Shown here in pieces: positions 1 to 64,000 of a stretch of 64,000 nucleotides of DNA (positions within the stretch are counted from its first letter, which is position 1; each line of letters begins with the position of its first letter). The notes below the pieces were generated by a model, which saw only the letters and a list, made by a program, of their open reading frames with translations, searched no databases and was not told the DNA's origin. Where the stretch lies: assembly GCA_041746575.1 (NCBI GenBank), contig JBGTGT010000040.1, forward strand, positions 1-64,000, in the 5' to 3' direction. The stretch comes from Microcystaceae cyanobacterium. GTDB lineage: Bacteria > Cyanobacteriota > Cyanobacteriia > Cyanobacteriales > Microcystaceae. Both the position numbers and the translations under genes were made by a program.

Positions 1-136
1 TTACTGTTTCCCCGCATCTGGTCTTTAGAGTCGATCTTGCATTGGTCATTTTGGCGCAGAACCCATCAGGCTGTAGCTCGCTATTATCACTACTGCAAAC
101 GTGCCCAAGCCCCCTAATTTCTATCTACAACTGTAG
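1..136 (+). mobile_element. Right end of an IS701-family element (transposase C-terminus 1..117 plus terminal repeat), truncated by the window edge
   Basis: Frame 1 reads LLFPRIWSLESILHWSFWRRTHQAVARYYHYCKRAQAP*, matching the HWSxWRRxHQAxARxxHY tail of IS701 transposases; followed by CTATCTACAACTGTAG (121-136), an IS701-like end. Confidence 0.75.
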
Positions 137-445
137 AGTAAAGGAGCGTTTTTCTAGGACTTCTTTCACCAACGCAACCCAGTCAATGGGGTGACAAGCA
201 ATATCGATCTCTTGTAGCGATCACCCCAGATCCTTTAGGCGAGTATTAAAGAGAGAACGAGCAACCGGATTTGCTAGCCCTAGCTTTTCATTTAAATCTA
301 CTACTAATTGCCCTACTGTCATCGGATTGAAGGCCAATTCTCGTAAACAGAGAGGTCATTCTAATCGCACGCCCCCATCATCGATCAAACCCGAAAATTC
401 AGTCCATCGTTCCCGAATCTTGCTGATAGGTACTTTCGTAATAAT
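137..445 (-). pseudogene. Degenerate PAS-domain fragment (resembles the C-terminal PAS region of cyanobacterial CheR-type proteins)
   Basis: Minus-strand frame IITKVPISKIRERW...LE*PLCLRELAFNPMTVGQLVVDLNEKLGLANPVARSLFNTRLKDLG*SLQEIDI with in-frame TGA at 356-358 and 221-223; ends at the IS701 terminus. Confidence 0.5.
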
Positions 446-537
446 CAAAGTTCTATGATTTCAAAATAGACTTCTGGCAGAAGTAAGGCAAAAGCAACAG
501 AAGATTCCGTTATTTGGAATACGTTTTTCTTTTTTCA

Positions 538-1506
538 TCATAATTGACTGATTCTTAGAGGAGAAGTCGGTAAAACGGCTAAATGAATGACAGCATCTCC
601 TTGATTCACCAAGGGACATTGAGTATGACCGATCACCATCCCCTCTATCGGCGATCGCACATGGGTCTTTTTCTCACCAAAAGCATCAGAAATGATGCCC
701 AATAATTGCTTTTTCTGGACCCTTTCCCCCAAATTGATCTGTAATATTAAGATACCTCCCCGAGAGGCTCTAATCCACTTAGAACTGTCCACTTCAATAG
801 CGTTATTAGCGCAACACAAAGAGGCAACCTCAATCATCCTTAAATAATTCATCACCTGCAAAATACCTGCCACCCCAGCATCAATCGCTTCTGTATCAAA
901 TCGCAGGGCTTCTCCCCCTTCATAGAGTAAAATCGGGATACCTTTACGACTGGCGGCTTCTCGTAATGAACCATCCCGCAAGTTGGCGTGAATGATGATT
1001 GATGTCCCAAAGGCCTTTGCACAGTAATAAGTCGCTTTATCTTGTAAATTGGCTCGAATTTGGGGAAGATTAATGCGATGGTCAGAGGCAGTATGTAAAT
1101 CAATGCCATGGGTACAACGACTAACAATTTCCTTCATAAACAAATGTGCTAATCGTGCGGCTAATGAGCCATTGGGAGATCCAGGGAAAGCCCGATTGAG
1201 GTCTCGACGGTCAGGTAAATAGCGGGATTGTGCAATGAAACCAAAAATATTGACAATTGGCACAGCAATCAGCGTTCCTCGTAGCTTTTTAGGATTAATC
1301 TGTTCTACAACCTGTCGAATAATTTCAACTCCATTAATTTCATCCCCATGAATAGCCGCACTTAACCAGAGTCTTGCCCCCTCTTCTACGCCGTTAATGA
1401 CCGTTACAGGTAAAGAAATGAGAGTTTGAGTAGGTAAACGGGCAACAGGCAAGTCTAATCTTCGTTTTTGACCTCTATCAATTTTTTCGCCCGCAATTTC
1501 AATCAT
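538..1506 (-). CDS. Succinylglutamate desuccinylase/aspartoacylase family (M14-like) zinc hydrolase
   Basis: AIHGDEING, DLNRAFPG, IDLHT and YEGGE motifs. Confidence 0.9.
   Translation of the reverse strand: MIEIAGEKIDRGQKRRLDLPVARLPTQTLISLPVTVINGVEEGARLWLSAAIHGDEINGVEIIRQVVEQINPKKLRGTLIAVPIVNIFGFIAQSRYLPDRRDLNRAFPGSPNGSLAARLAHLFMKEIVSRCTHGIDLHTASDHRINLPQIRANLQDKATYYCAKAFGTSIIIHANLRDGSLREAASRKGIPILLYEGGEALRFDTEAIDAGVAGILQVMNYLRMIEVASLCCANNAIEVDSSKWIRASRGGILILQINLGERVQKKQLLGIISDAFGEKKTHVRSPIEGMVIGHTQCPLVNQGDAVIHLAVLPTSPLRISQL
651..658. repeat. HIP1 octamer GCGATCGC (representative; many copies across the window)
   Basis: Seen at 651, 25688, 25748, 28835, 30004 and many other positions. Confidence 0.9.
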
Positions 1507-1612
1507 CTTTAAATTAGGTATGTCACCAAGATTTCCTATTACCCATTAAACTACAGTACATGAGCGAAAGTTCTTTCCCTGTCTAGACTTCACTTCTAAC
1601 CTTTCTAAAGAT

Positions 1613-2428
1613 ATGGCGATTCAATTACTGGTTCTTGATATTGACAATACAATTGCGGGTCGCTCTAATCAAGTCACGGATAGGGTAGTAAAAGCGATTC
1701 AATCCGTGCAAAAAAAAGGCATTCTCGTCGCTTTAGCCACTGGTCGGATGTATAACTCTGCTAGACGGTTTCATCAGCGAGTCGCCTCTCAGTTACCCCT
1801 TATTACTTACAATGGAGCTTGGATTCAGAATCCCCTTGATGGCGTTAAATACCAGCATTTGCCTGTACCGTCAGAAATTGCCTTAGAATTACTTGATTTC
1901 TTTGAAGATTCAGCCCATGCCTCCGAGATTGATATTCATTGTTACCTCGATGATCAACTCTATGTACGGGAAGTGACAGAAGAAACCCACTATTACCAAG
2001 CGAGAGCTGGGGTAAACCCGATTGCGGTGGGAGACTTACGTCAAATTTTGAACCAACCCACCACCAAAATGCTGATTGTGAGTCCAGAAGGGGATGTGGC
2101 ACAACAGCTACTAACGGTTTTAAAAATGCGTTATTCAGCCGATAGCTTACATTTAACCCAATCGACTCCCAAATATTTAGAAATTACTCATCCTGACGCC
2201 AACAAAGGAACAGCTACCCGTTATCTCGCCGAAAAGTTATTAGGACTCACTGCCGAGCAAGTGATGGTAATCGGTGATAACTTTAATGATATGCCGATGT
2301 TAACCTATGCGGGGATTGGCATTGCCATGGGAAACGCGCCTCAACCTGTTCAACAAGTGGCTGATTGGGTAACCCAAGAGGTAGAAGCAGATGGAGTTGC
2401 GGTGGCTATTGAACGATTTTTAGGTTAA
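1613..2428 (+). CDS. Cof-type HAD-IIB hydrolase
   Basis: LDIDNT motif I, ATGR, NKG, GDNFND motif IV. Confidence 0.9.
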   Translation: MAIQLLVLDIDNTIAGRSNQVTDRVVKAIQSVQKKGILVALATGRMYNSARRFHQRVASQLPLITYNGAWIQNPLDGVKYQHLPVPSEIALELLDFFEDSAHASEIDIHCYLDDQLYVREVTEETHYYQARAGVNPIAVGDLRQILNQPTTKMLIVSPEGDVAQQLLTVLKMRYSADSLHLTQSTPKYLEITHPDANKGTATRYLAEKLLGLTAEQVMVIGDNFNDMPMLTYAGIGIAMGNAPQPVQQVADWVTQEVEADGVAVAIERFLG

Positions 2429-2430
2429 TT

Positions 2431-4059
2431 ATGAAACAAGCTGGCAAAATCTTGACAAGATTACTAATAAGTGCCGTTATTATTTTCCTTATTGCCTATT
2501 CTCCCCTATTTGCTCAAATTGATCCCTCTGCTTACGTAGAAATCGGAGGACATCGCCTATTTGAAGTAAAACGATCTGGGGTTTATTCAGCAGAACAAAG
2601 AGCAAAAGAAGCCAATCAGGTGCTAGAAGATTTAATTGAGCAAAAAGACTTTGTTTCTAATACGGTTCCCGTTGAAATCGATACTTCTAGAGAATTACCA
2701 ATCATTCGTGTTAATGGCGCACACTTCTTAACCGTTACGGCTCAAGATACGCCTCAAGGTCGCAATGAGCTAGAACAAGCACTCCACTGGTCAAATGAAT
2801 TAGAAAAAGGCATTAAACAAGCTCAATATGAACGAACCAATCAATATTTAATTCGTACTATCCTAATTTCTATTACTTTAATTACCTTTGCTTTATTACT
2901 AACGCGACAACTGGGCAAACTTTGGCAACGCTGGGTTGAACCCCGACTGCCGAAAATCCCACAAACGCCTTCTTCTCCTTCCTTTAGCTTACACCCTCCA
3001 ACAGATTCTCATCGTCCCCTACTCGGCATTCGTTTACTTGCTAACCTGTTTCTATATATTCTACGGAGTTTGGTATGGATAGGAGTTGTATTATATATTA
3101 TCCGTCTTTTTCCACAAACCCGCTTTTTAAGTCAAAAAGCTTATGATATTACTCGTTTAAGTTTTTTTTCCGATCTTTTACCCCTCGGTAATCAATCTTA
3201 CTCTATTTTAGACTTATTTATTTTAGCCGGGTTTATCATTTGTCTGGTAGTGATCGGACGAGGTGTGAAACAAATTCTGCGTTCTCGTGTTCTGAGTCTA
3301 ACGGGTTTAAATCGTGGATCTCAAGATGCGATCGCTCTGATGGCTAATTATACTTTTATTTTTATTGGTACAATTGTTATTTTGCAGATTTGGGGTTTAG
3401 ATTTAAGCTCTTTAACGGTGTTTGCCAGTGTTTTAGGGGTGGGAATTGGTCTAGGGTTGCAGGGCATTGCCAGAGAGTTTGTCAGTGGCTTAGTGTTGAT
3501 TTTTGAGCGTCCGATTCAAGTGGGGGATTTTGTCGAGGTGGGAACATCAATGGGAACGGTTGAACGTATTGGCGTTAGAAGTACAGAAATTCGTACCCTT
3601 GATCAAATTGCGATCATCTTGCCTAATTCTCGCTTTTTGGAGTCAGAAGTGATCAACTGGAGTCACCCCAGCCCAATTTCTCGCCTCAGAATTGGTTTAG
3701 GAGTGGCTTATGGTTCCAATTTAACGCTTGTTCGTCAAATCTTAATAGAGGCGGCGAAAAAACATCCTGAAGTGTTAGGAAATCCTTCGCCAGAAGTTTT
3801 TTTCTCTGGGTTTGGGGATAGTTCTTTGGATTTTTACCTTCTAATCTGGATTGCTCGACCTTATCGCCAATTTAAAGTAAAAAGCGACCTATACTTTGAT
3901 ATCTACGCTCAGTTTCAAAACCATCATGTTTCGATTCCCTTCCCTCAACGAGATTTACACTTGCGTTCGAGTGATGTTCCAGTTGTTTTATCCCCTGAAT
4001 TGATCAAATCTTTAAATACGAAAGAAGTCAAAAATCAACCACAGAATTCACAGGATTAA
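2431..4059 (+). CDS. MscS-family mechanosensitive channel with N-terminal extension
   Basis: GIGLGLQG...FVSGLVLIFERPIQVGD, IPFPQRDLH; several TM segments. Confidence 0.9.
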   Translation: MKQAGKILTRLLISAVIIFLIAYSPLFAQIDPSAYVEIGGHRLFEVKRSGVYSAEQRAKEANQVLEDLIEQKDFVSNTVPVEIDTSRELPIIRVNGAHFLTVTAQDTPQGRNELEQALHWSNELEKGIKQAQYERTNQYLIRTILISITLITFALLLTRQLGKLWQRWVEPRLPKIPQTPSSPSFSLHPPTDSHRPLLGIRLLANLFLYILRSLVWIGVVLYIIRLFPQTRFLSQKAYDITRLSFFSDLLPLGNQSYSILDLFILAGFIICLVVIGRGVKQILRSRVLSLTGLNRGSQDAIALMANYTFIFIGTIVILQIWGLDLSSLTVFASVLGVGIGLGLQGIAREFVSGLVLIFERPIQVGDFVEVGTSMGTVERIGVRSTEIRTLDQIAIILPNSRFLESEVINWSHPSPISRLRIGLGVAYGSNLTLVRQILIEAAKKHPEVLGNPSPEVFFSGFGDSSLDFYLLIWIARPYRQFKVKSDLYFDIYAQFQNHHVSIPFPQRDLHLRSSDVPVVLSPELIKSLNTKEVKNQPQNSQD

Positions 4060-4091
4060 ATCATTAATGACCTGAAATGAGCAAAGAGGGA

Positions 4092-5416
4092 CTACTTGAC
4101 TTCTGTAAAATGGATTGTTTCTGGATCTGGAATGATTGGCTCTTTCACCATGCGGTCTTCCGTTGATTTAGGTAGCATAAGATTTAGAATCAAGGCACAG
4201 AGGGAACCCACAGAAATACCAGACTGTAAGACGCTACGCAGTTGTTCTGGAAATCCTGCTAACGCATCTGGAAGCAGGGTCACGCCTAACCCCGTGGCTA
4301 AAGAGGCACCCACGATCACTAAGGCTCGATTCGTCATATTGATTTCACGAAGAATATTGAACCCTGCCACCGCCACCGTGCCGAACATCAGCATAATTGC
4401 TGCGCCAAATACGGGTGCAGGAATCGCCGTGAGGATTGCACCAATGATCGGGAATAGACCCAAAAATGCCAAAATACCTGCTACGTAGAAGCCAATATAA
4501 CGACTACCCACTCCAGTTAGCTGAATAATGCCATTATTTTGCGATAGCGTCACTGTCGGTAGAGTACTACAGCAGGATGCAATGAATGAGTTGACGCCGT
4601 CGCCCAGTAGTCCGCCCTTGAGTCGTTTGATATACTTAGAACCTTGAATGGGTTCTCCAGTTACCATCGAGGTTGCTGTAATATCGCCAATCACCTCTAG
4701 CGAAGTTGCAAAATAGATAATTGCAAAAGGAATAAAGGCCGCAAGGTTAAAATCCAAGCCGAACCGGAATGGGATTGGAATGTTGAACAGATGGCTACAG
4801 TAAAAAAAACGGGAATGGAGATTGCCCAATATTTGAGGTCGCCGTAGTCTCCAGCCTTTTGTGCCACATCTCCCCCTGCCATATCGTGCATCCCAAATTT
4901 GATCAGAGTTAAACCGATGAGAGTGACAGCCGTTCCCGTGACGATGGGTGGAAAAATGACTTGCGCAAAATGTAAGAAACGGCTCAAGATAATTTGGATA
5001 AATGAACCGAAAAAGCCTAAACCCAGAATGAGAGCAAGGGTTTGTTCGGACGTTCTTCCCGCCGCGCTGGTCGTAGCAATAATACTGAAAATGGGAGGTA
5101 AAAACGCAAAGCTAGGCCCCTGAATGCTGAGTAAACCTGAACCAATCGGCCCGATTCGTCTAGCCTGAATAAAAGTCGCAAGTCCAGCAACAAATAGAGT
5201 CATTCCAATGATGTAGCTGATGCTAGCAGCATCCAAATCCAAAGCTCGACCAATTAGAATCGCTGGAGTGACGCTAGGGACAAAAATGACACAGACGTGC
5301 TGTATTGCAACAAGAATTGCCGTTTGAAATGGAGGATTATCTTCTAAGCCAAAAATTAAATTACTTTGACTTTTGCTTGAAGTTTCAGATGATTGAATAG
5401 CTTCTACAAGTGCCAT
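4092..5416 (-). pseudogene. NCS2 (xanthine/uracil) permease split by an internal deletion and frameshift
   Basis: 5' ORF (4697-5416; QH motif, GPSFAF, FPPIVTG) and 3' ORF (4092-4829; GDITAT, SQNNGIIQLTG signature) lie in different frames; the segment normally between them appears to be missing at ~4770-4790. Confidence 0.85.
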
Positions 5417-5698
5417 TGCTATCGTTTCCTATTTTCTCAGTTAGCTCTCACGGATGCTGTGAATCCCAGTTTAGAAGGTGACATCCATAAAGCAGATATT
5501 TCCTGAATCTTGAACTCTCAGCGATTTCTCAAATTATCTAAGCTGATTTGATAAAATAGTTTTGTGCTTATTTCTACATTTCCACTTGCCTAACCTACGA
5601 CGGCTTAAATCACTGCCTTATTAAAGTGAAACATAATATTGCCCAAATCCTATGTTAAGCTAACGATTATTAACGCATCAAACGCTTGGCTCAGTTTC

Positions 5699-7123
5699 AT
5701 GATATCGTTAACTTTCATTGTGTGTAGGAAGTGTCTCCCCTTATTCGTCTTATTTTTGAGTTTAAGTTCCCCTATCCTTAGTCAAACTCGGGCAATTGGG
5801 CAAAATCCGCCACCGTCACCCACATTTTTGACTGAAACCCCTTATACTATCGGACCGGGCGATCGACTTCAAGTTAATCTTTATAATGTTAAAGAATTTA
5901 GCGGCGATTATTTGGTGCTAGTGGACGGAACGGTGGCCTTTCCCTTGGTTGGACAGATGAACGTCACGGGAATGACCCTAAACCAACTCAATCGTCTTTT
6001 GACGGATAAATACGCGGTTTTTATCAAGCGTCCTGTTGTAACCACTACTTTGCTTGAACCTCGTCCTTTAAAGGTCACTATTGCAGGGGAAATCGACCAA
6101 CCGGGTGCTTACACCCTAGCCTTTGCCGAAGGAAAATTTCCAACCCTGACCGATTTAGTGCAGTTAGCGGGCGGCGTAACGACGGTAGCAGATATAGAAA
6201 AAGTCCAAATTCGACGGCAAATAGGGAAAAATGCGCAAAATATTAACGTAAGCTTATGGGAAATTTTACAATCAGCCGATGGTCAGCAAAATCTAACCTT
6301 GAGAGATGGAGATGCCATTATTATTCCGACGATACAGGTTATCGATCCCCGAACAACTGCGCTATTAACAGATGCAAATTTTGGCATTCGTGCTGATCAA
6401 GAACTGAATATTGCCATTGTTGGCGAAGTCTTTCGACCAGGATCGTATAAATTATCTCCCACCCGAAGCAGTGGCACGGATCAAACTAAGCAACAACCCC
6501 TTCGTTTAACCAATGCCATTCAAGCCGCAGGGGGTATTAAACAGTTAGCCGATATTCGAGAAGTTGAAGTGCGTCGCTATACTCGTACGGGGCAAGTCCA
6601 GATTTTAAGGGCGGATTTATTTTCGTTACTGAGCGTTGGTGATTTAGCCCAAGACATTGTTTTGCAAAATGGGGATGTGATCACAGTTCCTACCGCCGAA
6701 GCGATAGCGGCAATTGATTCAGAAACCTTAGCGTCAGCTAGTTTTTCGCCAGAAACGATTAAAGTTAATGTGGTAGGGGAAGTTAGAACCCCCGGTATTC
6801 AAGAATTACGTCCGAATACCCCCTTAAACCAAGCCTTATTAGCAGCAGGAAACTTTGATAAACGCAGAGCCAAGCAAAAAAGCGTGGAATTAATTCGTCT
6901 AAACGATGACGGCACAGTTACACGACGGGAAATTGCAGTAGACTTTTCTAAGGATATTTCCTCAGAAAATAATCCTGTTTTACGTAATAATGATGTGATT
7001 GTCGTCAATCGCAGCGGATTAACGGCGGCTACTGATACTTTAATTAACGTATTTAGTCCGATTGGTGCGCTTACTGGGGTATTTAGTTTCTTTAATATTT
7101 TTGGTTTATTTGATAATAATTAA
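5699..7123 (+). CDS. Polysaccharide export protein Wza/KpsD-type with SLBB repeats
   Basis: YTIGPGDRL, DGTVAFPLVG and three GEVxxPG/SLBB repeats; start uncertain (5639 TTG or 5699 ATG). Confidence 0.88.
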   Translation: MISLTFIVCRKCLPLFVLFLSLSSPILSQTRAIGQNPPPSPTFLTETPYTIGPGDRLQVNLYNVKEFSGDYLVLVDGTVAFPLVGQMNVTGMTLNQLNRLLTDKYAVFIKRPVVTTTLLEPRPLKVTIAGEIDQPGAYTLAFAEGKFPTLTDLVQLAGGVTTVADIEKVQIRRQIGKNAQNINVSLWEILQSADGQQNLTLRDGDAIIIPTIQVIDPRTTALLTDANFGIRADQELNIAIVGEVFRPGSYKLSPTRSSGTDQTKQQPLRLTNAIQAAGGIKQLADIREVEVRRYTRTGQVQILRADLFSLLSVGDLAQDIVLQNGDVITVPTAEAIAAIDSETLASASFSPETIKVNVVGEVRTPGIQELRPNTPLNQALLAAGNFDKRRAKQKSVELIRLNDDGTVTRREIAVDFSKDISSENNPVLRNNDVIVVNRSGLTAATDTLINVFSPIGALTGVFSFFNIFGLFDNN

Positions 7124-7202
7124 TTATTCATTTTTTAATGGGTGTTTTAATGTTTAAAAAAGACCTATTTTTAAATCTTAACTTTTGTTGTGAGGCATTA
7201 AC

Positions 7203-9488
7203 ATGGACGGCAAGATTCCATCTTCAAACTTATCTCTAAAACGTCAAGCTTTAGAAATAACGTCAGAAAGTTCTTCCCCGATGGTCTGGGTTGATTCTCC
7301 GGCTGAAGAAGAGCTTTCCTTAGGACAAGCTTGGTCGATTATCAAGCATCGCAGTCTTTTAATTTTAGGCATGGCAATGGGGATAACTGCCCTAGCGGCG
7401 GCATGGACACTACAGAAAACCCCCGTCTATGAAGGAAACTTTCAATTATTAGTTGGCGAACCGATTGCGGTTAATAATCAATCAAAGCCAACGATTTTAG
7501 AGGGATTAGGTGCAGGACAAATTGACTATGATACGCAAATAGAAGTATTAAAAAGCCGCAGTATTTTAGAACCAATTATTAATACATTAAGTAAAAAATA
7601 TCCCAACTTAAAATATGAAAAGTTGGTGGGAACAGTCGACGCTCCTTTACAAATTGAGCAGATCGAAAATACCAAAATTCTTAAAATTAATTTAGAGGAT
7701 AGTGATCCCGACAAAATCAAATTTATCTTAGAAAGTCTGGCTCAAGCTTATTTAAAATATAGCCTAGATGAGCGAAAAGTTGAAATTAATCAAGGGATGA
7801 ATTTCGTCTCTCAGCAAATTCCCCAACTTCAAAACGTGGTCAATCAACATCAAACCAAGTTGCAACAATTTCGTCAGAAATATAATTTGATTGATCCCAA
7901 CCAAAAGGCGCAAGAATTGACCACTCAATTAAACACACTAGAAACTCAATATTTTGATACGCGAGTTCAATTGGGAGAAACCCAATCTCTTTATGAAACC
8001 CTACAAAAACAAGTAGGTTTGAGTGTAGAGGGAGCAATTTCGTCGAGTTATCTCAGTGATGCGCCACGTTATCAAGCCTTACTCAATCGGCTTCAAGAAA
8101 TCGAACTAGAATTAAATAAAGAATCGGCACGTTTTTCCGATGAAAATCCGATTATTCAAACCCTAAAAGAAGAAAGAGATAGCCTATTACCCTTAGTTGA
8201 AAAAGAAGCCCAAAATGCCCTTGGCAAGCGTAATTCTGAGCAACTTCGTCAATCGCCCGCCTTAGGCTCCCCGAGTGCCTTACGACTGACGCTCAATCAG
8301 CAATACGTTCAAGCGGAAAATGAACTCAAACAACTGAAATTTAGAGAAAATTCCCTTGCTTCAGAGATAAATATTCTCAAACAGCAAATCAAGCAACTTC
8401 CCTTACTCTCTCGTCAATATACTGAACTTGAGCGTGAACTGCGCATTGCCAGCGAAAGCCTAGAAAGACTTTTAGAAGCGCAACAAAAACTTCAAATTGA
8501 TGGCGCACAGCAAACCTTGCCATGGCAACTTATTTCTAAGCCTGTGGTGGCAGAAGATCCGCTCTACCCGATCCCTATCAAAAATATTAGCTTAGGATTG
8601 CTCGCTGGCTTAAGCTTAGGCGTATTAGCCGCCTTTTTGGCAGAAAAACTCGATCCCGTGTTTCACTCCTTAGGGGAAATGAAGGAGAAAACCAAGCTTC
8701 CTCTATTGGGCATGATTCCGTGGCAAAAAGAACTGAAATCCCTCAATGGTGCATTAGATCGAAGTTTATCAACTTTACAAATCGGCAATCGTAACCTCAG
8801 TTTAAATCTCACGGATGCTGGAGGCGACAAATACTACAAAGTGTCGGGTTTCTTAGAAGCTTTTCGCTCTTTAAATACAAATATTTGGCTATTAGGGACG
8901 GAGCGTTCCTATAATTCTTTTGTTGTGAGTTCTACCTCTCCTGAAGACGGTAAGACGACCGTTTCTGTCAATTTAGCACAAGCGGCGGCCGCCATGGGAC
9001 AACGGGTGTTACTGGTGGATGCAGATTTGCGTCGTCCCCAAGTTCATCATCTGCTGGGCATAGCCAACGGACAAGGGTTAAGTAATGTCATTGCCACGGG
9101 ATTAGATATCGCCGAAGCGATTCAACCGATTCCTCAGTGGGAGAATTTGTCAATTTTGACCGCCGGTGATATTCCCCCTGATCCCACTCGATTGTTAGCC
9201 TCCCAACGGATGCGGCAAATTGTTGAGCATTTAGGACAAAGGGAGGATTTTGACTTAATTATTTACGATACCCCTCCCCTTGCTAACTTTGCCGATAGTC
9301 GTATTCTCGGATCGCTCACCAGTGGGATTGTGATGGTCATTCGAGTCAATAAAACCGATCGCGCCATTGTTAAACACGTAATTGATGATTTGAAAATGGC
9401 TTCTGTTCCTTTATTAGGGTTAGTGGCAAATGGGATTCAACAGGGAAGTTTGTCGAACTACAACCCTTATTATTACTATCGTCGGTAA
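7203..9488 (+). CDS. Wzc/GumC polysaccharide co-polymerase with BY-kinase domain
   Basis: Two TMs flanking a coiled coil, Walker A PEDGKTT, DADLRRP, YDTPP, C-terminal Tyr cluster YNPYYYY. Confidence 0.92.
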   Translation: MDGKIPSSNLSLKRQALEITSESSSPMVWVDSPAEEELSLGQAWSIIKHRSLLILGMAMGITALAAAWTLQKTPVYEGNFQLLVGEPIAVNNQSKPTILEGLGAGQIDYDTQIEVLKSRSILEPIINTLSKKYPNLKYEKLVGTVDAPLQIEQIENTKILKINLEDSDPDKIKFILESLAQAYLKYSLDERKVEINQGMNFVSQQIPQLQNVVNQHQTKLQQFRQKYNLIDPNQKAQELTTQLNTLETQYFDTRVQLGETQSLYETLQKQVGLSVEGAISSSYLSDAPRYQALLNRLQEIELELNKESARFSDENPIIQTLKEERDSLLPLVEKEAQNALGKRNSEQLRQSPALGSPSALRLTLNQQYVQAENELKQLKFRENSLASEINILKQQIKQLPLLSRQYTELERELRIASESLERLLEAQQKLQIDGAQQTLPWQLISKPVVAEDPLYPIPIKNISLGLLAGLSLGVLAAFLAEKLDPVFHSLGEMKEKTKLPLLGMIPWQKELKSLNGALDRSLSTLQIGNRNLSLNLTDAGGDKYYKVSGFLEAFRSLNTNIWLLGTERSYNSFVVSSTSPEDGKTTVSVNLAQAAAAMGQRVLLVDADLRRPQVHHLLGIANGQGLSNVIATGLDIAEAIQPIPQWENLSILTAGDIPPDPTRLLASQRMRQIVEHLGQREDFDLIIYDTPPLANFADSRILGSLTSGIVMVIRVNKTDRAIVKHVIDDLKMASVPLLGLVANGIQQGSLSNYNPYYYYRR

Positions 9489-9637
9489 AAAACGGGGTGG
9501 ATTCAATGATACCAAAACAGACAGAATACAAAATAGTTTTCTGCCTAAATGTTGAGACTTGTTTCTTGATTTGAACTGACGTTATATTCGCCTAAAATAG
9601 AGGATAGGTTAGCTTTCATTTAGTGTTTTTGTGTCCA

Positions 9638-10030
9638 ATGTCTCAGACAGAATCTGATAAACTGACTTCTTCTCTTATGACTTCTACCGATTCTGTGGCT
9701 TATATTATCCACGAAAAAAGCCAAACTCGTTTTAACTTTCCTGTCGGTAAGTCTTTTCTCTATATTGGCAAAGTCAATGAACATATTCCGATTCAAATTG
9801 AACTTTCTGCTTTACCCGATGCGGATATTGTTTCCCGTGTTCATGGGGTAATTCATGTCGAAGAGGACGGTTATTACTTAGAAGATGCCGGCAGTTTAAA
9901 TGGCACTGCCATTAACGATCAGTTCATCAAACCGGGGACTCGTTTTCGTCAAAAATTACAATCTGGAGATTTGATTACTTTCGGCAAAAACCGCAAGGTC
10001 AAGTTACGATTTTATATTAATCCTTCTTAA
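9638..10030 (+). CDS. Stand-alone FHA domain protein
   Basis: IGK...VSRVHG...EDAGSLNGT...GDLITFG FHA motifs. Confidence 0.88.
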   Translation: MSQTESDKLTSSLMTSTDSVAYIIHEKSQTRFNFPVGKSFLYIGKVNEHIPIQIELSALPDADIVSRVHGVIHVEEDGYYLEDAGSLNGTAINDQFIKPGTRFRQKLQSGDLITFGKNRKVKLRFYINPS

Positions 10031-10045
10031 AAATTGTCGCTGATT

Positions 10046-10190
10046 AACGTGAGTTTGACGAGGGCAATTATCTCAATTTTTTGGTCCATTCTGATTGGGA
10101 TTAGGAAAAGAAAAACAAATTCTTGATTGGGGGACTAACCCCCCAAACCCCCTGCACAAAAAAAAATTAAGTAAAGTCGAAACTCACGTT
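10046..10190. mobile_element. 145-bp MITE with IS982-like terminal inverted repeats
   Basis: AACGTGAGTTTGAC (10046-10059) and GTCGAAACTCACGTT (10176-10190) are inverted; similar to the ends of the IS982 copy at 53606/54582; non-coding, between convergent genes. Confidence 0.75.
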
Positions 10191-10199
10191 GATCAGGAT

Positions 10200-11192
10200 T
10201 TAGCTATGAACCCTGCCGTCAGGCATTGTCGCACCACGTAGGTTAACGCCTGCCATATTGGCACTCATTAGCTCGGCGCGAGTTAAATTTGTATTACTAA
10301 AATTCGCACCTAATAATACGGCTCTGGCAAAAAAGGCTTCTACTAAATCACATTCACTTAAATTCGCCCCTTTTAAGTTAGCACGGCTAAAATCGACGTG
10401 GTTTAACCGGCCTCCACTCAAATTTGCTTGGGCAAGATTTGCTTTCGTCATTACTGCATGCGTCATCACTGCACCAGTGGCGATCACCCCTTCTAAGTCG
10501 GCTTGAACTAATTGTGTTCGGACTAAGTTGGCATTACTGAGGTTAGCATCCGTCAATTTTGCGCCTGTTAGGTTTGTGTTACTGAGTAAAGCTCCTTTTA
10601 GGTTAGCCCCAGTTAAATCTACTTTACGTAGATCAGCATCCCGTAAATTTGCTTCCTTAAGATTTGCCCCTGCCAGATTCGCCCGACTAAGATCAACCCC
10701 TTTCATATTGGCTCCCTGTAAATCGGCTTTGGAGAGGTTAGCGGCTTGTAAATTGGTATAGTAACTTTTTTTCTCTTGACGCATATTTGCCCCCCGTAGA
10801 CAAGATCCCGTTAGGGTTGCCCCGCTGAGGTCTGCCCCCCGTAAATCAGCACCAATTAAATTGGAATCGAGTAAAATAGCGAGAGTAATATCGGTATCCC
10901 GTAAGTTTGCCCCCTGTAGTAACGTACCGTGAAGGGTTGCTCCTCTTAAGTCGGCTCCACTGAGATCCGACTGACTAAGGCTGGCACCGCTTAAGTTTGC
11001 CCCCACGAGATTGGCTTGCGCCAAATTGGCACGATTGAGAAAAGCAAATAAAAGATTAGCTCCGCGTAAATCCGCTTCATTTAGCGTAATACCGATTAGA
11101 TCAGCGTTAATTAGATTAATCCCCGCAAGTTTTAGCCCACTAAATTGGGTTTCCCCGGCGGCATAGCGTTCAATGAGTTCGTTGGGTTTCAT
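10200..11192 (-). CDS. Pentapeptide repeat protein
   Basis: Continuous A(D/N)LxG repeats; N-terminus ELIERYAAGE, C-terminus GATMPDG. Confidence 0.95.
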   Translation of the reverse strand: MKPNELIERYAAGETQFSGLKLAGINLINADLIGITLNEADLRGANLLFAFLNRANLAQANLVGANLSGASLSQSDLSGADLRGATLHGTLLQGANLRDTDITLAILLDSNLIGADLRGADLSGATLTGSCLRGANMRQEKKSYYTNLQAANLSKADLQGANMKGVDLSRANLAGANLKEANLRDADLRKVDLTGANLKGALLSNTNLTGAKLTDANLSNANLVRTQLVQADLEGVIATGAVMTHAVMTKANLAQANLSGGRLNHVDFSRANLKGANLSECDLVEAFFARAVLLGANFSNTNLTRAELMSANMAGVNLRGATMPDGRVHS

Positions 11193-11258
11193 AGCAATTA
11201 GAAAAAACAAGAAAAAAAGTCAGAAAAATCGAAAAAATTGCTTTCAAGCAGACTAATT

Positions 11259-12455
11259 CTAAATAAAGGGCTTAATCGCTTCGAGAATAGTACTAGCCGC
11301 TTGACTGTGAAGCTCTACCTCACTTAGCCCTTTGGCGGTTGTCTGTAATTTTTGCTCAATCTCTGCTAGAGAATAGCCCCCTTGCATTATCTGTTCAACG
11401 AGATCATCAATGGTGTAACTTCGTAACATTGACCAATCTTGACCACTTTTATCCCACGGATGAAATAATACCGAAAACAGAAGAATTTTAGCGCGTAAGG
11501 GATTGGTATATTGAAAAATGGTTTGTCTTATTTCAAATACATCATAAGGGGGGTACGCGGGTGTTACGGGGATCTCTGGAACGGGTTCAATTTGTTTGAG
11601 TTCTGTTACACTACCCCCTTGCTCAAAGGATAGATCAATCACGGATGTTTCAAAGGCTTGCCGTTGAGAATTTACCATAGGTTGGGGCGTATTGAAGGAA
11701 TTCAGTTGAATAATTTGAGTGTTGTAAATTTGGGTACTTCCTTCTTTTTCTAAAGCAGATTCTTCAGCTAAGCTACTGTATAAAACATCTAATTGATTCA
11801 GGATAATATTTGCGATCGCCAAGTACAAAGTTTGTTTATTTAAGTTATCTACAATCTGCTTTAATCCGATTTGTAGCTCATGTCGAGTGGGATACATTTG
11901 ACAAATATCCCTAATTAAATCGGTTAAACCATAGCCATCGATGACTGCTAAATCATTTTCCCAACGATTCCGACAAATACAATAAATCAGCTTTTTGATG
12001 CGAGATTGTTCTTGATGGGTTTCGATTTGTTGCGTCACTTGAGCAACTAAAAAACGAGGATCGACCGTTGGGGTGACGTTGGCTTCATTGAGCCTAATTT
12101 GAGTGCCTTCCTCTTCTTCAATTGGCTCTGCCTCCAAAACCGGCGTGGGAGTATTAAGGGTTTCATAAAGGGGTGTCACTTGATCTAAAATAACTTTAGC
12201 AACCCCAGCATAAACTTTTGGTCGGTTCAGCGTTTTTACCAATTTATACAAAGAAAATGTCAATTGTTCTACGGTTGGCCTTACAATAATCAATTCCTCC
12301 AATAAATCTTTGCAGGAAAATGTATTTAAGACATGGGGCTCGTTTTCCCAATATTTTTTACAGAGGCAAAATATTAATTTTTTAATTCGTAAGGCTTCTT
12401 CATGATGATCTAAAACTTGCACCACATCAGGTAAAAGCTTGGTTGATAATTGCAT
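11259..12455 (-). CDS. Hypothetical protein with three internal helical repeats
   Basis: 398-aa ORF; repeats RIKKLIFCLCKKYWEN / RIKKLIYCICRNRWEN / RAKILLFSVLFHPWDK. Confidence 0.8.
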   Translation of the reverse strand: MQLSTKLLPDVVQVLDHHEEALRIKKLIFCLCKKYWENEPHVLNTFSCKDLLEELIIVRPTVEQLTFSLYKLVKTLNRPKVYAGVAKVILDQVTPLYETLNTPTPVLEAEPIEEEEGTQIRLNEANVTPTVDPRFLVAQVTQQIETHQEQSRIKKLIYCICRNRWENDLAVIDGYGLTDLIRDICQMYPTRHELQIGLKQIVDNLNKQTLYLAIANIILNQLDVLYSSLAEESALEKEGSTQIYNTQIIQLNSFNTPQPMVNSQRQAFETSVIDLSFEQGGSVTELKQIEPVPEIPVTPAYPPYDVFEIRQTIFQYTNPLRAKILLFSVLFHPWDKSGQDWSMLRSYTIDDLVEQIMQGGYSLAEIEQKLQTTAKGLSEVELHSQAASTILEAIKPFI

Positions 12456-12516
12456 AATTTATGACCTCTTATTTAGAAAATAACGGGGTGACCAAAGGTT
12501 TAAAAATGAGATATCA

Positions 12517-13143
12517 CTAGGGATAAAAGGTCGCTAATTGGGCGAAATCCTCTGGTGTGTTGCAGTTAAATAGACACTGGGAATCATCAAGGGGAAGGGA
12601 ATAAATATTCTGTGGGGCTAACCATTTCTGAAAAGAGCGTCCACCCTGACGGACAAAGGCTTTTCCCGATGCTAGACATTGACGACGATAAAAGCCACAG
12701 AGAGGCTCCCATCCCTTGGGATGTTGGGGCAAAGCGGCGATCGCTTCAGGAGGAATGTGCCGCAGAAGGGTTAACCATTGTTCTAGTATATTTAAGGTTA
12801 AATAAGGCAAATCACAGGCAAGTAACAAACACCAAGGGGTTTGTATGTAGGGAAGTCCTTGTAAAAATCCCCTTAAAGGCCCAGGTGACTCCGATTGACC
12901 TTCCGGCAGGATTTCAGGAATAATGTCACAATTTTGCGGTAAAATTGAGCGATAGCGATCGCCCCACGGCGTGACGACATAAACCGTTTTTGTGCAAGCC
13001 TGTGCCATCAAACAGAGGGATTGCAATAATGGTTGTCCTCTGACTTCTAACAGTGCTTTATCCCTGCCCATACGACGACTTTTGCCGCCCGCCAGAATAA
13101 GAGTGGAGACGTTGAGTTGATCGAGTGGTAAGAATTGTTCCAT
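12517..13143 (-). CDS. mobA: Molybdenum cofactor guanylyltransferase
   Basis: LAGGKSRRMGRDKA, GPLRG, LACDLP, EPLCGFY, FNCNTPED. Confidence 0.92.
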   Translation of the reverse strand: MEQFLPLDQLNVSTLILAGGKSRRMGRDKALLEVRGQPLLQSLCLMAQACTKTVYVVTPWGDRYRSILPQNCDIIPEILPEGQSESPGPLRGFLQGLPYIQTPWCLLLACDLPYLTLNILEQWLTLLRHIPPEAIAALPQHPKGWEPLCGFYRRQCLASGKAFVRQGGRSFQKWLAPQNIYSLPLDDSQCLFNCNTPEDFAQLATFYP

Positions 13144-13193
13144 GAACCGCTCTGACAAAAGAATCTTGTTAGACTAACATTAGCATTCCCCAA

Positions 13194-13622
13194 ATGAATC
13201 AAAATGTTACAGCTACCGAGTCTAAAGTCATGAATCGGGATCAGAAATATCACTCAGAGGGCGATCCATTCCAAGAGAAAACCCTAAATAAGTTACGATT
13301 ATTAATCTATCTATTGCCTGTAGTGGGCTGGATACCTTCTCTATGGACGTCGTATCGTCGCCAAGGTAACCCCGAAGAATTATCCGTCAGTCGTCTTTCG
13401 GTTACGTTAACCCTACTTTGGGGCGTGAGTTATGCTTTACTCTGGCTAGGGTCATTACAAACCTCAGAACTCTTTACCCTGCGCCTATTGTATCTTAATG
13501 GATTATTGACTTCTGGTTATTTACTGATTTCTCTTGGCTTAATTTTGCGGGTTTTGCAAGGAAAGCCTGTCTCTTTACCTTTCGTTAGTGGATTATCTAA
13601 AAAAATACTCAAAAAAAATTAA
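13194..13622 (+). CDS. Hypothetical membrane protein
   Basis: 142-aa ORF with three hydrophobic segments. Confidence 0.7.
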   Translation: MNQNVTATESKVMNRDQKYHSEGDPFQEKTLNKLRLLIYLLPVVGWIPSLWTSYRRQGNPEELSVSRLSVTLTLLWGVSYALLWLGSLQTSELFTLRLLYLNGLLTSGYLLISLGLILRVLQGKPVSLPFVSGLSKKILKKN

Positions 13623-13812
13623 AGCCTCTGAAGAAAATTTCAATCAAAAAAAACAATGGATTTTTAATTTGATTTATTGCTTCTTTAATCTGACTATAGA
13701 TAGAGGGACTTTTTGCAAATTATTTTAAGATCAGTAACCATAGCATAATCTAACTTGTAAAGGCAGGACAAAACTGCAAACTTTATCACAGTAAAAATAA
13801 AATCAATATCCC

Positions 13813-15408
13813 ATGAAACAAGTATCTGTCGCCCAAATAAATGACTTAAGCAATGGTCAAATGAAACAAATCTCTATTGGAGATTCTCAGATCTTATTAA
13901 CTAAGATTAATGATAAATTTTATGCGACAGGAGCATTTTGTAGTCATTATGGTGCGCCCTTAGAGCAAGGAATTTTATCAGGAGAAAAAATTATTTGTCC
14001 TTGGCATAATGCTTGTTTTAATCTAATTTCAGGTCAACAAGAAAATCCCCCTGGTTTGAACTCTTTGTCGAGTTTCCCAACCCACATAGAAGGAGATCAA
14101 GTTTATGTACAACTACCGGATGAAATATCTCAACATCGGACGTTAGCAATGGGCAAATATCAGCCAACATCTGACGATCGTACCTTCGTTGTTTTAGGAG
14201 CAGGTGCGGCCGGAGCAAATGCGGTAGAAACGCTACGTCAAAAAGATTTTCAAGGTAAAATTATTTTAATTAGTGCTGAAGAAAAGTTACCTTCGGATCG
14301 CACAAAATTAAGTAAAAACTATCTACAAGGTAAGGTAGAAGAAAATGCGTTACCCCTACGAAGTTGCCAATTTTATGACCATTATGATATTGAATTGCGT
14401 TTTGGTAAAACCGTCACTAAAGTAGATGCTTTAACCCAGACCATTGTATTTGAAGATCATTCGACACTTAACTATGATCTTTTATTATTAGCAACGGGCG
14501 GAAAACCTAGAAAACTCGATATATCGGGAGCAGATTTAGAGCATATTTTTACCCTACGTCAAACCGAGGATGTTAATCACATTTTAGAAACCATTAAAAA
14601 TAAAAATGCTCAAAAAGTTCTAATAATTGGTTCTAGTTTTATCGGAATGGAAGCGGCGGCAAGCTTAAGACAGCAAGGCTTAGCAGTTACGGTCGTTTCT
14701 CCTAGCGATGTCCCCTTTGAAAAAATATTGGGAACTAAGCTGGGAAAAATGTTTCAAACTGTTCACGAAGAAAAGGGGGTAACGTTTAAATTAGAGACAA
14801 AAGTAACTGAATTTATGGGCAATGATAGGGTGCAATCTGTGCGCTTAGATAACGGCGAAATTCTAGAGACAGATTTAGTGATTGTGGGGATTGGCGTTGA
14901 ACCAAATACGCGTTATTTAGAAGGAATAAAATTAAATGACAACGACCACAGTATTGCCGTTAATCAATATCTACAAACTGAAATCCAAGACATCTATGCA
15001 GCCGGAGATATTGCCTCTTTTCCCTACGCAGTAATGGGAAAATCAATTCGCATTGAACATTGGCGACTGGCCGCACAGCACGGGCGAATAGCGGCTGAAA
15101 ATATGGTAGCCAGTCATGATAAATTACGGACAGTTGACACCCTTGTTCCTTTCTTTTGGTCGGGACAATATCATCTAAAATTACGCTATGTGGGATATGT
15201 CGAACAATGGGATAAAGTTATCATTGATGGAGATTTGGCTGAACCTAAGTTTTTAGCTTTTTATGTGCAGAATAAACAAATTATGTCCGTTGCTGGTATG
15301 AATCATGACCAAGATATTGCTGCTATCTCTGAGTTGATGCGCCTTCAAAAAATGCCCGATGAAACAATAATCAAAAATGGCTCGGTTAACTGGCCTAATT
15401 TATTGTAG
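13813..15408 (+). CDS. Rieske [2Fe-2S] plus FAD-dependent pyridine nucleotide-disulfide oxidoreductase (AIF-like)
   Basis: CSHYG...CPWH Rieske ligands; GAGAAG and GSSFIG dinucleotide folds; RIEHW, VPFFWS. Confidence 0.92.
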   Translation: MKQVSVAQINDLSNGQMKQISIGDSQILLTKINDKFYATGAFCSHYGAPLEQGILSGEKIICPWHNACFNLISGQQENPPGLNSLSSFPTHIEGDQVYVQLPDEISQHRTLAMGKYQPTSDDRTFVVLGAGAAGANAVETLRQKDFQGKIILISAEEKLPSDRTKLSKNYLQGKVEENALPLRSCQFYDHYDIELRFGKTVTKVDALTQTIVFEDHSTLNYDLLLLATGGKPRKLDISGADLEHIFTLRQTEDVNHILETIKNKNAQKVLIIGSSFIGMEAAASLRQQGLAVTVVSPSDVPFEKILGTKLGKMFQTVHEEKGVTFKLETKVTEFMGNDRVQSVRLDNGEILETDLVIVGIGVEPNTRYLEGIKLNDNDHSIAVNQYLQTEIQDIYAAGDIASFPYAVMGKSIRIEHWRLAAQHGRIAAENMVASHDKLRTVDTLVPFFWSGQYHLKLRYVGYVEQWDKVIIDGDLAEPKFLAFYVQNKQIMSVAGMNHDQDIAAISELMRLQKMPDETIIKNGSVNWPNLL

Positions 15409-15683
15409 ATTGTCATTAGAATAAGTCAATTGTTGGCTTAATTAAGCCTAAATTTGGGATCATAAATTGGGCAGGGGTTAGGGAACGCAAAACTATCGTT
15501 AATCTAAGTTTTTTTGAGCATATCTGTTATAAAAACGAGTAAAGGTAAAAAAGCGATCGCTGTTGTCCTCCAATGACCCTGCTAAGATGTCACCGTACCG
15601 AGTAATTGGGTTGTTCCTAAAATTGTGGTAGAAAGCGCAAGACTATCTTAGTTAAGTCATTTTATCGCATTTATAAAATATTT

Positions 15684-15881
15684 TTAGCCTTTTTGTGCTT
15701 TTTCAATCGGCTTGTCTCGATTTTCTGCCCATTTTTCAGCTTGTGCGGTAGCAATGGCGATCGCCCTTCCTTCTTCATAACCTTCATCGAGTAAAGCATG
15801 GGCAATTTCAATCGCCTTATTTCGGACTTCTGGATTGAAATTTTTGAGGGAATTGGGATAGTTATCAGATGACCAAGGCAT
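15684..15881 (-). CDS. Small YdaT/DUF2188-like general-stress protein
   Basis: MPWSSDNYPNSLKN...KAIEIAHALLDEGYEEGRAIAIATAQAEKWA matches the MPWxxxDYPxS family. Confidence 0.8.
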   Translation of the reverse strand: MPWSSDNYPNSLKNFNPEVRNKAIEIAHALLDEGYEEGRAIAIATAQAEKWAENRDKPIEKAQKG

Positions 15882-16197
15882 AATGATAATTACTGGTGAA
15901 ATAGTGAAATAAAGACGTAGCTGATCCCTTAAAAATTCACGGGAAAAGTAATGAACTTTGCTTGCGCTTAATTTCTCTTAAAAACTCATTTGATCAAGCA
16001 CACTTGTTATCAGTGTAGCGAGAGAGTTAAGTCCTGTTATCCTTCTGTAAGTATTAATTAAAAATCTGATTTCCCTCTTTATAGAGAGTCCAAATCCTGC
16101 TAAGTCTCTCCCTTCAGAACGAAGAAGATTCCGTGTGAGCTTGTTAATCTGGCTACATATTCAGAATTAATTGCTATCTATGAGGTAAGGGATTGAT

Positions 16198-16890
16198 ATG
16201 GAAAACTCTCTGAGTACACAGACCTCAGCCGATCAACAAGCCGGAGATTTGGAACGTTGGGCTTCAATTATCGGCGGTGGTGCGCTGGTACTCTCTGGTT
16301 TGCAACAGCGATCCTTAAAAGGGATTCTAACGGCGATCGCCGGAGGTGGCTTAGTTTATCAAGGTGTGCAGCAAAAAAGTACGATTAAGCAAGTAGAAGA
16401 TGCCATTGGTCTCGATCATGCCATTCGAGTTGAAAAAACGGTAACGATTAACCGCTCTGCCGCAGACCTTTATAATTTCTGGCGTAATCTTGAAAATCTG
16501 CCTAAATTTATGCGTCATATTCAATCGGTGCAGGTCAAAGATGAACATCATTCCCATTGGGTAGCAAATGCCCCTCTTAATCAAAGTATTGAATGGGATG
16601 CCATTATCATCAATGATGAACCGAATCATTTGATCGCTTGGACATCTGCTGAAGGTGCAGAGATTGAAAACTCTGGATTCGTGCGATTTCAGCCCGCAAC
16701 GGGTAATCGGGGTACAGAAGTTAAGGTTGTGATGGAATATCAACCCCCCGGTGGTGTCATAGCGGCCACTTTTGCCAAACTCTTTGGCGAAGAACCTGAA
16801 CAACAGATCGGGGATGAACTCAACCGTCTAAAACAGTTAATGGAAACGGGAGAGATTGCCACAATCGAGGGACAACCGAAAGGAAGTTAA
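16198..16890 (+). CDS. SRPBCC (cyclase/dehydrase) family protein with N-terminal DUF2892-like hairpin
   Basis: ERWASIIGGG; VTINRS..LYNFWRNLENLPKFM; LKQLMETGEIAT. Confidence 0.9.
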   Translation: MENSLSTQTSADQQAGDLERWASIIGGGALVLSGLQQRSLKGILTAIAGGGLVYQGVQQKSTIKQVEDAIGLDHAIRVEKTVTINRSAADLYNFWRNLENLPKFMRHIQSVQVKDEHHSHWVANAPLNQSIEWDAIIINDEPNHLIAWTSAEGAEIENSGFVRFQPATGNRGTEVKVVMEYQPPGGVIAATFAKLFGEEPEQQIGDELNRLKQLMETGEIATIEGQPKGS

Positions 16891-16922
16891 AGTTTTTTTA
16901 TTAAATTTTCTAAGTTATTATC

Positions 16923-17363
16923 ATGTATCAACTTCTGAGTCTTCGCTTTTCTCATTTTAGAACTAATCTCGCTAAGTCCAAAAACGCAATTCTTGCTTTT
17001 TTTAAAAACAACCCCTCAGAACGCTGGTTAAAAGTTGGGATAATAACCTTTATTTTGGGGTTTAGTATAGCTATTTTTCCGATTAAAATCGCTCATGCCG
17101 TAACATCTCCCCATAGCGAACCCTATCAAAGCGGTCCGATTCGTCAGTCTCGTAATCCTATCAGTAATGAAAATTTTCAAGGTGGAGTTGAACCTTCAGC
17201 GTTAAATCAGCGTAAAAACACCCCTCAACTAAAAAATGATAAAAAAGATCTGATTAAAAGCATTAAAGATAAATTATTCGGATCTTCTTCAGAAACTGCA
17301 CCAGCTGACTTAAAAACTCGTAAAAATCCGACTTTAGAGCGTTATACCAACGAGCAGAGGTAA
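16923..17363 (+). CDS. Hypothetical protein with one TM/signal segment
   Basis: 146-aa ORF in operon position between the SRPBCC and Zn-ADH genes. Confidence 0.6.
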   Translation: MYQLLSLRFSHFRTNLAKSKNAILAFFKNNPSERWLKVGIITFILGFSIAIFPIKIAHAVTSPHSEPYQSGPIRQSRNPISNENFQGGVEPSALNQRKNTPQLKNDKKDLIKSIKDKLFGSSSETAPADLKTRKNPTLERYTNEQR

Positions 17364-17449
17364 AAATTATCTGCGATCAGTAACCCGTTACTTATTAATT
17401 CACCCGATCACCTCGTTTTCCAACTCACTAAAACTTAGGAGAAATTGCC

Positions 17450-18616
17450 ATGAAAGCAGTTTGCTGGCACGGAACCCACGATGTTCGCGTTGATACCGTT
17501 CCCGATCCTAAAATTCTTAATCCTCGTGATGCCATCCTCAAAGTGACTTCTACGGCCATCTGTGGCTCTGATTTGCACCTTTATAATGGTTTCATTCCCA
17601 CCATGCAGTCTGGAGATATCCTTGGTCATGAGTTTATGGGGGAAGTCGTAGAAATAGGCGCAGGAGTTACTAATCTTAAAAAAGGCGATCGCGTTGTTGT
17701 CCCTTTTACCATTTCCTGTGGTAACTGTTTTTTCTGTAACCAAGATCTTTGGTCTTTGTGCGATAATTCCAATCCGAACGCATGGATGGCTGAAAAATTT
17801 TATGGTCACTCCCCGTCAGGCTTATTCGGTTACTCTCATCTCTTGGGAGGCTATGCAGGAGGACAGGCTGAATACGTCCGAGTTCCCTTTGCGGATGTCG
17901 GACCGCTCAAAGTACCAGAAAGCTTAAGCGATGAACAGGTTTTATTCTTAACCGACATTTTTCCGACAGGTTACATGGCGGCAGAAAACTGTGACATTCA
18001 ACGAGGTGAAATTGTGGCTGTGTGGGGTTGTGGCCCTGTGGGACAATTTGCTATTCGTAGCGCACTGATGCTAGGGGCAGAACGGGTGATTGCGATTGAT
18101 CATATTCCCGAAAGATTAACATTAGCTCAAGCGGGTGGCGCAGAAATCATCAATTATGAGGAAATGGATGCCGGAGTCGCCCTTAAGGAAATGACAGGAG
18201 GACGAGGACCTGATTGCTGTATCGATGCGGTGGGTATGGAGGCACACGGAACGGGAGTGATGGCACTGTATGACACCGTTAAGCAAGCCATTCGCATGGA
18301 AACGGGACGACCATTGGTATTACGACAGGCGATCGTGGCTTGCCGAAAAGGAGGAAAAGTGTCTGTTCCCGGTGTTTATGGTGGATTTATCGACACAATG
18401 CCAATGGGGGCTTTCGTTAATAAGGGATTAACCATGCGATCGGGTCAAACTCATGTACATAAGTATCTGCGTCCCTTATTGGAAAGGATTGAAAAGGGTG
18501 ATATTGATCCCACCTTTCTAATTACCCATCGCTTACCCCTTGAAGAAGCTTCCCACGCTTACAAAATCTTTCAGGATAAAGCAGATAATTGCATCAAAGT
18601 TGTTCTCAAACCCTAA
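17450..18616 (+). CDS. Zinc-dependent alcohol/aldehyde dehydrogenase (formaldehyde dehydrogenase-like, YbdR type)
   Basis: ICGSDLH, GHEFMG, CGNCFFC structural Zn site, GCGPVG, RSGQTHV. Confidence 0.93.
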
Positions 18617-18673
18617 AGCCTCTCTATTGCAATCAAGTTTTTGATCACTCTTTATTTAATAAGGAAAATCGTT

Positions 18674-19870
18674 ATGAGTTTTAATCCTCTTACCGAAAAA
18701 GGTATTCCTTTAGACAAACAATTACGGAATTGGTCAACTTTAAACAGTCAACCTTACCATCCTGCTGACGTACATCCCTATACTCGTACCCGTATCATTA
18801 CCATGAATGGGGTAGAGATCGAATCAATTCTGTTTTCCCATCAGTTTGCGCGTCATACAGCTGACCCCGATATTCGCAAATATTTAGCCCAAACCCGTCG
18901 AATTGAGCAACAACAGCAAAAAGCGGTCAATTGGCTTACTCCTGCTGAGGAATCTAATTTACAAGTCACCATTGGTTATGAACAAGTGGCCGTTGATTTA
19001 ACCGCCTATTTAGCTCGCACAGAACCCGATCCCTATCTCAAGCAAGCCTTCGAATTCGGACTATTAGAAGACTTTGACCATCTTTACCGCTATGCCAACC
19101 TGCTAGATATGCTAGAAGGCAAAAAAGCGGCCGAAATCACCGGAGAATTAACAGAAATTATGCCCGGACGACCGACCGCCGATGAACACCGTCATCCCAT
19201 TGATGATGTTCGGACACCCAGCGATCGCAAACAGGCGAATCCCTTATCTATCCTTCATACCATGACCCTTGTGGCCGCCGAACAGCAAACCATGAGCTGG
19301 TATATGAATGTAGGTAACCGTCCGATGGAACCTTTAGCGCGGGGTCTATATCTAGAAATTGCCCAGATTGAAGAACAGCACGTTACTCACTACGAATCTC
19401 TGCTAGATCCGAACGCTTCTTGGTTTGAGCGAGACGTGATGCACCAGTACAACGAATGTTACCTTTACTATTCATTTATGCAACAAGAACCCGATCCTCG
19501 GATTAAGCAACTGTGGGAACTGCATCTTAATATGGAAATTGAGCAACTCCGTTTAGCTTGCGACATGATGCGTAAGCACGAAAAGCGAGATCCTGAAAGC
19601 TTTTTACCCAAAGAACTGCCAGAACCTGTGAAGTTTCAAGAAAATAAAGCGTATATCCGTCAATTGCTAGAATCGCAGGTTAACCTTACAGGGGATGAAA
19701 CTCAGTTTGTTCCTGTCGAAGAACTGCCGAAAGATCATCGCTACTTCCAATATCAACAAACGGTTAATGCTGGGGGAGTTCCCAGTGAACAGGTGATTCA
19801 ACGCTATCAGCAAAAAATGGGAGGAGAATATCGCTCTCAGACGGAAGGTCGCCATCCGGTAAACGCTTAA
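18674..19870 (+). CDS. Conserved hypothetical protein, probable ferritin-like (di-metal carboxylate) fold
   Basis: Helical protein with EDFDH, EEQH and further Glu-rich ExxH-like motifs; ATG at 18674 follows an AGGA RBS. Confidence 0.7.
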   Translation: MSFNPLTEKGIPLDKQLRNWSTLNSQPYHPADVHPYTRTRIITMNGVEIESILFSHQFARHTADPDIRKYLAQTRRIEQQQQKAVNWLTPAEESNLQVTIGYEQVAVDLTAYLARTEPDPYLKQAFEFGLLEDFDHLYRYANLLDMLEGKKAAEITGELTEIMPGRPTADEHRHPIDDVRTPSDRKQANPLSILHTMTLVAAEQQTMSWYMNVGNRPMEPLARGLYLEIAQIEEQHVTHYESLLDPNASWFERDVMHQYNECYLYYSFMQQEPDPRIKQLWELHLNMEIEQLRLACDMMRKHEKRDPESFLPKELPEPVKFQENKAYIRQLLESQVNLTGDETQFVPVEELPKDHRYFQYQQTVNAGGVPSEQVIQRYQQKMGGEYRSQTEGRHPVNA

Positions 19871-19947
19871 GCTTAAACCAGCCTTAAAGCGTGTCAGTTT
19901 AATCACTGCAATTACTGTAAAAATTCTTTTATTTAGGAGACAAATTC

Positions 19948-21090
19948 ATGTCCTCATCTAATCTATCTCAATCTTCTGCGACCGATAATCCCAAAAAAAT
20001 CCGTTATGCTATTGTCGGGTTAGGATGGTTTGCTCAAACCGCAACGTTACCTTCTTTTGTTCATGCAGAAAATTCTGAAGTGGTTGCTTTTGTTTCTGAT
20101 GATCCTACCAAAAAAGAAGAACTGGCTAAACATTATAATGTTAAACGGACTTATTCCTACGCAGAGTACGAAGATTGCCTAAAAAGTGGGGAAATTGATG
20201 CCGTTTATATTGCCCTGCCCAATCATTTACACTGTGAATATACCGTCAAGGTCGCTCATCAGGGTATTCATGTTTTATGTGAAAAACCGATGGCACTTAA
20301 TGAAGATGAATGTCAGCAAATGATTGAGGCTTGTGAAAATAATGGGGTTAAGTTAATGATTGCTTATCGTCTCCATTTTGAAGAAGGAAATTTACAAGCC
20401 ATTAAAACAGCACAGTCAGGAGAAATTGGCGAAGTTCGTCTCTTTAATTCTTTATTTACTCAACAAAGCACGTCAGGTAATATTCGACTACAAGAAGCAA
20501 AAGGAGGTGGCACACTTTATGATATTGGGATTTATTGCATCAATGCGGCGCGTTACATTTTTTGCGCTGAACCCGTAGAAGTATTTGTGACAAGTGCTAC
20601 CCGAAAAGATGATGATCGTTTTAGTGAAGTGCCAGAGATGACCAGTGCAATTTTACGCTTTCCGGAGGAACGATTAGCGACCTTTACCTGTAGTTTTGGA
20701 GCCACTGATGTTGCTACTTATCATATTATTGGCACGAAAGGGGATTTACGAGTTGATCCTGCTTATCCTTGGAGTGGAGACATCAATCATTATCTTACAG
20801 TTGAAGGCAAAACGCAGGAACGCGCTTTCAAATCTCGTGATCAATTAGGGGCTGAATTGATGTATTTCTCTGATTGTATTCTGCAAGATAAAGACCTAGA
20901 ACCCTCTGGAATAGAAGGATTAAATGATGTTCGTATTATTAACGCGCTTCAACGGTCTTTAGAACTCGGTAAGTGTGTTCGGTTGGATCATTTAGATTCC
21001 CCTCAAAGACCTAGCATTAAACAATCAATTGAACTTCCCCCCCTTCAAAAGAAACCGGATCTAGTTGAGGTGACTCCAGCTAGTTCATAA
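19948..21090 (+). CDS. Gfo/Idh/MocA oxidoreductase (glucose-fructose oxidoreductase-like)
   Basis: IVGLGWFA, LPNHLH, HVLCEKPMA, GGGTLYDIGIY. Confidence 0.93.
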   Translation: MSSSNLSQSSATDNPKKIRYAIVGLGWFAQTATLPSFVHAENSEVVAFVSDDPTKKEELAKHYNVKRTYSYAEYEDCLKSGEIDAVYIALPNHLHCEYTVKVAHQGIHVLCEKPMALNEDECQQMIEACENNGVKLMIAYRLHFEEGNLQAIKTAQSGEIGEVRLFNSLFTQQSTSGNIRLQEAKGGGTLYDIGIYCINAARYIFCAEPVEVFVTSATRKDDDRFSEVPEMTSAILRFPEERLATFTCSFGATDVATYHIIGTKGDLRVDPAYPWSGDINHYLTVEGKTQERAFKSRDQLGAELMYFSDCILQDKDLEPSGIEGLNDVRIINALQRSLELGKCVRLDHLDSPQRPSIKQSIELPPLQKKPDLVEVTPASS

Positions 21091-21138
21091 GCCTAAAAAT
21101 AGCATAAGCGAAAGATCATTTTGAAAGAAAAAACGAAA

Positions 21139-22392
21139 GTGTCAATCTCATCCATTCCCCAAGATAAGAACTTAGATAACACCTTAGCCTTTTTAGCAGA
21201 TGGCTATACCTTTATTCCTAAGCGATGTGAACGTTATCACACCGATATTTTTGCAACTCGGTTAATGTTACAAAAGGTGATTTGTATCCAAGGAGAAGAA
21301 GCGACTCAAATGTTCTATGAACGCGATCGCTTTACTCGAAAATGAGCAATTCCTCCCACAGCTTTAATGTTATTGCAAGATAAGGGGAGTGTGCAGACAA
21401 TGGATGGTCGACCGCACTACCACCGCAAACAGATGTTCATGTCGATCATGACTCCTAAAAATATTCAACAGTTAGTCAATATTACGGTTGAACAGTGGCA
21501 TCAGCGACTTGAACAATGGAAAACGAGGGATAGGATTATTTTTCATGAAGAAATGACGACTATTCTTTGTTGTGCTGTTTGTCAGTGGGCAGGAATTCCC
21601 CTCTCGGAATCGGAAGCAAAACAGCGCACTCGTGAGTTTGTGGCTATGATTGATGGATCTGGAGCGGTGGGCTTACGAAATTGGTGGGGACAATTGCTGA
21701 GAACTCGAACTGAGCAATGGGCGCAAGAAATTATTGAAGCAGTGCGAACAAATCAGCGTTCTGTACCAAAAGGAAGCGTGATTGATGTTATCGCAACGCA
21801 TCAAGATCTCGAAGGACGACGACTAGACCCCAAAATTGCCGCAGTAGAACTGATTAATATCCTCCGTCCTACGGTTGCCGTCGCTTGGTATATTACCTTT
21901 ATAGCTTTGGCACTTCATGAATATCCAGAATGCCGCGAAAAACTGTTCTCAGATGAGAAAGATTACCCTGATTGGTTTGTCCATGAAGTCCGACGATTTT
22001 ACCCGTTTTTTCCGGCAGTGGGGGGTCATGTGAAAAAGGCTTTTGACTGGAGAGATTATCACTTTGCTAAAGGAACATGGGTACTGCTGGATATTTACGG
22101 GACAAATCGAGATTCGCGCATTTGGCAGGAAGCAGAAACATTTCGGCCGGAACGATTTCAACATTGGAACAAAAGTGCGTTCAATTATATTCCCCAAGGA
22201 GGAGGAGATACTCACGAAGGGCATCGCTGTCCGGGGGAAAAAATCACCATAGAATTAAGTAAAGTGGCGTTAAACTTGCTAACTCGTGCTATGCAGTATG
22301 ATGTGCCAGCGCAAGACTTAATTTTTGATTTATCAAGAATGCCCGCCCTGCCTAAAAGTCGCTTTATCATGAGTCAGATCAAGCCGCTTTGA
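21139..22392 (+). pseudogene. CYP152-family fatty-acid peroxygenase with one in-frame TGA
   Basis: ORFs 21121-21345 and 21367-22392 share a frame: RFTRK*AIPPTALMLLQ (TGA 21343-21345). NILRPTVAV substrate Arg-Pro motif, EVRRFYPFFP, GHRCPGE heme ligand. Confidence 0.88.
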
Positions 22393-22572
22393 AGGCAACC
22401 AAATATCAAGCTGGTCGAAGAACGATTTTCTGTCCCCTTTCTTCAGCCGCGTATCTGATATTTGACCGACTTTAAACATTAAGCTTAATGTAGAAGTGTT
22501 CGAGAATACTAAAAACCCTTGATAAGATGGGATCGTGTCGGGACTTGCATTTTATCGTTTATATCGTTTATT

Positions 22573-23067
22573 ATGAATCAATCGGTCGTCGCAGTTATTG
22601 ATGGTGCTAGAGCGCGCTTTTTTCTGCTAGAACCTGTCGAATTCCCCGAATATCAGTCAGGTCCGAATCTGGTAGAACAAAGTTGTTTAACCAATACCAG
22701 TAATGAAGTGCAAGGAAAGGAACTCTGGGCTAACACGAAAAGTGGACGTAATGGGGGTTCAGGTAATCAAGGCCATGGTTACGATGATCATCGTCAAAAA
22801 CATTTAACTGAATTTGAGCGCAGTTTTGCCAAAGAAATTGCGACTACTATTCTGGAGATTATTCAGCAAAATACGGTTCATCATGCTGTTTTAGTGGCAG
22901 AACCCCAAATCTTAGGATTAATCCGAGAGGTACTACTTCCCCAACTGCCTAAACAGCTTAATGTCGAAGAATTAGCTAAAGATTTATGTAAACTTAAGCC
23001 TCAAGAACTGCATGAGTATTTGGCTGAACGGGGAATTTTGGCGGCGAGAAAAGCGGCGATTGGCTAA
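22573..23067 (+). CDS. Host attachment protein family (release-factor-like fold)
   Basis: VVAVIDGARARFF...ERSFAKEI...LVAEPQILGLIR...KDL. Confidence 0.85.
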   Translation: MNQSVVAVIDGARARFFLLEPVEFPEYQSGPNLVEQSCLTNTSNEVQGKELWANTKSGRNGGSGNQGHGYDDHRQKHLTEFERSFAKEIATTILEIIQQNTVHHAVLVAEPQILGLIREVLLPQLPKQLNVEELAKDLCKLKPQELHEYLAERGILAARKAAIG

Positions 23068-23099
23068 ACGGCGAAGTATAAGTATATTTTACTCTGTTT

Positions 23100-24302
23100 C
23101 TATTCGCTGTATTGAAGAGAAATGGGTAAACTCACTCTCGGTAAGCGATGCTTAAAACCGCACAGAATTTCCCACGAAATGGTGCCCAATTCAGTTGCCC
23201 AATCATCTGCGGAAATCGCCAAATCACCCTCTTTACCCATTAAAGTCACAATTTCTCCCGCTTGAATATGAGGTAAATGAGTGATATCTAACATTAGTTG
23301 ATCCATCGTAATTGCCCCAATTTGCGATACCCATTGCCCCTGAATAAGAACGCGCAAGCGATGGGATAATCGGCGGGGAATACCATCGGCATAGCCAATC
23401 CCGACCACCGCTAACCGTAAAGGGCGATCGCAGTTATACTGATGACCATAACTGACTCCTGAACCAATAGGCAAGTCTTTAATTTGGGTAATTCGGGCTT
23501 TAACTTGTAAAACAGGTTTGAGATTGACCGTTTCTCGCAAATGTTCCGCCGGGTATAAACCATACAGGGCAAGACCTACTCTGACTCTATCATAATGGTA
23601 TTGAGCATCCGTTAAGGTAGCCGCAGAATTGGCAATATGAAGGGAGGGAAGGGGGATACCGTTCTCTTGCAATTGAGAAATTACAAATTGAAACCGTTTA
23701 AGTTGCCTATCCATAATGGTAGGATTAGGGTCATCGGCGGTGGCAAAGTGAGAATAAATGCTTTTGATCTCCAAATAAGGCAATTGATGCACGAATTTGA
23801 CAAATTCCAATCCCTCAGTCCAAAGTGTGCCTAAACGAGACATTCCTGTATCTATTTTGAGATGAACGGGTAAAGGTTGCTCAATTTGGCTAGATACTTC
23901 GGAAAATAGCAACGCTTGTTCAATATTGCAGAGGGTGGGTTCGAGATGCCAATGAGCGATCGCTATAATCTCTTCTAAAGTGTTAATTGCGCCTAAAATG
24001 AGGATAGGGGCGGTAATTCCTGCCTGTCTCAGTTCAATGCCTTCCCCTAGGGTTGCAATCGCTAACCAATCTGCCCCATATTGTAAGGCCGTTTCTGCTA
24101 CTCGAATTGCCCCGTGACCATAGGCATCTGCCTTCACGACTGCCATTAATTCGGTTTTTGGAGCTAATTTTTGCTTAATTTGTCGTACGTTATCAGCTAA
24201 AGCCGCCAAATCTATTTCTATCCATGCCCGTTGGCGAATTACCGCGGATAATTGATAGGTGTGGCATTCTTTATCCCGAATCTGGGTTTCTTGACTCAAC
24301 AC
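23100..24302 (-). CDS. alr: Alanine racemase
   Basis: AVVKADAYGHG PLP lysine, HLKIDTGMSRLG, GYADG. Confidence 0.97.
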   Translation of the reverse strand: MLSQETQIRDKECHTYQLSAVIRQRAWIEIDLAALADNVRQIKQKLAPKTELMAVVKADAYGHGAIRVAETALQYGADWLAIATLGEGIELRQAGITAPILILGAINTLEEIIAIAHWHLEPTLCNIEQALLFSEVSSQIEQPLPVHLKIDTGMSRLGTLWTEGLEFVKFVHQLPYLEIKSIYSHFATADDPNPTIMDRQLKRFQFVISQLQENGIPLPSLHIANSAATLTDAQYHYDRVRVGLALYGLYPAEHLRETVNLKPVLQVKARITQIKDLPIGSGVSYGHQYNCDRPLRLAVVGIGYADGIPRRLSHRLRVLIQGQWVSQIGAITMDQLMLDITHLPHIQAGEIVTLMGKEGDLAISADDWATELGTISWEILCGFKHRLPRVSLPISLQYSE

Positions 24303-24471
24303 CGATTTACACTCCTGACAAACACACCTTTAAGAATAAGAATAGATTGAAAAATTGGCAACAATCTTTAATGATTAAATCATTTTTCTGGAGTAAGAGA
24401 CTTTTTGATTCTAATTGGAGTTCCATGACAATGATTAAAAAAACGCCACGGAATATTGCGGAAAAGTAACC

Positions 24472-26115
24472 TTACATCTCCCACAGTTTAATTTCCAAGT
24501 CATCCCCTGCACTCGCTAACCATCGTCCATCGGGACTAAAAGCGATTGTCCGCACTTCACCAATATGATCAGTTAAAGTGTTTATGAGTTCCCCAGAGGG
24601 AAATGTCCAGAGTTTAATCGTATAATCTGCGCTTGCACTCGCGAATTTTGTACCATCGGGATGAATGGCAATACACCAAACCCTTGCAGAATGACGATCT
24701 AGAATCTTAAGGGGTTTTTTAATATTATTAAGATAATCCCAGATTTTAATGGTGTGGTCTGCACTACTACTAACAAGGTAATTATCATGAATACTTAAAG
24801 ATAAAATCTCTCTAAGATGAGCATTATCATTAAAGGCAATGGGTTTTGTGATTGAATCTTTCATCTGCCAAATTTTAATTGTTTTCTGTTGACTACCGCT
24901 GACTAAAAATTGACTATCGGAACTAAAAGCAAGAGCATTCACGCAACTGGAATGACCTTGAAAACTTTGTTGCCAGTCTCCATTTTCAACATTCCATAAT
25001 TTAATTTTGCCACTACTTTGCCCCACAGCAAATCGTTGATTATCTAGACTAATCGGAAGACGATTAACAAGGGTAAGCGGACTCGATGAACTCGAGCGAG
25101 TGACACTTGCTTCGCTAATGAGAGGACGAGTTAATAAGTCCATCTTCCACAATTTAATCTGACTATTAGCACTACCTGTAATTAAAGTTTGACCGTTGGG
25201 ACTTATCCCAATTGCTTTAACCCGATTGGGGTTATCTTGGCTATTGCTATTTTCTAAGTGATTATGACCGACCAATAAGTGTTTCAATTGACCTGTTACT
25301 ATGTCCCAAACTCTCACTGTCTTATCATCACTACTACTGATTAAAAGTTTACTGTCTGGACTAAATGTTAAAGAACGAATCCAGTCTGAATGACCGAAAA
25401 AAGACTTTACGTAACGATTATTTTGAGCAAGATTACCATCCTTTCGCACAGGATTTATAGCAATGGGCGTCGCTTTCTTTTTTAAGATGGCCGTTGAAGA
25501 AAGAAAGGGGATTTCATCTTCGCTTTTTCGCTGAGGAACGTGAATAAACTTTCGTTCATTGCTATGTTTTTCTTGTTGTGTCCGATAGTCTGGTAAATTG
25601 ACATGAAGGGCGTCACATCCGACATCAAAGCAGTTTTCAATGGTCAAATCAGGTTGAAAATACCCTGTATAAAATCCCTTAGAAAAAGCGATCGCTGCTT
25701 GATCTAAAATCGCACTTTTCATGCCAATCGTGTAATTAATATGTTGGGCGATCGCCTCAGCCTGTTTCTCTGAATAACAGGCATTTAATAATACACATTC
25801 CACCCAATGACTTAAGTTGTCAAAAATATGAGACAATGTTTCTGCATCCAGCAGATGGGGTTCGCCGTTCTCTTGCTCAAAAACAATACCCTCCTCCCCT
25901 GTTCCATGACCACTAAAATGAACAATATGGGGTTTAATATCTAGTAATAATTGACTTAAATTTGATGGATTTACCATAGGACGAAGCTCAATGTAATGTT
26001 GCTTTCGATTCGACACTTGATCTCTTGCCTGTTGAATCGTGTAGAATTCTTTCATGATATCCAGTTGATCCGTTTTCTTGGGATTTGCTGTTAAGATTAA
26101 AATGGTTTTTGTCAT
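24472..26115 (-). CDS. CHAT-domain (caspase-like fold) protein with C-terminal WD40 propeller
   Basis: N-terminal ILILTANP, VHFSGHG and VLLNACYS (His-Cys dyad present); about seven GH...WD-type repeats. Confidence 0.9.
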   Translation of the reverse strand: MTKTILILTANPKKTDQLDIMKEFYTIQQARDQVSNRKQHYIELRPMVNPSNLSQLLLDIKPHIVHFSGHGTGEEGIVFEQENGEPHLLDAETLSHIFDNLSHWVECVLLNACYSEKQAEAIAQHINYTIGMKSAILDQAAIAFSKGFYTGYFQPDLTIENCFDVGCDALHVNLPDYRTQQEKHSNERKFIHVPQRKSEDEIPFLSSTAILKKKATPIAINPVRKDGNLAQNNRYVKSFFGHSDWIRSLTFSPDSKLLISSSDDKTVRVWDIVTGQLKHLLVGHNHLENSNSQDNPNRVKAIGISPNGQTLITGSANSQIKLWKMDLLTRPLISEASVTRSSSSSPLTLVNRLPISLDNQRFAVGQSSGKIKLWNVENGDWQQSFQGHSSCVNALAFSSDSQFLVSGSQQKTIKIWQMKDSITKPIAFNDNAHLREILSLSIHDNYLVSSSADHTIKIWDYLNNIKKPLKILDRHSARVWCIAIHPDGTKFASASADYTIKLWTFPSGELINTLTDHIGEVRTIAFSPDGRWLASAGDDLEIKLWEM

Positions 26116-26160
26116 TTTTTTAGCTCCGAAAAGTTGTTTTAATATCCTTCTGTTTTATGG

Positions 26161-27504
26161 TTATTCTTCTCGATTGTCTTGTAAATTACTTAATTTTCGA
26201 CTGGTGACATCTGCACTTAATCCCCAAAGAACTAAGCCTAAATAATCAGCAAAAGGATTAGCCCCGAAAGCGCGACCATTTTCGACATAAAGCGAACCCA
26301 TTCCAACAATAGATAAACCAATGAGTAAAACAAGGGAAAGGAGAGGACGAGCAATATAGAAAGTGGCATCTGTTCGGACTTGTTCAGAAACCCCAGAGAG
26401 GGTTATTAAAAAGTGTTGAAAATGCTCCAATCCTGTTTTAGGCGTAATAGAATAAGGGAGATGCTCGATGTTTTGAGTAAGGCGATTAATGGCATCATTT
26501 AAAGTGAAAACTCCGCCCACCCCTCCTCTAGCAGTCGCCATCGAACTATCTAATAAATCATTAATTTTTTGCAGGATTTCTTGACATTTTTCATCTTCTT
26601 TACGAAAGAGATATTGACGGGCTAAGGTAAGATAAGAATTAAGGGATTGACTAAGATCAATATCATTGTTAATTTGTTGTTCAATTCGGGTTAAATCTAT
26701 TAAGATATTTAGACGATTGCGTAGGATTTCTTCTTCTATCTTAGCCGCTTCTAGTTGTTGGCGATTAATCATTTTACGCAGGTCATCTGCCATTAAATTT
26801 AATTCTTTTTTATCGGTCTCAGATAAAGAAGCTTCTCGAATATCTAACTTAAGTCGATTCCATGCTTTTAGGGTTTCCGCTTGCGGTGTTCCTTCTTCGT
26901 TCATATATTTAATTAGACGACCAATGATAATACCCAAAAAGATGACAATCAAAGGAATAAGCGGGCCGACTCTGACATCAATACCAATCGGTAAAATAAA
27001 GCGTTCTGCTCGATTTGCCAACGTTAAATAAATTGCACCCATATATTGCTCAGGAGGCAATTGGGAACGATCAATATTTAAAGATAAATTGCTAATTCGA
27101 TTAGCGGGTAAAGATTTAACTTTTTTGTCAAAGAAAATGTTTTCTGCGGTAAGTTGATAGTTCGTTAAATTTCCTGATAGAACAATATCCGTGTTAATAA
27201 TTTCAACGGGGGTAGTATCCCGATTATCTAAATTTAATTGACGGTGATTAATTAACGCACTTTGAGGAAGAATTAAACGAGCTAAGGCACAATCTAACCC
27301 CTCCCAACAATTAACTAATTGCAGTTGAATATGTTCTGTCCCTTGTAAAGCAATTAATAAAGATTGAGGTTGAGGATTGAAGGTCGCTTCAGGTGATTCA
27401 ATAATTGTTTCTTCTTCTACAATCGCTGTTTCAGGTTGTGCTAAGCTTGAAAATTGGAAAATAATTAGAGAAAGAATAACAAAGAAAATAATTTTTTTTA
27501 TCAT
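26161..27504 (-). CDS. Uncharacterised membrane protein: signal peptide, extracytoplasmic domain, TM, coiled coil, two C-terminal TMs
   Basis: MIKKIIFFVILSLIIFQFSSLA signal; GPLIPLIVIFLGIIIG TM; heptad-rich middle region; LLSLVLLIGLSIVGMGSLY and DYLGLVLWGL. Confidence 0.8.
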   Translation of the reverse strand: MIKKIIFFVILSLIIFQFSSLAQPETAIVEEETIIESPEATFNPQPQSLLIALQGTEHIQLQLVNCWEGLDCALARLILPQSALINHRQLNLDNRDTTPVEIINTDIVLSGNLTNYQLTAENIFFDKKVKSLPANRISNLSLNIDRSQLPPEQYMGAIYLTLANRAERFILPIGIDVRVGPLIPLIVIFLGIIIGRLIKYMNEEGTPQAETLKAWNRLKLDIREASLSETDKKELNLMADDLRKMINRQQLEAAKIEEEILRNRLNILIDLTRIEQQINNDIDLSQSLNSYLTLARQYLFRKEDEKCQEILQKINDLLDSSMATARGGVGGVFTLNDAINRLTQNIEHLPYSITPKTGLEHFQHFLITLSGVSEQVRTDATFYIARPLLSLVLLIGLSIVGMGSLYVENGRAFGANPFADYLGLVLWGLSADVTSRKLSNLQDNREE

Positions 27505-27592
27505 ATTTTTCAATAGTTGATAGTTGGTTGATAGATGATAATCCTGTTTTTGACCATCACCTATCTTAAAAATGCAGTCGGCTGTTTGTAAG

Positions 27593-29689
27593 TTATAAAC
27601 GGGTAACTTTAACGGAAATTTGTTCTGTTACCCAATCATCTTTGGAATCAGAAATAGGGATAGCGGCACGGGTTACATTTGGTGAATCTTCGGGATCAGC
27701 ACCAATTTTTTCCATTAAGTGATTAAGTGAATTAATGCTAATGGCTTCTTCCCCTCTGGTTACTGAGCGGCTTTTAATCCTTTCTAATTCGCCACGAAGT
27801 TGTACGCTACGACTTTCCATTGGCTGATCAAGAGCAGGTAAAGTTAACCACCGAAAATCAGCGATTCCTTTACGAATGGCGATGACTTTTAGGGTTTCGA
27901 TTGCTTCTTGATATTCGGCATCATTGGGTAGAGCTAAACGTAATTTAATGTCGTTGGAATCACCACCTGCTAAGTTAAAGAAAGCAGATACTAAACCATC
28001 AATCGGAATTTGAGAAATTGCCCAAGTGGGTTCAATATCTAAAACTGCAATTTTTAAGTCTTGTGATCCTGTATTCGTGATTCTTAAGATTACGATCGCT
28101 TCATTTTTGATAGTGACTTCGCTTAGATTAAAAAAAGGCGTTTCGAGTTCATCTAAAAGTTCGACCTTCAAAGACTTAGACAGACTCGAACTATTATTAT
28201 TTAGACTGAGAACCGCTTGATATTTGGTTAAATGAACTAGACGTTCAATCACCTTTTTTGCCGCTTCTGAATCGTTGATTTTGAGGGCAGGACGTAGATT
28301 TTTGAGGGGTGATCCCTTGGCAATTTCGTACGTTCCATCCAGTGCAACAGCCAATTGAAACAGACTCCCTTCATCTTGACTGACTTCAGTTAACCAACCA
28401 TTCCCCTGTAAAGCTTCACGAACAACGGCTAGGGCAGTTTTTTGCTGATTAAATAAAGGTTGAGGCAGTTCACCGTCCTTGTCGCCTTCTGGTTTTTCAA
28501 ACAGACATATCCGACTGACTAAATCAATGGGAGGTTGAGTCATTACTGCCGGATAACCCCGTTCAATTTTCTGCGCTGAAACCACGCCACCTGCTTCAGA
28601 AGTGAGAATTTTGGCAAGGGAACTCCCCGCCTCAACTTTGGCCACTTCAACCATAGCGATAATTTGACTTTGCTCAGAAAAATGAATTGTTGTCAGGGGA
28701 TAAATAGCGAATCGTGTCCCTTTGCTTAAACCCTGCGCTAATCCTGCATTCAGAGTTACGATTCCTTTGGTTTCATCTACCTCCAGCACTGAGACGGTAT
28801 ATTGACTGGCTAAGTCCTCACTGCCAAAGACTAAGCGATCGCTGTCTCCTAATATCATGGGCAATTGTTGGGGGAATTTTGCTTGAATTTGAGCCGTTAC
28901 TCGATTATGTAAGGTTCTATAGCTCAAAGCTCCCTCAGTCGTGTTTAAGGTATTCACCAACCAATAGGTTAACGCTCCGTGACGATCGGAGCCGAGTACT
29001 GCATATTCGTAGGCGAATTCCGTTGGACGACAGGCGGCTAAGAGAACATAGTCTTTGCCTTCGGGCATCCAATAAGATTGGGAGCTATTTTGCGTTAAAA
29101 TCTGCCAATTTTCTAATAATTCTTGCCTTGATGCGACCTTACTGTCTGAAGAGCGAGGAGCTACGTCAATGGTTTGTGATCCTCGAATTTGAACATCGCC
29201 TCGGGCTGCGCCGCCGGAATGACAGCTATCGAGTACCACCGTCACGATTAACCCTTTATCCGTCATTCGTTTGAGAAGGGTTGCCATTTCCACATCCCGC
29301 AGATATCGCCCCTCTGTTCCCACATCCATCGGTACAATTCCTTCATCATTGGGCATTTCTCCCTTTTTTACTTCAGGAAAGATAGTGGTCGCTCTTCCGC
29401 CGTGACCAGCATAATGAAAATAGACGAGATCGCCTTTTTGCGCTGTTTCCGTGATCTCTTTAAACGTATTAACAATGTTGTCATAAGTTGGCAAGGGATC
29501 GGGCGTAAAAGTGAAATTATCAGAAAGAGGTGCCGTTAATCGCCAAATTTTCTTTGGTTTTTGAGTTTGCTGAATATATTGGTCAACGAGGTTAATATCT
29601 CGAACACATCCCCCCAGATTTAGATAATAGGGATTGGGGGTATAAGCATCAATACCAATTAAAAGAACGTAAAAATTTGGGTTACTCAT
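27593..29689 (-). CDS. Caspase family (peptidase C14, ortho/metacaspase) with long C-terminal extension
   Basis: LLIGIDAY, LGGCVRD, FHYAGHG (His96), VLDSCHSG (Cys156), LLAACRPTEFAYE, HGALTY. Confidence 0.93.
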   Translation of the reverse strand: MSNPNFYVLLIGIDAYTPNPYYLNLGGCVRDINLVDQYIQQTQKPKKIWRLTAPLSDNFTFTPDPLPTYDNIVNTFKEITETAQKGDLVYFHYAGHGGRATTIFPEVKKGEMPNDEGIVPMDVGTEGRYLRDVEMATLLKRMTDKGLIVTVVLDSCHSGGAARGDVQIRGSQTIDVAPRSSDSKVASRQELLENWQILTQNSSQSYWMPEGKDYVLLAACRPTEFAYEYAVLGSDRHGALTYWLVNTLNTTEGALSYRTLHNRVTAQIQAKFPQQLPMILGDSDRLVFGSEDLASQYTVSVLEVDETKGIVTLNAGLAQGLSKGTRFAIYPLTTIHFSEQSQIIAMVEVAKVEAGSSLAKILTSEAGGVVSAQKIERGYPAVMTQPPIDLVSRICLFEKPEGDKDGELPQPLFNQQKTALAVVREALQGNGWLTEVSQDEGSLFQLAVALDGTYEIAKGSPLKNLRPALKINDSEAAKKVIERLVHLTKYQAVLSLNNNSSSLSKSLKVELLDELETPFFNLSEVTIKNEAIVILRITNTGSQDLKIAVLDIEPTWAISQIPIDGLVSAFFNLAGGDSNDIKLRLALPNDAEYQEAIETLKVIAIRKGIADFRWLTLPALDQPMESRSVQLRGELERIKSRSVTRGEEAISINSLNHLMEKIGADPEDSPNVTRAAIPISDSKDDWVTEQISVKVTRL

Positions 29690-29795
29690 GGTTATTTAGG
29701 GATTAGGAGTTAAAAAATAAGGGGATTAGGGACAAGAAATCTGTTTATGTCCCTGTTTCTCCCCCCATTGCTAAAATTCATAGCTGGTCACTGTT

Positions 29796-30719
29796 TTAAG
29801 CCAGTTTTCCCCATGTATTAGGGCCAACCATGCCATCCGCGCTGAGTCCTTGCGCTTGCTGAAATTCTCGCACTGCTTTAGCGGTATTTGGTCCAAAAAC
29901 CCCATCTGCGCCAACGTTCAATTTTTGTTGCAATTTCACCACATCTGAACCCCGCATCATCGGACGACTAAGGCGTAGGAGACGAGGTTGTTCATCCCAA
30001 GGTGCGATCGCAAATCCCATCACCGGAGATTTCGTTAAGGCGGATTCAGTGTCGGGACCATAATCCCCATCTTCGTCAATTTTTGAAGTAGGATGATTTT
30101 TATTCCAGAGTTTTTGAATAGCTGACATTGCCGTACTGCGAAGATCTTTCTTTCCTGCGCCTACATAATCAAAATGAGGGGGATCAGAGGGGCCTAACCA
30201 ACGCCACCCCTGACGTTCGAGAAAAGGTTTCCAGCCATTATGATCTTGAATATCGATCGCTAATCCACTTTGGTGGTTACTACGCCCAGGAGCGGCAACA
30301 ATGGAATAACCACAACCCCGTCCCCACCGAAATAAGAGTAATTGTTGAGCAATCGTCCGATAAGCCGAATTAACGGTCATACTTATGCCTCTTTCTTGAA
30401 TAGCTTTGTGTAAGCCTTCTTTTGCGGGGGGTTGCACAAAGGGATAGGCCGCATCTCCCAAGTTCACCTTCAAATCATCAAAACTGACGAGGGCATCGGG
30501 AACAATGAGGTTCATCTGGTGAATCAACTGCTGAGACAGACCATCCACGATAAAGGTCGAGCATCCGGGAGCAGATCCCAGCAAACCTGTAAAAGCCGCC
30601 CGTGTTGCCACGTCTTCGCTGGCACTTCTGGCTTCTCCCTCATTAATATCTAGACAGGGATCAGTCTCAAAGTCTAGCTCGATAGTATCTAGGATGTTAT
30701 CCTTATGAAAATCGGTCAT
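29796..30719 (-). CDS. M15-type zinc peptidase with two peptidoglycan-binding domains and an acidic N-terminal leader
   Basis: SAYRT, SNHQSGLAIDI (SxHxxGxAxD), DPPHFDY; DGDYGPDT and DGVFGPNT..VREFQ..GL.ADGMVG PG-binding repeats; no signal peptide. Confidence 0.88.
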   Translation of the reverse strand: MTDFHKDNILDTIELDFETDPCLDINEGEARSASEDVATRAAFTGLLGSAPGCSTFIVDGLSQQLIHQMNLIVPDALVSFDDLKVNLGDAAYPFVQPPAKEGLHKAIQERGISMTVNSAYRTIAQQLLLFRWGRGCGYSIVAAPGRSNHQSGLAIDIQDHNGWKPFLERQGWRWLGPSDPPHFDYVGAGKKDLRSTAMSAIQKLWNKNHPTSKIDEDGDYGPDTESALTKSPVMGFAIAPWDEQPRLLRLSRPMMRGSDVVKLQQKLNVGADGVFGPNTAKAVREFQQAQGLSADGMVGPNTWGKLA

Positions 30720-30803
30720 GTTTTCTCTCCTTAGTGTGAGTAGGTGAACAAAATCAATGAATCAAGAACGCTGATAATTTGCTCTGTTTAACACCGTTTT
30801 TTC

Positions 30804-31718
30804 TTAAAGACCTAAAGCTTGACGGGTTGCTGAGCCAACTTTTCCGTCCACGTTTAACCCTTTTTGACCCTGAAACGTGCGTACTGCCTGATCAGTCGCT
30901 TGGCCAAAGACGCCATCTGCTCCTGATTCACCGACGCTTAAACCCGACTTGAGCAAAGCCTGTTGCAGTTGTTTGACATCTTCCCCCTTCATCGAAGGAC
31001 TGGTAAGTTGCAAGAGTCGAACCGTGATTTCTGTTTGTTGTGCTTGATCTTGCCAAGATTGGCTTAAAAACAAAGCTTGTTCTGCTTTACGTCGCCGAGT
31101 CAATCCGGCTAAGGCTTGTCCACCTGCTTTATTCCAGCGAGGAAATTCATTGGCTGCTCCTTGAATATCGCCTTGATTGAGCTTTTTGAGCAACGTAGAT
31201 TGAAAAAACGCCCTTGCTCCCACATTGAAAGCAAAAGAGACGAGAGCCGCAAATTGATGCTCATTGAGGGCAATTTTAACAGCGCGGGAAACCGCCTCTT
31301 CAAAATTAGCAAGGTCTTCTCGCAGAAAATCATCCGCCTTCGCAACGGCAATTCTCATTCCTCGAAAAACCCCTTTGGTATGACCATAACCAATCGTCCA
31401 AACGCCTACCCCATCGTCATAGGCTTTTAACTCAATAAGTGAACCCTTTTGAAAAACTTTTTCGGCTAATCCTTCAAACGATTTAATTAAGTTGAGTCCT
31501 TCTGAATTAATTCGTTGTCGAGCGGCGCGGGTTGCCGTTTCCCTTATTTCAGGAACGGGTGTATCAGCCTCTGCGATCTGAAAAGTTGTTGCTGGGGAGA
31601 ATGCCAAAACGTCTTGGAGTCTTTGAGCATCTCCTTGCGTTTCCGTCATTTTAATGGCTGTACCGTCTTCGAGTTCATAAACCCGGCCATCGGCAAAAAT
31701 AAGGAGTGAATAGGACAT
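30804..31718 (-). CDS. GH24 (phage-type) lysozyme with C-terminal peptidoglycan-binding domain and N-terminal leader
   Basis: LIKSFEG, AYDDGVGVWTIGYGHT, QFAALVSFAFNVG, GLTRRRKAE; MKGEDVKQLQQAL..DGVFG..T PG-binding domain; no signal peptide. Confidence 0.92.
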   Translation of the reverse strand: MSYSLLIFADGRVYELEDGTAIKMTETQGDAQRLQDVLAFSPATTFQIAEADTPVPEIRETATRAARQRINSEGLNLIKSFEGLAEKVFQKGSLIELKAYDDGVGVWTIGYGHTKGVFRGMRIAVAKADDFLREDLANFEEAVSRAVKIALNEHQFAALVSFAFNVGARAFFQSTLLKKLNQGDIQGAANEFPRWNKAGGQALAGLTRRRKAEQALFLSQSWQDQAQQTEITVRLLQLTSPSMKGEDVKQLQQALLKSGLSVGESGADGVFGQATDQAVRTFQGQKGLNVDGKVGSATRQALGL

Positions 31719-32073
31719 TTTTGATAATCAGATTAATACGCACTATCAAATACACCAATTATCGTAAGTGAGATTCCGGACATTTATTTAAGGGATTTAT
31801 GATTTTTGTCAAATCTTCAAAAAACAAGATTTTATAAGTCGAAAATTCCCTCATCTCCCCATTTCTCTCCCTTTCGACCCCTCGATTCAGAACAGATAAC
31901 AAAAACTCTATCGCCCCATTAGCAGATTTTAATGCTGTTGATCCTGAATTGTCCGCCCGACAACGATATACTAAGCAATAGCATTGTTAAAACAAGTTTA
32001 CAAAACGCGCTTAGCATTGCTAGCTCTAGTGATACTAAACTTATCAAGAGATTACCCTCAATAAGTAACGAAA

Positions 32074-33192
32074 ATGACTACAGGAATTGACCTTAAAGGC
32101 AGTTTTATTCAATCCCTTACCGATTATGGTGTTCCGTCGGGGTTAGCCAAAACCCTCTGGATTCCGCTACCCTCATTTTTAATGATTATTGGGGCAACTG
32201 TCGGCGTTTTAGTGGTAGTTTGGCTAGAACGTAAGATTTCCGCCGCCGCACAACAGCGCATTGGTCCTGAATATGCTGGTCCTTTAGGCGTTCTTCAACC
32301 CGTTGCCGATGGCATCAAATTGGTCTTAAAAGAAGATATCATCCCCGCTAAAGCCGATCCTTGGTTGTTTACCATTGGTCCAATCTTGGTGGTTCTCCCG
32401 GTCTTTGTTTCTTATTTAATTGTCCCTTTTGGGCAAAATTTAGTAATTACTGACCTTAATATCGGGATTTTCCTCTGGATTGCCCTCTCTAGTATCGCAC
32501 CGATTGGCTTACTGATGTCAGGCTATGCCTCCAACAATAAATATTCTCTATTAGGGGGACTCAGAGCGGCCGCTCAATCTATCAGTTACGAAATTCCCTT
32601 AGCCTTATCGGTGTTGGCAGTAGTCATGATGTCCAATAGCCTTAGTACCATTGACATTGTACAGCAACAGTCCGGTTATGGCATCTTAGGCTGGAATATT
32701 TGGCGACAACCCGTCGGTTTCCTCATTTTTTGGATGGCCGCCTTAGCTGAATGTGAACGGTTACCCTTTGATTTACCCGAAGCGGAAGAAGAACTGGTCG
32801 CCGGTTATCAAACCGAATATGCAGGGATGAAATTTGGTTTATTTTACGTCGGATCTTACGTTAACCTAGTACTATCTGCTTTAGTCGTTGCCATTCTCTA
32901 TTTGGGTGGTTGGGAGTTTCCCATTCCCCTTGATCGCTTGGCAGGTTGGTTAGGCATCAATGAAGCCAATGCGGGATTACAGGTGATTACCGCTTCATTA
33001 GGCATCATTATGACGGTTTTGAAAGCCTATTTACTGATTTTTGTAGCGATATTACTGCGTTGGACACTGCCACGGGTACGGATTGACCAACTCTTAGATT
33101 TTGGCTGGAAATTCTTGTTACCTGTCTCCCTTGCCAATTTATTGCTGACGGCCGCTCTGAAATTAGCCTTTCCTGTTGCTTTCGGGGGTTAA
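32074..33192 (+). CDS. ndhA: NDH-1 subunit A
   Basis: [43 protein letters not shown]. Confidence 0.98.
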
Positions 33193-33280
33193 GGTCTGTC
33201 AAGCTGGTAATGATGGATTGAGACAAGTTTGGGCAAATCCAACATCCCCCTCCAATCGAAATTGACTTAGGATAACTATC

Positions 33281-33853
33281 ATGTTTAACATTCTCAAACA
33301 AGTCAGTGATTACGCTAAAGGAAGCGTAGAAGCGGCAAAATACATTGGTCAAGGACTTTCAGTCACCTTTGATCATATGCGTCGTCGTCCAGTGACCGTT
33401 CAATATCCTTACGAAAAGTTAATTCCTTCCGAACGTTTTCGCGGACGGATTCACTTTGAATTTGATAAATGTATTTCCTGTGAAGTTTGTGTACGCGTTT
33501 GCCCAATTAATCTGCCTGTTGTCGATTGGGAATTCAATAGAGCGGTTAAAAAGAAAGAACTCAAACACTACAGTATTGATTTTGGGGTTTGTATTTTTTG
33601 TGGCAATTGTGTGGAATACTGCCCAACGAATTGCCTATCCATGACGGAAGAGTACGAACTCGCTTCTTATGATCGCCATGAACTGAACTACGATAACGTT
33701 GCTTTGGGTCGCTTACCTTATAAAGTGACTGAAGATGCGATGGTGACGCCCTTACGGGAATTCGGTTACTTACCCAAAGGCGTGATTGATCCTCATGACT
33801 TACCTCAAGGGAGTCAACGTTCTGGTAAACGTCCCGAAGAAATTAACAGTTAA
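33281..33853 (+). CDS. ndhI: NDH-1 subunit I (2x[4Fe-4S])
   Basis: [12 protein letters not shown] and [12 protein letters not shown]. Confidence 0.98.
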
Positions 33854-33865
33854 CCGTAATTTGTC

Positions 33866-33886
33866 GAGGCGCGGGTGTTTACGCCC
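33866..33886. repeat. Short GC-rich REP-like hairpin repeat (copy 1)
   Basis: GAGGCGCGGGTGTTTACGCCC; its reverse complement resembles 51877-51896. Confidence 0.45.
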
Positions 33887-33929
33887 AAGCAGTGACCAAT
33901 CATCATTCAAAAAAGGAGAAAAAATCAGC

Positions 33930-34544
33930 GTGAACATTGCAGAAGGCGTACAACTCGTCGCTTTTGGACTATTATCCTTAATGGTCATTGGAGCCGCGTT
34001 AGGCGTGGTTTTATTATCAAACATTGTCTATTCAGCCTTTTTGTTGGGGGGTGTCTTTATTAGCATCTCTGGCATTTATATTCTCTTAAATGCTGATTTT
34101 GTAGCCGCCGCTCAAATTTTAGTTTATATTGGGGCGGTCAATGTCTTAATTTTATTTGCCATCATGTTGGTCAATAAAAAAGAGGATTTTTCTCAAATTC
34201 CGAAACGGTGGATTCGTCAAGTTTCAACAGCTGTCGTTTGTTTAGGTTTGTTTGCGCTTTTGGGAACAATGGTTTTAGTCACCCCTTGGGAATTAAAATC
34301 CCTTCCTGCTGGCCAAGTTAGCAACACATTAATTCAATTAGGTGAACACTTCTTTAGTGATTTTCTCTTGCCTTTTGAACTCGCTTCAGTTTTACTGTTA
34401 ATGGCAATGGTGGGGGCAATTATCTTGGCGCGTCGTGATTTCATTCCCGAAATTATTAAAGAAGATCCCAGTTCTACCTCTTTGACGTTACCTGAGCGTC
34501 CACGGGAATTATCCTCAGTGTCATCATTATTAGAAGAAAACTAA
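33930..34544 (+). CDS. ndhG: NDH-1 subunit G
   Basis: GTG start after AGGAG; NIVYSAFLLGGVF, AQILVYIGAVNVLILFAIMLVN, LLPFELAS. Confidence 0.97.
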   Translation: MNIAEGVQLVAFGLLSLMVIGAALGVVLLSNIVYSAFLLGGVFISISGIYILLNADFVAAAQILVYIGAVNVLILFAIMLVNKKEDFSQIPKRWIRQVSTAVVCLGLFALLGTMVLVTPWELKSLPAGQVSNTLIQLGEHFFSDFLLPFELASVLLLMAMVGAIILARRDFIPEIIKEDPSSTSLTLPERPRELSSVSSLLEEN

Positions 34545-34562
34545 TTTTTATTGTGAGGAAAA

Positions 34563-34874
34563 ATGCAAATACAATTAGAGTATTGTCTCATTTTAGCGGC
34601 GGCTTTATTCTGTATTGGAATCTATGGCTTAGTCACCAGTCGCAATGCAGTACGCGTTTTAATGTCTATTGAATTACTCCTCAATGCCGTTAATCTCAAT
34701 TTAATTGGCTTTTCTAATTTTCTCGATCCTGTTACCATTAAAGGGCAAGTTTTTACCGTTTTTGTTATTACCGTTGCCGCCGCCGAAGCCGCCGTTGGTT
34801 TAGCAATTGTTCTGTCAATCTATCGAAACCGTAACACCATTGATATGGAACAATTTAACCTGTTGAAATGGTAA
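34563..34874 (+). CDS. ndhE: NDH-1 subunit E
   Basis: [32 protein letters not shown]. Confidence 0.98.
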
Positions 34875-34941
34875 AGTTAAAAAGGGTAGAGTACCAAACT
34901 AAATTTGATATTTCTCTACCCTCTCATTTTTGCGCTCAATC

Positions 34942-35037
34942 AATCAAACATTGGCTTTTTGAATCGAAGAAGATAAGTTATATAAAGATTGCGAAAAGTC
35001 CAAAATTTGTAGACTGACTCGCTCTGAATGAGCATAA
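34942..35037. repeat. 96-bp direct repeat of 35423..35518 (3' end of the isiC-like gene)
   Basis: Manual alignment gives 89/96 identical bases with no gaps. Confidence 0.9.
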
Positions 35038-35081
35038 CTGATTCGATAAACTATACTCTTGGATTGTTAAACTCAAAATTA

Positions 35082-35432
35082 TTATGGTAGTTTATTCACA
35101 ATATTATCCCTCAACAAAAGAAATAACAACAGGAGCGATTTAAACAAGGGTGTTGCTAATTGTTTAATTCTTCTTCTCCATCTAAAATACTGCCTTTCTT
35201 CAAAATCAAGACAATAAATTGCTTCTTCAGTAAATGCTTGACAAGGTCGTACTGTACATTTGAGACGATAATCTCCCGTTGAAAAAGCACAGCGACTACA
35301 GGGAATTCGATGCAATTTTTGCAGTTTAATGATCCCTTCTCTGAGCGCAAAACAGATTGAAGTAAAGAAACAAACCAGCGTCGCCCAGATAGCAAGGGGG
35401 CAAATTAGTTGAGGTAAAGATAAATCAAACAT
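35082..35432 (-). CDS. Small Cys-rich membrane-anchored protein of the iron-stress operon
   Basis: TM followed by IPCSRCAFSTGDYRLKCTVRPCQAFTEEAIYC; overlaps the stop of the upstream gene. Confidence 0.75.
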   Translation of the reverse strand: MFDLSLPQLICPLAIWATLVCFFTSICFALREGIIKLQKLHRIPCSRCAFSTGDYRLKCTVRPCQAFTEEAIYCLDFEERQYFRWRRRIKQLATPLFKSLLLLFLLLRDNIVNKLP

Positions 35433-36162
35433 TGGCTTTTTGAGTCGAAGAAGATAAGTTAGATAAAGATTGCAAAAAGTCCAAAATTTGTGGACTGACT
35501 AGCTCTGGGTGAGCATAATGGAAAAAATAACGCCCTTTCGGACATTGCCATAAGCGATCGCCTTCTTTTAACCTTGTTTTCCATCCTTGCCATGAATTAG
35601 GATCGATGACCATATCGTATTCTCCTGCACCCACCCATACGGGAACAGAAGCATCTTGTGGAGGCAAATGCAGTCGCTGATACAAGCTATGGGGTGATAA
35701 TGAAAGGAATAAATCTTTTTCAAGAATTTGACGATATTTTCGTGTCGTCGAACGGGATTGATGTCCAAAAAGATTATAAACCGTCTGAGTTAAAAGCGTT
35801 TCACGAGAACACAAAAGCAAATTTAGCTGCACATAATAGTGTGCTTTCCAGTCAACTGCCGGATAGGCACCTACCGAAAGTAAGGTCAAGGATTTAACCC
35901 GTTGAGGATAGCGATGAGTATAGAGTAAACTGAGTAATCCCCCATTGCCATGACCTAACAAATGGACGGGATGGTCATTGTATTTCAGGTAATCATGTAG
36001 TAAAACAAGCGCAACATCTAGGGAAGCCGGTTCATCTGGGGTTTGATAATACTGCCATTCAGCAATACTTAGGTTTTGAGACAAACCATTGAGAAGAGGT
36101 TGATTGAAAGCACTTAAACTCGGATTAACATCAACCCAGACAGCATCAGGTAATTGGGACAT
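35425..36162 (-). CDS. isiC: Alpha/beta hydrolase, IsiC-like
   Basis: Downstream of isiA-isiB; WQYYQTPDEP, VHLLGHGNGG, RYFFHY. Confidence 0.75.
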   Translation of the reverse strand: MSQLPDAVWVDVNPSLSAFNQPLLNGLSQNLSIAEWQYYQTPDEPASLDVALVLLHDYLKYNDHPVHLLGHGNGGLLSLLYTHRYPQRVKSLTLLSVGAYPAVDWKAHYYVQLNLLLCSRETLLTQTVYNLFGHQSRSTTRKYRQILEKDLFLSLSPHSLYQRLHLPPQDASVPVWVGAGEYDMVIDPNSWQGWKTRLKEGDRLWQCPKGRYFFHYAHPELVSPQILDFLQSLSNLSSSTQKANV

Positions 36163-36293
36163 AATGATGGCGAAATAACGAAGATGATGAGAGAAGAAAA
36201 CCCCTCTCCTCAGTTTTAAAGTAAGAAGAAGGGAAAAAGAGGAGAACCCTTTTTGAGAGGAGAAATCTGTTTGAAATACAAGCTAGGGCTTAA

Positions 36294-36807
36294 CTACAAG
36301 CCAAGTTCATTTTTGAGATGAGTCACCCATGTTTTGATTCGGTCATTTGTTAAATCTGACTGATTATCTTCATCCAGTGCTAAACCGACAAATTTACCGT
36401 TTTTAATCGCTCTGGATTTATTAAAGTCATAACCCGTCCGTTGGCCAATAACCTACAGTTGTTCCACCTAATTGACTGATTCTGGCTTCTAAAATGCCCA
36501 TTGCATCTTGAAAATTGTCACTGTAACCTATTTGATCACCCGTGCCAAAATAAGCGATTTTTTTGCCTTTGAAATTAATATCATCTAAGTCATCGTAAAT
36601 GTTATCCCAATCAGTTTGTAGCTCTCCGATATTCCAAGTAGGACAGCCAATGATCAGATAGTCGTAATTTTCTAATTCTTGGGGTTCGACATGGGCAATA
36701 TCCATTAAATCCACCCCGTTTTCGCCCCATAATTCGCTTTGAATCATTTCTGCGATGCTTTCTGTTTTGCCGGTTTGTGTGCCGTAAAAGAGTCCAATTT
36801 TAGCCAT
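36294..36807 (-). pseudogene. isiB: Flavodoxin with a single-base frameshift
   Basis: MAKIGLFYGTQTGKT...GCPTWNIG...YWPTDG, then one extra base at CCC 36433-36435; the shifted frame continues [28 protein letters not shown]...ELGL*; 514 nt = 171 codons + 1. Confidence 0.92.
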
Positions 36808-36885
36808 GTTTAACCTGTATGATATTTGAAGAAATAAAGGTGTTCTCATCATCAGGATCGAATGTTAACTGTCCAACATTAGAAA

Positions 36886-37914
36886 TTAAGCATCGATACT
36901 ATCTAAGGCTTTTTCTACACGACGAAAATCAAAACCTATCGCTCGTAAAGCGTGCCATAAATGACCTTGGAGGAAGAAGAAAGCTAAGACAAAATGAGCA
37001 TTCGCTAACCAGCAACGAGCTGTATGTTCACCGAAAGGTAAATCAACTGTATCGGCAAAATAAGGCATAATTCCCAGTTTGATGGCTAAAGGCGCACCAT
37101 AAAACTCAACTGGATAGGCAAGGGTATTGACTGCGCAGAAATAGGCGGCAACAAATCCAGCAAGGGCAATACCTCCCAAAGAATAGGATAAAATAGCTTC
37201 ACCAGAGAAAATTAAGACTTTTTTCGTCCATTTCAACGGTGATACGAGAATATGCCAAATTCCGCCCCCAATCAGCATAAAGCCCACATAAATATGACCC
37301 CCCACTAAGTCTTCAAGACTACTAATACTGGCAAAATGGGTTTGATAGCCATAAATCACTAAAGGATCAAGGGTAGGAGCAGTAATTAATCGAACGGTCT
37401 GCGTCGTAGCATCATAGAGTCCGCCCCAGTACATCGCTTTTCCTGCCAATAATAACGCCCCTGCTCCTAAAAACAGTAAATGATGCCCTAAAATTATTCC
37501 TAGTTGTTTGGGATCATTCCACTCGAAATGAAAGCGTTTCGCTGGGCCTTTTGCTGTTTTCAGGTCTTCTGGGGCTTTAAAAGTATGAAATAACGCTCCT
37601 GCCCCTAAAACGGCCGAAGCAACTAGGTGAATCGCCCCTACAACAAAGTAAGGATAGGTATCCACAATTTTTCCTCCTTCACCCACACCCCATCCTAAGG
37701 TGGCTAAGTGAGGTAACAAAATTAGACCTTGCTCTCCCATCGGCAAACTGGGATCAAACCACGAAATTTCAAACAGGGTAAAAGATCCCGCCCAAAACGT
37801 AATTAACGCCGCCTGTGCCACGTGAGCCGCAATAAATAAGCCGGAAAGGTCGGCAAATCGGGCATTTCCAGCCCACCAATCGTAGGTAACTTGAGGTTTG
37901 TCGTAAGTTTGCAT
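36886..37914 (-). CDS. isiA: Iron-stress-induced chlorophyll-binding protein IsiA (CP43')
   Basis: [45 protein letters not shown]; 342 aa. Confidence 0.97.
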
Positions 37915-37947
37915 CGTTGTCTGTGTCCATTTGATAATTTCTAGAAC

Positions 37948-38010
37948 TTACTGAAATTAATTCTCAATAAGATTTGAAAATAGTGTAGAGGAATTCTCAG
38001 TAATAGTCAA
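37948..38010 (-). promoter_or_regulatory. Sigma70-type isiA promoter overlapped by Fur-box-like operators
   Basis: Minus strand TTGACT (38005-38010), 17-bp spacer, TACACT (37982-37987); imperfect palindrome TTATTGAGAATTAATTTCAGTAA at 37948-37970; half-site TTACTGAGAATT in the spacer. Confidence 0.75.
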
Positions 38011-38150
38011 TGAAGAAATATGACAAAATTCCTAATCTGCGTTTGAGAAGTCACTTTATTTATTCAAGACGGGTAACTGCTACGTAAAGAAGTGCTTAGG
38101 GAGATTTGTCCGCTCTGTAAGTTAAACATCAACGGGTCATTGTTATTCCT

Positions 38151-38173
38151 TAAATGAAAAGACTTCTCAATAA
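38151..38173. promoter_or_regulatory. Distal Fur-box-like site upstream of isiA
   Basis: TAAATGAAAAGACTTCTCAATAA shares the TTCTCAATAA half-site with 37948-37970. Confidence 0.5.
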
Positions 38174-38184
38174 AAAAGATTTGT

Positions 38185-38958
38185 CTAAGGAATCAAGTCC
38201 AAAAATGACAAAGGATGGCTCATATTTTCTGCAAAACCAAGAATTCCCGAATCTTGATGGTCATAGATTAATTCCCCTTGCTCATTAAAGAGAAAAGTTG
38301 CCCCTCTTTGGGTCAAAAAATCCGCATTCGGCACATATATTGACCAATGACTAAGAACTTCGGTCATATTTCTCAATCTTAAAGTTGCTAACTCAAAAGG
38401 ACGTTGAAATCCTTTACCCCCTGCCCGTTTAAAAAATGACCCTTTTAGAGGAGGAAGCGGTTTAGCATGGATAACTTCGTCATCATCGATTAACTGAGGG
38501 GCGTTTTTATCTCCCGTGTAACCCCGTAACACTTCCTTGAGGGTGTGAGGACTGCCAATCCCTGCGCACATCAACATGAGGTTAACCCATGCCCTTTGTG
38601 AAGAAGATAACAAAGGAAATTTAAGCTTCAAGCCCTTATATAAGCCTAATTGATCGTGAATTTCGGCGTTAGGGTCAACAAATAAATTATCCGAAGGAAA
38701 ACCTGTATAATCACAGAATTGTAAACCAGAACGGCGATCGCCAATCCCAATTGCTCGAATCCCGATATTTTTCGCTTGTAACTGGGCTTGTTCCCGTTGT
38801 AGCCACCCCGCATATTCCAAACTATCAAAATCACCCAATTGCGGCCAAATTAAAAGCAGTAAACGAACTGAAGACGAACAATCGCTTAAGATAGGCAACT
38901 TTTTGCCATCACTCACCCTAACTCGTTCAATTCCTTGCAAAATCGAATAATAATTCAT
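38185..38958 (-). CDS. Peroxiredoxin-like AhpC/TSA-2 family protein
   Basis: WPQLGDFDSLEY, LMCAGIGSP, QRPFELATLRLRNM, TQRGATFLF. Confidence 0.85.
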   Translation of the reverse strand: MNYYSILQGIERVRVSDGKKLPILSDCSSSVRLLLLIWPQLGDFDSLEYAGWLQREQAQLQAKNIGIRAIGIGDRRSGLQFCDYTGFPSDNLFVDPNAEIHDQLGLYKGLKLKFPLLSSSQRAWVNLMLMCAGIGSPHTLKEVLRGYTGDKNAPQLIDDDEVIHAKPLPPLKGSFFKRAGGKGFQRPFELATLRLRNMTEVLSHWSIYVPNADFLTQRGATFLFNEQGELIYDHQDSGILGFAENMSHPLSFLDLIP

Positions 38959-39062
38959 CAAATCATCCAACTCCCCTCTAAAATCTAGACGCTAAAATTC
39001 AACCGACGTTGATCAATCAAAAACAGAGACCTCATAATAAAGAAATACGATCAATTAGATTA

Positions 39063-40313
39063 ATGAAACTTCTCATGCGAAAAAAAGCCCTTTGGATGAC
39101 CGGATTGGTTATTTGTTCCCTCATTTTAGCGTTTTTTAGTTATATTCCTCCAGCGTCTGCCTTTACTGCCCAACAGAAGCTCGTACTGCAATCATGGCGA
39201 CTGGTCAATCAATCTTATTTAGATGAAACCTTCAACCATCAAAATTGGTGGGCTATGCGACAAAATATCTTGAAACGTCCCTTAAATAACCCAGAAGAAG
39301 CTTATACTGCCATTGAAGAAATGTTAGCCAGCCTTGGCGAACCTTTTACCCGTCTATTGCGCCCCGAACAATATCATAACTTGCAAATTAGTACCTCTGG
39401 GGAATTGTCGGGGGTGGGTTTGCAAATTAACATTAATCCCGAAACCCATCACCTAGAAGTGGTTGCCCCCTTAGCCGGTTCTCCTGCCGAAACTGCCGGG
39501 ATTAAAAGCCGCGATCGCATCTTAAAAATCGATGATCATGATACGGATAGCTTAACGTTAGAGCAAGCCGCCACCCTGATGCGAGGCAAAAAAGGCACAA
39601 CCGTTTCCCTTGTGATTCAACCCAGTCAACAAGACACCGCTCGTACAGTTAAAATTATGCGGGATATCATTGCCCTTAGTCCTGTTCACGCTGAGTTAAA
39701 CCAAGACAATCCGCAATTTCCTGTCGGTTATATTCGTCTGAGTCAATTTAGTGCCAATGCCACCAAAGAAGTCGCCCATGCAGTGACAGAATTACAGAAA
39801 AAAGGCGCAAAGAGCTACATTCTAGACCTGCGCAATAATCCGGGGGGATTGTTACAAGCAGGAATTGAAATTGCCCGTTTATGGCTAGATGAGGGTAACA
39901 TTGTCTATACTGTTAACCGTCAGGGAACATCAGATACCTTTACCGCCTCCCATACCGCTTTAACCGCCGATCCCCTAGTGGTGCTAGTCAATCAAGGGAC
40001 AGCGAGTGCCAGTGAGATTTTAGCCGGTGCATTGCAGGACAATGGAAGAGGCTTTATTATGGGTGAGAAAACCTTTGGTAAAGGCTTAATCCAATCGCTT
40101 TTTGAATTACCTGAAGGGGCAGGATTAGCCGTCACCGTGGCAAAATATGAAACCCCCAATCATCAAGATATTCATAAAAAGGGGATTTTACCCGATCAAG
40201 TCATTTCTCAAGATCCTCTAACCTACTATCAAATTGGGACAACCGCCGATTTACAATATCAAGCGGCCTTACAATATCTCCGAGGCGATAGCATCTTAGC
40301 CAAAGCAAGCTAA
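39063..40313 (+). CDS. ctpA: Carboxyl-terminal processing protease (D1-processing CtpA)
   Basis: QSWRLVNQSYLD..FNHQNWW N-terminus, GVGLQI PDZ, LDLRNNPGG, TASASEI, TFGKG. Confidence 0.88.
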   Translation: MKLLMRKKALWMTGLVICSLILAFFSYIPPASAFTAQQKLVLQSWRLVNQSYLDETFNHQNWWAMRQNILKRPLNNPEEAYTAIEEMLASLGEPFTRLLRPEQYHNLQISTSGELSGVGLQININPETHHLEVVAPLAGSPAETAGIKSRDRILKIDDHDTDSLTLEQAATLMRGKKGTTVSLVIQPSQQDTARTVKIMRDIIALSPVHAELNQDNPQFPVGYIRLSQFSANATKEVAHAVTELQKKGAKSYILDLRNNPGGLLQAGIEIARLWLDEGNIVYTVNRQGTSDTFTASHTALTADPLVVLVNQGTASASEILAGALQDNGRGFIMGEKTFGKGLIQSLFELPEGAGLAVTVAKYETPNHQDIHKKGILPDQVISQDPLTYYQIGTTADLQYQAALQYLRGDSILAKAS

Positions 40314-40350
40314 ATAAACCAAGATATTTCGGTACAGTAAAGAAAGTAAT

Positions 40351-41784
40351 TTGGCCGACATCACGGCTACGGTAACAATTTGGAGTAACACGTTGAATAC
40401 CCATTTCTTGAGTTCTCTACTCACTTGGACAAATTTTCCAGTGCTGGCCACGGGGTCAGAAGCTTTTGCAGAGGAGGAATCCCTCGTCTTAGTTAGCGTT
40501 TTACTGAGTTTAGTGGTTGTTTACTTTGCCAGTAAATTAGGGGGCGAAATTTGCTATAAAATCAATCTTCCTCCCGTTCTTGGGGAATTAGTGGGGGGGG
40601 TTGTCGTGGGGATTTCCGTTGCTAAACTCTTAGTTTTCCCCGAAAGTGACGCAACCGCCGATCAATCGTTAATGATGCACTTTTTGGAATGGACAGCAGG
40701 GTTATCCCCAGAAGGAGCGAAACAAGTTTTTGCCTCACAGAGTGAAGTGATTGAAATTTTGTCGGAAATCGGGGTCATCATCCTTCTATTTGAAATTGGT
40801 TTAGAATCTGACCTTAAGGAGTTAATCCGAGTTGGCGCGCAGGCCGCCGTTGTAGCCGTTGTTGGGGTGACTGTTCCTTTCGCCTTGGGAACGTTGGGAC
40901 TCATTTATTTTTTCCAACTTCCGTTGATTCCGTCGATTTTTGCAGGGGCGGCCTTAACAGCGACCAGTATTGGTATTACAGCTAAAGTATTGGCAGAAAT
41001 TGGCAGATTAAGTGGGAAAGAAGGTCAAATAATCATTGGAGCGGCGGTATTAGACGATATTTTGGGGATTATTGTTTTAGCGGTCGTGGCTAGCTTGGTT
41101 AAAACGGGAGAGGTACAAATTAGCAATATTATTGTGCTGATTGTGAGTGCCAGCGCCTTTTTGATCGGCGTTATTGTCCTTGGACGGTTTCTTAGTCCCT
41201 TTTACGTCAAGTTAATCAACGGCATGAAAACCCGCGGCCAAGTCTTGTTAGCGTCTTTGAGCATTGCTTTTATTTTGGCTTATATCGCCCAAATTATTCA
41301 ATTAGAAGCAATCTTAGGCTCATTTGCGGCGGGATTAGTCCTAGCGGAAACAGAAAAACGAAAAGAACTAGAAGAACAAATCATCCCTGTGGCAGATATT
41401 TTTGTCCCCATTTTCTTTGTCTGTGTTGGCGCCAAGACTGATTTAAGCGTGCTTAATCCGGCTATTCCCAGTAACCGAGAAGGCTTAATTATTGCCGCTT
41501 TTTTAATCGTGGTGGCGATTTTCGGTAAGATTGTCACGGGTTTTACCCTATTTAATCAACCGAACTTGAATAAATGGGCAATTGGCGTTGGCATGATCCC
41601 GCGAGGAGAAGTTGGCTTAGTTTTTGCTGGCGTTGGAGCCGCCAGTGGCGCGTTAACCGATGCGACGGAGGCCGCTATTATTATGATGGTCATCTTGACC
41701 ACCTTTATCGCGCCCCCTTGGTTACGGGTGGTCTTCAAGGAGGAAGAACCTGCCGCCGTAGTAGAAGAAAAAACGACCCCTTAG
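40351..41784 (+). CDS. CPA2 Na+/H+ antiporter (NhaS3-like)
   Basis: LPPVLGELVGG, LLFEIGLESD, ATSIGIT, GAAVLDD, GMIPRGEVG; start uncertain. Confidence 0.9.
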   Translation: MADITATVTIWSNTLNTHFLSSLLTWTNFPVLATGSEAFAEEESLVLVSVLLSLVVVYFASKLGGEICYKINLPPVLGELVGGVVVGISVAKLLVFPESDATADQSLMMHFLEWTAGLSPEGAKQVFASQSEVIEILSEIGVIILLFEIGLESDLKELIRVGAQAAVVAVVGVTVPFALGTLGLIYFFQLPLIPSIFAGAALTATSIGITAKVLAEIGRLSGKEGQIIIGAAVLDDILGIIVLAVVASLVKTGEVQISNIIVLIVSASAFLIGVIVLGRFLSPFYVKLINGMKTRGQVLLASLSIAFILAYIAQIIQLEAILGSFAAGLVLAETEKRKELEEQIIPVADIFVPIFFVCVGAKTDLSVLNPAIPSNREGLIIAAFLIVVAIFGKIVTGFTLFNQPNLNKWAIGVGMIPRGEVGLVFAGVGAASGALTDATEAAIIMMVILTTFIAPPWLRVVFKEEEPAAVVEEKTTP

Positions 41785-41947
41785 GGAATAATAAGAATAG
41801 ATCGCATTCCCAACCACTTTCTGCCTCAAAAATTAAAGATCAGGCAGGAAGTGCTTAAATCTATGCCTAAAACGATTCTTCAAGAACAGTGATAGACTCG
41901 GATCAGAATGTCATCTGTCTCTTTACAGATTTAGCCCTTTAGAACCT

Positions 41948-43348
41948 ATGAAGATTAAAGGTGATCGTTTTACGATAGCCCTATTGTCGGTCGGAATTCT
42001 ATCTTTTGTTTTGCGCTTTTGGCAATTGGGGCAATTTAATGAGTTGGTTTTTGATGAAGTTTATTATGCCAAGTTTGCCCATAATTATCTAGTCGGTCAA
42101 CCTTTTTTCCATTCCCATCCTCCTTTAGCACAATATTTGATTGCTCTTGGGATGAAATTAGGCTCATTTTTTCCGGCTCCCCCCGACCAGATGAATGCGT
42201 TAAGTGGCTCGTTGCGCTCTACATTTAGTTATCGTTGGTTAAATGCCTTTACGGGTTCGTTTATTCCTTTAGTGGTGGGAGCGATCGCTTACCAACTAAC
42301 CCATCGTCAACGTTATGGTTTAATGGCGGCATTTTTGGCCAGTTTAGACGGTTTATTTTTAGTCGAATCTCGCTATGCCTTAAATAATATCTATCTAATA
42401 TTATTTGGTTTATTAGGACAATTATTTATTCTTAAGTATATTCAAGATAAGTCTCCTAAAATCTGGCAATTAATCCTTGCCGGTATTTTTTTTGGCATGA
42501 CCCTTTCAATTAAATGGAATGGGTTAGGTTTTTTCTTGGGCATCGGATTATTTTTACTCGGTTTGCGCTTAAAAGAATGGTACTTTGATGTTAAGTTTAA
42601 TCCTCAGTTATTCCCTCACGTTTTATTCCCTTACAAGAGATTAAATCTGACCACTCGTTACACTAATCTTTGGTTATTATTTTCAATTGTACTGGGGGTA
42701 ATGCTCCTTACCTATAGCTTGTTATGGATTCCCCATTTAATGATGAATCCCGAATATAATTTCATAGAAATTCATCAACAAATTCTCTCTTTTCATGAAC
42801 GAGTCGGAGGTAATAATAAAGAAACCCATCCCTACTGCTCCCCTTGGTATAGTTGGTTATTCATGATACGGCCGATTGCTTATTATTATAAAGTTTACCC
42901 TTCCGCAAGTGGCAAAATTATCTACGATGTTCATGCCATGGGTAATCCTTTGCTCTGGTGGAGTTCTACCTTAGCGATGTTACTATTAATTTCGGTTTGG
43001 TTACAACGAGCATTTTTAGGGCAATTTCGACTTTATCCGGTGGGTTATTCTACCCCTATTATTCTTTATTTAGTGATGAATTATTCAGCCAATTTACTTC
43101 CTTGGCTCTCGGTTCATCGCTGTACTTTTTTGTATCATTATATGGCATCCTATGTCTTTTCATGGTTAGCGTTAGGCTGGATTATTGATCATTGGTTATC
43201 GAGTCCCCTTGATGATTATCGTTGGTTAGGTCGGGGAATTTTGGTTTTAATTGTTCTGGCTTTTATCTTCTGGTTGCCTATTTATTTAGGAATCCCTTTA
43301 TCTGAACCTCAATTTAAGCTTCGTTTATGGTTCAATAGTTGGATTTAA
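41948..43348 (+). CDS. PMT-family (GT39) lipid-carrier-dependent protein mannosyltransferase
   Basis: VFDEVYY, HPPLA, ESRYAL, KWNG, HPYCSPWYSW, FLYHY. Confidence 0.9.
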   Translation: MKIKGDRFTIALLSVGILSFVLRFWQLGQFNELVFDEVYYAKFAHNYLVGQPFFHSHPPLAQYLIALGMKLGSFFPAPPDQMNALSGSLRSTFSYRWLNAFTGSFIPLVVGAIAYQLTHRQRYGLMAAFLASLDGLFLVESRYALNNIYLILFGLLGQLFILKYIQDKSPKIWQLILAGIFFGMTLSIKWNGLGFFLGIGLFLLGLRLKEWYFDVKFNPQLFPHVLFPYKRLNLTTRYTNLWLLFSIVLGVMLLTYSLLWIPHLMMNPEYNFIEIHQQILSFHERVGGNNKETHPYCSPWYSWLFMIRPIAYYYKVYPSASGKIIYDVHAMGNPLLWWSSTLAMLLLISVWLQRAFLGQFRLYPVGYSTPIILYLVMNYSANLLPWLSVHRCTFLYHYMASYVFSWLALGWIIDHWLSSPLDDYRWLGRGILVLIVLAFIFWLPIYLGIPLSEPQFKLRLWFNSWI

Positions 43349-43573
43349 TGCAAAAAATAAGATTTCTCTTCTGCTACAACAAACCCTTATATTAAGATCA
43401 TTTTGAGACATACTGCAGGGTAGCCTTAATTTTCCCATCCCTAGCAAAAAATTATTTTTTTTTTAGGATTGACCGGATTTGTAATAAATCGTTAAATTCT
43501 TCAGGCAAAGATACACAGTATGCTGATTAGCAGAAGACCCAGCTACTTACTGTTAACAATTGTATTGTCATCC

Positions 43574-44419
43574 ATGCTCGACAAGATTCTATACACCGAT
43601 TCTGGTACCGGCCATACCCAAGAGATGCTAAAAGTCTTGATGGATCTACCCGCTATCCAAAAGGCATCCGTAACCGTTCTGCACGTTGTTCCTCCTCAAA
43701 TAACGGCAGAGGCCGTCACCCAAAAATGGGAAGAGGGAGGGGAAATTATTAAAGGAATCCTCCAGAATATTGCCCTAGATCCCAGTAAAGTCTCCACTAT
43801 GCTTCGTCAAGGCGATCCCAAAGATGAGGTATGTTTGGCGGCCGAAGAATGTAATGCCGATCTCATCCTTATGGGATCAAGAGGATTAAAACGCCTAGAA
43901 GCGATTTTAGAAAACTCTATCAGTCAATATGTCTTTCAACTGTCCACTCGTCCGATGTTACTGGTGAAAGATGATATTTACGTCAAAAAGATTAAGCGGG
44001 TGATGGTTGCTTTAGATAAATCGCCGGCGGCAGACTATGCCCTTGATTTAGCTATTTTTCTCTTGCGGAATTACCCTGAAGCAGAATTATGGTTAGCAAG
44101 GGTGAATCCAGACCTTAAACCCGATTTACTGCCCCTGTCTAAGCAAGAAATGGAAAACAACCCGATTCTTGCCCCTGCTGTTGCCAAGGCCAAACGGATG
44201 AATATTCCTTATCGGTGCGTTGTCACTGGGGGACGACCGAGCGAAGAAATTTGTCGCCTAGTTGAGGACAATAATATCGACTTGTTACTATTGGGATCGC
44301 CTGAGCGTCGCCCTTCCGTGGCCAAAACCTTACCCGACCTTGACCGCCTTTTGGGAACGTCTCTATCGGACTATATTCGAGTCAATGTCAGTTGTCCTGT
44401 CTTGTTGGCGCGTCGCTAG
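43574..44419 (+). CDS. Tandem universal stress protein
   Basis: Two USP domains (GDPKD..ADLILMGSRG; GRPSE..IDLLLLGS..PVLLAR). Confidence 0.9.
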   Translation: MLDKILYTDSGTGHTQEMLKVLMDLPAIQKASVTVLHVVPPQITAEAVTQKWEEGGEIIKGILQNIALDPSKVSTMLRQGDPKDEVCLAAEECNADLILMGSRGLKRLEAILENSISQYVFQLSTRPMLLVKDDIYVKKIKRVMVALDKSPAADYALDLAIFLLRNYPEAELWLARVNPDLKPDLLPLSKQEMENNPILAPAVAKAKRMNIPYRCVVTGGRPSEEICRLVEDNNIDLLLLGSPERRPSVAKTLPDLDRLLGTSLSDYIRVNVSCPVLLARR

Positions 44420-44527
44420 GATTTTATCTACTTAGTAAAGCAAAAGTAGCCTTGAAAAATGGGGTGATCTAGTTAAATCTGATCGCCCCATATTTTGGTA
44501 ATTTTCGCATGATTCCAAGGGAAATCT

Positions 44528-44632
44528 TTAGTTTTCTTGTTTTCCTGTTTGGATATACAGGATGAGTAAAAAAACGGTCGGGACAAGAACAAATAAAATG
44601 GTGGCAACAAATCCTAAATCATTGACTTGCAT
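44528..44632 (-). CDS. psbM: Photosystem II protein M (absent from the ORF track)
   Basis: [34 protein letters not shown] with GGAG RBS. Confidence 0.95.
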
Positions 44633-44704
44633 GGATGAACGGCCTCTCCACGATCGTAATGGATGAACATTTCCTAGAATATCATCATCTTGCCCTTCTT
44701 TAAT

Positions 44705-44836
44705 TTAATCTTCGTGATCGTCAAACGGGTCGCTGAGTTGGGCGGACGGTGGACCAAAGGCTGTATAAAGGGCAATTCCAGTAATGATGACCAGCATTAC
44801 GCCTATACCAATCGAAATAAAGGTGGCGGATTCCAT
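44705..44836 (-). CDS. psbN: PsbN (photosystem biogenesis factor; absent from the ORF track)
   Basis: [43 protein letters not shown], 43 aa with the FGPPS..L.DPF..HED signature. Confidence 0.95.
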
Positions 44837-45024
44837 AAGAGATATTAAATCGTATTTTCTGTTCTTTTATGATATTACAAAACCTTATATTTTCACCGTT
44901 CAATTATGAGAAGCGGTTTTTACACCTTTGTCAATAAATTTTAACAATTGTTTACATTATTAGGGATTCCCAGATATAATAGAGGGCATGACAGGAGTCT
45001 TAATTATCAGGAGTGTAACTAACC

Positions 45025-45249
45025 ATGAAAAATCAGACGACGAGTCATTTAATGCCTTCTGACCGCCCTAAGATGAGTTTATTAGCTCTTCTCTTCTTCA
45101 TGCTAGGGTCAGTAGATCTCTATGGACGCATTCAATCGATTCAGCAAACCCCGTCAACGTCTCAGATGTCTATTGCTCCTCTCCTCAAGTTAATTCTCTT
45201 AGGAGTGACAGCGGCCGGGATGCTAGAAATCGGGCATTTTCTAATCTAA
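45025..45249 (+). CDS. Small hypothetical membrane protein
   Basis: AGGAG RBS, upstream TATAAT at ~44975, two hydrophobic segments. Confidence 0.55.
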   Translation: MKNQTTSHLMPSDRPKMSLLALLFFMLGSVDLYGRIQSIQQTPSTSQMSIAPLLKLILLGVTAAGMLEIGHFLI

Positions 45250-45526
45250 ACAAAAAAACAAGCTTTTTAGGGAGAAATAGGTGATTCAGTAACCCTGATC
45301 CGGTTCAGGGTAGAACATGAAGCATCTTATTGAAAATCGTTGGCTCTTGCCTTTCAAATATATACTAACGCTACTGACTTTTGCGAGGTAACTGTTAACG
45401 ATTGCCCTATCTCCTAAAATGAGACTCCTTTTGAGGGAGAAGAAGCTTGCCAATTGTTTCGGAACTAATGATACACTGAGCAATGTTAACTAAAACTTTG
45501 TCAAAGACGCTGAGGAAGGAACGCTA

Positions 45527-46690
45527 ATGAAAGCCATGATTCTGGCGGCGGGGAAAGGAACACGAGTTCGTCCAATCACTTATACAATTCCTAAACCCTT
45601 AATTCCCATTTTACAGAAGCCAGTAATGGAATTTTTGCTCGAACTGCTAAGGCAGCATGGGTTTAATCAAATCATGGTGAATGTTAGTCATTTAGCAGAA
45701 GAAATTGAAAGCTACTTTCGGGATGGTCAACGGTTCGGCGTAGAGATTGGCTATTCTTTTGAGGGGTATATTGACGAAGACGGCAAATTAGTCGGGAAAG
45801 CATTGGGATCTGCGGGAGGAATACGAAAAATACAAGACTTCTCCCCTTTTTTTGATGGTACATTTATTGTACTGTGTGGCGATGCTCTCATTGACCTTGA
45901 TTTAACGGCGGCGGTAAAGTTTCATAGAGAAAAAGGGTCAATTGCCACCATTATCACCAAATCTGTCCCCAAAGACGTCGTTTCTAGCTACGGGGTCGTC
46001 GTGACGGACGAAAATGGACAGGTAAGAACGTTCCAAGAAAAACCTTCCGTTGAAGAAGCGTTAGGTACAAATATTAACTCTGGCATTTACATTTTTGAAC
46101 CAGAAGTGATTGATTTTATTCCTCCTAATCAAGAATACGACATCGGAGGCGATTTATTTCCTCAACTCGTTGCCAAAGGTGCGCCCTTCTATGCCGTCAA
46201 TATGGATTTTGAATGGGTAGATATCGGGAAAGTACCGGATTATTGGCACGCTATTCGTGGTGTTCTCTTACGGGAGATAAAAAATGTCGAAATTCCGGGA
46301 GTAGAAGTTCAACCGGGCGTTTATGCAGGGTTAAATGTTGCGGTTAATTGGGATAAAGTCAATATTCAAGGGCCGGTTTATATTGGTGCCATGACGAAAA
46401 TTGAGGATGGCGCAACGATTATTGGCCCTAGTATGATTGGTCCGAGTTGTTGGATTTGTAGCGGTGCCACGGTGGATAATAGCGTTATTTTTGAATATTC
46501 TCGCTTAGGACCGGGGGTTTATCTGGTAGATAAATTAGTATTTGGACGTTATTGCGTTGATAAGACAGGACACGCCATTGATGTGCAGGCGGCGGCTTTA
46601 GATTGGTTGATTACGGATGCCCGTCAACTGCCCCATAAACAGGAAATCTCCGCCAGTCAAACACTGGCTGATTTGATTCCCAAAGAGTGA
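45527..46690 (+). CDS. cugP: NDP-sugar synthase; cyanobacterial UDP-glucose pyrophosphorylase CugP type
   Basis: MKAMILAAGKGTRVRPIT..IPKP, FQEKP, WVDIG, C-terminal left-handed beta-helix, LDWLITDAR. Confidence 0.8.
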   Translation: MKAMILAAGKGTRVRPITYTIPKPLIPILQKPVMEFLLELLRQHGFNQIMVNVSHLAEEIESYFRDGQRFGVEIGYSFEGYIDEDGKLVGKALGSAGGIRKIQDFSPFFDGTFIVLCGDALIDLDLTAAVKFHREKGSIATIITKSVPKDVVSSYGVVVTDENGQVRTFQEKPSVEEALGTNINSGIYIFEPEVIDFIPPNQEYDIGGDLFPQLVAKGAPFYAVNMDFEWVDIGKVPDYWHAIRGVLLREIKNVEIPGVEVQPGVYAGLNVAVNWDKVNIQGPVYIGAMTKIEDGATIIGPSMIGPSCWICSGATVDNSVIFEYSRLGPGVYLVDKLVFGRYCVDKTGHAIDVQAAALDWLITDARQLPHKQEISASQTLADLIPKE

Positions 46691-46801
46691 AATCACTTAA
46701 AATTGAGTTAAATTTTCTGACAAATCCCTATCGGAGGCGACATTCCTACTCGGTTCGTCAAAGGGCTAGTAACTTATCCCTATCAAAGTTTTTTTTGTAA
46801 C

Positions 46802-47500
46802 ATGAATAAAGACCGAATTATTGTCCCTTTAGATGTTCCGAGTGTACAAGAGGCGATCGCTCTTTTAGACCAATTACCCGATGTGACCTTTTGGAAAGTC
46901 GGATTAGAATTATTTGTCAGTCAGGGAGCTGAAATTTTAAAAATTCTGCAAATTCGTCAGAAAAGAATCTTTTTAGACCTAAAATTGCATGATATCCCTA
47001 ATACGATGGGCGGAGCTTGTCGTTCTGTCCTTAATTATTCAGTTGACTTACTCACTCTTCATATTGCATCCGGTAGAAACGCCCTTAATACCTCGGTGCA
47101 AGCGATAAAAACCTTCTCACCTCGCCCTCAACTATTGGGAATTACGGTTTTGACCAGTTTAACGGCAAGGGATTTGGCATTTGACCTAAAAATACCCTTA
47201 GAATTACCTGATTATGCTTTAAAAATGGCACTTTTAGCCCAAGAGTGCGGTTTAGATGGGGCAGTGTGTTCTCCGCAAGAAGTGGCACAATTACGACAGG
47301 TATGTGGCAGAGATTTTTGCCTCGTGTGTCCGGGGGTTCGTCCGATTTGGTCTCAATCGGGTGATCAAAAACGGGTAATGACGCCAACGGAGGCTTTTAA
47401 AGCGGGGGCTAATTATCTGGTGGTTGGTCGTCCGATTACCCAAGCAGACTATCCTAAAGACGCATGGCAACGCATTTGCGAGGAAATTGCTTCAATCTAA
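46802..47500 (+). CDS. pyrF: Orotidine-5'-phosphate decarboxylase
   Basis: [39 protein letters not shown]. Confidence 0.96.
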
Positions 47501-47581
47501 TATTTTTTGGCAATAGGAAAGTAGGGGGAATTGATTGCAGTTAAATTAAGCTTATGCTGATTCGGAAAAGGGATCTAACGA

Positions 47582-48157
47582 ATGTTCTTCGCTAAAAAAC
47601 AGTTGATCGTTAGGGTTAATTTAGTCATTTTGCTGGTTTTAGGAGGTTTTATAGACACGAAAGCCCAAAATCCTCCCGATAACTGTCCTCAATCCCTAGA
47701 AACGTTAACGGATGACCTATTAAAAGATTTACCGGCCTATGCCAATCGAGTGATTCAGCGATCGCGCTTATCGAATGATTCCTTTGACAATAGCTATATT
47801 ATCTTGGCTGGAAGGCCTGAATTTGAACCTTTGCCTTTGCAAACTGCACAATATCAACCTATTTTTCCTGATGCCACTGAACAGCTTTTTTTTACGACCT
47901 TAGAGCGTCACTATCGAACTCAGCAAGCGGTGACCTTTCAAAGTTTCCATTGGGTATTTTTTAGCAAAATTAAGGGAAAATGGCAATTAATAAAAGTTTT
48001 ATCACAACTAACAGCTTTAGAATCCGAAAGCATTCCGTTACCGCCAGAAGACACGACCAACGGCGTAATTGGTCAAGGAATTCGTCTTTGGTTGAGAGAT
48101 TGCAATACCGTTCGTCTATCTAAAATGAATGAAAAAAGGGGGATGAAAAGGAAATAG
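47582..48157 (+). CDS. Conserved-type cyanobacterial exported hypothetical protein
   Basis: Signal-like N-terminus; DLPAYANRVIQR, FFTTLER, WLRDC. Confidence 0.75.
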   Translation: MFFAKKQLIVRVNLVILLVLGGFIDTKAQNPPDNCPQSLETLTDDLLKDLPAYANRVIQRSRLSNDSFDNSYIILAGRPEFEPLPLQTAQYQPIFPDATEQLFFTTLERHYRTQQAVTFQSFHWVFFSKIKGKWQLIKVLSQLTALESESIPLPPEDTTNGVIGQGIRLWLRDCNTVRLSKMNEKRGMKRK

Positions 48158-48219
48158 AAAAATATCTTAAGATTAGTGCGTCGTGCGATCAAATTTAAAA
48201 TCTGAAATTCAAAATCGTT

Positions 48220-49020
48220 ATGAAAAATCTGCTGTTTGAGACGGAATTAGGATCATGGTTACAACGGTCGTGGGCTGCCGTCTTATTATTAGGACGGACG
48301 TTATTTTGCTTGCTCACCCGTAAGATTGACGTTCGCAATTCCATCAAACAATTAATGTTTGTCGGGCCAGCTTCTCTGGTTATTGCGATGATCACGGCGG
48401 CGGTGATTGGCATGATTTTCACGATTCAAGTGGCGCGGGAATTTTTGGCTTTAGGAGCAGGGAGTGCGGTGGGAGGCATCTTAGCGATCGCGCTAAGTCG
48501 GGAACTGAGTCCTATCATGATGGCGGTTGTGGTAGCTGGACGCGTAGGTTCAGCCTTCGCCGCAGAAATTGGCACAATGCGGGTTACTGATCAAATCGAT
48601 GCCTTGTATATGCTTAAAACCGACCCTGTCGAATATTTAGTTGTTCCTCGCTTGATAGCCTGTTGTGTGATGGTGCCGATCCTCAGTATCCTAGCACTGA
48701 TGATTGGGTTATTGGGCGGATTAATCATCGCTCAAGGGGTATATAACATTGCCAGTACGGTTTTTTTAGATTCTATTAGAACCTTTCTAGGGGTATGGGA
48801 TGTATTTGCAGGTCCGATTAAAGGGATTATTTTTGGGATACTGATTGCCATTATTGGCTGTAATTGGGGATTAACTACCAGAGGGGGCGCAAAAGGAGTG
48901 GGACAATCCACGACAGCGGCAGTGGTAACGTCTTTATTAGCCATTTTTGTGTCAAACTTTATCTTATCTTGGATTATGTTTAAAGGATCAGGGAGTGGGG
49001 CATCTTTGATTGGGAAGTAG
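48220..49020 (+). CDS. MlaE-family lipid ABC transporter permease
   Basis: RELSP, GRVGSAFAAEIGTMRVTDQIDAL, GGAKGVGQSTT. Confidence 0.93.
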   Translation: MKNLLFETELGSWLQRSWAAVLLLGRTLFCLLTRKIDVRNSIKQLMFVGPASLVIAMITAAVIGMIFTIQVAREFLALGAGSAVGGILAIALSRELSPIMMAVVVAGRVGSAFAAEIGTMRVTDQIDALYMLKTDPVEYLVVPRLIACCVMVPILSILALMIGLLGGLIIAQGVYNIASTVFLDSIRTFLGVWDVFAGPIKGIIFGILIAIIGCNWGLTTRGGAKGVGQSTTAAVVTSLLAIFVSNFILSWIMFKGSGSGASLIGK

Positions 49021-49151
49021 TCCTAGTCCTTCAAGAATGATCCCAAAGAAAATCGAAAGATCCTTAAAGAGACATTAGATTACATCATCAATCTTAGAAG
49101 AATGCCTTACCCTAAGGGAAGTAGGCAATTTTAATTTTGAGATCAATCACT

Positions 49152-50087
49152 GTGAAGATACCCAGCAATATTATTACCCTCATTATCGGTATTCTCATTA
49201 CCCTCGTTAGCCTCTGGTATGGTCAAAATCATGGCTTAATGCCTGTGGCGGCCTCTGAGGATGCCAAACAAGTAGATGCCATCTTCAATCTGATGATGAC
49301 CATTGCAACAGGACTATTCCTAATCATTGAAGGGGTTTTGATCTATTGTGTGATCAAGTTTCGCCGTAAACCGGGAGATCAAACCGATGGGCCCGCTATT
49401 GAAGGAAATGTTCCGCTAGAAATGCTTTGGACGGCGATTCCGACCATTATTGTCTTTTTCTTAGCGGTTTATAGCTTTGAAATCTATAACAATTTGGGAG
49501 GGCTAAATCCGGTGATTTCCCAAAATGCCAGTCCGCAAAAAATCGCCATGGCCGGTCATCACGGTCATATTGCTTTAGGAATCGGCCCCGCTTTAGACGA
49601 AGATTCCGCTAAAAAAACCCTAGTGGTTAAGGTCAAGGGAATTCAATACGCTTGGATTTTCACTTATCCTGACACCGGAATTGTCACAGGAGAACTTCAC
49701 GTCCCTAAAGATCAACCCGTTCAGCTAAATATGGAAGCGGGGGACGTAATCCACGCTTTTTGGGTTCCTCAGTTACGTTTGAAGCAAGATGTCATCCCCG
49801 GACGAGAAACCATTCTCGCTTTTGCGGCCAATCGGGAGGGAACGTATCCGGTCGTGTGTGCTGAATTATGCGGTGCCTATCATGGAGGGATGAAAACCAA
49901 AATGTATGTAGAAAGTCCCGACGATTATCAAAAATGGGTTGAGGCGAATGCTCCAGCAAAAGAAGACAGTAAAGGAGACGAAGTGGCGATTCTCGCTCCC
50001 AATTTATCGGATGGCGAATTTTTGGCTCCTTTTATCGAAAATATGGGGGTTGAGGCTGAAAGTATTGCCCATTTACCTCATCACTAG
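49152..50087 (+). CDS. coxB: Cytochrome c oxidase subunit II
   Basis: DVIHAFWVP, CAELCGAYHGGM CuA motif; GTG start assumed. Confidence 0.96.
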   Translation: MKIPSNIITLIIGILITLVSLWYGQNHGLMPVAASEDAKQVDAIFNLMMTIATGLFLIIEGVLIYCVIKFRRKPGDQTDGPAIEGNVPLEMLWTAIPTIIVFFLAVYSFEIYNNLGGLNPVISQNASPQKIAMAGHHGHIALGIGPALDEDSAKKTLVVKVKGIQYAWIFTYPDTGIVTGELHVPKDQPVQLNMEAGDVIHAFWVPQLRLKQDVIPGRETILAFAANREGTYPVVCAELCGAYHGGMKTKMYVESPDDYQKWVEANAPAKEDSKGDEVAILAPNLSDGEFLAPFIENMGVEAESIAHLPHH

Positions 50088-50189
50088 GATCAGAATTTTG
50101 AGAATTTGAAGATTTACAGGATTTTCAAGACCATTAGAAGCCTGAACTTCTGAATTTCTACCATCTACCATTTATAATTTACAATCGAA

Positions 50190-51845
50190 ATGTCAAGCAC
50201 AGCCCTACATACTGAACATCCAACCCGAAAATGGACGGATTACTTTACTTTTTGTACTGATCACAAGGTGATTGGTATTCAGTACCTCGTTTCGTCCTTT
50301 GTCTTTTTCTTTGTCGGTGGGGCGTTTGCAGAAGTCATGCGAACGGAATTAGCCACCCCCGACCCCGATTTTGTCTCCCCAGAAATGTATAACCAATTCA
50401 TGACGCTTCATGGGACGATCATGATTTTCCTCTGGATTGTACCGGCCGGGGCGGCTTTTGCCAATTATCTAATTCCTTTAATGGTAGGGGCAGAAGATAT
50501 GGCGTTTCCTCGTCTTAACGCTGTTGCTTTCTGGTTAACGCCTCCCGGTGGTATCCTACTCCTTTCGAGTTTCTTTGTCGGCGCACCCCAATCGGGTTGG
50601 ACTTCCTACCCTCCCTTAAGCTTAGTCAGTGGCAAATGGGGCGAAGAATTGTGGATTTTAAGTCTTTTATTGGTGGGAACTTCTTCAATCTTAGGTGCCA
50701 TCAACTTTGTCACCACCATGCTTAAAATGCGGATTCCTGATATGGATATCCACAGTATGCCGCTTTTTTGTTGGTCAATGTTGGCAACATCTTCCTTAAT
50801 CTTGTTGTCGACTCCCGTTTTGGCGGCGGCCTTGATTTTACTTTCCTTTGATTTAATTGCGGGAACCAGCTTTTTTAACCCTACAGGCGGAGGAGATCCG
50901 GTCGTTTATCAACATTTATTCTGGTTTTACTCTCATCCTGCCGTTTATATCATGATTTTGCCTTTTTTTGGGGTAATTTCAGAAGTCTTACCCGTTCATG
51001 CTCGTAAGCCCATTTTTGGTTATCGAGCGATCGCTTATTCCAGTTTAGCCATTAGTTTCCTCGGTTTAATCGTCTGGGCGCACCATATGTTCACCAGTGG
51101 AACGCCGGGATGGTTACGGATGTTCTTTATGGCGGCAACAATGCTCATTGCCGTGCCGACGGGGATCAAAGTTTTTAGTTGGTGTGCGACGCTTTGGGGA
51201 GGAAAGTTAAACCTTAACAGTGCGTTATGTTTTGGTATTGGTTTTTTAGCGACTTTTACATTAGGTGGCTTGACGGGAATCATGGTGGCGTCTGTTCCCT
51301 TTGATATTCATGTTCATGATACCTATTTTGTGGTCGGCCACTTTCATTATGTGCTATTTGGGGGTAGTGGTTTAGCTTTGTTTGCGGGAGTTTATCATTG
51401 GTTTCCTAAGATAACAGGCCGTATGGTCAATGAAAATTTGGGAAGATTGCACTTCGTTTTGACGTTTATTGGCTTGAATCTTACCTTTTTGCCCCATCAT
51501 GAATTGGGATTAATGGGGATGAATCGTCGGATTGCTCTGTATGATCCGATGTTTCAACCTTTAAACCAGTTAAGCACCTACGGAGCTTATATTCTTGCTA
51601 TTTCTACTTTTCCCTTTCTAATTAACGTTTTTTGGAGTTTATTTAAAGGGGAAAAAGCCGCTCGCAATCCGTGGCGCGCCTATACTCTGGAATGGCAGAC
51701 AGCCTCTCCTCCTATCATTGAAAACTTTGAAGAAGAACCCGTTTTGTGGGCAGGCCCCTATGACTATGGCGCAGATGAAGAATCTCTTGATCAAGATGAA
51801 TCCGTTGAAGATATGTTGGCGGAAGTGGGGTCACAGTCGAAATAA
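50190..51845 (+). CDS. coxA: Cytochrome c oxidase subunit I
   Basis: TDHKVIG, FWFYSHPAVY, VWAHHMF, HFHYV. Confidence 0.98.
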   Translation: MSSTALHTEHPTRKWTDYFTFCTDHKVIGIQYLVSSFVFFFVGGAFAEVMRTELATPDPDFVSPEMYNQFMTLHGTIMIFLWIVPAGAAFANYLIPLMVGAEDMAFPRLNAVAFWLTPPGGILLLSSFFVGAPQSGWTSYPPLSLVSGKWGEELWILSLLLVGTSSILGAINFVTTMLKMRIPDMDIHSMPLFCWSMLATSSLILLSTPVLAAALILLSFDLIAGTSFFNPTGGGDPVVYQHLFWFYSHPAVYIMILPFFGVISEVLPVHARKPIFGYRAIAYSSLAISFLGLIVWAHHMFTSGTPGWLRMFFMAATMLIAVPTGIKVFSWCATLWGGKLNLNSALCFGIGFLATFTLGGLTGIMVASVPFDIHVHDTYFVVGHFHYVLFGGSGLALFAGVYHWFPKITGRMVNENLGRLHFVLTFIGLNLTFLPHHELGLMGMNRRIALYDPMFQPLNQLSTYGAYILAISTFPFLINVFWSLFKGEKAARNPWRAYTLEWQTASPPIIENFEEEPVLWAGPYDYGADEESLDQDESVEDMLAEVGSQSK

Positions 51846-51876
51846 CTGCACCAAATTACTGTTTTCAACCTTTTCT

Positions 51877-51896
51877 GGGCGCAAGCCCTGCGCCTC
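51877..51896. repeat. Short GC-rich REP-like hairpin repeat (copy 2)
   Basis: GGGCGCAAGCCCTGCGCCTC with a GGCGCA/TGCGCC stem, in the coxA-coxC spacer. Confidence 0.5.
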
Positions 51897-51930
51897 TACC
51901 TTTTGACACTTAACACATCAAAAATCCACT

Positions 51931-52542
51931 ATGCAAGGTTCAATTTCTTCTTCCCAAGTTACTACCACCTACGAAACCCATGAAGTGAGTCACGGCGGAC
52001 ACCATGATTATCGGGTGTTTGGTTTGGTTCTCTTTTTAATGGCAGAAAGTGCCATTTTCTTGGGTTTATTCTCGGCTTACTTAATTTATCGCTCTGTGGT
52101 GCCTGTTTGGCCGCCGGAAGGAACGCCCGAACGGGAATTACTTTTGCCCAGCATTAATACCATCATCCTGATTTCCAGTAGTTTTGTGATGCACAAAGGT
52201 CAAGATGCAATTAAGAAAAACGATCTATCAGGATTGCAATTGTGGTTTGGCATTACTGCCGCAATGGGTATTGTTTTCTTGGCAGGACAATTGTACGAAT
52301 ATTACCATCTGGAGATGGGCTTAACCACCAATTTATTTGCCAGTTGTTTCTACGTTTTAACGGGATTTCACGGACTGCATGTTACTTTTGGTTTGTTGTT
52401 AATTCTTGCCGTTTTATGGCGTTCTCGTCAAAAAGGTCATTATTCTAGTCAATCCTTTTTTGGAGTAGAAGCGGCGGAATTATATTGGCACTTCGTTGAC
52501 GTCGTTTGGATTATTCTCTTTATTTTGGTTTATTTGCTGTAA
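51931..52542 (+). CDS. coxC: Cytochrome c oxidase subunit III
   Basis: TGFHGLHV, YWHFVDVVW. Confidence 0.97.
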   Translation: MQGSISSSQVTTTYETHEVSHGGHHDYRVFGLVLFLMAESAIFLGLFSAYLIYRSVVPVWPPEGTPERELLLPSINTIILISSSFVMHKGQDAIKKNDLSGLQLWFGITAAMGIVFLAGQLYEYYHLEMGLTTNLFASCFYVLTGFHGLHVTFGLLLILAVLWRSRQKGHYSSQSFFGVEAAELYWHFVDVVWIILFILVYLL

Positions 52543-52643
52543 GCTCTCAAATTTAACTCTTATTTATAATGCCGAATTTCTAGGAAGAAATTGGGTATTT
52601 TTTGGGACTTATTACCGTTCCTTTTTCGAGTCTCAGACTCAGG

Positions 52644-53606
52644 TTATTTAGAGAAATCTTGTTGTATGTACATCGTTTGTTGGGGAATGCCGACTCGAAT
52701 CCCCTGCTCATCAAAGGCTTTTTTGAGGCGGAGACGCAATTCCCGCGCCACTGCCCACTGTTGTAAGGGTTGAGTCTTAATAATCAACCGAATTAAAATT
52801 CCCGTATGGCAAATATGATCAATCCCTAAGATTTCAGGAGATGCTAATATCTGGGGTTTCCATTGAGGATCTTGGTACAATGTTTGGGCAATATCTTCCA
52901 TCATCGCTAATACCTTGTCAACATCAGCATCATAGCCCACCTCAATGGCATAATTAACCTGTGACCATTCATTGGAGAGATTGCGGACGACCCCGATTGA
53001 GCCATTGGGAATCGTGATTAATTCACCGTCTAGATTGCGTAATTGGGTGACTCGTAGGGTAATTTTTTCGACTAAACCTCCTTGTTCATCCACGACAATG
53101 ACATCTCCCACCGCATACTGATCTTCCCATAAAATGAGTAAGCCTGCGATCAAATCCTTTAGCAAGTTCTGAGAAGCTAGAGAAAGAGCAAAACTAATAA
53201 AACCCAGAAAGACAGCGATAACTTGGGTAATTGCGCCCAATTTATGCAAATTGTAGACGAGAATTACCCCCAGCCCTAGATAAACGATTACCCTCAACCA
53301 GCTTTTCAGAATTCTCACCCAAGTCGGCATTCGCAAAGTGTAACGTTGGCTAGAAATAGGCTCAACTTGAGTCCGAGCTAAAAAGTCACTGAGCGCATCC
53401 CCAACTTTGAGGGTTAAACGACTGATTAATAAGAGTAGCAAGACGAAGAGGGGAATTCCTAAGGTCGCCTCTCTGCCCAAACTGAACAGCCAATCGGCCG
53501 GCGGCCAACCATCGGTCAAGAATTGTCCATTCCATGCGCCTCGAATCGTGACACCTATTATCCAATTACTAAAAGGGCGAGTCCAGTAAAATAAATTTGT
53601 TAAGTA
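52644..53606 (-). pseudogene. MscS-family channel gene truncated at its 5' end by IS982
   Basis: MscS core (SLASQNLLKD, EDQYAVGD, IPNG); the frame stays open upstream of TTG 53519 (YLTNLFYWTRPFSNW...) up to the IS end, with no native start. Confidence 0.8.
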
Positions 53607-54582
53607 ACGTCAGTTCGGGATAAGGCGGCTAAGAAAAGGAGAGGGCTTGTAAGCTGAAAGATATTGAAAATACTCAGCACCCTCGTCCTATGTTTAGTTT
53701 AGAAATTTTATTTTGTCACGTCGATGATTATTGCCAAAGATTTGAGCCGAAGTGGTCTGCTCAACGACTAGATAGAGATATTAATAGTCGTAAAAGAGCT
53801 AGAAGCTTGATTTTAAGTGAAATTATGACTATTCTCATTGCTTTTCATCAAAAACATTATCGTAATTTCAAACATTACTATCTCGACTATGTTTGTGTTT
53901 ATTGGCGAGAAGCTTTTCCCGGCTTGCCAAGCTATCAAAGATTTGTTGAGTGGATGCCCTCAACCTTAGTTCCTTTATGTGTCTATCTCAAAGACTGTTT
54001 TGGTCAATGTACTGGAATCAGCTTTTTGGATAGTACGAGTCTCAAAGTCTGTCATAATCGTCGCATTTCACAACATCGAGTCTTCAAAAATCTTGCTGCT
54101 CGCGGCAAAACTTCTGGCGATTGGTTTTATGGTTTTAAATTACATTTGGTTGTCAATGAGCGTGGTGAACTGCTTAACTTCAAAGTGACTCCAGGCAATA
54201 CCGATGACCGCCAACCGGTTCTTGACTTGCTCAAACCTTTCTTCGGTAAGGTCTTTGCCGACCGAGGTTATGTCTCTCAATCCTTGAGTGAAAAGCTGTT
54301 TCTTGAAAATGGGATTGAGTTTTTTGCCAAACCTCGCAGTAACATGAAAAATCGACTGATGCGCTTGCACGATAAGTTTTTATCTCGCAAACGCTCCATT
54401 ATCGAGACGATTATCGACCAACTCAAGAATATCTCTCAAATCGAACATTCTCGCCACAGGAGTCCCGTCAATTTCTGCGTCAATCTTCTGTGTGGTTTAA
54501 TTGCTTATTGCCATCAGCCCAAAAAACCTTCTCTTGAGTTAGAGTGGGTTTTACCGACTTTTGCTTAACCCGAACTCAGGTT
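53606..54582 (+). mobile_element. IS982-family insertion sequence
   Basis: Ends AACGTCAGTTCGGGATAAG and CTTAACCCGAACTCAGGTT (16/19 inverted match) flanking the transposase. Confidence 0.93.
53690..54568 (+). CDS. IS982-family DDE transposase, apparently intact
   Basis: [33 protein letters not shown]. Confidence 0.95.
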
Positions 54583-54699
54583 GATTAGTATTGGGTAAAA
54601 AATCCCTGTGATAACAATTCGATGACTAAACAATAGCGCAATACGCAAGTGCGAAGTCAGCAGTATGCTGTGAGCGAATTTACCCCCTTAACCGTGTCA

Positions 54700-54752
54700 A
54701 GCACCTACAGGGTATTACAAGGGTATGAGGCCATGATTGATTGTAAAGGAGT
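54700..54752 (+). pseudogene. Possible tiny IS6-family transposase C-terminal remnant
   Basis: STYRVLQGYEAMIDCKG resembles the IS6 tail TAxRTLxGYEAMxMIRKG. Confidence 0.3.
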
Positions 54753-54857
54753 CCATAGGTATATGGTATTAACTCGTCATTTGCTGCAAATGCGAATAGT
54801 GCTATGGAAAAATAGCATCTTAAAAAAGACCAAACCCTTAGCTTTCTAATACCATCG

Positions 54858-56825
54858 CTATTTACGACGAGAAGCGAGGGCTTTTTTTTCTATATTTTCT
54901 AACGTAAAAGCTTCAATACTATCCAGTTGACAGGAATGACCAAAAAGACAAGCTAATCCCTGATCGTAAGGACTTCGAAAATCGGGTACGTTGGGCGGAA
55001 ATAAGGCGACAACATGGGGAACAGGACGAGGGGTATAACCCACCAAAGAATCTCCTTCATAAGCAAGAGAAGTACTTGCTCCTGAATCAAGCATAATAGC
55101 ATCTCTTAGTCCTAATTGGTACAGAATTTGCCCTAAAGCGACAGAATCAATCATTGTTGTAGTGACACCGATGACTGGTTGTCCTGAGCGATTTATGCCC
55201 CAAAACGCACGATGACGAGAGGCATCAAAATCGAATAAACTGCCGAACGCTTCAGGGGGTTGAGGTTTACCCTCTCTGACGAGCCACGCCGCGCCGACAA
55301 AAGCATCGGTTACAATCCTCATATCTTCAGATTCTGCGACAATTCCCGCTAAAGTATTGTGTTTTTGGTGATCAAAGGGAATAAACTTGACCCAAGAACC
55401 GCTAATTAAGACGAAAGGACGACCGTTTAATTTGGGGGTTTCGCCATCATAGCCTGGAATAAATTCACCTGTGTTACTACTCATGACTGGCCCAATCATC
55501 ACATTAGACGACAGATATTTTAAAGAGAAGAACCCTCCATCTACGGCGGCAACTGCTTCGGTTTCTGCCATAATTTCGGGAACTTGATAGCGACTATCCG
55601 CGTGAATCGTATTGGGTTGCCCCCCCGTAATCAAGATCAAAGATGTACCATCGATGGTTATTTCTTCTTTGTGGACGGGAGTATTAAAGTTAAAGCTATT
55701 ATCGTCTCTGGGCAAGGGATAGCCTCCCCACGCTTGAGAAACTATGGATTCTAGGCGAGATTGTCCAAAACGCCCAATAGTTAGTATATCTAGTGATTCT
55801 CCAGCAAAATGTTCATCGAGATCATTCATGGCTAAAGCCCCTTTGTACCCGGCGGCAATTACCCATTGTTTGACCCGTGCGTCCAGTTTTCCCTCAGGGT
55901 AGGTAAAGTAATGAATGGGAATACCGAGTTTTTCTTCTAAAATACGTTTTGATTGTAAAATTTCTGTAGCTAATTGATCATCAGAGAGATCGCGTAAATC
56001 TCTAGGATGAGTCACACTATGGGCGGCTATAGTAACTAGAGGATCAGCAGACATTTCTTGAAGTTGTTGCCAAGTAACGCTTGATCGTGCGGTTTTGCCA
56101 TCCATTTTGGTGATATAGATGGAAAAAGTAGCGGGATACCCATATTGTTTAAGCAGAGGATAAACATATTGATAATGACCGCCGTAGCCATCATCGAAGG
56201 TTAACACAATCGGTTTTTCGGGTAAGGGTGTCCCGGTTTGTAAATGTTGAACTAATTGCTCCAAGCTGACAGGGGTTAATCCTTGAGCTTGAATCAGTTT
56301 AAAGTCTGCTTCAAGTTTTTCTGGGGTGACATCGAAGAAAACCTCTTTTTTGGCAATGATATCGTGATACATAACCACAGGAACTTTGGCTCGTCGGGCT
56401 AAATCTTTGATGTAGGGAAAAGGTGCGGGAATGGCCGCTGAATTGAGGGTTAAATAGGGGTCAGACAGTGCCAAGATTGAAGAATCAGAAATCACTTCCT
56501 CATCGACGACGTCAGCCGCTAACTTAGGGAAAATATTGGAACAATCATTGAGCTTTGGGTCATAAAGTGGCCAACTTTCCTCTATTTTTTGTCGAAGGCG
56601 GGATTTGTCAACAAGATCAACCCATTCTAAGGAAACGGTATTAGGAGATGACTGAAGAGATGGGTCTAAACATAAATGACTTTGGGGGAGAGTAGAGGTA
56701 AAATTGACTAAATTGGCGGGATCTAACTGAGAAATTCCTGATTTAGTCCACAAAATGCCCTCTATCCCCATCAGAATTGTACTAATAAGGCCGAACCCCA
56801 GCCAGTAATTGCTCGGAAAACGCAT
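54858..56825 (-). CDS. Polysaccharide deacetylase (NodB/CE4) fused to a phosphodiester-glycosidase-like domain
   Basis: VVMYHD, LTFDDGY, HSVTH, FTYPEG; C-terminal DGGFF, HRAFWG, MLDSGAST. Confidence 0.9.
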   Translation of the reverse strand: MRFPSNYWLGFGLISTILMGIEGILWTKSGISQLDPANLVNFTSTLPQSHLCLDPSLQSSPNTVSLEWVDLVDKSRLRQKIEESWPLYDPKLNDCSNIFPKLAADVVDEEVISDSSILALSDPYLTLNSAAIPAPFPYIKDLARRAKVPVVMYHDIIAKKEVFFDVTPEKLEADFKLIQAQGLTPVSLEQLVQHLQTGTPLPEKPIVLTFDDGYGGHYQYVYPLLKQYGYPATFSIYITKMDGKTARSSVTWQQLQEMSADPLVTIAAHSVTHPRDLRDLSDDQLATEILQSKRILEEKLGIPIHYFTYPEGKLDARVKQWVIAAGYKGALAMNDLDEHFAGESLDILTIGRFGQSRLESIVSQAWGGYPLPRDDNSFNFNTPVHKEEITIDGTSLILITGGQPNTIHADSRYQVPEIMAETEAVAAVDGGFFSLKYLSSNVMIGPVMSSNTGEFIPGYDGETPKLNGRPFVLISGSWVKFIPFDHQKHNTLAGIVAESEDMRIVTDAFVGAAWLVREGKPQPPEAFGSLFDFDASRHRAFWGINRSGQPVIGVTTTMIDSVALGQILYQLGLRDAIMLDSGASTSLAYEGDSLVGYTPRPVPHVVALFPPNVPDFRSPYDQGLACLFGHSCQLDSIEAFTLENIEKKALASRRK

Positions 56826-56986
56826 ACTCCTTTACCCAGAACGTAATATCTTTAAAGAAGTATAAAGGGATTTTCCCCTGATTTTCGATCATAATGTTCG
56901 GCAGAATACCCTCATGTCAGAGCTAAGTTAGAGTTAGAGTCGCTCAGAAATAAATCATTAGTGAGTAAAGGTGTCAAATCAATCGA

Positions 56987-57205
56987 TTATCCCTGATAAC
57001 GGGCTTTAGCTAAATCTCGAATTAGAGGAGTTCGGGTTGAGACATAGGTTTTAGCAAAAAGATATTGGTGAGTATTGAGAGATTTGAACCGTTGTAAGCG
57101 ATCAACGAGTTGCATGACCAGATCATTATCGCTGAGATTTAACAAAAGCGTCGTTTCTGTTTGCTCAACGATAGACCATAATTCGCGCACAACTTGAATA
57201 TCCAT
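56987..57205 (-). CDS. Small conserved-type cyanobacterial hypothetical protein
   Basis: RELWSIVEQT..LLLNLSD.DLV..L...Y...R.PLIRDLA; GGAG RBS. Confidence 0.75.
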   Translation of the reverse strand: MDIQVVRELWSIVEQTETTLLLNLSDNDLVMQLVDRLQRFKSLNTHQYLFAKTYVSTRTPLIRDLAKARYQG

Positions 57206-57320
57206 ATTTGTGATGCTCCCTAATGGAATCTAAAGAGAATCTTAAGAAAAATTCCAGAGAAATCAAGGAGTATAATACATATATTTGGATAATAATATAA
57301 AAATTTAAGCTTCTTGATAA

Positions 57321-57351
57321 AAATTTACATTGTAATGTAAATTTAAATACA
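57321..57351. promoter_or_regulatory. Perfect 11-bp inverted repeat overlapping an NtcA-consensus site
   Basis: AAATTTACATT-GT-AATGTAAATTT (57321-57344); TGTA-N8-TACA (57336-57351). Confidence 0.5.
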
Positions 57352-57482
57352 GAAAAAAAGTAAGCATCAATTTTCGAGGATTTAAGTCACAAGATTGTTA
57401 CATCCAAAAAAGCCAAAGTTTGTTTAACTGGAATAAAGCACTTTTTAACTTTTACACGATCGCAAGCTGACTGAAAACCAAT

Positions 57483-59399
57483 ATGCACCTGAGTGAATTA
57501 ACCCATCCGAATCAATTGCATGGTCTCTCCATTCGTCAACTAGAAGGAATTGCCCGTCAAATTCGCGAAAAGCATTTAGAAACCGTCGCCGCAACAGGAG
57601 GTCATCTTGGCCCCGGTTTAGGAGTTGTCGAATTAACGATTGCTCTTTATCAAACCCTTGATTTAGACCGAGATAAAGTGATCTGGGATGTGGGACATCA
57701 AGCCTATCCCCACAAAATGTTAACAGGTCGTTACTCGAATTTTAATACTCTCCGACAAAAAGACGGAATTGCGGGGTATTTGAAACGTTGCGAAAGCCAA
57801 TTTGACCATTTTGGTGCCGGTCACGCTTCCACCAGTATTTCTGCGGGGTTAGGCATGGCGATCGCTCGTGATCTCCAAGGAGAAGATTACAAAGTAGTAT
57901 CCATTATTGGGGATGGGGCATTAACGGGAGGAATGGCTTTAGAGGCAATTAACCATGCGGGGCATCTTCCCCATACCAATTTGATGGTTATTCTCAATGA
58001 TAACGAAATGTCTATTTCTCCCAATGTGGGGGCGATTTCTCGATATTTAAACAAAGTCCGCCTGAGCGATCCGGTTCAATTTTTAAGCGATAATTTAGAA
58101 GAACAATTTAAGCATTTACCCTTTTTTGGGGACTCTCTAACGCCAGAAATGGATCGTCTCAAAGAGGGAATGAAACGTTTAGCAGTCCCCAAGGTGGGAG
58201 CGGTGATTGAGGAGTTAGGATTCAAATATTTTGGTCCCATTGACGGTCACAATTTAGAAGAGCTAATTACCACTTTCAAACAAGCGCATAAGGTTCACGG
58301 GCCGGTTTTCGTTCATGTGGCTACCGTAAAGGGCAAAGGCTACGAACTCGCCGAGAAAGATCAAGTGGGATATCATGCTCAGAGTCCCTTTAATTTGACA
58401 ACCGGTAAGCCGATTCCTTCAACAACCCCTAAACCGCCCAGTTATGCTAAGGTTTTTGGTCACACCCTCACCCGTTTAGCAGAAAATAATCCGAAAATTA
58501 TCGGAATTACGGCGGCGATGGCGACAGGAACAGGATTAACCAAATTACAAGAAAAGCTCCCCAAACAGTATATTGATGTCGGCATTGCAGAACAACACGC
58601 AGTTACTTTAGCGGCAGGATTAGCTTGTGAAGGAATGCGCCCAGTTGTTGCGATTTATTCGACGTTTCTGCAACGAGCTTATGATCAAGTGATTCACGAC
58701 GTTTGTGTTCAGAATTTACCTGTTTTCTTTTGTTTAGATCGAGCAGGGATTGTCGGAGATGATGGGCCAACCCATCAGGGAATGTATGATATTGCTTATC
58801 TTCGCTGTATTCCCAATATCGTGGTCATGGCACCCAAGGATGAAGCTGAATTGCAACGGATGCTAGTCACTGGGGTTAATCACACTAAAGGTCCGATCGC
58901 CATGCGATATCCTCGTGGGAATGGTTTAGGTGTTCCTTTAATGGAGGAAGGCTGGGATGCAATTCCCATCGGAGAGGGGGAAATCCTACGCAATGGGGAT
59001 GATATTTTACTCTTGGGTTATGGTGCTATGGTGCAGATAGCATTACAGGCGGCGGAAATCCTCGGAGAACACGGCGTCGAAGCTACTGTTATTAATGCTC
59101 GTTTTGTTAAACCCTTAGATACTGCGTTAATTCTTCCACTTGCCCAAAAAATTGGCAAAGTCGTGACTTTAGAAGAAGGTTGCTTAATGGGAGGCTTTGG
59201 TTCGGCAGTGGCTGAGGCGTTGCTCGATCACAATATTACAGCCTCTCTCAAGCGATTGGGCGTTCCTGATCAACTCGTCGACCATGCTAAACCCGATCAA
59301 GCCAAAGCGGTTTTGGGGTTAGGGAGTTCTCAAGTCGCTGAAACTATTTTAACGGCTTTCTTTAACCAACACCAAGAATCTCCTACCACCGTTAGCTAG
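57483..59399 (+). CDS. dxs: 1-deoxy-D-xylulose-5-phosphate synthase
   Basis: [45 protein letters not shown]. Confidence 0.98.
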
Positions 59400-59643
59400 T
59401 GCGTTTCCTTAAGCTTTTATAGAGCATCATGATTAAGTGAGGGGCATAATAATCTTATGTCCTTTTTTCTACGCAAATCAATCTAAAACTTCAGCATTTT
59501 CACTTAAGTATTTAACGGTTACTGGAAAAAGATCCGTATTTCTGATCAGGTCATTTTTTTATAATTTCCCTAAATTAGAGATAGTTAAGTCTTCTTAAAT
59601 TGATTGAATAACTATCTCGTCGTCATATCAAGGAAAATGGCTC

Positions 59644-60117
59644 ATGATTTTCTTAGCTCGTCGGACTTTATTCGTGATTGTCATCTTGAGTAGTTTAGGG
59701 ATGGTTGTTTTGCCTCAATCTAGACTCGGGGCGGTAGATCTAAAAGGAGAAAATGAGATAACTTCTTTGAAACAAAATCAGCTTTCTTTGCAAGTTATTT
59801 TTTCTCCTCTTATAGAATCTACTTATTCCGATGTTAACTTTTCTTTGCTCAATGTAACCGAGAATTCACTTAATTTTGTCATGCCGTCAAACGATGATAC
59901 GTTAACTTTTTTAACCTCAAATGATATGGTTGAGGAACTTAACCAAAATTTAGGAGAATTAGCTCAGGACACTCAACAAACAAGGTTAATAGAGAGTTAT
60001 TTTTTAGATGAAAAAAAGGCACAAAATCATTTATTAGAAATTCCTGAATCTAGTATTATGTTGGGCTTAAAACTAATAGGATTAGGGATCGTGGCGAAAA
60101 TATTAATTAATCGCTGA
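59644..60117 (+). CDS. Exported protein with PEP-CTERM-like sorting tail
   Basis: N-terminal signal; C-terminal IPESSIMLGLKLIGLGIVAK. Confidence 0.6.
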   Translation: MIFLARRTLFVIVILSSLGMVVLPQSRLGAVDLKGENEITSLKQNQLSLQVIFSPLIESTYSDVNFSLLNVTENSLNFVMPSNDDTLTFLTSNDMVEELNQNLGELAQDTQQTRLIESYFLDEKKAQNHLLEIPESSIMLGLKLIGLGIVAKILINR

Positions 60118-60209
60118 GTGTAAATCTTGACGAGATGGAAACAGAGGTAGCTCAAACCAGTCAACAGTTTCATCAACTAAAAAAAATAGTATTTCAACTC
60201 AATGGTTAA

Positions 60210-60398
60210 TTACGCCTTCGCAGAATCAGAGGAAGTGACAATGGCTTCAACTGTTACCGTTTTTTGAGAAGTATTTACTTGAGTGATTGCCCAACGTAGG
60301 GGTTTTCCTTGCTTTTCTAATTCAATTTTAATCTTTTCTTGAAGGGTAAGCGGATTTTCGGTTAAATCAATTTCGGCAGTGATAAAATGAGTCGTCAT
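60210..60398 (-). CDS. Small conserved-type hypothetical protein
   Basis: MTTHFITAEIDL...GKPLRWAIT..TVEAIVT. Confidence 0.75.
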   Translation of the reverse strand: MTTHFITAEIDLTENPLTLQEKIKIELEKQGKPLRWAITQVNTSQKTVTVEAIVTSSDSAKA

Positions 60399-60456
60399 AA
60401 TTAAAGTTTTAAGATTGATTCTCTTGTTATTCTACCTCAAGATTAAACGAACGCTA

Positions 60457-60846
60457 TTAGGAATTATTATGCTTTTGCCAAGGAAACCGAAACTCTTGAG
60501 TGGCAAAATTCTGTTTAAATTGGCTAAATTCTCCGGCATCTAACCAAATTCCTTGGCAGTTCGGACATTTTTCGTACCAAATTTGATATTTATCTAAATC
60601 TAACATTTTGATCAGGGTTGTTCGACACCTGGGACATTTAAGGGTTGGGTTCACCCTATCTTGATTGGAGGGAGAATTAGGATTACCGAGATCAATTTTC
60701 TCTGAACCTTGTTTTTTTTTGAGCGACTCTGCTTCGGTTTGATCAAACCAAATCCCTTGACATTGACAACAGCGATCAACTTCAATGGTTTCGTAAACAA
60801 TTGATTCTAACTTTCCTTTGCATTTGGGACACTTTAAGGGTTTCAT
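60457..60846 (-). CDS. Tandem zf-TFIIB zinc-ribbon protein
   Basis: CPKC..DRCCQCQGIWFD and CPRC..CPNCQGIWLDAGE. Confidence 0.88.
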   Translation of the reverse strand: MKPLKCPKCKGKLESIVYETIEVDRCCQCQGIWFDQTEAESLKKKQGSEKIDLGNPNSPSNQDRVNPTLKCPRCRTTLIKMLDLDKYQIWYEKCPNCQGIWLDAGEFSQFKQNFATQEFRFPWQKHNNS

Positions 60847-60910
60847 GGGGGTAAAATAATTTTATTTCCTTTTTTGTTGAGCGAAGCTCTAATCATTTTA
60901 GCCTCAAATA

Positions 60911-61516
60911 ATGAATCTTCAGAGAATTATTGGCATAACTGGCGGAATTGCGACAGGTAAAAGCACTGTTGCCCAATATCTAGCAGATAAATATCATTTA
61001 CCCATTTTTGATGCTGATATCTATGCTAAAGAAGCGATAGATGCCAATTCTCCCATTTTACGGCAAATCTTTAAACGTTATGGAGAGTCAATTCGTCAAG
61101 AGAATGGAGACTTAAATCGTCAAGCCTTAGGCAATATTATTTTTAACGATTCATTGGAAAAACAATGGTTGGAAGAACAAATCCATCCCGTTGTGAGAAA
61201 CTGTTTTGAAGCAGTCAGGCAAACAAATTCATCTCCTGTTTTAGTCTTCGTTATCCCTTTATTATTTGAAGCGAAAATGACCGATTTAGTCAAAGAAATT
61301 TGGGTGGTGACTTGTCCATTATCTGCACAAATTCAACGTCTTCAACACCGCAATCACCTCACAGAAGAACAAGCGATCGCGCGCATTAAAAGTCAATGGC
61401 CATTAAAACGAAAAATATCTAGGGCAAATGTTATTATTAATAACCATTCAACCCCAGAAGCCTTATGGCAACAAATTGATCAGAATTTGAGGTTATGGAA
61501 AACTCAAACTGATTAG
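60911..61516 (+). CDS. coaE: Dephospho-CoA kinase
   Basis: GITGGIATGKST, DAD, IHPVV, IPLLFE, RIKSQWP. Confidence 0.95.
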   Translation: MNLQRIIGITGGIATGKSTVAQYLADKYHLPIFDADIYAKEAIDANSPILRQIFKRYGESIRQENGDLNRQALGNIIFNDSLEKQWLEEQIHPVVRNCFEAVRQTNSSPVLVFVIPLLFEAKMTDLVKEIWVVTCPLSAQIQRLQHRNHLTEEQAIARIKSQWPLKRKISRANVIINNHSTPEALWQQIDQNLRLWKTQTD

Positions 61517-61543
61517 AGATGCAATATGTTTAAATTGGGGTTA

Positions 61544-62449
61544 TTAACGGGCAATTAAGGTCAATCCCTCTGGATCAACATCATAATAACCTGCTGTTAC
61601 AACCGTATTAGGCGTGGCACAAATCAGGCTGTCTTGGGGGCCATAAATATAAACTAAATTTGACTCTTCGACGCATTGAACTTGCGATAGTCCATAACCG
61701 TCAAAAAGTTGATAACCGGGGCTATTTTGCTGAATAATAATGTAATCAGGCTCATTATTAGCGTTAGCCGCACTAACGACTGCCGCCGTTACCCCTGCCG
61801 TTACCGCGCCTGCGGCAAAGCCACCCCAAAAACCGCCACCCCAGTAGCCATAATTAGGTCGCCACGCTACACCGCTATTCCAACCCCAACCACCCCAATT
61901 AGGTCTAGGATTGACAATAATGTTGCGATTTCCTGTATTGATCGTATTGCGGTTAACGCGATTACTATAACGGCGATCGTTGCTAACATTAATATTTCGG
62001 TTGTTATCAACCCGATTGCGTACATTATTGCGGTCAACGTTATTAACCCGATTGCTGGCATTATCACGGTTAACGTTATTAGGGCGATTTTGGGCTTGAT
62101 CTCGATTAATTCGACCGCTTCCTGCTCGTTGTCCTGCTACATCTAAATTTTCTCGATTAGCCGGACGTTGGCCACTAGGGCGTTGAGCCGTACTGGGCTT
62201 TTTGACTCGTCCACTGCCATTTGCGCCCACGTTATGGCGATTTACGCTATTATTACGATTCGCGGTCCGATTACCGCCACCGCTTCGATTAGCCGCCCGA
62301 TTTCCTCCTCTACTGCCTCCTCCTGACCGTCGTTGTGCTGTTAAAGTTTCAGCAGAAGGGTTTGTCTCAAAGGCAGAAACGAGTTGAAGCGGAATAAATA
62401 AATAGGATGTAAGAGAGAGAATAAGACTTAGAGAAATCGCTTTTTTCAT
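61544..62449 (-). CDS. Exported protein with Asn/Arg-rich low-complexity region and Gly/Trp-rich segment
   Basis: Signal peptide; RNNVNRD-type repeats; WGGWGW..YWGGGFWGGF; C-terminal domain with two Cys. Confidence 0.8.
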   Translation of the reverse strand: MKKAISLSLILSLTSYLFIPLQLVSAFETNPSAETLTAQRRSGGGSRGGNRAANRSGGGNRTANRNNSVNRHNVGANGSGRVKKPSTAQRPSGQRPANRENLDVAGQRAGSGRINRDQAQNRPNNVNRDNASNRVNNVDRNNVRNRVDNNRNINVSNDRRYSNRVNRNTINTGNRNIIVNPRPNWGGWGWNSGVAWRPNYGYWGGGFWGGFAAGAVTAGVTAAVVSAANANNEPDYIIIQQNSPGYQLFDGYGLSQVQCVEESNLVYIYGPQDSLICATPNTVVTAGYYDVDPEGLTLIAR

Positions 62450-62910
62450 CGGGAAGCTCCTACCGGTTTAGTGGTAGCGTCAATTTTGCCTAAACCCGTG
62501 ATATATGCTCCTTTACCTGTTACGGCTTCTAAGAGAATCGTTCCCGGACTTAGGGTAACGGTAGAGCCTTTAATGGGTTGTTTTTCTTTACTAGGGTTGA
62601 TAAAGAGGAAGATTTCCTTAATAACAATCTCTTCTGTCACCCCTTCTGTATCAATGCCCATACGAGCTTTGTTGCACACCACTAATTCTCCTTCTTTATC
62701 ACATTCATTTTTGGTAATCAGGATTGTGCTTTCGCCTTCTTCAGTTTTAAAGTAAATCGTATCGTCGGTGTCAAAGATTTCGACGCTGGAATAGGTGTCA
62801 ATATCGCCATTATCATGTTCAACGATGAATTCTCCTTTCGCATAAGCGGTATTAGGAGCTAAAGCGGCGAGACAAAGCAAGGGAAGAAAGGATTTGACAA
62901 AGATTTTCAT
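62446..62910 (-). CDS. Exported hypothetical protein
   Basis: Signal peptide ending AYA; overlaps the start of the downstream gene by 4 nt. Confidence 0.75.
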   Translation of the reverse strand: MKIFVKSFLPLLCLAALAPNTAYAKGEFIVEHDNGDIDTYSSVEIFDTDDTIYFKTEEGESTILITKNECDKEGELVVCNKARMGIDTEGVTEEIVIKEIFLFINPSKEKQPIKGSTVTLSPGTILLEAVTGKGAYITGLGKIDATTKPVGASR

Positions 62911-63136
62911 GGAAATATCTCCCAATTTAAAAGACATTAACGGCACGAATCAAGTTATGAAATTCTTTTCTCCCTTCTCTTCTAACCATAGAGGAAAAGG
63001 GAAAAAACGACGATTATTCAGCGTGATGAGGAGCAAGAGATAGAATAGATTGCTATTGCAGATAAATAATCTATTTTAGCGTCCAATAGAACATTATAAT
63101 GTATTTTTACATAAAAATTGCGATTATAAGATTTAT

Positions 63137-63778
63137 TTAAGGAATGTTGTGAATAATGCCTAAAGATTTAAATGCTCTTAACATGATGTCAATGGCTAAG
63201 GTGGATTGCATGACGGCAAATACCCATCCAATCAGGCGTAATATCGGCAGTCCCACGACATTCATGATTTCGTCGGAGAAAATCATACCGAGATAATTTA
63301 GAAACATCATCAAAAGTAGGATGCCTATCACTTGCGCTTGGAAAACGAAATCTCCTTTAGCAATGACCATATAAAATAAAATTGCCACCACGCCATAAGA
63401 GGTAATTACAACAGGGATGGTTAAGGGAGATAATGCCAATCTAGTTGACTCTTTCAGGGGGGTTTCGGCCGTCGCTTTTTTGCCTCCGGTGGCTTGGGAT
63501 TGCATAGTGATGATTTTTAGGGCAGAGAGGAGTAAGATCAATCCTCCTGTTAACTTAAGGGCATCGAGGGATACATTCCACTTGCCAATCACATTATGCC
63601 CAATTAAAGCGATAAATAAGCAAATTCCTGTGGCAATGAAGGTCGTCTGTAGAGCAGTTTTCGAGCGAAATTGAGGAGTTGCTTCGCCGGCTAAGATAAA
63701 AAAGGCGGGAATCGTTTTAATAGGGCCTAAAGTCAGGAAAAAGATGGTGAAAACATCAGATAAAGGAGGATGATTCAT
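63137..63778 (-). CDS. MarC-family membrane protein
   Basis: FFLTLGPIK, GGLILLL, LALSPLTIP, six TMs. Confidence 0.88.
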   Translation of the reverse strand: MNHPPLSDVFTIFFLTLGPIKTIPAFFILAGEATPQFRSKTALQTTFIATGICLFIALIGHNVIGKWNVSLDALKLTGGLILLLSALKIITMQSQATGGKKATAETPLKESTRLALSPLTIPVVITSYGVVAILFYMVIAKGDFVFQAQVIGILLLMMFLNYLGMIFSDEIMNVVGLPILRLIGWVFAVMQSTLAIDIMLRAFKSLGIIHNIP

Positions 63779-64000
63779 GAGATTTACGCATATTTTTCAG
63801 AATAGTCATTTAAAATTGTAAGATGAATGGTCTTTAATAATGAACTAATGGAATAATAACTTGAACTACAATTCTGGATAAGAAATGGATTGCTTAAGGG
63901 AAAAAGTCAGGATTTAGGTTTTTTAAACTCATTAATTCAGAATCCCGACCTTTGATCAATATTTTTATCCCGAATTTAGGGTGAAGGTTACATTCCCATA

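What the first reader, a model, noticed from the sequence alone, without database searches (positions are those of the whole stretch)
24472..31718. Caspase-linked cell-wall-hydrolase operon: lysozyme, M15 peptidase, C14 caspase, membrane protein, CHAT-WD40
Seen: five co-oriented genes with gaps of only about 45-105 bp, lying between alr and ndhA. They encode two peptidoglycan hydrolases of different bond specificity (GH24 muramidase, M15 Zn peptidase), both with PG-binding domains and no signal peptide. They also encode two caspase-fold proteases with intact His-Cys dyads and a multi-TM protein. No phage structural, integrase or holin-sized gene is nearby. Established: bacterial caspase/CHAT proteases gate death effectors such as bacterial gasdermins, and WD40 domains often serve as sensors. 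Inference: a protease-triggered lysis or antagonism module in which the sensor and proteases activate wall-degrading zymogens and a membrane component. I do not recognise this combination as a named system.
Basis: partly seen in the sequence, partly recalled or inferred. Interest (0 to 1): 0.9.

Follow-up and report, generated by a model that had tools for sequence, protein, structure and literature searches.

The report
Caspase-unlocked cell-wall enzymes in cyanobacteria
A cyanobacterial gene cluster pairs a caspase-like protease with wall-digesting enzymes that share one apparent cut site. One of these enzymes seems locked by a cysteine on its zinc, which suggests a protease-triggered self-lysis switch.

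Summary
The five co-oriented genes are real, with intact catalytic residues. The core (GH24, M15, C14 caspase, a second sensor-fused protease) recurs across cyanobacteria.

New here: four of the five proteins carry an x-[R/K]|[G/A/S] site at a variable junction (M15 114/120 homologues, GH24 32/34, membrane protein 57/58 of its shorter form). The caspase has a metacaspase-type acidic pocket and an invariant Arg163.

The M15 peptidase has a ~40-residue acidic propeptide with an invariant Cys22 (120/120). A complex model places it against zinc ligands Asp156 and His182 (0.72 vs best control 0.03), a cysteine-switch arrangement. Propeptide-bearing M15s lie beside the caspase (11/14 loci); those without it do not (0/16). 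An M74 peptidase in three other loci has a similar propeptide. One locus holds a gasdermin with R|G before its tail.

Best reading: a sensor protease activates an Arg-specific caspase, which unlocks wall hydrolases and membrane effectors for programmed lysis. Nothing was assayed. The route to the wall and the trigger are unknown. The GH24 N-domain also sits on unrelated endolysin-type enzymes, so its inhibitory role is doubtful. The membrane protein is accessory (2/67 loci). New variant of protease-effector defence.

The parts
30804..31718 (-). GH24 muramidase (304 aa): folded 60-aa N-domain, predicted cleavage loop, lysozyme domain (E82, D102, T108), C-terminal PG_binding_1
31539..31718 (-). 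N-terminal beta/alpha module of GH24. Also fused to amidase, SLT, C39, GH19-like and phage-type GH24 domains elsewhere, including a prophage-like endolysin
   Evidence: (pLDDT ~90)
31521..31535 (-). ATRAA (residues 62-66): predicted caspase site R64|A65 in a low-confidence loop
   Evidence: 62-65 pLDDT <50; 32 of 34 homologues
29796..30719 (-). M15 zinc peptidase (307 aa): zinc ligands H149/D156/H182, invariant D179, two PG-binding repeats
30600..30719 (-). Acidic propeptide of M15 (residues 1-40) ending in ATR|AA
   Evidence: (114 of 120)
30654..30656 (-). Cys22, predicted fourth zinc ligand (cysteine switch)
   Evidence: 120 of 120; best model contacts C22-D156 and C22-H182
27593..29689 (-). 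C14 caspase, metacaspase-like (698 aa): H96/C156 dyad, D31/D154 acidic pocket, C-terminal 400 aa without a Pfam family, extra TRG/TRA sites at 644 and 673
29201..29203 (-). Arg163, seven residues after the catalytic Cys, followed by Gly; candidate activation cut
   Evidence: R 63 of 63; Gly follows in 46 of 63
26161..27513 (-). Membrane protein of no known family (about 447-450 aa): signal-like N-terminus, TM 180-198, inferred cytoplasmic helical region, TM 392-410; accessory
26524..26532 (-). ARG (328-330): R|G loop of the membrane protein; M|G at the same place in the longer subfamily
24472..26115 (-). CHAT protease (H70/C113) fused to a WD40 propeller (547 aa); candidate initiator and sensor

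Best explanation
This is a two-protease cascade with several locked substrates. Step 1 (inferred): a ligand on the WD40 propeller activates the CHAT protease; in relatives this slot holds CHAT- or C14-STAND/NACHT/TPR fusions. Step 2 (inferred by analogy): it cuts the C14 caspase, probably at Arg163|Gly. Step 3 (sequence-supported, not assayed): the caspase cuts after Arg/Lys before a small residue in its neighbours. Step 4 (modelled): removing the M15 propeptide pulls Cys22 off the catalytic zinc and frees a peptidoglycan endopeptidase. The lysozyme loses its N-domain, with an unclear effect, and the membrane protein is cut in its inferred cytoplasmic loop. Step 5 (inferred): a membrane breach lets the signal-less hydrolases reach the wall and the cell lyses, most likely as abortive defence. 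The breach could come from this membrane protein or, elsewhere, a lipase-like hydrolase, a 159-aa helical protein or a gasdermin.
For: Motif: [AV]TRAA occurs 4 times in 2,800 own ORFs, 3 of them in these genes (motif chosen after seeing it). The junction motif is in M15 114/120, GH24 32/34 and membrane protein 57/58, against shuffle maxima of 74, 24 and 39, in segments less conserved than the whole proteins. It is also at one site in the LCAT/PGAP1-like hydrolase (21/22) and the 159-aa protein (13/15), in the M74 peptidase (3/3), and 30 residues from the end of a gasdermin in locus L031. Protease: the nearest solved structures are metacaspases; D31, D154, H96, C156 and R163 are each 63/63. Cysteine switch: C22 is 120/120, while C53 and a second Cys near 136 are both present (78) or both absent (42), so C22 is not their partner. 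The propeptide-catalytic domain-Zn model scored 0.72 against a best control of 0.03; that mark was reached by 116 of 157 solved and 2 of 215 mismatched pairs, counts that hold only roughly here. Linkage: M15 with propeptide is beside the caspase in 11/14 loci, the other 3 at contig ends, against 0/16 without it. N-extended GH24 lies within 10 kb of the caspase in 20/30 loci against 1/35 others. The one genome with N-extended GH24 and no caspase hit has lost the motif. Precedents: R|G cleavage of a hydrolase zymogen by a bacterial caspase (10.1101/2025.11.14.688446) and CHAT activating a caspase (10.1101/2023.06.23.546230).
Against: No activity, expression or phage data. One of three complex runs failed (0.02), and partner pLDDT was 65/31/65. 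The loose dipeptide also reaches high frequency at other positions, e.g. 120/120 near M15 residue 106. Propeptide M15s are mostly one clade (2 label changes on the tree), so their linkage is one or two events. The GH24 N-domain is fused to at least five catalytic types and to a prophage-like endolysin, with the motif in only 1 of 9 such linkers; it looks like a general binding or targeting module. No export route is shown, and the membrane protein is in only 2 of 67 caspase loci. 23 of 49 caspase-bearing genomes have no N-extended GH24. Which of the two proteases cuts the R|G sites is not resolved.
Confidence: 0.6

Rival explanations
1. The same proteolytic unlocking serves non-lethal wall opening, either for protein export (holin/endopeptidase type, like ChiW/ChiX; recalled) or for controlled septal or wall remodelling.
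For: The M15 has D-x-x-H rather than E-x-x-H before its third ligand, and it matches Ply500, LysB4 and ChiX among the fold hits; the motif-to-specificity link is recalled. The co-varying Cys pair suggests a disulfide and so an extracytoplasmic site of action.
Against: Neighbours are STAND/NACHT/TPR/WD40 protease fusions, a MoxR-VMAP system and a gasdermin. Distribution is patchy: caspase in 49 of 400 genomes, 0 of 27 sampled in its own family. No cargo gene recurs.
Confidence: 0.15
2. An antagonism weapon: latent hydrolases are activated and released, by lysis of some cells, to attack competitors or bacterial predators; the propeptides protect the producer.
For: Several wall-attacking chemistries are stocked beside one protease: GH24, M15, M74+GH19 and C39-like. 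All lack obvious immunity genes.
Against: No secretion-system genes recur near the caspase. Gram-negative outer membranes would limit access (general knowledge). The sensor fusions point to intracellular triggers.
Confidence: 0.13
3. A loose defence-island cluster in which the R|G/A sites are only flexible linkers or inactivating cuts, and the hydrolases work independently of the proteases.
For: The dipeptide is common and occurs elsewhere in these proteins. Gene content around the caspase varies. The GH24 N-domain is not enzyme-specific.
Against: The motif survives in indel-rich loops of at least six unrelated families. It switches to M|G in membrane proteins that follow a different CHAT-class gene. 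The Cys22 model predicts a blocked active site.
Confidence: 0.09
4. A remnant prophage lysis cassette captured next to caspase genes.
For: Both hydrolases match PHROG endolysin families, and the N-domain occurs on a prophage-like endolysin.
Against: No phage genes in the window scan. No M15 relative was found in viral contigs. No match to that endolysin's holin-like neighbour in any fetched locus or the own genome. The genes are intact and conserved across families.
Confidence: 0.03

Closest known systems
Caspase / alpha-beta-hydrolase protease-effector module (Evans et al. 2025, 10.1101/2025.11.14.688446; pairing noted in Kaur et al. 2020, PMC7159879)
   Same: A caspase-like protease beside a latent enzyme with conserved R|G sites; modular sensors. 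An LCAT/PGAP1-like hydrolase sits in 22 of 67 related loci.
   Different: The substrates here are peptidoglycan hydrolases and a membrane protein, several per locus. This window has no alpha-beta hydrolase. I did not test whether the hydrolase in related loci is the same family as LcHydrolase.
SAVED-CHAT / PCaspase cascade (Steens et al., 10.1101/2023.06.23.546230)
   Same: A CHAT protease fused to a sensor plus a separate C14 caspase; an initiator-executioner layout.
   Different: WD40 rather than SAVED; no CRISPR or cyclase in the locus; dedicated motif-bearing substrates rather than a sigma factor, inhibitor and kinase. That PCaspase is cut at R153, seven residues after C146, is recalled and was not found in the preprint.
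Bacterial gasdermin-protease systems (Johnson et al., 10.1101/2021.06.07.447441)
   Same: C14/CHAT proteases with WD40/TPR/NACHT fusions; P1' Gly; PADLOC 'caspase' and 'chat' models hit; a gasdermin lies in relative L031.
   Different: No gasdermin among these five genes; the effectors are wall hydrolases.
Matrix-metalloproteinase cysteine switch and LytM asparagine switch (reviewed in PMC9662197)
   Same: A propeptide side chain occupies the catalytic zinc until proteolysis (modelled here).
   Different: M15 fold rather than metzincin or M23; acidic E-x-C motif; the predicted activator is an intracellular caspase encoded next door.

Membership tests
Peptidase C14, metacaspase/orthocaspase type | Caspase fold with His-Cys dyad | tested here: met
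   PF00656 E 9e-20; H96 and C156 63/63
Peptidase C14, metacaspase/orthocaspase type | Acidic S1 pocket residues | tested here: met
   D31 and D154 63/63, aligned to metacaspases; their role as S1 residues is recalled
Peptidase C14, metacaspase/orthocaspase type | Measured cleavage after Arg/Lys | not testable with these tools
   needs an assay
Caspase / alpha-beta-hydrolase module | Alpha-beta hydrolase gene next to the caspase | tested here: not met
   absent from this locus; no tblastn hit in the own genome with one relative's hydrolase; present in 22 of 67 related loci
Caspase / alpha-beta-hydrolase module | Conserved R|G sites in the partner | tested here: met
   (broader [RK][GAS] pattern)
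SAVED-CHAT / PCaspase cascade | SAVED sensor and a cyclic-oligonucleotide source | tested here: not met
   CHAT is fused to WD40; the weak SAVED_CHAT hit covers only the CHAT part
SAVED-CHAT / PCaspase cascade | CHAT cleaves and activates the C14 caspase | not testable with these tools
   invariant R163 is only a candidate site
Bacterial gasdermin system | Gasdermin gene in the locus | tested here: not met
   no bGSDM hit for the five proteins; present in L031; the rest of the own genome was not searched
Cysteine-switch zinc zymogen | Conserved propeptide Cys placed at the catalytic zinc | tested here: inconclusive
   invariant and modelled against D156/H182 in the best run; two runs passed and one failed; a model, not a structure
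Cysteine-switch zinc zymogen | Latency relieved by propeptide removal | not testable with these tools
   needs an assay
M15 (LAS) zinc peptidase | S-x-H-x-x-G-x-A-x-D plus a later His | tested here: met
GH24 lysozyme | Glu-Asp-Thr triad and fold | tested here: met
   (Z 21.6, rmsd 1.7, 147 aligned)
Prophage lysis cassette | Holin and phage genes around the endolysin | tested here: not met

The most novel reading that the evidence does not exclude
Cyanobacteria carry an initiator-executioner caspase cascade whose executioner reads a shared Arg|Gly/Ala tag on an interchangeable set of locked effectors: lysozyme, M15 and M74 zinc endopeptidases with cysteine-switch propeptides, a lipase-like hydrolase, membrane proteins and gasdermin. 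The outcome is programmed self-lysis through the wall. The tag's P1 residue tracks the partner protease (Arg with this caspase, Met with a second CHAT class), so substrates can be predicted from sequence.
Probability: 0.45. Interest if true: 0.9.

Novelty: new variant of a known kind. Interest (0 to 1): 0.8.

Why it matters
Native substrates of cyanobacterial caspase homologues are a long-standing gap in work on their regulated cell death. The papers I saw name an antitoxin cut by MaOC1 (PMC7935541) and docking-based Arg specificity (PMC8283722). This locus gives named substrates, residue-level cut sites (R40, R64, R163, R329) and a specific lock (Cys22), all testable with purified proteins. 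If true, it adds wall hydrolases to protease-gated death effectors and extends the cysteine switch to M15/M74 peptidases. It would also offer a genetic route to lysis in environmental cyanobacteria.

Tried and rejected
Expression: no RNA holder was listed for the region, so co-transcription is untested.

Promoter and terminator scans were at chance level (23 vs 22.3; 10 vs 8.6). The repeat search showed no long or terminal repeats.

alr is not part of the unit. In the relatives checked, alr and ndhA have other neighbours, so an insertion site could not be defined.

Viral contigs gave no M15 relative and no hit for the N-domain profile or P0233. Phage records matched only the catalytic and binding parts of M15. 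The fold search of the whole GH24 model did not test the N-domain. The Atlas gave only unnamed clusters for the membrane protein and the 159-aa protein.

Earlier scan findings: none returned.

Literature: ten searches listed nothing describing caspase-activated peptidoglycan hydrolases or an M15/M74 cysteine switch. Two held supplements of PMC7159879 had no VanY, M15 or lysozyme hit. The library lacks most subscription papers and bioRxiv supplements, which could list such neighbourhoods.

Rejected: (1) the exact motif TRAA as the recognition site, since homologues show only x[RK][GAS]; (2) the GH24 N-domain as a bespoke inhibitor; (3) my first count of H92 (55/63), which is not the catalytic His; H96 is 63/63.

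Rows left out: the membrane-protein motif count used the 58 of 90 homologues of 420-490 aa. The alignment missed L137-L139, L143 and L150; L137-L139 showed neither motif pattern nor an adjacent protease. The L198 row there is not a homologue. One search stopped with a script error after the lines cited.
Full report
Observation. Five intact minus-strand genes lie between alr and a divergent ndhA, with gaps of 84, 106, 79 and 45 bp. They encode a GH24 lysozyme with a PG-binding domain, an M15 zinc peptidase with PG-binding repeats, a C14 caspase, a membrane protein of no known family, and a CHAT-WD40 protein. Catalytic residues are intact. The hydrolases have acidic N-termini without hydrophobic segments. 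The membrane protein has a signal-like start and two clear membrane segments. No phage structural or integrase family was found among 48 window ORFs. Named relatives are cyanobacteria.

Conservation. One sample of 400 other genomes of the order was searched three times. The caspase orthologue is in 49 and the membrane protein in 15. An N-extended GH24 is in 27 genomes, 26 of which hold the caspase. 20 of 30 such GH24 loci lie within 10 kb of it, against 1 of 35 other GH24 matches, and that one is cut by a contig end. In a phylum sample, M15 homologues with an N-terminal extension had the caspase in the fetched stretch in 11 of 14 loci, the other three ending at contig edges; those without it had none in 16. 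One further locus with a cut N-terminus was not counted. Many positives are from one genus, and the extended M15s are mostly one clade, so these are few independent events. Among 67 distinct caspase loci, a set biased because many were fetched through M15, the neighbours were: M15 31, GH24 29, both 26, LCAT/PGAP1-like hydrolase 22, a 159-aa helical protein 15, a 585-aa protein without a Pfam family 5, C39-like 4, M74 3, the membrane protein 2, and a second CHAT or C14 protease 48. The caspase is the constant; sensors and effectors swap.

A shared cut site. [AV]TRAA occurs four times in 2,800 ORFs of the genome, three of them in consecutive genes here; this motif was picked after the fact. In homologues it relaxes to x-[R/K]-[G/A/S] at a fixed junction: M15 114 of 120, GH24 32 of 34, and the shorter membrane-protein form 57 of 58. 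Within-segment shuffle maxima were 74, 24 and 39 (shuffles ignore kinship). These segments are less conserved than the proteins overall, although the dipeptide is also frequent at some other positions. In the GH24 model the site is a low-confidence loop after a well-folded N-domain. The same pattern marks the lipase-like hydrolase (21 of 22), the 159-aa protein (13 of 15), the M74 peptidase (3 of 3) and the tail of a gasdermin in locus L031. The caspase is closest to metacaspases and keeps D31, D154 and R163 in 63 of 63 orthologues. A bacterial caspase cutting a hydrolase zymogen at R|G has been shown (10.1101/2025.11.14.688446, parts 1-4 of 6 read). In the membrane-protein family the same loop reads M|G in 17 of 26 longer homologues and 4 of 64 shorter ones. 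The nine aligned M|G loci each follow a large gene, three of them confirmed as CHAT proteins by Pfam. A CHAT protease cutting Leu|Gly is documented (10.1101/2021.06.07.447441, passages). The P1 residue therefore appears to track the neighbouring protease.

The M15 lock. The extension carries E-x-C with Cys22 in 120 of the 120 best homologues (120 of 529 hits were listed). A separate Cys pair (53 and near 136) is jointly present in 78 and jointly absent in 42, so it is probably a disulfide that does not involve Cys22. Folding residues 8-40 against residues 41-240 with zinc scored 0.72 (runs 0.78, 0.02, 0.72), against a best control of 0.03. The mark was reached by 116 of 157 solved and 2 of 215 mismatched pairs; these counts hold only roughly with my alignment and a ligand. 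The runs agreed in at least 10% of contacts, and partner pLDDT was 65/31/65. The most confident contacts were Cys22 with Asp156 and with His182, two of the three zinc ligands. No solved relative covered the propeptide. An M74 peptidase in three other loci has its own acidic Cys-bearing leader ending in R|G; it was not modelled. Zinc-blocking propeptides are known for matrix metalloproteinases (Cys) and LytM (Asn) (PMC9662197, passages).

Against a simple reading. The GH24 N-domain is not specific to lysozyme. A profile search found 54 proteins. Nine that I examined carry it on SLT, C39, amidase, GH19-like, phage-type GH24 or unclassified domains, with the motif in one of nine linkers. One is an endolysin beside a small hydrophobic, holin-like gene in a viral contig. 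It may be a wall-binding or targeting module taken from phage, so what cleavage does to this lysozyme is open. The one genome with this GH24 and no caspase hit has lost the motif (a single case). No route across the inner membrane is shown, and the trigger is unknown.

Mechanism. Most likely (0.6 overall; about 0.8 for Arg-directed cleavage and for the M15 lock, about 0.5 for defence by self-lysis): the CHAT-WD40 protein activates the caspase, as SAVED-CHAT does PCaspase (10.1101/2023.06.23.546230, parts 1-2 of 5 and passages). The caspase then unlocks the hydrolases and a membrane effector. Shown: genes, residues, conservation and linkage. Modelled: the Cys-zinc lock. Inferred: cleavage, order of the cascade, export, lysis and defence. 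Rivals are non-lethal wall opening, antagonism of neighbours, independent genes with incidental linkers, and a prophage remnant.

Novelty. It works like known protease-effector modules but fails membership of the hydrolase, PCaspase and gasdermin systems as defined. Kaur et al. 2020 (PMC7159879, passages and two supplements) pair caspases with alpha-beta hydrolases and mention lysozyme only in a trypsin/EAD1 system. PMC8283722 and PMC7935541 (passages) name no wall hydrolase substrate in what I saw. Ten searches listed no description of this module; supplements of preprints were not visible. Verdict: a real, conserved system and a new variant of a known kind, interest 0.8.

Noticed in passing
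L199:4675-5687 (viral contig); proteins P0231, P0233, P0235, P0236, P0241, P0246, P0252, P0255, P0256: A 56-60 aa N-terminal module without a Pfam family is fused to many different wall-hydrolase domains. In one case it is on an endolysin next to a holin-like 109-aa gene. It is a candidate new cell-wall-binding or export domain.
   Followed up: partly
L140:9076-13152, L141, L142, L144-L149: A longer subfamily of the membrane protein has M|G at the loop, follows a large CHAT-class gene, and is often flanked by convergent caspase-NTPase genes. It looks like a second protease-effector module with Met specificity.
   Followed up: partly
L074:67-546 and 14 other loci: A 159-aa helical protein with an acidic N-terminus, an x-R/K|G/A site near residue 58 and a hydrophobic C-terminal hairpin, often on the opposite strand. 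It is a candidate membrane-breaching effector.
   Followed up: partly
L103:6582-8180, L174, L185: M74 peptidase plus PG-binding domains (plus GH19 in L103) with a Cys-containing acidic leader ending in R|G.
   Followed up: partly
L173:5314-7071, L175, L177, L179, L182: A 585-aa protein without a Pfam family, directly upstream of the caspase, ending in TRG/VRG plus a short tail; possibly C-terminally locked.
   Followed up: no
L031:1534-11133: One locus combines the membrane protein, CHAT-TPR, a gasdermin with R|G before its tail, a truncated GH24, a C39-like protein and the caspase.
   Followed up: partly
L023:4144-11757: The same caspase heads a MoxR/VMAP ternary-type system.
   Followed up: no
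L197, L198 and record NC_019761.1: Close caspase orthologues lie on cyanobacterial plasmids, one predicted conjugative, which fits the patchy distribution.
   Followed up: partly
own genome contigs C5, C12, C28, C69, C85, C97, C98: Further CHAT-like matches and a second, distant caspase are present and could act as additional inputs.
   Followed up: no
window:22519-23067 and 53690-54568: A Host_attach/baeRF-family gene converges on alr; a DDE transposase gene lies further on.
   Followed up: no

Follow-up and report, generated by a model that had tools for sequence, protein, structure and literature searches.

Two adjacent genes of a Microcystaceae cyanobacterium encode unrelated hydrolases, a lysozyme and an M15 peptidase, that carry the same pentapeptide, ATRAA, between an N-terminal leader and the rest of the protein, and this raises the question of whether the identity is an accident or the mark of a site at which both enzymes are processed. 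The genes lie on contig JBGTGT010000040.1 (assembly GCA_041746575.1), of which positions 1 to 64,000, a stretch of 64,000 nucleotides called the window below, were analysed. As read from the minus strand, the lysozyme ORF contains ...PEIRETATRAARQRINSEGLNLIKSFEG, which includes A62-T-R-A-A66, and the M15 ORF contains ...ARSASEDVATRAAFTGLLG, which includes A38-T-R-A-A42 (Table 1). The initial annotation had claimed that the codons for the two pentapeptides differ, and a check of the DNA confirmed this. The operon to which the genes belong is flanked by housekeeping genes, alr at one end and ndh genes at the opposite end. Inspection of the ORFs and Pfam matches of the window found neither phage genes nor a recognised holin beside the operon, which thus falls outside the definition of a holin-endolysin cassette. 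A scan of positions 23000-32100 gave 20 promoter-like and 9 terminator-like signals, compared with 19.4 and 8.8 in shuffled sequences.

Table 1 Features of the operon in the window. ↓ marks a proposed scissile bond.
Feature	Position	Strand	Description
Lysozyme gene	30804-31718	minus	304 aa: leader domain, linker, GH24 muramidase, PG_binding_1
Lysozyme leader, residues 1-64	31527-31718	minus	Predicted folded domain of about 48 aa (beta3-alpha-beta) and Pro-rich linker
ATRAA in lysozyme, A62-A66	31521-31535	minus	Proposed scissile bond R64↓A65
M15/VanY-type LAS metallopeptidase gene	29796-30719	minus	307 aa, with PG_binding_1
M15 acidic leader, residues 1-40	30600-30719	minus	Conserved Cys22, E-x-C-x-E-I-N-E-x-E
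ATRAA in M15 peptidase, A38-A42	30594-30608	minus	Proposed scissile bond R40↓A41
C14 caspase homologue	27593-29689	minus	698 aa: metacaspase-type p20 domain and family-specific C-terminal region of about 400 aa
VTRAA in caspase C-terminal tail, residues 672-676	27662-27676	minus	Possible self-cleavage or structural site
450-aa membrane protein	26161-27513	minus	Candidate third substrate
ATAR↓GG in 450-aa membrane protein, residues 326-331	26521-26538	minus	
CHAT (caspase-fold) domain and WD40 propeller protein	24472-26115	minus	547 aa; candidate sensor or second protease

The simplest reading of the two pentapeptides is a chance identity between two Ala/Arg-containing linkers, with no function. 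Some common 5-mer arose in 4.7% of 20,000 shuffles that kept the size and composition of both proteins, the homologous PG-binding domains being left out, and in 0.37% of 20,000 shuffles of the leaders alone (80 x 60 aa). A second 5-mer, ALVSF, is also common to the two hydrolases (lysozyme 158, M15 76) and looks accidental. Because of this shuffle rate and the apparently accidental ALVSF, one common 5-mer is by itself weak evidence. Moreover, among the matches listed, the full ATRAA recurs in none of the 119 further M15 homologues and in just one of the 119 further lysozyme homologues. Neither this pentapeptide nor TR[AGS], for which conservation had been envisaged, survives as a conserved motif. 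A variant, VTRAA, is also present in the C-terminal tail of the caspase itself. TRAA occurs 10 times in the 2,800 ORFs of 150 aa or more in this genome (1.06 million residues), and three of these occurrences are found in the lysozyme, the M15 peptidase and the caspase, three adjacent proteins, which is unlikely by chance (shuffle P = 0.013 for any 4-mer common to the three).

The lysozyme matches Phage_lysozyme (PF00959; 1.4e-47, residues 96-213) and PG_binding_1 (1.8e-17, residues 245-302). Its predicted fold matches those of P22 lysozyme, the FAHEc1 endolysin and SpmX with Z scores of 20.5-21.6 from model residues 66-68 onward, and the matched structures (7m5i, 6h9d, 9kbs and 2anv) superpose with an rmsd of 1.4-2.2 over 141-147 residues. 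All 113 sequences compared keep E82 of the FEG motif, and the Pfam match, the fold match and this catalytic Glu together place the enzyme in GH24. The neighbouring peptidase matches VanY (PF02557; 1.3e-09, 38.4 bits with a cutoff of 25) and PG_binding_1 (1e-17). Residues S147, H149, G152, A154, D156 and H182 are invariant in 113 sequences, and Foldseek returned VanXYc (4mur, E = 9.1e-05), LdcB (4mph) and Ply500 (2vo9). Its Pfam match, the SxHxxGxAxD motif with a distal His and the fold match identify it as an M15B/VanY-type LAS zinc peptidase.

The leaders preceding the two catalytic domains are different in kind. Both had been described as acidic in the initial annotation, a description that suits the M15 peptidase, whose leaders contain a mean of 8.9 acidic residues against 1.3 basic ones over 32 aa among the homologues listed, and does not suit the lysozyme, whose AF2 model has a beta-beta-beta-alpha-beta domain of about 48 aa (pLDDT about 94) followed by a Pro-rich linker. 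Pfam searches with the two leaders gave nothing above threshold, a protein atlas search with the lysozyme leader gave no usable match, and a profile of the lysozyme leader recovered only 52 representatives among 1.84 billion proteins. The least confident block of the lysozyme model, residues 61-70 (pLDDT 71), contains the R64 site. According to the structure match, a cut at R64 would create an N-terminus two residues before the position aligned to residue 1 of P22 lysozyme. In the M15 model, residues 1-15 have a pLDDT below 50 and are followed by helices at 23-35 and 37-42 with a pLDDT of 70-77. R40 sits in the short second helix (pLDDT about 70) with no obvious loop, which counts against cleavage at this residue.

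The conservation of the site was assessed in 120 homologues of each enzyme among the matches listed, which are related sequences and do not represent independent events. The lysozyme leader is kept in all 120 lysozymes, and the column of R64 is occupied by R in 95 and K in 25. The following residue, P1', is mainly G (88) or A (18), P2' is mainly S (48), G (30) or A (25), and P2 is mainly P (74) or R (25). In the M15 set, all 120 sequences have R (98) or K (22) in the four residues before a conserved aromatic residue, followed at P1' by A (67), S (23) or G (22), and 119 retain Cys22. Positions P4 to P2 vary widely beside the conserved basic residue in the listed homologues of both enzymes, and the core conserved in these alignments, instead of the pentapeptide, is [P/A/T/I/R]-[R/K]↓[G/A/S]-[S/G/A]. 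The choice between R and K showed no clear signal of co-variation between lysozyme and M15 peptidase at 49 paired sites from 48 loci and the window (RR 38, RK 9, KK 2). Chance may cover the identity at P3, P2, P1' and P2', but not the invariance of a basic P1 followed by two small residues at the same structural junction in both enzymes, nor the linkage to the caspase described below. Coincidence is therefore largely refuted for the site, and we regard it as very improbable overall.

The protein encoded next to the M15 peptidase is a caspase homologue with a Peptidase_C14 match (PF00656) at residues 8-279 (E = 9.3e-20, 71.7 bits with a cutoff of 21.4), and it is also recognised by the PADLOC 'caspase' model (9.4e-36). 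Its motifs FHYAGHGG and LDSCHSGG in the window (HYxGHG...DSCHSGG) form a metacaspase-type His/Cys dyad, and H96, C156, D31 and D154 are invariant in 49 aligned sequences. D31 is found in GCVRD and D154 in LDSC. We take these two Asp residues, one from the GCxxD motif and one lying two positions ahead of the catalytic Cys, to be the acidic S1 pocket known from metacaspase structures, and the enzyme thus carries the Asp pair expected for Arg/Lys specificity. Cleavage after positively charged residues is reported for orthocaspases (PMC6426788). Among 44 caspases, the window's own and 43 from the loci, the column of the VTRAA arginine in the tail holds R in 39 sequences and K in one, and some of the remaining caspases have R or K one position beyond. 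This tail site is less typical than those of the hydrolases because the next residue is often K. A complex prediction for the full-length caspase with lysozyme residues 1-232 gave 0.00 and 0.04, the mark being 0.32, and counts neither for nor against binding.

The gene order lysozyme, M15 peptidase, C14 caspase recurs across cyanobacteria. Among 80 M15-centred loci, the family caspase is present in 50, the leader-bearing lysozyme in 48 and a CHAT-N-domain protein in 35. The caspase is present in 47 of the 62 M15 loci with the full site, and in each of the remaining 15 the contig ends less than 5 kb downstream. The 14 M15 homologues without the motif have no caspase in their loci (0/14), six of which extend at least 6 kb on both sides. 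Leader-bearing lysozymes, defined as matches beginning at query residue 5 or earlier, were found in 13 of the 401 cyanobacterial genomes sampled, at 16 places in all, and the other GH24 matches begin at residue 50 or later, bar one at residue 21. All 13 genomes have the caspase family, which was recognised in 12 by the genome survey and in the thirteenth (G180) by a further search that placed it on the same contig. The distribution of the caspase system is patchy, with 18 of 401 genomes, 9 of 156 genera and none of the 20 other genomes of the window's family. Conservation, operon linkage and co-occurrence lend comparative support to the proposal of the initial annotation that the Arg at the leader/catalytic-domain junction is the P1 residue for an Arg/Lys-specific caspase. 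An effector gene conserved beside a protease gene, together with a conserved candidate cleavage motif, is consistent with a protease-gated effector. We consider it fairly probable, on this comparative evidence, that both ATRAA pentapeptides are the genome-specific version of a conserved protease site at the leader/catalytic junction, which the operon caspase would cut, licensing the hydrolases for lysis.

Similar sites are found in other proteins encoded near the caspase. In the 450-aa membrane protein, which matched no Pfam family above threshold, ATAR↓GG, with R329↓G330 as the candidate bond, follows a TM segment in the middle of the protein and precedes hydrophobic segments towards the C-terminus. 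An [RK][GAS] pair is kept in the aligned 8-column window by 57 of its 58 homologues of 420-499 aa, and relatives of about 550 aa mostly have none there. A caspase-linked C39-like peptidase has VPR↓GE at the junction, and a caspase-linked family of about 159 aa has xPR↓G or xAR↓A. The latter proteins, which are helical and hydrophobic, are encoded in 27 of the 80 related loci, were not found in the window's own genome and show a weak PADLOC match to PDC-M35B (2.8e-06). EACC1 is described as a beta-rich protein of about 13 kDa that is cut at an Asp (Evans et al., bioRxiv 10.1101/2025.11.14.688446), and identity of the 159-aa family with EACC1 was rejected on account of its helical, hydrophobic character and R↓G site. 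In relatives of the locus, an LCAT/PGAP1-like alpha/beta hydrolase is encoded beside the orthologous caspase or fused to it. Sites in this lipase were set aside as not diagnostic, since it has several invariant pairs of R/K and a small residue, including the family motif GTPYRGS. Altogether, an [RK]-small-small junction is present in at least five unrelated protein families adjoining this caspase.

The same basic residues might be cut by a different protease, either the CHAT protein of the operon or a housekeeping trypsin-like enzyme, with the C14 caspase acting upstream or on other targets. The 547-aa protein has a CHAT match at residues 36-120 (2.5e-09) and a WD40 match (5.2e-61). Its CHAT N-domain, which PADLOC models also match, has a His/Cys pair, HFSGHG...LNACYS, and recurs in 28 of the 50 caspase-containing loci. 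Proteolytic cascades in which a CHAT protease acts on a caspase-like protease are already published (bioRxiv 10.1101/2023.06.23.546230). Nevertheless, linkage to the caspase is tighter than linkage to the CHAT protein (50 compared with 35 of the 80 loci). The C14 enzyme also has the Asp pair which, as we understand the motif, is expected for a basic P1, and we regard cleavage by another protease as distinctly unlikely.

Alternatively, the leaders and their basic residue may never be cut and may serve in folding, in docking to a caspase/sensor complex, in substrate binding or as a hinge, the linkage to the caspase reflecting co-regulation. The lysozyme leader is a well-folded domain in the model, as would suit such a role, and leaders of this type are also found on SLT, C39-like, GH19-like and Amidase_2 enzymes, for example in Pseudanabaena sp. 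PCC 6802 and Leptolyngbya sp. FACHB-711; the distant proteins that carry them have no clear [RK]↓[GAS] junction. A metagenome scan with P0348 found no relative, and one with P0387 found a single locus (L164), in which two hydrolases with the lysozyme-type leader are encoded in tandem and neither the 3.9 kb upstream nor the 8.5 kb downstream contains a caspase. In addition, the Cys-containing C-x-x-I-N motif of the M15 leader is kept in five M15 homologues (L086, L088, L094, L095 and L100) that have neither the basic site nor a nearby caspase, so part of the M15 'leader' may be an intrinsic element of the enzyme. A structural role would, however, leave unexplained the interchange of R and K amid variable flanks, the recurrence of the [RK]-small-small junction in at least five unrelated caspase-adjoining families, the loss of the site exactly in the caspase-unlinked M15 homologues and the recreation of the native phage GH24 N-terminus by the cut. 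A purely non-proteolytic role appears unlikely to us.

In the mechanism that we favour, cleavage by the operon caspase, a trigger would be sensed, possibly through the CHAT-WD40 protein or the C-terminal region of the caspase, and would activate the caspase, a cytoplasmic C14 protease of the metacaspase type (Arg/Lys-specific). The active caspase would cut after lysozyme R64 and M15 R40 and remove the leaders, a step for which conservation and linkage argue, and leader removal would license the two putative zymogen hydrolases. Leader cleavage alone cannot bring the hydrolases to the wall, because neither has an export signal. A membrane component with the same kind of site would breach the membrane, the signal-less hydrolases would reach the wall and the cell would lyse. 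The candidate for this role in the window is the 450-aa membrane protein, and in other genomes the role would fall to the hydrophobic protein of about 159 aa and/or the LCAT-like lipase. In such a mechanism the operon would be a cell-encoded, protease-gated functional counterpart of a holin-endolysin cassette, and its use is likely to be in abortive-infection defence or developmental cell death.

A more far-reaching version of the favoured mechanism, which we put forward only tentatively, is a caspase-triggered autolysis cassette with several latent lytic proteins. Through a common [R/K]↓[G/A/S] junction, one Arg/Lys-specific protease would license the muramidase, the peptidoglycan peptidase and the membrane protein of the window, joined in other genomes by the small hydrophobic protein, the C39-like peptidase and the lipase. 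The lysozyme leader, being carried also by SLT, GH19-like, C39-like and Amidase_2 enzymes, would be a portable pro-domain, and Cys22 of the M15 leader would be a cysteine switch on the catalytic zinc. The cassette would be a convergent, proteolysis-timed counterpart of holin-endolysin systems and would serve altruistic lysis, either in defence or during the development of filaments or baeocytes.

The proposed mechanism can be compared with several known systems. In phage holin-endolysin systems, GH24 or M15 wall hydrolases that have no export signal build up in the cytoplasm and can act only once the membrane is breached. Both catalytic domains here are endolysin-like, as judged from GH24 and M15 endolysin structure matches, but flanking phage genes and a recognised holin are absent and timing would be by proteolysis instead of holin triggering. 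Pro-SleC, the zymogen of a spore cortex lytic enzyme of Clostridia, is activated by Csp subtilisin-like proteases, which remove its N-terminal pro-region. It resembles the hydrolases of the window in being a peptidoglycan hydrolase with PG_binding_1 and, if our proposal holds, in being a zymogen with a dedicated protease that removes an N-terminal region, whereas its protease is a subtilisin and not a caspase, its compartment is the spore cortex and its purpose is germination. The structure 'SleC in its zymogenic form' (PDB 9h68) matched both hydrolases via the PG-binding domain only. In bacterial gasdermin systems, an associated caspase-like protease removes the inhibitory segment of a neighbouring gene product, leading to lytic cell death, and the operon caspase would likewise act on neighbouring gene products by removing an inhibitory segment. 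Gasdermin forms pores once C-terminal cleavage has released it, whereas the targets here would be wall hydrolases with N-terminal leaders, and the role of pore or holin would fall to a separate membrane protein. Evans et al. (bioRxiv 10.1101/2025.11.14.688446) cite a bacterial gasdermin with its caspase-like protease as already characterised.

The same authors report LcCaspase and LcHydrolase of Lysobacter capsici, in which a caspase-like protease cuts the alpha/beta-hydrolase zymogen encoded beside it at two R↓G sites that 161 homologues retain (bioRxiv 10.1101/2025.11.14.688446). As in the window, the effector gene adjoins that of a caspase-like cysteine protease; as proposed here, the cut falls after Arg and before a small residue, at a site conserved in homologues, and the effector is latent until cut. 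Their reported sensors have beta-transducin (WD40) repeats, and a WD40 protein is encoded here too; the LCAT/PGAP1-like hydrolase that accompanies or is fused to the orthologous caspase in relatives of our locus adds to the likeness. In contrast, the candidate effectors of the window are GH24 and M15 enzymes with PG-binding domains, which are not among the ten module families given in that paper, in the text of which the word 'lysozyme' occurs 0 times. Moreover, a single cut behind an N-terminal leader is predicted here, compared with two internal cuts reported for LcHydrolase, and one protease would have several different candidate substrates. In Microcystis aeruginosa, the orthocaspase MaOC1 is reported to cleave the product of a neighbouring gene, to prefer clusters of basic residues and to degrade an antitoxin (PMC7935541). 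It is, like the caspase of the window, a cyanobacterial p20-type caspase homologue, and its cleavage after basic residues and action on an adjacent gene's product are what we propose here. The candidate site here differs in being a single basic residue followed by small residues at an enzyme domain junction, and the caspase has a different C-terminal region of about 400 aa.

The putatively latent wall hydrolases are a probable new effector type within a known protease-gated effector logic. The gating of death effectors by proteases is coming to be seen as a central principle of bacterial immunity, and the effectors of this kind characterised so far are, to our knowledge, pores, nucleases, an uncharacterised alpha/beta hydrolase and regulators. 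Physiological orthocaspase substrates in cyanobacteria are, as far as we know, almost unknown. If the proposed mechanism is true, peptidoglycan hydrolases would join the list of protease-gated death effectors, and orthocaspases would gain two concrete substrates with mapped candidate scissile bonds. It would also provide a portable leader that silences endolysin-like enzymes and could serve the engineering of controllable lysis, and it would link caspase activity directly, at the molecular level, to the lysis of cells in cyanobacteria that form blooms and mats.

Six consecutive minus-strand genes, separated by intergenic gaps of 45-169 bp, lie together in the window (see the table), with ndh genes on the opposite flank. 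The alanine racemase gene, directly downstream on the same strand across a 169-bp gap, has no homologue in the five orthologous loci checked and is therefore probably not part of the system. The lysozyme, the M15 peptidase and the caspase are all predicted to be cytoplasmic, as none of the three window proteins has a hydrophobic N-terminus.

Features of the operon and of related loci (L, related locus; arrow, proposed scissile bond)
Feature	Location	Strand	Details
GH24 lysozyme with C-terminal PG_binding_1	30804-31718	-	304 aa, Pfam
VanY/M15-type peptidase with PG_binding_1	29796-30719	-	307 aa, Pfam
Peptidase_C14 caspase homologue	27593-29689	-	698 aa, Pfam
Membrane protein without Pfam family	26161-27513	-	450 aa
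N-terminal CHAT (caspase-fold) domain with WD40 propeller	24472-26115	-	547 aa, Pfam
Alanine racemase	23100-24302	-	400 aa, Pfam
Lysozyme ATRAA	31521-31535		residues 62-66
M15 ATRAA	30594-30608		residues 38-42
M15 Cys22	30654-30656
Caspase VTRAA	27662-27676	-	residues 672-676
Membrane-protein ATAR↓GG	26521-26538	-	residues 326-331
Further ATRAA, own genome (G000), contig C47	9860-11212		450-aa ORF
~159-aa hydrophobic family	L059:10324-10803; L032:15154-15633; L138:8659-9285		and 24 more of 80 loci
LCAT/PGAP1-like lipase	L024:4337-5845; L034:10322-11830; others		about 480 aa
Caspase-lipase fusion	L091:12366-16226		
Tandem leader-bearing hydrolases	L164:3871-5422		

The ATRAA pentapeptide, taken in the initial annotation as a candidate caspase cleavage site ending the leaders of both hydrolases, was confirmed in both proteins, with different codons. 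By itself, the shared 5-mer is weak evidence: some 5-mer common to the two proteins outside their homologous PG-binding domains arose in 4.7% of 20,000 shuffles (0.37% with the comparison limited to the two leaders), and a second, evidently accidental one, ALVSF, is also shared. VTRAA, which the annotation had missed, occurs in the caspase tail as well. Three of the 10 TRAA occurrences in the 2,800 ORFs of at least 150 aa of this genome fall in the adjacent lysozyme, M15 peptidase and caspase, and the shuffle probability of any 4-mer common to these three proteins is 0.013. The sole further ATRAA in these ORFs (..LIATRAARSRD..) lies outside the window.

Conservation was assessed in the best 120 of 5,102 lysozyme homologues and the best 120 of 600 M15 homologues (E ≤ 0.001). 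The literal pentapeptide is not a conserved motif, being found only in the two window proteins and one other lysozyme; what is kept is a basic residue with small successors. In lysozymes, P1, the residue before the proposed cut, is R (95) or K (25) in one column, with P (74) or R (25) at P2, G (88) or A (18) at P1' and S (48), G (30) or A (25) at P2'; in M15 peptidases, P1 is R (98) or K (22), at most four residues ahead of a conserved F/W/Y, with P (37), A (31), T (22) or I (14) at P2 and A (67), S (23) or G (22) at P1', all counts being from related sequences and not independent events. The P5-P3 flanks are highly variable in both families, and free R/K exchange beside variable flanks is the pattern that P1 of an Arg/Lys-specific protease would show.

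The junction is also linked to the caspase. Around M15 homologues in species-representative genomes, 80 loci were scanned with HMMs built here, which detected the family caspase in 50, the leader-bearing lysozyme in 48, a CHAT-N-domain protein in 35, a ~159-aa hydrophobic protein in 27 and an LCAT/PGAP1-like lipase in 16, usually in the gene order lysozyme, M15, caspase, CHAT. The full site is present in the M15 protein of 62 loci; 47 of these have the caspase, and in each of the remaining 15 less than 5 kb of sequence is available downstream of M15. The other 18 loci lack the full site; four of them (L049, L091, L102 and L105) encode variant or fused forms keeping TR↓G or TR↓S, three of the four (L049, L091 and L102) with the caspase. 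The 14 motif-less homologues, from Coleofasciculus, Moorena and similar forms whose N-termini are different or longer, have the caspase in none of their loci, six of which reach at least 6 kb on each side. On the lysozyme side, leader-inclusive matches number 16, spread over 13 of the 401 cyanobacterial genomes sampled; one more match begins at residue 21 and has a stop codon, and no other GH24 match begins before residue 50. The caspase family is present in every one of these 13 genomes (in 12 by C-terminal-region search and in G180 by direct search, which placed it 6.4 kb downstream on the same contig). By C-terminal-region search this family is patchy, occurring in 18 of 401 genomes and 9 of 156 genera, with no match in the 20 further genomes from the window's own family.

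The caspase carries HYxGHG and DSCHSGG, and all 49 caspase sequences compared share H96, C156, D31 (in GCVRD) and D154; D31 and D154 presumably line an S1 pocket accepting Arg/Lys, as in metacaspase structures. Of 44 caspases (43 from the loci and the window's own), 39 have R and one has K at the Arg of the tail VTRAA, which lies within P-x-x-T-R-[K/A] preceding a conserved E-W-T-T-K strand, and a conserved GGATRGD..IRG (residues 159-170) lies immediately C-terminal of the catalytic Cys; either could be an autoprocessing site. Orthocaspases are described as cleaving after positively charged residues (PMC6426788), and MaOC1 as cleaving a neighbouring gene's product (PMC7935541). In a published analogue of the site proposed here, a Lysobacter caspase-like protease is reported to cut an alpha/beta-hydrolase zymogen encoded next to it at two R↓G sites, both kept in 161 homologues (bioRxiv 10.1101/2025.11.14.688446).

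The annotated description of both leaders as acidic holds for the M15 peptidase, whose short leader averages 8.9 acidic and 1.3 basic residues per 32 among homologues; the lysozyme leader is more than an acidic peptide, being a predicted folded domain with a linker. In the AlphaFold2 model of the lysozyme (113-row alignment, mean pLDDT 92.9), residues 1-48 form a confident beta3-alpha-beta domain followed by a Pro-rich linker, and residues 61-70 are the least confident part. Structural matches to P22 lysozyme, FAHEc1 endolysin and SpmX muramidase (Z 20.5-21.6) start at model residues 66-68, which align to residues 0-3 of these enzymes; a cut after R64 would thus give an N-terminus resembling the native one of phage GH24 enzymes. 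R40 of the M15 peptidase lies in a short predicted helix (pLDDT about 70; model mean 90.9). Among the 120 M15 homologues, 119 also have a leader Cys, as part of E-x-C-x-E-I-N-E-x-E. In the fused 709-726-aa forms (L091, L102 and L105), Glu takes the place of this residue, Cys22, and a thiol or carboxylate here would fit a 'switch' ligand of the catalytic zinc.

A profile of the lysozyme leader retrieves just 52 representatives from 1.84 billion proteins. Of 17 scanned with Pfam, seven have GH24 behind the leader, one each SLT, Peptidase_C39_2, GH19-like and Amidase_2 domains (database proteins P0361, P0363, P0372 and P0377), and six no detectable family; the leader thus travels between wall hydrolases. 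Distant members, some from named cyanobacteria, are without a clear [RK]↓[GAS] junction; in the single locus L164 (14 kb covered), which has two leader-bearing hydrolases in tandem, no caspase was found in the 3.9 kb upstream and the 8.5 kb downstream. The M15 Cys motif is likewise retained in some caspase-unlinked homologues. Together, these cases leave room for a caspase-independent leader role.

Similar junctions occur in other caspase-linked proteins. Locus L138 encodes a C39-like peptidase whose leader, roughly 88 aa long, terminates in VPR↓GE, as well as a leader-bearing lysozyme with GVR↓GG. In 12 aligned members of the ~159-aa family, [R/K]↓[G/A] separates an acidic N-terminal part from a Gly/Ala-rich hydrophobic C-terminal helix with C-x-x-W; the protein weakly matches PDC-M35B in PADLOC (2.8e-06), and no copy was detected in the window's genome. 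The 450-aa membrane protein combines a signal-like N-terminus, a mid-protein TM segment, a coiled-coil-like stretch and C-terminal hydrophobic segments; among its 58 homologues 420-499 aa long, 57 retain [RK][GAS] around ATAR↓GG in the aligned window, and ~550-aa relatives mostly lack it. Several homologues lie on contigs equal in length to those of lysozyme or M15 hits, suggesting that the genes are co-located, and the protein is a candidate caspase-released membrane-lesion factor. Other orthologous caspases adjoin LCAT-like lipases, which are absent from the window, or are fused to them at the caspase C-terminus (in 1,150-1,290-aa forms), and an M74/PG_binding/GH19 fusion protein also occurs near such caspases.

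No description of caspase-gated peptidoglycan hydrolases was found by full-text literature searching; supplementary data of the papers discussed below may include such gene neighbourhoods. In the available text of Evans et al. (bioRxiv 10.1101/2025.11.14.688446), none of ten protease-associated effector families is a wall hydrolase and 'lysozyme' does not appear. Kaur et al. (2020) mention lysozyme and papain-like peptidoglycan peptidase effectors linked to EAD1 in a different system, based on trypsin, and Asplund-Samuelsson et al. (2012) report fusions of metacaspase to Amidase_2 and one metacaspase operon that includes an amidase.

In summary, conservation, linkage, two natural controls, the structural argument and the published analogue make a protease site at the ATRAA positions a well-supported inference, with the C14 caspase or the CHAT protease as candidate cutters, and envelope-degrading enzymes surrounding the caspase are a recurring theme.
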